DNA from: Nitrospirota bacterium
GTDB lineage: Bacteria > Nitrospirota > Nitrospiria > Nitrospirales > NS-4
DNA length: 26,685 nt
Direction: 5' to 3'
NCBI GenBank assembly: GCA_005877525.1
Contig: VBON01000067.1
Span: 487 to 27,171, forward strand
How positions within the stretch are numbered: position 1 is the stretch's first letter; every line of letters starts with the position of its first letter. The notes below the pieces were generated by a model. That model was given only the letters and a program-made list of their open reading frames with translations. It was not told the DNA's origin and did no database searches. Shown piece by piece: positions 1 to 26,685 of this stretch. The position numbers and the translations under genes are program-made.

Positions 1-9
1 CCGGCGCGC

Positions 10-38
10 ATCTTAGTCCACGTTGCGCTCGGGGTCAA
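10..38 (-). promoter_or_regulatory. sigma70-type promoter firing leftward, out of the window
   Basis: The minus strand reads TTGACC (38-33), 17 nt, TAAGAT (15-10). The target lies outside the window. Confidence 0.55.
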
Positions 39-91
39 GTCGAATTCCGTAATGCTCACGAATCGGGGCAGCCTTGCCAGCGCTGCTTTGC

Positions 92-120
92 TTGAATACA
101 CCTGAGGCAAGTGTTAGCTT
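92..120 (+). promoter_or_regulatory. sigma70-type promoter for smpB
   Basis: TTGAAT (92-97), 17 nt, TAGCTT (115-120), with an extended -10 TG at 112-113. Confidence 0.5.
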
Positions 121-149
121 GATTGGCAGCGCGTTTGACGAGGGCCTGC

Positions 150-626
150 ATGGCAGAGAAGGGCAAAAAGGCCGAGACCGTGGTGGCCACGAATCGCAAG
201 GCCTTTCACGATTACCACATTGAGGAACGGTACGAGGCGGGCATGGCGTTGCAGGGCACCGAAGTCAAAGCCATTCGGGAGGGCCTTGTAAACCTGCGGG
301 ACAGCTTCGCCCGGGTGGACGGGACCGAGGTGATCCTGCACAACTGCCACATCAGCCCTTACAGTCACGGCAATATCATGAATCACGACCCGTTGCGCCC
401 GCGCAAGCTGCTCCTGCATCGCCGGCAGATCAATAAGCTCATGGGCCGGACCCAGCAGAAGGGGCTGACATTGGTGCCCCTGAGGCTTTATTTCACGCCG
501 GCGGGGAAGGCGAAGCTCGAAATCGGATTGGGTAAAGGCAAACATGAGTACGACCGACGCGAGGACATCAAGAATCGGGAGTCGCGGCGCGAGGTACAGC
601 GCGCGATGAAGGCGAGCAAACGGTAA
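150..626 (+). CDS. smpB: SsrA-binding protein SmpB
   Basis: Motifs NRKAFHDY, EAGMALQGTEVKAIR, HISPYSHGN, PLRPRKLLLH and GKGKHEYDRREDIK. It lies directly upstream of tmRNA. ATG at 150 is preferred over the track's TTG at 123. Confidence 0.98.
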   Translation: MAEKGKKAETVVATNRKAFHDYHIEERYEAGMALQGTEVKAIREGLVNLRDSFARVDGTEVILHNCHISPYSHGNIMNHDPLRPRKLLLHRRQINKLMGRTQQKGLTLVPLRLYFTPAGKAKLEIGLGKGKHEYDRREDIKNRESRREVQRAMKASKR

Positions 627-636
627 GGAAATGGCA

Positions 637-645
637 TGGTATAAT
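637..645 (+). promoter_or_regulatory. extended -10 promoter of ssrA
   Basis: TGGTATAAT lies 10 nt before the mature tmRNA 5' end. Confidence 0.7.
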
Positions 646-655
646 AGTAGACAAA

Positions 656-998
656 GGGGGTGACAGGCTTCGACGGGGATCATGAGGCCAAGGTGGCATG
701 CCGAGAACCGGGAACTCGTTAAGTCCGGAAAAAATAATTGCCAACACAGAACTGGCACTCGCTGCTTAATTAGCGGTGACGTCCCTCTTCCGCTGCCTGC
801 GCGGGGGAAGGGACGACGATTGCAGGCTGGCCTGCCGCTGGTGTTCAGCGGCGGCGGGCGAGAAATACTGAGCTAGCGACTGTTCTAAGCCTGCTGCCGG
901 GCGTGGATAGAAGCGAAAACCAAAATCGGCAGATAAGCATGTAGAGGCCTTTCGCTGACGGTCTTCGGACGCGGGTTCAATTCCCGCCACCTCCACCA
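656..998 (+). ncRNA. ssrA: tmRNA (single-piece), tag peptide (A)ANTELALAA
   Basis: The 5' end is GGGGGTGACAGGCTTCGACGGG and the 3' end is GCGGGTTCAATTCCCGCCACCTCCACCA. The acceptor stem GGGGGTG/CACCTCC has a G3:U wobble (Ala identity) and ends in ACCA. The tag ORF GCC..GCT GCT TAA is at 740-769 after ATAATT. Confidence 0.97.
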
Positions 999-1002
999 TT
1001 AC

Positions 1003-1037
1003 AGCCCCTGGGTCTTCGGACTCAGGGGCTTTTTTTG
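1003..1037 (+). terminator. intrinsic terminator of ssrA
   Basis: 12-bp stem AGCCCCTGGGTC/GACTCAGGGGCT with a TTCG loop, followed by a T run. Confidence 0.9.
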
Positions 1038-1579
1038 TTCCTTGTGCCGACGGGTCGGGGACGGGTGATTGCTTCCGCAGGCGCAAGATCGATGATCTTG
1101 GCCGTCAGCTCAGAGTCCCGGATCTGCAGGCGCGCGACCGTAACCGGCAGGTGAAAACGCCTCGGCCCGGCGCTGCCGGGATTGATGAACAGCACGCCTT
1201 CTCGTTCGCGAACTAACGCCCGATGAGAATGACCGGCAATGACCGCAGCGCACGTCTTGGCGTTGAGCGGCTGATCCAGTTCATTCAAGTCGTGTAACAC
1301 ATAGAGGGACAGTCCCCCGGCCTTGACATACCCGGACGCGGGAATCTTCTCCGCCCAATCGCCATGGTTGTTGTTGCCCCGGACGGCAAACACCGGAGCG
1401 ATCTGGCGGAGAGTGTTCAGTACGCTCTCCTTGCCAATGTCCCCCGCGTGAATGATGAGATTGGAGCCATGCAGCGCAACAATGGCCTCCGGTCGCAGTA
1501 GACCATGCGTGTCCGAAATGATACCAACCAGGCATTTAGCTGCTTGAATGGAGGCCTCCCGGTCAGTCTTGGCATGCAC
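1022..1579 (-). CDS. YfcE/MJ0936-like metallophosphoesterase (start uncertain: GTG 1579 or TTG 1597)
   Basis: Calcineurin-like motifs IISDTHG, IHAGD, AVRGNN, AGHSH and FINPGSAG. Confidence 0.9.
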   Translation of the reverse strand: MHAKTDREASIQAAKCLVGIISDTHGLLRPEAIVALHGSNLIIHAGDIGKESVLNTLRQIAPVFAVRGNNNHGDWAEKIPASGYVKAGGLSLYVLHDLNELDQPLNAKTCAAVIAGHSHRALVREREGVLFINPGSAGPRRFHLPVTVARLQIRDSELTAKIIDLAPAEAITRPRPVGTRNKKSP

Positions 1580-1622
1580 TGCGTTTTTCTGTAGCAATGC
1601 AGTCCTGGCTGCACTGCGTTTT
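1564..1622 (+). repeat. tandem REP-like elements: a degenerate copy (1564-1588) and a full copy (1591-1622)
   Basis: The full copy is GTAG-CAATGCAG-TCCTGG-CTGCACTG-CGTTTT. The degenerate copy is CAGTCTTGGCATGCACTGCGTTTTT. Both match the element at 4228-4259. Confidence 0.7.
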
Positions 1623-1633
1623 AATGCTTCGGT

Positions 1634-2539
1634 TTAGTTTACCGTCACGTCCAGCAGCATGCCACGCGTGAAATGCGGCGCGCGCTGAACGAGATCCGGT
1701 AGAAAACAGATCAGACCGTACTGGCCACGGACAAAGTCGATCGTGAAAAACCCCTCCCCTCCAGGTTCCAGCCCCACCATGCCACCCACGGGCTGACCCG
1801 CCGGTAGCGTGGCGACGCCCGGTTGAAAGGCATCCAGAAAAGCGTCGACCGTGGCGCGGGGGGCCAGTTGCACGACCACCACTTCGTGCGCCTGGCTGCC
1901 TGTATTTACGACACGGATCGTTCTCCTTCCGGCTGGGATCGGCGCGGAGAGCCGGAAGCTGAAATCCGCTTCCGTAATCGTGATATCCCCATGCGGCGGA
2001 TCCGATTTCTTCGCAAGCCCCGGCGTGACACGCAGAGCCTTCAACATGCCGAGTGCGACGTGGGGGACCCCACGTCGATCGGGAATACCGCAGATCACGA
2101 CGTACTGCCCTTCATCGAGATGGACGGTGGCCATCCCCTGTTCCCCGGGAATCACGCTATTGGGGCCGCCGCGGCGCTCTATCCCTGCCGGAAGTCGGGT
2201 GTGATTAGCGGTCATCGCTGCCGCGAAGTCTTCCGCGGTCTTGCCGTCCGGCAACTTGATGAATTGAAGCTGATGGAGGTCTTCTCCCTGGTTAATCAGC
2301 TTCACGCTGATCCATCCCGCTGGAATTTGATCAGGGCCAGTGAACGCATAATCGCGCGCAATATAGACGGTATCGCCGTTTGCAACCGAGCTTGCGAGTG
2401 GCAGTGCAGGCGGCTCGGCTGCGACAAAACCAGGTGTCGATTCAGTCCAAAACAGGAGGGCAAGCACGCAAACAATGATGCGAGCGATCAACAGTGGCTC
2501 CTTTCGGTATTCGCCGTGCCAATACCCTGAATGCTTCAT
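1634..2539 (-). CDS. secreted or membrane-anchored protein with two tandem cupredoxin domains
   Basis: N-terminal hydrophobic segment, then an internal duplication. Each half carries H..C..H..M: NQGEDLH / CGIPDRRGVPHVALGM and NTGSQAH / CFLPDLVQRAPHFTRGM. Confidence 0.85.
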   Translation of the reverse strand: MKHSGYWHGEYRKEPLLIARIIVCVLALLFWTESTPGFVAAEPPALPLASSVANGDTVYIARDYAFTGPDQIPAGWISVKLINQGEDLHQLQFIKLPDGKTAEDFAAAMTANHTRLPAGIERRGGPNSVIPGEQGMATVHLDEGQYVVICGIPDRRGVPHVALGMLKALRVTPGLAKKSDPPHGDITITEADFSFRLSAPIPAGRRTIRVVNTGSQAHEVVVVQLAPRATVDAFLDAFQPGVATLPAGQPVGGMVGLEPGGEGFFTIDFVRGQYGLICFLPDLVQRAPHFTRGMLLDVTVN

Positions 2540-2663
2540 TTTACAGTGTCGAATCGTTTAATATTGCAGAAATCTCACAAGAGACGAAACCGATGCGCAG
2601 ACCCTGCCGTAGGATTAATAAGAGTCGGCGGCGTTGGAAGATAGTTAAAAAGGAGAGTTTTCC

Positions 2664-3089
<426 letters not shown>

Positions 3090-3092
3090 AGC

Positions 3093-4118
3093 TTAATCGA
3101 CCTGCTGAATGGCGGACAGCAACCACTTACCGCCCCGGTACCGCATGAAGGTCCAGGCTTCGGACACCTCCGTGGGCGTCTGGTCGTTGCCCTCGACTAC
3201 GTACCCGGCTTCACCGCGCTGTTTCGAGAGCGACACCGTGTAATCCCGCGCCGTCCAGCGGAGCAATGCTGTCGCATAGTCCGTCGCCTCTTCGGTCCAG
3301 GATTCTTTGACCTCGATGCTCAGCACGCGAAGGTCTTCGACATGATTTTCAACCTCTCGACTGACGTTTTCGCTCAAGGCGGTGCTGAAATAATGGAGCA
3401 CTTCCGGGGTAGTCAGTCGTTTCAAGGCATCCAGATCCTGCTTGGACCAGGCGGCCTGCACATCGACCAGAATCTCCTTGAATTTGTCCTGATCGACCGC
3501 GCCCACGGGACCGGCGATTTGTGGCTCACTCATGAATCCACTCTGCGAAACGGGCGCTGTCTGAATACCGGTTTCGCCAACAACGTTGCGCCTGAGACCG
3601 GCATAGGCCGGTGTCGCGCTCGGTCCGCGTCTCACCTTCATGAAGTAGTACAGGGTGGCTCCTCCCAAAAGCATGAGCAACAGGAGCATGAAGATAGAGC
3701 CTAGACCTGTGTCGCTCGCACCGTCGGTTGTTCCAGACTCCGGATTGGCCGCCAGTGAGTTGTTGGCGCCGAACAGCATGTGGCCGATCCAGGATCCTGC
3801 AACCCCTACAGCCAAACCCGTAAGAATCGGATGGCGCTGCCAAAATGGTGGCGAGATGGCGGGCTGGGGCTGCGCGGCGGGAGCTCCCGCCTGACCGGCG
3901 CTGGGAGCGGGCGTGTTGGATCGCTCAATAGGTTTGTAGCCGTTATTGTCGTAGGTGCGCGAGCCCCGGCTCCCGATGCTGCCGGAACTGCTGCCGCCCT
4001 GGGAGATGCCGCCCCCGGATCCTCGTCCGCCTCCGCCTCCTGCACGGGCGAATGAGAGGGTTGGCGTAATGGCCATGGCAAGAACAACCAAGACTGCGAT
4101 AAGCTTTGGAGTTTTCAA
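3093..4118 (-). CDS. Tim44-domain membrane protein
   Basis: Signal peptide, Gly/Ser-rich ARAGGGG..GSRGSRTY segment, two TM segments, and a C-terminal Tim44-like domain (VQAAWSKQD, EAWTFMR, WLLSAIQQ). TTG start with an AAAGGA SD. Confidence 0.9.
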   Translation of the reverse strand: MKTPKLIAVLVVLAMAITPTLSFARAGGGGGRGSGGGISQGGSSSGSIGSRGSRTYDNNGYKPIERSNTPAPSAGQAGAPAAQPQPAISPPFWQRHPILTGLAVGVAGSWIGHMLFGANNSLAANPESGTTDGASDTGLGSIFMLLLLMLLGGATLYYFMKVRRGPSATPAYAGLRRNVVGETGIQTAPVSQSGFMSEPQIAGPVGAVDQDKFKEILVDVQAAWSKQDLDALKRLTTPEVLHYFSTALSENVSREVENHVEDLRVLSIEVKESWTEEATDYATALLRWTARDYTVSLSKQRGEAGYVVEGNDQTPTEVSEAWTFMRYRGGKWLLSAIQQVD

Positions 4119-4227
4119 GTAGTATCCTTTCGTCTAGATCCAATACAGTGGAAGCGTCTAATGTGCGATGCCGTGGTCTATAGTAACAGGAAACGATGAA
4201 TCAAGTCCGATTTATAGTTTTGCCATC

Positions 4228-4259
4228 AAAACGCAGCGCAGCCAAGACTGCGCTGCTAC
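4228..4259 (-). repeat. REP-like palindromic element
   Basis: The minus strand reads GTAG-CAGCGCAG-TCTTGG-CTGCGCTG-CGTTTT, a perfect stem. It is intergenic between the divergent Tim44 and msrA genes. Confidence 0.75.
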
Positions 4260-4313
4260 GGAGCAAATCACGGTAAGGTAAACAAAGAATCAGTCCATCC
4301 GGTAGGAGAGCCT

Positions 4314-4937
4314 ATGAAAACCCAGCTTCTTCTCGCGTTGCTTCTCATCACTGGTCTCCCGGCAACTGTCTCTGCCGCAGGGAACGACGCCAACCCATCG
4401 CCGAGAGCCCCGAGACTTGAAAAGGCGACCTTTGCGGGAGGCTGCTTCTGGTGCATGGAGGAAGCGCTCGATAAGGTCGAGGGCGTGGTGTCAACGACCT
4501 CTGGCTACACCGGCGGACAGAAGGCTAATCCCACCTATGAGGAGGTGTCGGCCGGCGGAACCGGGCACGCCGAGTCGGTCCAGATCCTCTTTGATCCAAC
4601 AAAAATCACCTATGAAAAGCTGCTGAATGTTTTTTGGCATAACATCGACCCGACGACGCCGGACCGGCAATTCTGCGACAAGGGACGGCAGTACCGTTCC
4701 GCCATTTTCTACCACAATGAGAATCAGAAGCGGCTGGCCGAAGCATCCAAGAAGCTCCTGGAGCAGTCCAAGGCGTTCAAGGAGGCGATTGTTACCGAGA
4801 TTGTGCCGGCCTCAGAGTTCTACCCCGCCGAGGAATACCATCAGGATTTCTACCTGAAGAATCCGGTTCGGTATAAGTTTTATAAATACAGTTGCGGGCG
4901 GGCTCAGCGCCTGCAGGAACTCTGGGGCAAAGAGTAA
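4314..4937 (+). CDS. msrA: peptide-methionine (S)-S-oxide reductase with signal peptide (exported)
   Basis: FAGGCFWCMEE, SGYTGG, HAESV, QFCDKGRQYRSAIF and AEEYHQDFY. The N-terminus MKTQLLLALLLITGLPATVSA is a Sec signal. Confidence 0.96.
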   Translation: MKTQLLLALLLITGLPATVSAAGNDANPSPRAPRLEKATFAGGCFWCMEEALDKVEGVVSTTSGYTGGQKANPTYEEVSAGGTGHAESVQILFDPTKITYEKLLNVFWHNIDPTTPDRQFCDKGRQYRSAIFYHNENQKRLAEASKKLLEQSKAFKEAIVTEIVPASEFYPAEEYHQDFYLKNPVRYKFYKYSCGRAQRLQELWGKE

Positions 4938-4962
4938 GCCTGAAGGGGCTGGTCTCACGGTC

Positions 4963-6009
4963 ATGTCGCTTTCGGCTCGAGGGCTACTTTTGCTGGGCCT
5001 CCTGGGAATACAAGCGAGTTGTGGTGGAGAAATGAGCGCCCACAAACCCGGGACGCCGCCTCATTGGACGCAACGTGGGTTTCAGAACACAAATCCTGCC
5101 TTCGCTCCGCCAGCAGGCTGGGACCGTCTGACATTCATCGTGTCTCGAATCTGGGCTAACACATTCCATCCGCGATCGGCCCAGCTGCCGATGGTCGAAA
5201 ATGATGGAAAGTTTCTGAGAGACAACCACACGCAGGCCACGGTGACGTGGATCGGGCATTCTACGCTCCTGATACAGCTGCATGGAGTCAATGTGCTGAC
5301 CGATCCGCACTGGTCGCAGCGAGCGAGTCCCGTATCCTTCGCTGGCCCCAAACGCTTGATGCCGCCCGGTCTCCTGTTTGAGGACCTTCCGCCCATTGAT
5401 GTCGTCTTGATCTCCCACAATCATTACGATCACCTTGACGTTGACACTGTCAAGCGGTTGGCCGCCACGCACCACCCGCTGTTTGTGGTCCCCCTGGGGC
5501 TGAAATCGTGGTTCGCCACGCTGGGAATCACGAACGTCGACGAATTGGATTGGTGGGAAAGCCGCGGCCTTAAAGGGCTTACGTTGACCTGCCTACCGGC
5601 ACAACATTTCTCAGGCCGCACCTTGTGGGACCGGAATCAAAGTCTCTGGAGCGGATGGGCAGTGGCGGGCGAAACAAAGAAACTCTTTTTCGCAGGAGAC
5701 ACGGGATACTATGAGGTGTTTAAAGAAATCGGCAGCCGCATCGGCCCGTTTGATTTGGCTGCCGTCCCCATCGGCGCATATATGCCGCCGACCATCATGA
5801 AAATGACACATATCACTCCGGAACAGGCGCTCCAAGTTTTCGCTGATCTGCGGGCAAAGCGTTTTCTGGGGATTCACTGGGGCACCTTCGATCTCACTGA
5901 AGAGCCGCTGGCTGAGCCGCCCCAAAGGCTGGAGGCCGAAGTCCGCCGTTTGGGGGTTGATCCGGCCAATGTCTGGATCTTGAAGGACGGCGAGACCCGA
6001 GGCTGGTAG
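4963..6009 (+). CDS. MBL-fold metallo-hydrolase (NAPE-PLD/RomA-like)
   Basis: TWIGHST, LTDPHWS, ISHNHYDHLD, PAQHFSGR, FFAGDTGY, PIGAY and IHWGTF. Possible lipoprotein signal. Confidence 0.93.
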   Translation: MSLSARGLLLLGLLGIQASCGGEMSAHKPGTPPHWTQRGFQNTNPAFAPPAGWDRLTFIVSRIWANTFHPRSAQLPMVENDGKFLRDNHTQATVTWIGHSTLLIQLHGVNVLTDPHWSQRASPVSFAGPKRLMPPGLLFEDLPPIDVVLISHNHYDHLDVDTVKRLAATHHPLFVVPLGLKSWFATLGITNVDELDWWESRGLKGLTLTCLPAQHFSGRTLWDRNQSLWSGWAVAGETKKLFFAGDTGYYEVFKEIGSRIGPFDLAAVPIGAYMPPTIMKMTHITPEQALQVFADLRAKRFLGIHWGTFDLTEEPLAEPPQRLEAEVRRLGVDPANVWILKDGETRGW

Positions 6010-6141
6010 GATCGATCCCGCCAACGAAAAAGGCGCGTATTGACGTAAAATTCCCCGCCAGCCAAGAAGCGTACCCCGACTAGCCCAATTTTCATCTCAA
6101 GCAAACGGCCATTTCTTCCGAAAGGTGAGACAGTTATTGTA

Positions 6142-7066
6142 ATGATACCGACATCAAAATTCCGTGAAGTCCTTGAGCAAAAGCTGGAGACGGAGAAAAT
6201 TCCCGTCATCCGGACGACATCCCTACGGTTAATCGAACTCCTCGGCAGCATGCTGACTCCGGTTGAGATGGTCACGGAGACCATCCTGCGCGAGTGCCTT
6301 TTTTTCCCGAGGGAAGGTGATCAGCAATGTCAGCAAGGCTGTTGTCAATATTGGGTATTCGGGGCTCCGCGACATTACCCTCACCGTGGAGTACGCCGAT
6401 CTGGTCCAGCGGCGCTTGCCGAAGCGCGTACAGCTGGGAAGGATTTTGGCCAAGGCCTTCGTCGCAGCGCGGTGGGCGAGCGCGATTGGTCAGGAGGTCC
6501 GGTTGCAGGGCAACGAATCGCTGTTTACCGCCGCGCTGCTGGAAAGTCTCGGTGACTTAGCGGTGGCCGCCTATTTGCCGGAAATCTATCAGAAGATCGA
6601 AAGGACAGCGCAGTCACAGGGCTGGTCATATCAACAGGCGCACACAGAAGTGACGGAAATGTCTCCCCATGACGTGACGGCGATCGTGGGCTGGTCCTAT
6701 AACCTTCCTGAACATCTCGTGCTCCCCCGACCAGGGCAAGAAACAAAATTCAAGTGGCCGGAGAAGGAGCACCATGAACGTATCGGCCATTTTGCAAACG
6801 ATCTCGCTTACAATCTATTGTCCTGGCCCTATCCGGAGATTCTCGGCGACTTTGCTGATCTCTGCTCTCAAACGAAATTGGGGTTAGAGCTCTCCACCGA
6901 GACCCTCGAGATCAGTCTCGCCCTGGAATACCAGAAAGCCCTGAACCTCGGCGGTACGATCAAGCTCGATCGCAGCTGTTTTTCATTTCAAAAGACGAGG
7001 CCGGAGGATTCGGACCGGAATAGTTTTCTGGGCCTCTGCGAGAGCGCGCAGCTGGCAGAAGTATAG
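6142..7066 (+). pseudogene. HDOD-domain protein split by a frameshift near 6290
   Basis: The 5' part (EKIPVIRTTSLRLIELL..ETILR) is in frame 1. The rest (SAFFSRGKVISNVSKAVVNIG..LFTAALLESLGDLAV) is in frame 2. The usual DP..L..(A)NS helix is missing at the junction. Confidence 0.7.
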
Positions 7067-7134
7067 TTTTCAAATCTCACCACTCTGCGGGAACGACACT
7101 GGCTCGCGACTTTGCTTGCGCGTCCCTTGTAATG

Positions 7135-7413
7135 CTACTTCTTTTTGCTTCCGGCGGTTCGGGGAACCGTACGTGAGCGACTTTCGGCAGTCTTGCCGGA
7201 TTTGTCGTTGGGATCATGCTGCGACTTCCGCGGCATTTGCGATTTCTCTACCTTGCGAGACTTTCGACTGGCGAAAGTCTTGGATGCCAGTCCCGCCACT
7301 GCCCCTGCGGTATAAGCGATCGCCTGAAGACCCTTCGTCATTGCGTCTTTTGAATCCCTATTCTTCTCTTCGGGATTTTGTTTCCCTTTCCGAGGCGAAA
7401 CATTCTTTCGCAT
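7135..7413 (-). CDS. small Lys/Arg/Ser-rich hypothetical protein with one short hydrophobic stretch
   Basis: A strong AAGGAGG SD precedes ATG 7413. The ORF fills the intergenic gap. Confidence 0.7.
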   Translation of the reverse strand: MRKNVSPRKGKQNPEEKNRDSKDAMTKGLQAIAYTAGAVAGLASKTFASRKSRKVEKSQMPRKSQHDPNDKSGKTAESRSRTVPRTAGSKKK

Positions 7414-7448
7414 AGGATAATCCTCCTTATCTCCGCGATCTTACAGGT

Positions 7449-7465
7449 AGCTTTTTGCGCGCCAA
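7449..7465 (-). promoter_or_regulatory. candidate sigma54 (-24/-12) promoter
   Basis: The minus strand reads TTGGCGCG-CAAA-AAGCT with GG-N10-GC spacing. The -12 has AAGC instead of TTGC. Confidence 0.4.
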
Positions 7466-7663
7466 GTGCCTTATCAGGCCCGAAACGGCCGCGAAGAGAT
7501 ATTGTACTAAAGAAGGAGAACGGTTATCCCGCGTGCGTTATGTGCAGACCATCTGCCATCGATTTCTTTGGACATCAAGGATTGCATATCAGACTTTTTG
7601 TCGCTTGTCTGGGGAGACAACTGGCTGCTATCTGTTAGGGACACCTTAACGAGGAGGGCAACA

Positions 7664-8020
7664 ATGGTAAGGACAATGTGGAGCGCAGCGTTCGCCACAA
7701 TGATGGTGCTAGGCCTGAGCGGTATCAGCAGCGCCGCCGATCAACCCCAAGGGCAGTCCAGCTCAGAACTGAACTCCCTGGGCTCGCGTTCCGGCTCGCC
7801 ATCCGAAAGCGGGAAGACCGGGATCGGCTCGACCTCGGGAGCCGACGCCAGTATCGATACGGGCCTGAAGGCTACAACGCAGCCATGTCCAGGACAGGGT
7901 TCCGCATCGATGGACTCAACTAAGCGTCCCGAGACCCGTAAGAATGCGGAAGCCAGTTCCCGCACGAACCCCGATCCTTGCGCCACGTCTCCTTCCGGTT
8001 CACAGATGGACCGCCGGTAG
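7664..8020 (+). CDS. secreted low-complexity Ser/Gly/Thr-rich hypothetical protein
   Basis: GAGGAGG SD at 7651-7657 before ATG 7664. The signal peptide ends in ISSA and the mature region has 2 Cys. Confidence 0.8.
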   Translation: MVRTMWSAAFATMMVLGLSGISSAADQPQGQSSSELNSLGSRSGSPSESGKTGIGSTSGADASIDTGLKATTQPCPGQGSASMDSTKRPETRKNAEASSRTNPDPCATSPSGSQMDRR

Positions 8021-8033
8021 AACAGCCTATGCT

Positions 8034-8065
8034 ATAGTCCTGCCGCCGCCAAGCGGCAGGACTAT
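8034..8065. terminator. perfect 13-bp inverted repeat between convergent genes
   Basis: ATAGTCCTGCCGC-cgccaa-GCGGCAGGACTAT. There is no clear U tract on either side. Confidence 0.6.
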
Positions 8066-8469
8066 TCCGCCAGAGTGACCTGATCCACGAAGTAATCGGT
8101 GGCGCCGAAGCAATCGGTGGGGATATGGCGGTACTCGCGATAGTGAAGGATGACTTTCTTGCCCATTAGGCCGGCTACTTTCTTGGCGACCGCATCGTCC
8201 CAAACGCTAAATTCCCAGATGATGGGGGCTGTGCCCGGTACGGTAGTCATGGCAAGTTCGCCTTCGTAGGTCTTACAGATCCAGCCCTTCCGAGAAACCT
8301 TCTGTAAATACCCGGCGCGCTCTCCGTCGGAATAACTCCAGGTCGAACTGATCAGCAAGTAGGCGGCAAACAGGATCAGCGGGGTGATCAGCAGCCCGAT
8401 GAGAAAGCGCTTCACGCTTTGCGCCCAGTCACGACTCGGACGAGGAATCTTGCTGGAGGAGGCATTCAC
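8062..8469 (-). CDS. single-TM conserved hypothetical protein
   Basis: A TM helix followed by YSDGERAGYLQKVSRKGWICKTYEGEL..FGATDYFV. It resembles a family I recall being labelled 6-phosphogluconate dehydrogenase although it lacks a Rossmann motif. Confidence 0.8.
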   Translation of the reverse strand: MNASSSKIPRPSRDWAQSVKRFLIGLLITPLILFAAYLLISSTWSYSDGERAGYLQKVSRKGWICKTYEGELAMTTVPGTAPIIWEFSVWDDAVAKKVAGLMGKKVILHYREYRHIPTDCFGATDYFVDQVTLAE

Positions 8470-8480
8470 CCGTTGGTGTC

Positions 8481-8954
8481 TTACGTCAAGCCGCAGGATC
8501 TGTGTCCGGTCTTTTCGAAGTACCGCTGATGGTACTCCTCAGCGCGATAGAAGACCGAGGCGGGGGTGATTTCCGTGACGATGGGTCTGACAAAACGACC
8601 TGATTGCTGAAGCTTCTCTTTGGAGGACTTAGCCGCGGCTTCCTGGGACGGTGTGTGATAGAAGATTGCCGATCGGTATTGTGTGCCGACGTCAGGGCCT
8701 TGCCGGTTCATGGTCGTTGGGTCATGCAGCTTCCAGAAGGCCTCCAAAAGTTCTTCGTAGGTGACCTTCGTGGGATCATATTCCACTTGGACGACCTCGG
8801 CGTGTCCCGTCTGCCCGGTGCACACGTCCCGATAGGTCGGATCCTTCAGGTGCCCGCCCGAGTATCCGACTGCGGTTGACGTAACGCCGCCGATCTCCAG
8901 AAACGCCGCCTCCACATGCCAGAAACACCCCGCTCCGAATGTTGCCTTTTCCAT
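8481..8954 (-). CDS. msrA: peptide-methionine (S)-S-oxide reductase, short cytoplasmic form
   Basis: [35 protein letters not shown] and AEEYHQRYF. There is a C-terminal Cys and no signal peptide. Confidence 0.96.
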
Positions 8955-9080
8955 AGTTCACCCCTTTGAGATGGGCTTAAAGAGCTGCTGTTTTCGGGAA
9001 TCCTATCACAGGAGTCTCACGCTTGGCACGGAAGCATGATCTGTCTGGCGGGAGCCCTGGCCCTTATGGTATGCCAGGCC

Positions 9081-11210
9081 ATGGCCGTGCCCTTGCTTTT
9101 GGTGATCCCACCCCTGACCCAGCTGAATACCCCATATCCATCGACCGCCTACTTGACGGGGTTTCTCCGATCGCGCGGATATGAGGTCAGTCAGGCGGAT
9201 GTAGGAATTGACATGGTCCTCGCGCTGTTTTCGCGCGACGGCCTCACGCGGGCATTCGAGGAAATTCGCTCCCTTCCGGGAGAACTTCCGGGTGAGGCGC
9301 GGCAGATGCTCGCGCTGCAGCGCCACTACCTTGACTCCATCGACCCGGTCGTGGCGTTTCTGCAAGGTCAAGATCCGACGCTTGCGCCTCGGATCTGTCA
9401 GGGTGGATTCCTGCCACAAGGCCCTCGATTCGCAAGTGCGAAGGAGAACGTACAGGCCGCACAGTCCGACAGGGCGCGACATTGGGCGACGCTGTATCTG
9501 GAAGACCTGGCTGATCTGATCCACGAAACCATCGCGCCCCGCTTCGCCTTGAGCCGCTACGCCGAGCAGGTAGGGACCGCCGCATCCTCTTTTGACACGG
9601 TCCTGCAAGCCTTGGCCGAGCCGCACGGCTTTACCGACGAGTTGATGCTGGCTGCCCTTTGGCGACACGTGGAGGCTCAGGACCCCGCGATAGTGGGTTT
9701 GACCGTGCCGTTTCCGGGCAATCTCTATGGGGCACTCTGCATTGCCCAGTCCTTGAAATCGCGTCGTCCGTGGGTGCGCCTTGTGTTGGGCGGGGGCTAT
9801 GTGAATACGGAGCTGCGACGCCTCAGCGATCCGCGTCTGTTCGATTACCTCGACTATGTGACGTTAGATGACGGGGAGCGACCTCTCCTGTGCCTCCTGG
9901 AACATTTGGCGCACAAGCGCGAGGAACGCGCTCTGTGTCGTACGTTCGTGCGCTCAGAAGGCAAAGTGCTTTGGCGCGATGACGCCCGTCAGCCTGACTT
10001 CAGCATGGCGGAGGTGGGCACGCCGACCTATGCCGGACTGCCGCTCTCTCGATATCTGTCGGTACTGGACACGCTAAATCCCATGCACCGGCTCTGGTCC
10101 GATGGCCATTGGAACAAACTCACGGTCGCGCACGGCTGTTATTGGAAGCAATGCACCTTCTGCGATGTGGGGCTGGACTACATCGGACGATACGAAGCGG
10201 CGCCCAGTGAGCTTCTTGCTGACCGGATCGAGGCCTTAATCGCCGAGACGGGGAAGAGAGGGTTCCACTTTGTAGACGAGGCCGCGCCGCCGGCCGGCCT
10301 AAAGACCCTCGCGCTGACTTTGTTGGAGCGCGGAGTGGCCATCACCTGGTGGGGAAACATCCGCTTCGAACCGGCGTTTACGCCGGATCTCTGCCGTCTG
10401 CTCGCGGCATCGGGCTGCATCGCCGTCAGCGCCGGTCTGGAAGCGGCCTCGGATCGGCTTCTTGAAGAAATGAAGAAAGGCATTACGGTCTTCGACACCG
10501 CCCGTGTGAGCGCGGCGTTCCGGGGCGCCGGCATTTTGGTTCATGCGTATTTGATGTACGGGCTTCCGGGCGAAACCATCGCCGAGACCATTGAGAGCCA
10601 CGAGCGCGTCCGGCAGCTTTTTGCGCACGGCTTGATCCAGTCTGCGTTCTGGCACAAGTTCACTGCGACCGCTCATAGCCCGATCGGTCTTCATCCAGCA
10701 GATCACGGCATCCGGATCACGGGACCGGTGTTTGGCGGCTTTGCCGACAACGATCTTACGCATGAGGATCCGAGCGGAGAAGCGCCTGGCTGGCTGGGCG
10801 CGGGGCTCAGAAAGGCCTTGGGCCATTACTTGGAAGGTGAGGAACTCCAGGTGCCCAGGAACTGGGTAACTAAAGCGCTGGCTGGAGTGTCTCATGAAGA
10901 CGATCCTACGATCGAGCGGCGCATAGTCTGGATCGGCGGCACTCCCGTAATCGAAAATAGGAGGCGGGAACATTGTCGCGTGATTCTTCCCGGCCGGGCG
11001 GAAGACGCGCAGTTGCGGCTTCCGCGGGACAGCGCAGCATGGCTGATCGATCTGGTCCAAAAGGCAACGCCGATGCGCGATAAGCGGGAGAACTATCCCC
11101 GTCTTCAGGACGTGAGAGATAACTTTTTCCTCGGGCCACCGGCGTTCGGTACGTTCCTTCGATCGGCCGCGTGGAAGAAGGCCGGGGCTGTGGGGTTACT
11201 GTTGGTATAG
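9081..11210 (+). CDS. B12-binding-domain radical SAM protein
   Basis: PPLTQLNTPYP N-terminus, cobalamin-binding region (GLTVPFPGN..LGGGY), CYWKQCTFC Fe-S motif and FHFVDEAAPP. ATG 9081 is preferred over 9036. Confidence 0.92.
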   Translation: MAVPLLLVIPPLTQLNTPYPSTAYLTGFLRSRGYEVSQADVGIDMVLALFSRDGLTRAFEEIRSLPGELPGEARQMLALQRHYLDSIDPVVAFLQGQDPTLAPRICQGGFLPQGPRFASAKENVQAAQSDRARHWATLYLEDLADLIHETIAPRFALSRYAEQVGTAASSFDTVLQALAEPHGFTDELMLAALWRHVEAQDPAIVGLTVPFPGNLYGALCIAQSLKSRRPWVRLVLGGGYVNTELRRLSDPRLFDYLDYVTLDDGERPLLCLLEHLAHKREERALCRTFVRSEGKVLWRDDARQPDFSMAEVGTPTYAGLPLSRYLSVLDTLNPMHRLWSDGHWNKLTVAHGCYWKQCTFCDVGLDYIGRYEAAPSELLADRIEALIAETGKRGFHFVDEAAPPAGLKTLALTLLERGVAITWWGNIRFEPAFTPDLCRLLAASGCIAVSAGLEAASDRLLEEMKKGITVFDTARVSAAFRGAGILVHAYLMYGLPGETIAETIESHERVRQLFAHGLIQSAFWHKFTATAHSPIGLHPADHGIRITGPVFGGFADNDLTHEDPSGEAPGWLGAGLRKALGHYLEGEELQVPRNWVTKALAGVSHEDDPTIERRIVWIGGTPVIENRRREHCRVILPGRAEDAQLRLPRDSAAWLIDLVQKATPMRDKRENYPRLQDVRDNFFLGPPAFGTFLRSAAWKKAGAVGLLLV

Positions 11211-11372
11211 ATTGCTCCAGAGGCTTACATAATTTATAATTGTTTTATAAGTGACTAATAAACTGTGTTTAATTGTTCGATCTGCTGATTACTTATATCA
11301 TTGTCATCTTCTGTCGGGTCTCTACCGATCATCTTCCCGAGAGAGCATCAGGCAAGTGGGGCAGTCAATGAA

Positions 11373-11381
11373 TGCTATAAT
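11373..11381 (+). promoter_or_regulatory. extended -10 promoter for the TPR/CHASE2 operon
   Basis: TGCTATAAT lies 12 nt before ATG 11394, downstream of an AT-rich tract. Confidence 0.55.
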
Positions 11382-11393
11382 AGCGGCCAAGCC

Positions 11394-12977
11394 ATGACCT
11401 CCGCCAAGACTTTTTCAGGCGTTATACTCGTCATCACCCTGGCGTTAAGTCTTCCACGCGGAGTTGTCCTGGGCGCTGAAACCCAGCCTCCCGACCCGGT
11501 AAAGATTGTTACTCCCGAAGGTGAGGCCATGCCCCGTCCCCTCGCAGGAACCGAAGCCAATCCGGTTCTTACCGAACTGCGAGAAGCGATCCGGCTCAAT
11601 CCCAACCATGCGGATGCTCATTTTGCCCTGGGGGTGGAACTCTATACCACGGGCCACATTGCAGAGGGCATTGCTGAATTGCGTGAGGCTATCCGGCTTC
11701 AGCCCGATCATGCCGATGGGCGTTATCACCTCGCAATGGCGCTGATGAAGCAGCGCGATGAGCTGACGCGGGCTGAAATGAACCGAGCGGCCAGCAGCAG
11801 GGAACCAGTTCTGGCTGAAACCTACCTCGATCTCGGCAAGGCGCTCATTGCATTAGGAAAGTTCACTGCGGCTGTCATGGAGCTGCGTGAGGCCCTTCGA
11901 CTTCAACCGACCTTTGTTGAAGCACACGCAAGTCTCGGTGTCGCCCTGTTCAATATGGGCGATCTAGAAAATGCCATCGAGGAATATCGCACGGTGCTGA
12001 AGCTACAGCCCGAGGCCGGGCAGGCCCATCTGAATCTCGCCACGGCCCTGATGGGCCAACACGATTGGCCCGCAGCGCGCACAGAGCTTCAAGAGGCGCT
12101 GCGCTTACAACCCAATCTCGTCCAGGCTCAATACAGTCTCGGCGTTGTCCTGTACACCATGGGCGATGTTGCCGGCGCCATTGACGCTTATCGTGAGGCA
12201 CTGCGTCTCCAAAGCGATTTTGCCGAGGCGCATTACAATCTCGGTCTCATGTTGAAGCTGACGAATCAGGAAGCTGACGCCGTGCAGGAATTCCATCACG
12301 CCGCGCTCGCGGGCCTGCCCAAGGCTCAATACTTTCTGGGAGCCGCCTATGCTTCAGGCGTCGGAGCGGACAAGAACCTTGCAGCCGCCATCAGATGGTG
12401 GTTCCGCGCGGCCGAACAAGGGGTGACTCAGGCGCGAGAGGGACTTGCACAACTTCGTCGCACCGCAGTACTGCAAGCCAAGCAATCTCCTGACGAGGCG
12501 CGCGCCATTCTCATGGCGTTTCAAGACTGCCGGCGTGAGATCTGGTTCGAATTTCCGGATCTTCAGGGCAAGGCTTCCGAAGAAAGCGCCGGGATTGCCC
12601 TGCTGCGACAAGGACAATGGCAGGAAGCGATTCCCGTATTGATACGTGAGGCGTACGGATTGAGCGAACCAGCCCAGACGCAATTGCAGACTCTCTATGA
12701 AGAAGGGATCGAAGGGCAGTGGCCGGCTTATGATCCGCGGATCCTGTCCTATTTCAAAACGACGGCGGCGGAAGGACTTCTCCGCCCGCGCATCATGTTG
12801 GCGCGCATTTATACAAAGGGTTGGGGGGTCTCCCAGGATCTCAACAAAGCGATGAGCCTCCTCAAAGGAAATCAGGATGACGAGGCGCAACGCCTGCTAA
12901 AAGAGATCGCTGCCGTCCAGCAAGAACCGCAACAAGCGACGAGGAATACACAACCGCCCTCTCCAACCGTTCCGTAG
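11394..12977 (+). CDS. exported TPR and Sel1-like repeat protein
   Basis: A signal or TM segment after ATG 11394, multiple TPRs with a recurring LRLQP..A.AH..LG pattern, and Sel1 repeats ([33 protein letters not shown]; [17 protein letters not shown]). Confidence 0.9.
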
Positions 12978-12988
12978 TCTCACAATTC

Positions 12989-15763
12989 TTGGTAATCCAC
13001 GCCATTTTACGCTCTAAAATTTTCATTGCCGTTCTACTGAGCATTTTCTCGACGATGCTGGCCTGGAGCCTCTGGCAGGTCAGCGGGAACATGCTGACCG
13101 CACTCGAGTTGAGCCCGTACGACCATTGGCTGCGGAACAGGACCCCTGGCCCGATCAGCTCCGCGGTGATCATGATCACGCGCGACCGATTAAGCGAGAC
13201 CCGGTTCGGAAGCGGGCCGTGGGATCATGCGCTCCTGGCGCGAACCATTACCGCATTGCGAAGCGCCGGGGCTGTCGTGGTCGGTCTCGATATTCCGATC
13301 GGGGAGCATAGCCCGCCGGCCAGAGGGGGAGCAGCCAGTGATGCGTTGCTGGTGGAAGCAACCAAGACCGCCGGACGAATCCTCTATCCACTCTCGGTGC
13401 AGCTCTCGGCAGAGCAGGTCTCTAAGCAGTATCGCGGGCGATCCTTGTGGCAAGTGGTTTTGACCGCCGGCGCCTGGCCGATTCTTGCACAACATGCGGG
13501 AGAACTGGGCCATGCGCTGTCGCGTCCTGATGAAGACGGTGTCATTCGCAGGGTTCCGCTGTACGTCTTGCTCGGCGACCGCCCGCTTCCCGCGTTTGGT
13601 CTCGCGCTCGCGCAGGTATTTCTGCAGGTGGCGCCGGCTGAGGTGTTGATCCGCGCGGGGCAGCCCCTCATCCTGGGCAACGCCAAGTTTCCGGATGGAC
13701 ATGTGGAGCAGCTCTCGGTCCCAATGGACGAGCACGGGCAGATCTTGATCAATTATATGCCGGTGTCCGGTCCGTCCCTGTTTCCTTCGCTGCCGTTTCT
13801 GAGCGTGTGGACGGCGATTGAAGAGGGAGAAGTTGAGAAACTCAGGGAATGGGTCTCGGGCAAGATCGTCTACTTGCTCCCGTCGCCTGCACATGCCGCC
13901 TACGCGACCCCTGTGGGACAAGGTACATCCGAGACCATCCAAGCGAATCTGCTGAATATGGTGCTGACCAAGAACTGGATCAGGGAGTTCTCCCCCGTCT
14001 GGAGATTCGTTTGCGGTTTGATGCTCGCAGGACTCGCCGCCTGGCTTTTGCTGGGCTTACCCGGCTGGCAAGGACTTGGTGCCGTGGTCGCTCTCCTCTG
14101 CGGGTATATCGCCGCGGTATTTCTGGCCTTGCCGGTGGGAGGGGTTCTTCTGCCTGTCGTTATTCCTGTGGCTGCAGTTCTTTTGGCCGCGGGCGTCGCT
14201 ACGCTTTGGCTGCAATACTCTGGGAGTCATCAGATAAAACTACTGGAAAGCAGCATGCTGACAGTCCAGCAGGAGCTAGGAGCCGTTCGCGAGGCATTGA
14301 CCCGTCAGGAATCGAACGTCGAAGACCTGGAAGAAGACCTGGAGGTTGCCCGGACATCCGCTGTACGCTCGGCCGGTAAGGAGCAGGAGCTTGCGCAGTC
14401 GGTGGAGGTATACCGAAAGAAATTAGTCGAAGCGAACGCGGAGGAAGAAGGCACCCGCCGGCGGCTAGCGGAACTCGAGAGCAAACTCCGGGGGTTACGT
14501 ATCGCGACCACGGGGCCGGTTCGGCTTGGAAACGCCGAGCTTGAGCGGCTCCGTGAAGAGTGCGAAGCGATGGGCATCCTCACCTGTGATCCGGTGCTGC
14601 TCGCGTTGTTTCGTGATCTCAAGAAAAGCGCGCATTCTGTGTTGCCGGTCCTGATCTTAGGGGAAGCCGGCACCGGAAAGGAACTGTTTGCGCGGGCGGT
14701 TCACCGCCTCAGTCCGCGCGCCGGCTATCCCTTTGTATCCGTCAATACATCTGCCATCTCGCCCCACCTTTTCGAAAGCGAACTCTTCGGCCATGTAAGA
14801 GGCAGCTTTACGGGTGCCGTAGGAGACCGTAAGGGATACTTTGAGCTTGCGGACCGGGGCACTATTTTTCTCGACGAGATCGGCGATCTTCAGTTAGAGC
14901 ACCAGGGCAAATTATTGCGTGTTTTGCAAGAGAAGACGTTTTATCGCGTAGGAGCCGTCCGGCCGACGACGGTCAATGTGCGGGTGGTGGCCGCCACCAA
15001 CAAGGATCTTCGGCGGGGAGTGTCGGAAGGATGGTTCCGCGAAGATCTTTATTTCCGTCTAAAAGGTCTCGTGATAAGGCTGCCCCCTCTACGGGAACGG
15101 CCGCGAGACGTGGTCCTGCTCGCCGAACGCTTCCTCCGCGACGCGGCCGCGCAGGTTGGGCGAGGGGATCTGGCGTTATCGGCAGAGGCGCAGGCCACAC
15201 TGGACGCTCAGCTATGGAAGGGCAATGTCCGCGAGCTGCAACACTGCCTGCAACAGGCGGCGGCCCTGGTCGAAGGGAACGTCATTACGAAGGAAGATCT
15301 GCGGTTGATGCCGTCGGAACTGACAGACGTGCGGGGGCCAATCACTACGGGATTCGCCCCTGATCCAGGAAGCGATCAGGCCGTTCTGGCCTGCCTGCGG
15401 CAACAGCGGTTTGATATGCGGGCGACCGCTCGCGCGCTCGGCTGGGACCGCAGCACCGTCACGCAGCGGCTCAAGGGAATGGGCTTTCGGGCGTTAGTGG
15501 AATCGGGCGGCGATCGTGCGAAGGCAGCGGTCGCCCTCGGCGGTGATCCTGAACTTACCCGTACAGTCGAATTAAAGCTATCGGAGTATTACGAGCACCT
15601 CTTACAGAGCATTAAGGGCTTCGGGTCCGAGGAGGAAGCGGTAGCGGCCTGCAAAAAGCGTTACAAAAATCTCCCTGATCGCCATTTCCATTCCGTGGAG
15701 AGCTTGATCCGTCAGCAGTTCCACCGAGCCTCCTCTCATAAGCCTGGCGATTCTGGAGTTTGA
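12989..15763 (+). CDS. membrane-bound CHASE2-domain sigma54-dependent transcriptional activator
   Basis: N-terminal TM, CHASE2 ([37 protein letters not shown]), about 3 TMs and a long coiled coil. The AAA+ domain has [39 protein letters not shown] and WKGNVREL, followed by a Fis-type HTH and a C-terminal extension. Confidence 0.92.
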
Positions 15764-15796
15764 TCTTCGCCGTTCCTTTTTTCGTGCAATGTAGCA

Positions 15797-15839
15797 GGCC
15801 TGGTGCGGGGACTTCCCCGCATCCCTGCAGGGACAGGCC
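15797..15839. promoter_or_regulatory. nested palindromes, candidate upstream activator sequence or operon terminator
   Basis: TGCGGGGA-CT-TCCCCGCA (15804-15821) and TCCCTGCAGGGA (15822-15833), enclosed by GGCCTG/CAGGCC. Confidence 0.45.
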
Positions 15840-15926
15840 GACTTCATCGTGACGAGGCATTTCCTCACTCCGCTGTAAGCCTGCGCTTTCCCTCCGAAAT
15901 CCTCTTCTGATGGTCTCCGTTTCTTG

Positions 15927-15942
15927 TGGCCCCGCCCTTGCT
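15927..15942 (+). promoter_or_regulatory. sigma54 -24/-12 promoter of the OmpA-domain gene
   Basis: TGGCCCC-GCCC-TTGCT has exact GG-N10-GC spacing and lies 65 nt upstream of ATG 16008. Confidence 0.65.
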
Positions 15943-16007
15943 CTGCTTCCCTCCTGGCCGCCAACAGGCGGAATGGATAACCAACTATAAACGCGAGGGG
16001 GGAGCAC

Positions 16008-16847
16008 ATGTCGAATATTCTGAATCAGACTCAAGCGGCGGCGGCACCTGTCGGTCGTATGAGTTCCGTTGGGACGGGCCAGACGGATCAAGGCCGCGCG
16101 AAGGTGATGCAAATCCAGCTGAAAGAGGTGGCCATCGTGGTCTTTGCGCTCCTGGTGATTGGAGGCCTGGTGGGCGGCTATTGGTTATACACCCAGCGAG
16201 AGGAAAGCTATGGCGAAGGAAATATTATCTTTTCCAAAGATGCCAAGCCGGCCGTCACGTTGAATGCCCAACCGGCCGTCACTGGCCCTGCTGCAAAGGG
16301 GGTCGCGGCGACCAAGACAACAGATTCCATTCATGCCGACATCTACTTTGACTTCGACCGTAGCCGGTTGAGCGCAGATGGGGTGGCCATTCTCCAGGAG
16401 AAGGCCGCAGTTCTGAAGAAGGATGGCTCCTGGGCCGTGTTGGTCCAGGGTTATGCCGATCAGCACGGGCCCGCGGCCTACAACAAGACATTAGCAGCGC
16501 GACGGGCCGGAGCGGTCAAGCAATTCCTGGTCGAGTTGGGCATTCCCGAAACGTCCATCAAGGTCGTGACTCTGGGCAAAGAGGGAGCGATCTGTGATGA
16601 TCAGAGCAAGGAATGCCAGCGGCTCAACCGCCGGGTCCACCTCGAGATGATCAAGATGGGACCCCTTTCGGCTTTTCTCCCTCAGGCACCACCTTTCGCA
16701 AAACAGGACCAGAAAGACTCTGGTGCTGGCCTGCCAAAAGAGCTAGGAGCGCATTCGGATAGTACGGCCAATTCGGATTCCTCTGATCAAGAGGGAGATG
16801 ACTGGATAAATCCTGAACCCGAGAGCGCCGGTTCACATTCACACTGA
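16008..16847 (+). CDS. OmpA-C (peptidoglycan-binding) domain protein with an N-terminal TM anchor
   Basis: IYFDFDRSRL, VQGYADQHG, YNKTLAARRAGAVK and LNRRV. One TM helix and an acidic tail. GAGGGG SD. Confidence 0.92.
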   Translation: MSNILNQTQAAAAPVGRMSSVGTGQTDQGRAKVMQIQLKEVAIVVFALLVIGGLVGGYWLYTQREESYGEGNIIFSKDAKPAVTLNAQPAVTGPAAKGVAATKTTDSIHADIYFDFDRSRLSADGVAILQEKAAVLKKDGSWAVLVQGYADQHGPAAYNKTLAARRAGAVKQFLVELGIPETSIKVVTLGKEGAICDDQSKECQRLNRRVHLEMIKMGPLSAFLPQAPPFAKQDQKDSGAGLPKELGAHSDSTANSDSSDQEGDDWINPEPESAGSHSH

Positions 16848-16985
16848 TCATGGTTGACGGGGCCGGCAATAGGTTAGGTCGTGGCGGCGGATCGCTACGC
16901 TTCTCTTTGAACGACAACTCGTCTAAGATACCTCGTCTCAGTGATCCTGAGAATTTTCTTGGACTGAAACCGTTACAGAGAGGCT

Positions 16986-17945
16986 ATGAGCATCGGGATA
17001 GGTCTCATTGGTCTCGGCCGCCATGGGGGTCGCTACGCCCAACATTTGCTCGATGGCGTTACCGGATGCCATCTGGTCGCGGTCTCACGACGCGACAGGA
17101 CAGCGGGACAGGCATTTGCTCAATCGGCAGGGGTTGTATTTGTTCCCGACTGGAGAGAGATGTTGGAGCGTAAAGATATTGATGCGATTGTGGTGGTGAC
17201 CCCGCCGAACGTCAACCACGACATTTGTATCGCGGCCGCCAAGGCCGGAAAAGCGATTCTTATAGAGAAACCCTTGGCGATGACCACCGAGGACGCCCGA
17301 GCAATGATCGACGCGACGCAAGCCGCCGGAGTTCCGCTGATGACAGCGCAGACTCTGCGGTTCACGCCGGTCCTCAGGCGTCTGCGGGAACGCTTGGCGG
17401 TCATCGGCAGTCTTGAGTACATGTGGCTCTCCATGCGAGTGGAACCCGCTCCCCATCATTGGCTGGAGGATCCGAAGCAGGCAGGTGGTGGGGTGTTGAT
17501 CGAGATCGGTATTCACCTCTTCGATCTCATCAGATACCTGACGGGCCATGAGGCTGTAGACGTTTGGGCTGAAATCGTGCGGTTGCATACAAGTCGCGTT
17601 GAGGACCTGGCCCTGGCCCGATTCCTGCTGGCCTCAGGCGTCCGCTGTTATGTCGAGGTCTCCAGGGTTTCAGCGGGACGCTCCTGCCGAATCGAGGCGG
17701 TCGGGGAAAACGGGCAATATGAAAGCCGATTGACACGGATTGAAGGGCGCAAAGTCGCCGAGACCGAGTCAGTCGCGGATGATCCTACAATTGTTAGCGT
17801 TTTGGAAGCGTTCGCCAGGAGTGTGGCAGCTGGGGAGCCGGTGCCTGTATCCGGGGAAGATGGGCTGCGCGCCGTCGTGATGGCGGAGGCCGCCTATCGA
17901 TCTGCGGCAGACGGGCGACCGGTCGCTGTGCCGGCAGCAGCCTGA
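16986..17945 (+). CDS. Gfo/Idh/MocA family NAD(P)-dependent oxidoreductase
   Basis: IGLIGLGRHG Rossmann motif, ILIEKPLA and GGGVLIEIGIHLFD. Confidence 0.93.
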   Translation: MSIGIGLIGLGRHGGRYAQHLLDGVTGCHLVAVSRRDRTAGQAFAQSAGVVFVPDWREMLERKDIDAIVVVTPPNVNHDICIAAAKAGKAILIEKPLAMTTEDARAMIDATQAAGVPLMTAQTLRFTPVLRRLRERLAVIGSLEYMWLSMRVEPAPHHWLEDPKQAGGGVLIEIGIHLFDLIRYLTGHEAVDVWAEIVRLHTSRVEDLALARFLLASGVRCYVEVSRVSAGRSCRIEAVGENGQYESRLTRIEGRKVAETESVADDPTIVSVLEAFARSVAAGEPVPVSGEDGLRAVVMAEAAYRSAADGRPVAVPAAA

Positions 17946-17979
17946 CTTCCGTCGCTGCATGCCGTTTCGAATGATGAGA

Positions 17980-18519
17980 TTAGCACGGGGTCGGTAAAAT
18001 CAGGCCAGTATGTAGGCGGAAGCCATCATTTTGCCGGTCTTCGACATAATGCTGTAGCGTCGCAGAGATCACGCGAAACGCCAACGTTTCCCAGGGAATC
18101 TCATCGGGCCTGAACAATTGGACTTCCAGGCTCTCGTGGCCCGCTTTGAAATCCGCACTCCGCAAGCTGCCCCGGAAGATCAGGTAGACCTGACTAATAT
18201 GGGGAATGCTGAAAACAGTATAGAGCGAAGTCAGCTCCACGTCGGCTTCGGCTTCCTCGCGTGTTTCCCGAAGCGCCGCCTGTTCGATGGTTTCTCCGTT
18301 CTCCATGAAGCCGGCCGGCAAGGTCCAGAGCCCGTATTGTGGCTCAATGGCCCGGCGGCAGAGAAGGATACGATCTTCCCACTCGGGGATGCATCCGGCC
18401 ACGATGCGAGGATTTTGATAATGGATCACCAGGCAGGTATCGCAGACAAAACGCGGCAGGTTGTCTCCCGCCGGAACCTTCAATGCGACCTTTGCCCCAC
18501 ATTGGCTGCAATAGTTCAT
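17980..18519 (-). CDS. NUDIX hydrolase with an N-terminal zinc ribbon
   Basis: CSQC..CDTC, followed by the Nudix box PAGFMENGETIEQAALRETREEA. Confidence 0.95.
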   Translation of the reverse strand: MNYCSQCGAKVALKVPAGDNLPRFVCDTCLVIHYQNPRIVAGCIPEWEDRILLCRRAIEPQYGLWTLPAGFMENGETIEQAALRETREEAEADVELTSLYTVFSIPHISQVYLIFRGSLRSADFKAGHESLEVQLFRPDEIPWETLAFRVISATLQHYVEDRQNDGFRLHTGLILPTPC

Positions 18520-18663
18520 CGCTGAGAATTATGACATGCCTGCACCTGAATCTGTCAGAGCAATTTTCGCTTCGGATAATTTTTTTGCAAACGAGTTCTC
18601 ATCCCTCCGTGGTTGCACCTGGGATCCGATAGGATTCAGCATCGCGCCGTAGGCACTGCTGCG

Positions 18664-18789
18664 TTAAGCAGCTTTTCCGGTCTCTTCTGTTCTCCCGATT
18701 TTCTGATGGGGCTCGTCCAGGTTTGTAGCGTACATGGCTATGGCCCAGGTGAATGCCATCAATCCCAAAATTGCGATAACAGGAAGCAT
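18664..18789 (-). CDS. 41-aa single-TM small protein (absent from the ORF track)
   Basis: GAGGAGG SD, 5 nt, then ATG. It translates as MLPVIAILGLMAFTWAIAMYATNLDEPHQKIGRTEETGKAA*. Confidence 0.75.
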   Translation of the reverse strand: MLPVIAILGLMAFTWAIAMYATNLDEPHQKIGRTEETGKAA

Positions 18790-18913
18790 AGTATCCTCCT
18801 CTCAATGACTGTGCCTGATTACAAGCTAACAAGCCCCAATTAGGCTGCCATTAATGAGAGATTAGGCTTCGATAAGGTTCTAACTCGCTCAGCCCGGCTG
18901 AGAAACGTGGGTC

Positions 18914-18970
18914 TTGACAAGCCGGCGGTTGATAGAGAAGAATGAGATTCAAATTCAATATTGAAAATTT
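18914..18970 (+). promoter_or_regulatory. promoter with a Fur-family-like operator upstream of the ZIP gene
   Basis: TTGACA at 18914, TGAGATT-C-AAATTCA (7-1-7-like) at 18943-18957 and the palindrome TTCAATATTGAA. The -10 is weak (AAGAAT). Confidence 0.5.
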
Positions 18971-18985
18971 GCGGGGGACTGCTTC

Positions 18986-19756
18986 ATGGACCAGCAGCAA
19001 TTGTTCTGGCAGCTTATCGGTTTCGGCACTGTGGCCGGCCTGATTCCTGTTTACTTGGGAATCGCCGCGGCGCTGTTAGCGATCAAGATATTGAATCGCT
19101 CCTGGGAAGGATTTTTGACCGGTATCGCAACGGGCATCCTTGTCTATCTCTTTTTCGACCTTATGCATGAGGCTGTGGAGCTGACATCCGCGAAGGATCC
19201 GACCTCATGGGTGATTTTTCTCGGCAGCCTGCTGCTCGGCTTTGTGGGACTGGTTGCGATGGAACAGCGGCAGCAGGGAAGAAATCGATTTGAGGTGCCT
19301 CGTCTCTTTCTCCCGTACATGATCGCCCTAGGGATGGGTCTGCATAATCTTGGCGAAGGTCTGGCGATTGGCGCCAGCTATGCGCACGGGGAGTGGGTCC
19401 TCAGCGGCGTGTTGATCGGCGGTTTTGCGCTGCATAATGGTACGGAGGGGTTTGCGATCGTCGGCTCCGTCGGAAAGGCGCGGTTGGCCGCCAAGGATAT
19501 TTTTCTCATGGGATTGATAGCCGGTTTACCCACGTGTCTAGGAGCCGTCATCAGCGGATTCACGGTCGCTCCCTATCTCTCGATTATGTTCTACACGGTG
19601 GCCGCGGGATCGCTGCTCTATGTGATCTTTTCCCTCGTCTCGATTTTCTATACGGCCACCAGACGGATGCAGACCGCAACCGGAGTGTTCGCCGGAGTCA
19701 GCTTGATGTATGTCACGGCGATGCTCCTTACAATCTTCTCAGGCATGAAAACCTAA
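18986..19756 (+). CDS. ZIP family divalent metal transporter
   Basis: About 8 TM helices, with metal-binding helices GLHNLGEGLAIG and ALHNGTEG. Confidence 0.92.
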   Translation: MDQQQLFWQLIGFGTVAGLIPVYLGIAAALLAIKILNRSWEGFLTGIATGILVYLFFDLMHEAVELTSAKDPTSWVIFLGSLLLGFVGLVAMEQRQQGRNRFEVPRLFLPYMIALGMGLHNLGEGLAIGASYAHGEWVLSGVLIGGFALHNGTEGFAIVGSVGKARLAAKDIFLMGLIAGLPTCLGAVISGFTVAPYLSIMFYTVAAGSLLYVIFSLVSIFYTATRRMQTATGVFAGVSLMYVTAMLLTIFSGMKT

Positions 19757-19796
19757 ATGAAAACCGCGCGGATTAGAGGTATGATGCGTATGTCTT

Positions 19797-20213
19797 ATGC
19801 GCATGTGCCCGAAATGCCGCCTAGTGACTGCCAACGACCGGACGTGTGCGGAATGCGGATGGAATCTATCCAGCGGATATCCAGCCAGCGGGGACGCAGC
19901 CGGCAACTTTGCCGAACGTCTTAAGGCGCTCACAATCTTCAGTGCCGTCATGTTCGTCGCAGCATTCGCAGTCTCGCTTTCGGTGACCCCGGGCGATTCT
20001 GTGCGGTCTGCTCTCGCCGGCGGGTTGTTCGGCGCGGGTCTAATTGCCGACTTCTTTTTGGTGCGATTCATTTATCGTGCGGCGGAACTCTACCAGGAAG
20101 CTCAAAGGTGGACCGTCGGTGCGTTGCTTACCTTTCCGTTCGGTACGCTCGTATTCGCGTGGCTGCTCGCCCGGCGTCTTCGCCACCACAAGCCTGTTTC
20201 TCCGCCGGCCTAA
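19797..20213 (+). CDS. zinc-ribbon membrane protein
   Basis: CPKC..CAECGWNL followed by about 3 TM helices. Confidence 0.75.
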   Translation: MRMCPKCRLVTANDRTCAECGWNLSSGYPASGDAAGNFAERLKALTIFSAVMFVAAFAVSLSVTPGDSVRSALAGGLFGAGLIADFFLVRFIYRAAELYQEAQRWTVGALLTFPFGTLVFAWLLARRLRHHKPVSPPA

Positions 20214-20301
20214 GGAGGACGCGCTTGAACAGGAGTTCCTCTTGAGATATTCTGCTGTAGGCGTACTTTTACACATTATCTTTGGCACTGGAGGTGAGAT
20301 T

Positions 20302-20940
20302 GTGAAACACGCGGTCATGTTAGCGGTACTGGGCATCGGAATGGTTATGCTGATCGGATGCGGGGGAAGGGGACAGACGATCCCGTTAGCCCTGGATATG
20401 AAGACCGTACCGGACCCGCCGAAGGTACGCGACGCTCCCCGCGTGGCGGTTATTCCCTTTGAGGACGTCCGTTCTGATAAGACCGCGATCGGGCGCCACC
20501 AACACTACGTTGAAACCATTGTGGATCGCTATGTGCCGGTTGAGGGCTCCGCCGCGGACCAGATTACAAAGTTTGTCGTGGACTATTTGACGCAGGCGGG
20601 ATTCTCGGTGTCGCTGCTTCAGCCGGGGGCCCAGCCGGCGGCGGGTAATGCCGATGTGATTATGACGGGACAGATCGAATCGTATTGGAATGACGCGGTG
20701 TCCAGGTTGGCGCGCACCGAGATGACCTCCAAGAACCGGATTCGGATCAAACTCACGAACCTCAGCGACAAAAGCACGACGTTTTCGACCGTCGTCGGGG
20801 AAGGCGCGTCCACAGTCGTCACCTTCGATCCCGAGGACCTGGCGAAGCTCGACAGCGAGGCCTTGGGCCAGAGCCTGGCCCGCTTTCTGGCGGACCTGGT
20901 CGTCGTCGATCGCGCGCTCAAGCCGAAGCGTGAAGGATGA
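20302..20940 (+). CDS. YajG-like lipoprotein
   Basis: GGAGGTG SD before GTG 20302, lipobox LIGC, and a VAVIPFEDVRSD..IG pattern. Confidence 0.85.
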   Translation: MKHAVMLAVLGIGMVMLIGCGGRGQTIPLALDMKTVPDPPKVRDAPRVAVIPFEDVRSDKTAIGRHQHYVETIVDRYVPVEGSAADQITKFVVDYLTQAGFSVSLLQPGAQPAAGNADVIMTGQIESYWNDAVSRLARTEMTSKNRIRIKLTNLSDKSTTFSTVVGEGASTVVTFDPEDLAKLDSEALGQSLARFLADLVVVDRALKPKREG

Positions 20941-21009
20941 CCGTGATGTCTTTTCCATGGGCAGGTTCGTCAGGTCGGCGGGATTGCCGGGCCTGAACAG
21001 CAGACACAC

Positions 21010-22065
21010 GTGGCAAAGCAGTCTATTTCCGTCGAGCAGTTGCGGAAGCAGGTTGAAGAGTTTCTAGCGCTGCCCCATTCGGATCCCCAAGCCGCGATCC
21101 TCAAAGAACTCCTGGGCGCCGTCCTTCGCCTAAACACCGAACGCCTGGACATGCTCGACCTAAAGATCATCCACCGGAGTCTGAAGGAGATGCGCTATGC
21201 CTTCCGCGTCTTCAAACCCTACCGGCACCAGCGCAAGGTCAGCATTTTTGGATCGGCCAGGCTTCCGTCCGATACTCCGCTTTACGACCTGGCGCGACGG
21301 TTTGCAAAATTGCTGACCCAAGAGGGATTCATGGTGATAACGGGAGCCGGAGACGGCATCATGCGGGCGGCCAACGAGGGCGCCGGCCGCGAAAACAGCT
21401 TTGGGGTCAATATCCTCCTGCCATTCGAGCAGGAGGCGAATCCCTCGATCGTCGACGACCCCAAGCTGATCACCTTCAAGTATTTCTTTACGCGGAAGCT
21501 GTTCTTCGCGCGGGAATCGCACGCCAGCGCGGTCTTCCCCGGCGGCTTTGGGACGCATGACGAATGCTTTGAAATCTTGACGCTGCTGCAGACCGGCAAA
21601 AACAACCCGCACCCCGTCGTCATGCTCGACGTTCCCGGAGGCACGTACTGGCTAAGATGGCAACGCTTCATCCAGGAAGACATGGTGGCGACCAGGCTCG
21701 TATCGCCGGAAGACCTGAACCTGTTTCGGATCGTGGACTCCGCGGAGGCAGCGGTGGCGGAAATCGCAGGCTTCTATCGGAATTACCACTCTTGCCGGTT
21801 TGTGAAGGGCCAGCTGGTGCTGCGCCTGCAGCATCTCCTGACGGCGGAACAGGTGGACAGGTTGAACGAACAGATTGCCCATCTGTACCCGGGGGGGAAG
21901 CTCGAGCAGCGCTCGGCGCTGCCTGAAGAAGCCGACGAGCCGGAGTTGCTCGCCCTGCCCCGACTGGTGGTGCCTTACGATCGACGAAGCGCGGGATACC
22001 TCCGGCAGTTGATCGATCTGGTCAACGCCCTGCCCTACGTAGGGCCGGTGCCATCGCCAGCCTAA
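21010..22065 (+). CDS. LOG family (TIGR00730-like) nucleotide phosphoribohydrolase, long form
   Basis: VSIFGSAR, ITGAGDGIMRAANEG, FKYFFTRKLFF and PGGFGTHDE, plus N- and C-terminal extensions. Confidence 0.93.
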   Translation: MAKQSISVEQLRKQVEEFLALPHSDPQAAILKELLGAVLRLNTERLDMLDLKIIHRSLKEMRYAFRVFKPYRHQRKVSIFGSARLPSDTPLYDLARRFAKLLTQEGFMVITGAGDGIMRAANEGAGRENSFGVNILLPFEQEANPSIVDDPKLITFKYFFTRKLFFARESHASAVFPGGFGTHDECFEILTLLQTGKNNPHPVVMLDVPGGTYWLRWQRFIQEDMVATRLVSPEDLNLFRIVDSAEAAVAEIAGFYRNYHSCRFVKGQLVLRLQHLLTAEQVDRLNEQIAHLYPGGKLEQRSALPEEADEPELLALPRLVVPYDRRSAGYLRQLIDLVNALPYVGPVPSPA

Positions 22066-22505
22066 TACCGGAGTGTCACGGAGGAGGTGCTGCTCCGCGC
22101 CCTGAAAAACTTTTTGGAGAAGGTCTCCACGACAGCCGGGTCATACCCTTTGCAACTGAAGATGTCGAGGTAGGCCCGGTTTGTATCGTTGGCGAAGTGT
22201 CCACTGATGAGGGAGGTCTCGATGAGTTGGGTCATCGAATAGCCGGCGACCCGTCCCTCTCCAAAGTGGATGATCTGGCAATCGCCGTATCGCTTCATCC
22301 CGATCAGGTCGCAGAGCGCGACCACATACGCTTGAATTTTTTTTCGGCTGCGGATGGTGTCGGGATGACAGTCTTGAAGGTCAACGGAAGCGGAGAGGCC
22401 CCAGGCCTTTCCCTCTCCCACCAGCTCGTCTTGCAAGCCGTTCGGAGAGAGCGCCGGGGCCATCGTTGGCAAGATTGCGCTTTCAGCATTTACGAGTGCG
22501 TTCAT
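22062..22505 (-). CDS. speD: pyruvoyl-dependent S-adenosylmethionine decarboxylase homologue (substrate unverified)
   Basis: WGLSASVDLQDC, GYSMTQLIETSLISGHF and AYLDIFSCK. AGGAGG SD upstream. Confidence 0.82.
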   Translation of the reverse strand: MNALVNAESAILPTMAPALSPNGLQDELVGEGKAWGLSASVDLQDCHPDTIRSRKKIQAYVVALCDLIGMKRYGDCQIIHFGEGRVAGYSMTQLIETSLISGHFANDTNRAYLDIFSCKGYDPAVVETFSKKFFRARSSTSSVTLRY

Positions 22506-22556
22506 CGATAGAGATTACCTCCTGGTAGTTGATTGTCCGAGTGCGATGCAGCCGCC

Positions 22557-22565
22557 ACTATAACA
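22557..22565 (-). promoter_or_regulatory. extended -10 promoter for the SpeD-like gene
   Basis: The minus strand reads TGTTATAGT. Confidence 0.5.
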
Positions 22566-22655
22566 CAAATTTTGCGATGTCCATCCCACTAGGCATTTTT
22601 TTTCTTATCGGCATCCTGAAGAAGGATCTTAAGGTCGGCCCGCTGGACGGAAAAC

Positions 22656-22961
22656 TTACAGCGAGGTCTGGCCTTCTTCGGCAGACATTTTTCCCAACTC
22701 AACTTGCCGCCGCACCCACAACTCGTGTTGCGTGCGCAGTTGATATTCCCGGCGACGGGCGAGGGCGCCGCCGCCTAAGGTCCAGATGGAGGTGAAAAAG
22801 GTATCTTGCTGTGAAGACAGGAGACCGGCTTGACCCAGGACGGCTTGCTCATCGAAGAACGGGGAATCCCACGACCAGGTCTCGTCGTAAGGTGGCGTCG
22901 TCGCGCACGCCGCGATGAGAACTGCCGCCAGGAGGGCGAGAAGCGTGCGCCGGCGCATCAT
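22656..22961 (-). CDS. small lipoprotein, probably on a leaderless transcript
   Basis: MMRRRTLLALLAAVLIAAC lipobox. TATCCT ends 6 nt before ATG 22961 and there is no SD. Confidence 0.75.
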   Translation of the reverse strand: MMRRRTLLALLAAVLIAACATTPPYDETWSWDSPFFDEQAVLGQAGLLSSQQDTFFTSIWTLGGGALARRREYQLRTQHELWVRRQVELGKMSAEEGQTSL

Positions 22962-23010
22962 AGGCGGAGGATAACGAGAAGGGTGTTGCAGAAGCAAGGC
23001 TGATGTCAGA

Positions 23011-26000
23011 TCAAAGCGGGCCTGGATTCATCCCGGCGGGTTGGATGTCGGGCGAAAATCCGCGCCGCAACGTCTGCTCGCTGATAACCGAAGCGGACAT
23101 GAACTGGACGAGATAGTCGGGCCCGCCGGCTTTGGCGCCCATCCCCGACAGGCGCGCGCCGCCGAAAGGCTGGCGTCCGACCATGGCGCCGGTGATGCCG
23201 CGATTAATGTAGAGATTGCCCACACAGAAGGCGTCGCGTGCGCGGGCAATGTTGCGGGGGCTTCGGGAGTACAGGCCGCCCGTCAGCGCGTACTCGGTCG
23301 CATTTGCGATTGCGAGAGCGTCCTCATAATCTCGCGCCCGCAGGACGGCCAGGAGCAGACCGAAGATTTCTTCCTTTGCCAGCCGGTGCTCGGGGCGGAT
23401 CTCGGTGAAGACGGCGGGACCGATGAAATTCGGACCTGGCCGATGCGCCAAGTCCGGTCGCAGGACGGCGCGCCCTTCCTTTTCGCCGATTTCGATATAC
23501 TCCATGACCTTGCGCACCGCCCGCTCGTCAATCAATGGACCAAGTGCGGTCCCCGGGTCTTCGGGCATCCCCATGTGAACGCTGCGCGCCGCTTCGACCA
23601 GGCGCTGGACAAAGCCGTCATGGATTGCATCCACAATGATCAAGCGCGAACAGGCCGAGCATTTCTGGCCTTGATACCCCAGGAATGAAGCCGTGACGCC
23701 CGCGACCGCCTCATCGAGGTCGGCGGTTTCGTCAATGATGATCGCGTTCTTGCCGCCCATCTCGGCGATCACCTTCTTGACATCCCGTTGCCCTGGCCGA
23801 AGGCGCGCCGCTTCGGCGATGATTTCAAGTCCCACCGCCTTCGAGCCGGTGAAGGCGATGATGGAAATCTCTGGATGGGCAACGAGTCGCCGTCCGACTT
23901 CTGCCTCGCCCGGCAGAAATTGAAGCACGCCGTCCGGCAGACCCGCTTCACGAAAAATTTCCACCAGCACGTACGCGGTCATGGGCGCACGCTCGGAGGG
24001 CTTAAACAGCACCGTATTGCCGGTGACGAGCGCGCCTGACACCATCCCGGCGGGAATTGCCAATGGGAAGTTCCATGGCGAGAGCACCGCGGCGATGCCG
24101 CGCGGCCGGTAAAGGAGCTGATTCAGTTCCCCCGGTTCCTCACCCAACCGGATCGGCGCCCCGAGCCGCCGCATTTCGCCGGCATAGTAGTTCAGAAAGT
24201 CGATGGCTTCCGCCACGTCCGCATCGGCTTCGCGCCACGTTTTTCCGGCTTCGTAGACTTCGAGCGCGGCGACCTCGAATCGGCGGTCACGCAGCAGGTC
24301 GGCGGCCCTTTGAAGAATCATGATCCGCTCTTTCGCCGGCGTGGCAAGCCATGAGCGCCCGCTCGCTTGCGCGCGAACCACTGCCTCGTCCACATCCTCC
24401 GGTCCGGCGGCCGTCACGATACCAACCACCTCTTCGGGACGGGCGGGGTTTCGGGAAATAAGCGCGGGCCGGACATTACCGGCTTGCGGGCCAAGCGCCA
24501 GATCGATCCGCCGGCCAAGACGACGTTTGACCACCGCCAGGGCCTCTTGCATCCGGTCTCGGGCTGGGGCAAGGGCGAAGTCAGTGTGGGGCACATTTAC
24601 GAACCGGCCATTTCCTGCGAGAGCCCTTCCACCTTGCTCAGGACAGGCCTCGGGGCGGACGCCCGGCAAATGCTCTTCCCGTTGACCCAGTTTGCCTTCA
24701 AAGGGGGGACGCACCAGCTCATCCAAGCTTTGGCTGCCCATGAATTGACGGCGTAGAATCGATTCGTTGGCGGTGTTTTCCAGGAGGCGGCGCACGAGAT
24801 ACGCCATGCCGGCGAGGAGTTCTCCGACAGGAGCATAGACTCTCAACCGATACCCGGCCTTGACCACAGCATCCTGAAGCGCATCCGCCATGCCGTGTAG
24901 CATCTGAATCTCAATGCTGTTGGTCGGCAGCTGGCGGCGCGCGGCCTCCGCGATGGCGAACGCGACTTGCCGCAGATTGTGCGTGCCCCACATGGGGCGG
25001 ATCACATCGATCTCGTCGAGCATGATTGGGATGAGACGCTCATAGCACGCATCGGTCTCATCTTTTTCGGCGAACACCGGAATCGGCCAACCGCGTTGAC
25101 GGTGAATGATCGTTTCGTAGTCCCAGTAGGCGCCCTTGACGAGGCGAATTCCGAAGGGCTGCCGCCGGCTCTTGGCCCAAGCGATGAACTCCTTCACGTC
25201 CCGCTCGGTGTCCCTGAGATAGGCCTGCAGCGCGATGCTCGCATAGGGGTAGGCTCGAAATTCGTCCTCCAGCAACAGCCTTCGCACAATCCCGATCGTC
25301 AGGTCCTTGCCGGCATACTGTTCCATGTCGAAGGTGATGCCCACAGGCAGGCGCGCGGCGAGCCGCAGGAGCGGGCGCAGCCGAGCCGCGATGGCGGTAT
25401 AGCATCCATCTGGATCGATAGGATCGAACTGCGAATACAACGCCGACAGTTTGATCGAAACCTGAGCGCGCGGCAGGCGTCCCAGGTGATCGGCTTCCAA
25501 GGATGGAGCGCTGGGCCAGCCGGCTGCCGCGTTCGCCAGTGAGGTGATTGCCTCCTCATAGCGGGCGGCATAGGCATCGGCCTCCCGTTCCGAGACGACC
25601 GCCTCACCCAGCAGGTCGACCGAATGGGCCAGCCCGCGCTTCCACAATTCGCCGACGGCGAGAAGCGCGTCCGACATCCCCGCGCCGGCGATGAACTGGT
25701 TGGCCATCTGGAGCGTCTGGTTGTAGATGGTGTCGGCGCTGATGCTGGCGCCGAAGCCGACGGCCGAGAGCGCCCGCATTCCCCATCGCATCAAGGAGCG
25801 GCTCCCGGCAGCGGGCAGGCCGGATTCCCCGAAGTACTCTTCGACAAGGGCTTTGATCTGGGCCGGATTTTTGAGGGCAGGCAGAACGTCGATGAAACGA
25901 AAGAGCTGGACCTTGAAGGCCTCGTCGCGGATCGCCCACTCGAGCAGCCGCCCCGTCCACCAGGCGCGGTCGAACAGGCGGGGAGGGGCAGCGGCGGCCG

Positions 26001-26058
26001 TTGCGTAGAGTCCTTCGGCGTACCGCCGAATATCCGCTTCGGTGGCGAGCTGCGCCAT
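23011..26058 (-). CDS. putA: bifunctional proline dehydrogenase / glutamate semialdehyde (P5C) dehydrogenase
   Basis: PRODH motifs FKVQLFRFIDV, ITFDMEQY, IRLVKGAYWDYE and AYLVRRLLENTANES. ALDH motifs PWNFPLAI, FTGSKAVG, AEMGGKN, GQKCSACS and EEIFG. Start is 26058 or 26082. There is no N-terminal RHH domain. Confidence 0.97.
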   Translation of the reverse strand: MAQLATEADIRRYAEGLYATAAAAPPRLFDRAWWTGRLLEWAIRDEAFKVQLFRFIDVLPALKNPAQIKALVEEYFGESGLPAAGSRSLMRWGMRALSAVGFGASISADTIYNQTLQMANQFIAGAGMSDALLAVGELWKRGLAHSVDLLGEAVVSEREADAYAARYEEAITSLANAAAGWPSAPSLEADHLGRLPRAQVSIKLSALYSQFDPIDPDGCYTAIAARLRPLLRLAARLPVGITFDMEQYAGKDLTIGIVRRLLLEDEFRAYPYASIALQAYLRDTERDVKEFIAWAKSRRQPFGIRLVKGAYWDYETIIHRQRGWPIPVFAEKDETDACYERLIPIMLDEIDVIRPMWGTHNLRQVAFAIAEAARRQLPTNSIEIQMLHGMADALQDAVVKAGYRLRVYAPVGELLAGMAYLVRRLLENTANESILRRQFMGSQSLDELVRPPFEGKLGQREEHLPGVRPEACPEQGGRALAGNGRFVNVPHTDFALAPARDRMQEALAVVKRRLGRRIDLALGPQAGNVRPALISRNPARPEEVVGIVTAAGPEDVDEAVVRAQASGRSWLATPAKERIMILQRAADLLRDRRFEVAALEVYEAGKTWREADADVAEAIDFLNYYAGEMRRLGAPIRLGEEPGELNQLLYRPRGIAAVLSPWNFPLAIPAGMVSGALVTGNTVLFKPSERAPMTAYVLVEIFREAGLPDGVLQFLPGEAEVGRRLVAHPEISIIAFTGSKAVGLEIIAEAARLRPGQRDVKKVIAEMGGKNAIIIDETADLDEAVAGVTASFLGYQGQKCSACSRLIIVDAIHDGFVQRLVEAARSVHMGMPEDPGTALGPLIDERAVRKVMEYIEIGEKEGRAVLRPDLAHRPGPNFIGPAVFTEIRPEHRLAKEEIFGLLLAVLRARDYEDALAIANATEYALTGGLYSRSPRNIARARDAFCVGNLYINRGITGAMVGRQPFGGARLSGMGAKAGGPDYLVQFMSASVISEQTLRRGFSPDIQPAGMNPGPL

Positions 26059-26080
26059 GAATCTAGCTAGACTTCGCTTC

Positions 26081-26685
26081 ATGGCGGAGATTCCGGTTTT
26101 CACGATTCGCGGCGAGCAACCGAAGGAGCCCAAGCAGTTCTTTACGCGGGTTTTTTGTCTGCGCAAGGAGCCGCCGCCGCTGGGCCTGCTATTGGAATTT
26201 CTCAAGGCGAAGGGCGCCGCCCCGGTCCTGCCTGAAGGCGTCAATGAGAAGCTGTTGAACAGCTGGAATTGGGTAGGCGTCGAGATCGGATATCAGAGGG
26301 ACCGCAAGCCGATCTTCCTCACCTGCTGCCGGAAAGGCAGCGCGCAAGACGAGATCTTCAAACAGGACACCGAGGGATTACTGGCGTTCGTGGACGCGCA
26401 CCGCGAGCTTGATAGCTGGCGAGTTTCGGATCACTTGCGCGCTTGCCGGTTCTTCATTGCCTCCATTCTAGATAAGAATGACATCAACGATGAAGGCTAC
26501 GACTTCAACGGCTGGATCCTGCAGTTCTTTGAAGAGAACTGCGACGGCATGGTACAGATTGATGGGCAAGGCTTCTATAGCCCCGAAGGGAACATCATCC
26601 TGGAGTTACCGGCAATCGACGAGGAAGACCAAAAAGAGGAACCGATCACTCCCACCCTGCTGGGCCCGGCACCGCTCAAAAAAAA
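26081..26685 (+). CDS. hypothetical protein, truncated by the window end (absent from the ORF track)
   Basis: At least 201 open codons from ATG 26081: MAEIPVFTIRGEQPKEPKQFFTRVFCLRKEPPPL..GWILQFFEENCDGMVQIDGQGFYSPEG.. No stop occurs before the edge. Confidence 0.8.
   Translation, partial: MAEIPVFTIRGEQPKEPKQFFTRVFCLRKEPPPLGLLLEFLKAKGAAPVLPEGVNEKLLNSWNWVGVEIGYQRDRKPIFLTCCRKGSAQDEIFKQDTEGLLAFVDAHRELDSWRVSDHLRACRFFIASILDKNDINDEGYDFNGWILQFFEENCDGMVQIDGQGFYSPEGNIILELPAIDEEDQKEEPITPTLLGPAPLKK

Follow-up and report, generated by a model that had tools for sequence, protein, structure and literature searches.

In sigma-54 activators of the NtrC1/DctD type, the linker holds the AAA+ domain in an inactive dimer. 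In the ExoR-ExoS/ChvI system of Sinorhizobium and Agrobacterium, the secreted Sel1-repeat protein ExoR binds the periplasmic domain of the sensor and sets its activity according to envelope conditions. ToxR-ToxS, TcpP-TcpH, CadC-LysP, and VtrA-VtrC combine a periplasmic sensor and a cytoplasmic DNA-binding output in one polypeptide, which is modulated by a co-encoded partner protein; these regulators, winged-helix activators of the sigma-70 type, have a single transmembrane (TM) helix and bind DNA through an N-terminal domain, and sigma-54 activators are unmentioned in the survey that covers them (PMC10269533). Among the regulators PrsK-PrsR-PrsT of the PEP-CTERM/exosortase protein-sorting system are a sigma-54 activator and a TPR protein (PMC1569441). 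In Shewanella, PghKR induces the pdsO-SO2195-SO2196 operon when peptidoglycan is damaged, and the operon protects the envelope (PMC13712847; 10.1101/2023.05.05.539549; PMC11580497).

We analyzed a 26,685-nucleotide stretch of a Nitrospirota genome (hereafter the window) by purely computational means. The original prediction, made from the sequence alone, was that a secreted TPR/Sel1 protein, a CHASE2-sigma-54 activator, and an OmpA-domain target form a trans-envelope signaling module. The features considered are as follows.

11394-12977, plus strand: gene for a secreted TPR/Sel1 repeat protein of 527 aa, proposed to partner CHASE2 in the periplasm or to act as its co-sensor (Pfam, signal peptide, synteny, co-fold)
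12989-15763, plus strand: gene for a membrane-integral sigma-54 enhancer-binding protein of 924 aa with a TTG start, the activator (Pfam, NCBIfam, full-length AF2 model, orthologue alignments)
13085-13993, plus strand: segment of the activator gene that specifies CHASE2, a periplasmic domain (PF05226, 108 bits)
15804-15833, no strand assigned: candidate enhancer (UAS) of two abutting palindromes (conservation in 14 loci)
15927-15942, plus strand: sigma-54 promoter TGGCCCCGCCCTTGCT, with the -24 GG at 15928-15929 and the -12 GC at 15940-15941, 67 nt 5' of the ATG at 16008
16008-16847, plus strand: gene for an OmpA-like peptidoglycan-binding protein of 279 aa, proposed target (PF00691, 64 bits)
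16986-17945, plus strand: gene for a GFO/IDH/MocA oxidoreductase, in the slot that the sortase target and class GN sortase occupy in close relatives

As the best explanation of the whole, we propose a one-component, membrane-embedded sigma-54 activator that would form an envelope circuit with a periplasmic partner, at a probability of roughly 0.6. The original prediction was supported in each test for its refutation that was run.

Comparison with described systems

As in the Pds ("proteobacterial dedicated sortase") system of Shewanella, a regulator pair adjoins an operon that opens with an OmpA-like gene, also has genes for a VIT/vWA target (TIGR03788) and a class GN sortase (TIGR03784), and has its output on the envelope. 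In contrast to Pds, the sensor here is a single CHASE2-sigma-54 AAA+ protein with a secreted TPR/Sel1 protein, not a histidine kinase and response regulator, the promoter is of the sigma-54 type, the OmpA-like protein scores below the cut-off of the PdsO model, and the target and sortase are missing in the window. Assignment of the window as a class GN Pds system was rejected, because TIGR03784 and TIGR03788 were not found locally, PdsO is below its cut-off, and PdsS had no match above cut-off in 61 relatives.

With NtrC1 and DctD, the activator shares the AAA+ sigma-54 domain, the C-terminal Fis-type HTH, the upstream palindromic enhancer, and the helical linker before the AAA+ domain. It differs in having no receiver domain or phosphorylation and an extracytoplasmic CHASE2 input through four TM helices, as well as the loop variant GSFTGA and an additional conserved helical extension of ~95 aa after the HTH. 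The ToxR-type regulators resemble it in joining periplasmic sensor and DNA-binding output in one chain and in having a co-encoded partner, whereas the activator here would be ATP-driven and sigma-54-dependent, must oligomerise, and binds DNA through a C-terminal domain. Membership in the ToxR-like class was rejected on the grounds of the Fis-type HTH behind the AAA+ domain and the four TM helices; the activator would work alike without being a member.

The proposed secreted Sel1-repeat partner of a membrane sensor resembles ExoR in its role, and the ExoR system differs in that its sensor is a histidine kinase without CHASE2. The Prs system likewise pairs protein sorting with a sigma-54 activator and a TPR protein; its PrsR, unlike the activator here, is soluble and is a response regulator served by a kinase of its own. 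The activator and the TPR protein were rejected as PrsR (TIGR02915; 279 versus 502.6 bits) and PrsT (TIGR02917; 86 versus 312 bits), respectively, both being below the cut-offs.

Domain architecture of the activator

The open reading frames are as originally claimed (11394-12977 and 12989-15763), the activator gene beginning 11 nt past the TPR/Sel1 stop codon. The proposed layout of TM, CHASE2, three TM helices, helical linker, and AAA+ domain with GSFTGA, free of kinase, REC, PAS, and GAF domains, was confirmed by the Pfam matches and the AlphaFold2 model taken together, with the following residue map.

Residues 10-32: TM1
Residues 33-335: CHASE2
Residues 336-412: TM2-4
Residues 413-502: helical linker
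Residues 534-772: AAA+ domain with GSFTGA
Residues 796-916: HTH and conserved C-terminal extension

In Pfam, the activator matched CHASE2 (PF05226) at 108.2 bits (cut-off, 26.3), Sigma54_activat (PF00158) at 207.8 bits (cut-off, 20.2), and HTH_8 at 24 bits (cut-off, 22), together with AAA_lid_14; REC, PAS, GAF, and kinase domains had no match anywhere in the protein. In the AlphaFold2 model of the full-length activator (mean pLDDT, 87.8), TM helices were found at residues 10-32, 336-356, 360-384, and from 391 onward, so that one TM helix precedes CHASE2 and three come after it, as the PF05226 class requires. The last TM helix continues into long helices (391-459 and 466-502), a helical DNA-binding domain follows the AAA+ domain at 796-916, and low-confidence breaks fall at 454-467 and 777-791. 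The linker sequence is highly conserved in the orthologue alignment.

Both Walker motifs (GEAGTGKE and FLDEIGD) are present, and the core residues are invariant in 109 relatives. The GSFTGA loop is kept in 16 of the 18 orthologues and reads GSFSGA in the remaining two; the same GSFTGA variant occurs in the D. vulgaris activator DVU3220, for which targets have been assigned (PMC4641369). In addition, rpoN was found in the window's own genome, on contig C172. Judged by sequence, the protein thus appears to be a bacterial enhancer-binding protein, as shown by the AAA+ domain, the GAFTGA-type loop, the HTH, the enhancer, the -24/-12 promoter, and rpoN.

The public gene call gives the activator 902 aa with the start at Met23, which cuts TM1; we prefer the 924-aa form because the orthologue alignment supports the TTG start. 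The architecture search that had been suggested returned more than 100 database clusters with the same combination of CHASE2 and sigma-54 activator domains, and our literature search returned no paper that combines CHASE2 with sigma-54 or describes such a sensor design.

The TPR/Sel1 protein as a probable partner of CHASE2

The TPR/Sel1 protein matched TPR_11 (157 bits) and Sel1 (44.6 bits) in Pfam. All 18 aligned orthologues have a signal peptide, and the Rokubacteria copy also has a lipobox. The TPR/Sel1 gene lies directly 5' of the CHASE2 activator, usually at a spacing of 4-12 nt, in 19 loci, which belong to several Nitrospirota genera and to one Rokubacteria contig, and the OmpA-like gene is directly next or at most 6 kb downstream in 12 of these, bearing out the expected synteny.

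Co-folding of CHASE2 (residues 32-336) with the TPR/Sel1 protein (residues 150-515) predicted the interface that the original prediction had called for, with a score of 0.76 compared to 0.00 for the best of three controls. Of 80 solved complexes, 58 attained this mark, as did 2 of 110 mismatched pairs, counts that hold only roughly because our own alignments were used. Three runs agreed in at least 92% of the contacts, with a partner pLDDT of at least 88. Since sequence searches detect no solved relative of the CHASE2 domain, the pass is not the recall of a known complex.

The predicted interface comprises residues 220-349 and 458-492 of the TPR/Sel1 protein and a CHASE2 loop at residues 106-123, including the invariant G113, G114, D118, and A119. 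In the alignments, interface positions seem somewhat more conserved than the rest in both partners, as shown by the values of 0.59 versus 0.49 for CHASE2 (permutation p ~0.02) and 0.67 versus 0.60 for the TPR/Sel1 protein (p ~0.06). The contact-loop motif RGGxASD also occurs in paralogues whose neighbor is a protease instead of a TPR protein, and the loop is therefore not specific to the TPR partnership. On the strength of the model, the TPR protein probably binds CHASE2.

The Sel1-repeat protein MotX is the partner of the OmpA-like MotY, and yfiR-yfiN-yfiB encode, in this order, a periplasmic protein, a membrane sensor, and an OmpA-like protein. The TPR/Sel1 protein could likewise serve chiefly a structural purpose, paired at the cell wall with the OmpA-like protein or the sortase target and co-transcribed with the regulator for dosage only, with CHASE2 sensing something else directly. 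Such a role is consistent with a gene order that mirrors yfiR-yfiN-yfiB and with weak matches, which link the TPR protein to MotX, and the OmpA-like protein to MotY and YfiB. However, the TPR gene keeps its place beside the activator in loci whose OmpA-like gene lies 12-20 kb off or was not found nearby, and the CHASE2 co-fold passes its controls; we regard the structural role as improbable.

Promoter and palindrome before the OmpA-like gene

The -24/-12 promoter ascribed to the OmpA-like gene is present and is conserved in 14 loci, in which (T/C)GGC-N7-TTGC occurs at the same relative place. The loose pattern TGG-N9-TGC occurs in the window at chance frequency (17 observed, 16.9 expected), so the weight of the promoter comes from its conservation in relatives. 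Upstream, an 18-bp palindrome, TGCGGGGA-CT-TCCCCGCA, at 15804-15821 has zero mismatches to the family consensus TGCGGGGA-N2-TCCCCGCA, and a second palindrome, of 12 bp and with degenerate half-sites, directly adjoins it at 15822-15833. The palindrome and extra half-sites recur in the 14 loci, preceding the -24 element by ~90-135 bp.

In each of three relatives' genomes of 3.7-4.3 Mb, the palindrome occurs exactly once at up to one mismatch. The single site invariably precedes the OmpA-like or sortase genes, even when it lies 12-20 kb away from the activator, and a reversed control pattern gave 0 matches. In the window's own genome, the 15804-15821 site is the one intergenic match at up to two mismatches. 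The activators of the loci that share the promoter are 42-68% identical, yet their HTH is nearly invariant. Half-sites of the form TGCGGGGA also lie downstream of paralogous CHASE2 activators; at one paralogue (L059), they are followed by a -24/-12 match and then by the adjacent gene, which encodes a surface protein.

These results suggest that the activator very probably drives the OmpA-like promoter. The genome surely has other sigma-54 activators, one of which could serve the promoter if the three genes were neighbors by descent only, with no regulatory link. This is highly improbable: the outer flanks vary among loci while the three genes stay grouped, the palindrome is single in each of three relatives and has no second intergenic match in its own genome, the same half-site stands beside paralogous CHASE2 activators, and the near-invariant HTH matches the conserved site.

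The OmpA-like gene and its downstream slot

The OmpA-like protein has an N-terminal signal-anchor helix without a lipobox. Its peptidoglycan-binding motif (D151, G154, Y158, N159, L162, and R166) and two Cys residues are invariant in six orthologues, which, with the PF00691 match, agrees with the peptidoglycan-binding output originally proposed. As PdsO (TIGR03789), the protein was rejected at 51 bits against a cut-off of 152, with the OmpA domain alone aligning; it appears to be only a positional analogue of PdsO.

In relatives, the OmpA-like gene is the first of an operon with a VIT/vWA sortase target and a class GN sortase, the latter two scoring above cut-off (TIGR03788, 808 versus 552 bits; TIGR03784, 209 versus 158 bits). 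The outer flanks of the window match the relative G002 (MsrA, 85% identical; NUDIX, 86% identical), in which the target and sortase lie between the OmpA-like and NUDIX genes. Neither the window nor its 71%-complete genome yielded a sortase or a VIT domain. By this comparison, the window has lost the target and class GN sortase, with the oxidoreductase in their place. The self-contained circuit of the original prediction needs qualification: the sensor, the promoter, and the OmpA-like gene are kept, and the output ancestrally was the operon of OmpA-like protein, sortase target, and class GN sortase.

The TPR-activator pair is present in 9 of the 10 relatives with a sortase target above cut-off, the tenth, G049, having the target without this activator. 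In G024, G030, and G000, the pair is present and no sortase target was detected. PdsS (TIGR03785), the PghK/PdsS orthologue, was above cut-off in none of the 61 related genomes.

Proposed mechanism of signaling

We propose that the exported TPR/Sel1 protein docks on the conserved loop of the outward-facing CHASE2, as in the co-fold model. Disturbance of the envelope or cell wall would change this contact through release, titration, or loss of the partner, and the AAA+ domain would receive the change by way of the three TM helices and the long helical linker that follows them. By analogy with NtrC1 and DctD, this domain would then form an active ring. The chance that the linker gates AAA+ assembly is about even. 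The C-terminal HTH would bind the palindrome TGCGGGGA-N2-TCCCCGCA at 15804-15833, and the ring would remodel sigma-54 RNA polymerase at 15927-15942, switching on the OmpA-like gene, whose product would be an inner-membrane-anchored peptidoglycan-binding protein. The CHASE2 activator would stand in for PghKR (PdsSR), a two-component system.

Since the relatives' promoter drives the sortase operon and the Shewanella counterpart gives damage tolerance, an envelope or cell-wall stress circuit would be the likeliest reading of the module. The stress signal itself, assigned by analogy with Shewanella, is tentative, and is weakened by the failure of the OmpA-like protein against the PdsO model (51 versus 152 bits).

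Membrane association, where known for sigma-54 activators, inhibits them, and a ring that is active while permanently tethered would be out of the ordinary, which counts against our explanation. The activator may instead be inactive while tethered, with regulated proteolysis in or near the membrane freeing a soluble AAA+-HTH fragment, which would then activate the promoter, and the TPR/Sel1 protein shielding CHASE2 from, or exposing it to, a periplasmic protease, in the way that TcpH acts for TcpP and as occurs with ExoR. A trypsin-like protease gene lies two genes upstream of paralogous CHASE2 activators, a caspase-like peptidase is encoded close to a CHASE2 cyclase, the model breaks at 454-467 and 777-791 could be accessible, and cluster P0041, at 588 aa, lacks CHASE2, which may however reflect a truncated gene call. 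In addition, the sigma-54 activator RedR2 is inactive when sequestered at the membrane by BtdS (PMC10084136). However, no protease gene was found in the TPR-type loci, ToxR and CadC work while tethered (PMC10269533), and the linker is highly conserved, as a signaling helix would be, unlike a disposable tether. Release by proteolysis is, on this evidence, unlikely.

In the preferred reading of a tethered activator, the proteins could represent a truly transmembrane family of sigma-54 activators, in which CHASE2 and a dedicated periplasmic partner gate a membrane-anchored AAA+ ring, and which replaced PghKR as the cell-wall-damage sensor of a class GN sortase envelope-repair operon in Nitrospirota and Methylomirabilota; we rate this as somewhat less likely than not. 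The partner would then be the TPR/Sel1 protein here and possibly a protease or a set of unknown proteins in paralogues.

Predicted membrane architecture of the activator

Five co-directional genes were found in this region of the window:

9036-11210, B12-type (B12-binding) radical SAM gene
11394-12977, TPR/Sel1 gene
12989-15763, 924-aa regulator (the activator), TTG start
16008-16847, OmpA-like gene
16986-17945, GFO/IDH/MocA oxidoreductase

The Pfam search of the regulator returned CHASE2 (108 bits), Sigma54_activat (208 bits), AAA_lid_14, and HTH_8, and no REC, PAS, GAF, or kinase domain, in agreement with the original prediction of a CHASE2-sigma-54 regulator that lacks these four. The 11-nt spacing claimed for the TPR/Sel1 gene and the regulator was also reproduced, as the TTG start sits 11 nt past the TPR stop codon. 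The public gene call starts at Met23 (ATG 13055), giving 902 aa, and would halve TM1; the JGI calls and the orthologue alignment favoured the TTG start of the 924-aa protein (site at 12989-13057).

The full-length AlphaFold2 model of the activator, built on an alignment of 109 relatives (mean pLDDT of 87.8), predicts the following membrane topology (activator residues):

10-32, TM1
33-335, CHASE2 ectodomain, alpha/beta
after CHASE2, three TM helices, the last of which continues as a long helix up to residue 459
after 459, a turn of low confidence leading into a second long helix, 466-502
after helix 466-502, AAA+ domain
777-791, disordered link
796-916 (window 15374-15736), seven-helix C-terminal domain

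These results indicate that the regulator joins a CHASE2 domain to the core of a sigma-54 activator. At its C-terminus, beyond a Fis-type HTH, the regulator carries a helical extension of ~95 aa that is strongly conserved and has the motif C-x2-R-F-K-N-L-P-x-R-H. A fold search with the C-terminal domain against the PDB gave no match at an E of 0.001 or better, and the extended domain is also present in a cluster of 523-aa sigma-54 activators in the AlphaFold DB.

A search with the CHASE2 half of the activator yielded more than 120 clusters that combine CHASE2 with Sigma54_activat, the named ones coming from metagenome bins of Nitrospirota and Rokubacteria/Methylomirabilota, with annotations that are automatic only. 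In the literature search, neither a paper joining CHASE2 with sigma-54 (or sigma54) nor a description of a transmembrane sigma-54 activator was found. Sigma-54 activators do not appear in a survey of transmembrane transcription regulators (PMC10269533), and the D. vulgaris regulome paper names GAF and PAS alone as the common sensing domains of its one-component activators (PMC4641369). Overall, the CHASE2-sigma-54 architecture recurs in many clusters, but the literature searched does not describe it.

Textbook sigma-54 activators are soluble proteins, which have to assemble into rings, bind enhancers at a distance, and loop the DNA. An activator that is built into the membrane and has its sensor outside the cell therefore makes one ask how a machine of this kind can operate there. 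Ring assembly may be controlled by the helical linker, and the activator would act either tethered or after cleavage. To our knowledge, no ligand has been assigned to the widespread sensor domain CHASE2, to which the activator would add a new output class. A second, unrelated CHASE2 protein in the window's genome (L001, G000:C318:7834-11802; a 714-aa open frame with 191 bits to PF05226) is devoid of the six-residue loop insertion found in the activator.

A predicted interface between the TPR protein and CHASE2

The CHASE2 ectodomain (residues 32-336) and the conserved TPR-protein core (residues 150-515) were co-folded, each with an 18-row alignment, as had been proposed with the original prediction that the secreted protein binds or relays to CHASE2. 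An interface was predicted, with a score of 0.76 in all three runs vs 0.00 for the best of three controls. Of 80 solved complexes, 58 scored this high, as did 2 of 110 mismatched pairs; these counts are a rough calibration only, as the alignments used here were our own. At least 92% of contacts were common to the runs, and the partner pLDDT was at least 88. Because the search for a solved protein resembling the CHASE2 domain by sequence found none, the score does not reflect recall of a known complex.

In the co-fold, the CHASE2 loop 106-123 (with the invariant G113, G114, D118, and A119) lies within the concave face of the TPR superhelix, which includes the invariant Y254, G257, A262, and F314. 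The interface positions were modestly more conserved than the other positions. The predicted interface provides a first hypothesis on the input of CHASE2 that is concrete and can be probed by mutation; the direction in which the TPR protein acts is, at this stage, a matter of interpretation.

An argument from co-evolution was dropped. RGGxASD, the contact loop, also occurs in a CHASE2 cyclase and in paralogous activators that have no TPR neighbour and are flanked by a trypsin-like protease and an uncharacterised protein; only more distant CHASE2 domains lack it.

Conservation of the gene order

Synteny was assessed from the gene tables of six contigs and by tblastn over 27 loci. In 19 loci, the TPR/Sel1 gene immediately precedes the activator, usually with a gap of 4-12 nt, and the outer flanks of these loci are unrelated to one another. 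An N-terminal signal peptide is present in each of the 18 TPR orthologues aligned, one of which has a lipobox. These results indicate that the pairing of the TPR and activator genes is conserved. The proposed three-gene synteny was supported: the OmpA-like gene directly follows the activator in the window, L033, L034, L035/36, L037, and L044, and lies within 6 kb after it in L038, L046, L047, L049, L055, and L058.

The radical SAM gene (9036-11210) upstream of the TPR gene is kept in five loci from two genera (the window, the congener G002, G003, G056, and G044) and not elsewhere.

Promoter elements upstream of the OmpA-like gene

One layout upstream of the OmpA-like gene was common to 14 loci, consisting of a palindrome, TGCGGGG(A/C)-N2-(T)CCCCGCA, one or two further half-sites, and, ~90-135 bp downstream of the palindrome, (T/C)GGC-N7-TTGC. 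The window carries:

15804-15821, palindrome, no mismatch
15822-15833, 12-bp palindrome of degenerate half-sites, abutting the first
15927-15942, -24/-12 element

The -24/-12 promoter claimed for this gene is present and belongs to a layout kept across the 14 loci. Three relatives (3.7-4.3 Mb) each contain exactly one palindrome site at up to 1 mismatch, and the reversed control pattern gave 0 sites in them. These single sites all precede OmpA-like or sortase genes, in two genomes at 12-20 kb from the TPR-activator pair. In the window's own genome, two sites were found at up to 2 mismatches; the second (on contig C72, with 1 mismatch) is within a 434-aa ORF, has no -24/-12 element, and was taken as chance. 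These comparisons indicate that the cis-elements upstream of the OmpA-like gene are conserved and rare.

The HTH of the activator is nearly invariant across the family, which fits a conserved palindrome site, and rpoN is present in the window's genome. For activators of this kind, it is standard practice to assign targets from co-localised sigma-54 promoters (PMC4641369).

Most loci also contain a perfect anti-16S (Shine-Dalgarno-like) element, AAGGAGGTGA, near position +30 of the predicted transcript. It lies ~50-58 nt downstream of where the -24 element starts, well ahead of the real ribosome-binding site, and 70-110 nt separate it from the real start codon. It was seen in the leaders of L033 (9039-9050), L034, L035, L037, L044, L046, L049, L055, L064, and L065, and is absent from the window (15943-16007) and L038, both with short leaders. 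No conserved uORF was found after AAGGAGGTGA. The element resembles an mRNA stabiliser of the STAB-SD type or a ribosome standby site. Together with the palindrome and the -24/-12 element, it makes the circuit directly testable by reporter.

In G003 (L047, C5:27000-44000), the activator gene is split into three reading frames, and the palindrome, promoter, and sortase operon are retained.

The OmpA-like protein and the sortase operon

The OmpA-like protein has a cytoplasmic N-terminus, a single signal-anchor helix and no lipobox; its peptidoglycan-binding motif is intact, and two Cys residues are invariant. These features make it a tether from the inner membrane to the wall. Membership of the PdsO family was ruled out on score (51 bits vs a cut-off of 152). 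In two soil metatranscriptome runs, short contigs (194-269 nt, 90-99% alike) covered 16001-16197 and 16356-16991; they show no start, strand, or level, and may derive from DNA carry-over.

In seven of the loci that have the OmpA-like gene after the activator, it is followed by a VIT/vWA target and a class GN sortase. The target matches TIGR03788, 'marine proteobacterial sortase target' (808 vs a cut-off of 552 bits), and its C-terminal end carries LPQTAT, then a hydrophobic helix, and finally a basic tail; the sortase matches TIGR03784 (209 vs 158 bits). The window and G002 share both outer flanks (MsrA, 85%; NUDIX, 86% identity). Between the OmpA-like and NUDIX genes, the window has the oxidoreductase and G002 has the target and sortase, which indicates a clean cassette swap at 16848-17979 relative to G002 and loss of the sortase pair from the window. 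Since the oxidoreductase occupies the slot and neither a sortase nor a VIT domain was found in the window's genome (71% complete), the window has a reduced form of the system.

Weak hairpins resembling terminators were seen at 16880-16899 and 16936-16952. In G030 (L064, C31), the sortase directly follows the OmpA-like gene, with no target detected.

Comparison with the Shewanella system

The Shewanella pdsO/target/class GN sortase operon adjoins the two-component system PghKR (PdsSR), which responds to peptidoglycan damage and strongly induces the operon, and the target protein keeps the envelope intact under beta-lactam or D-cycloserine stress (PMC13712847; 10.1101/2023.05.05.539549; PMC11580497). 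The role of the operon in cell-wall stress tolerance was shown only recently, in Shewanella. The available part of the mBio paper on this system notes homologues in Nitrospiria and names no regulator for them.

Among 61 relatives of the window's genome, none had the sensor PdsS above the cut-off, and the TPR-activator pair was present in 9 of the 10 relatives with a bona fide sortase target. The simplest reading of these gene contents would be a non-orthologous replacement of the sensor. By analogy with Shewanella, the signal may concern the cell wall, and the association with the class GN sortase operon suggests a route by which nitrite-oxidising Nitrospira and related bacteria detect envelope damage and repair it.

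Paralogous CHASE2 activators

Paralogous CHASE2 activators are 35-42% identical to the activator. Half-sites of the sequence TGCGGGGA lie between their 3' end and the neighbouring surface-protein gene, and in L059 upstream of a -24/-12 match. In L048 (5902-13112) and L059 (5744-12592), a trypsin-like protease and an uncharacterised protein of 194-214 aa are encoded directly upstream of the paralogous activators, and a CarboxypepD_reg/He_PIG surface protein downstream. This arrangement appears to follow the same design, made up of different components.
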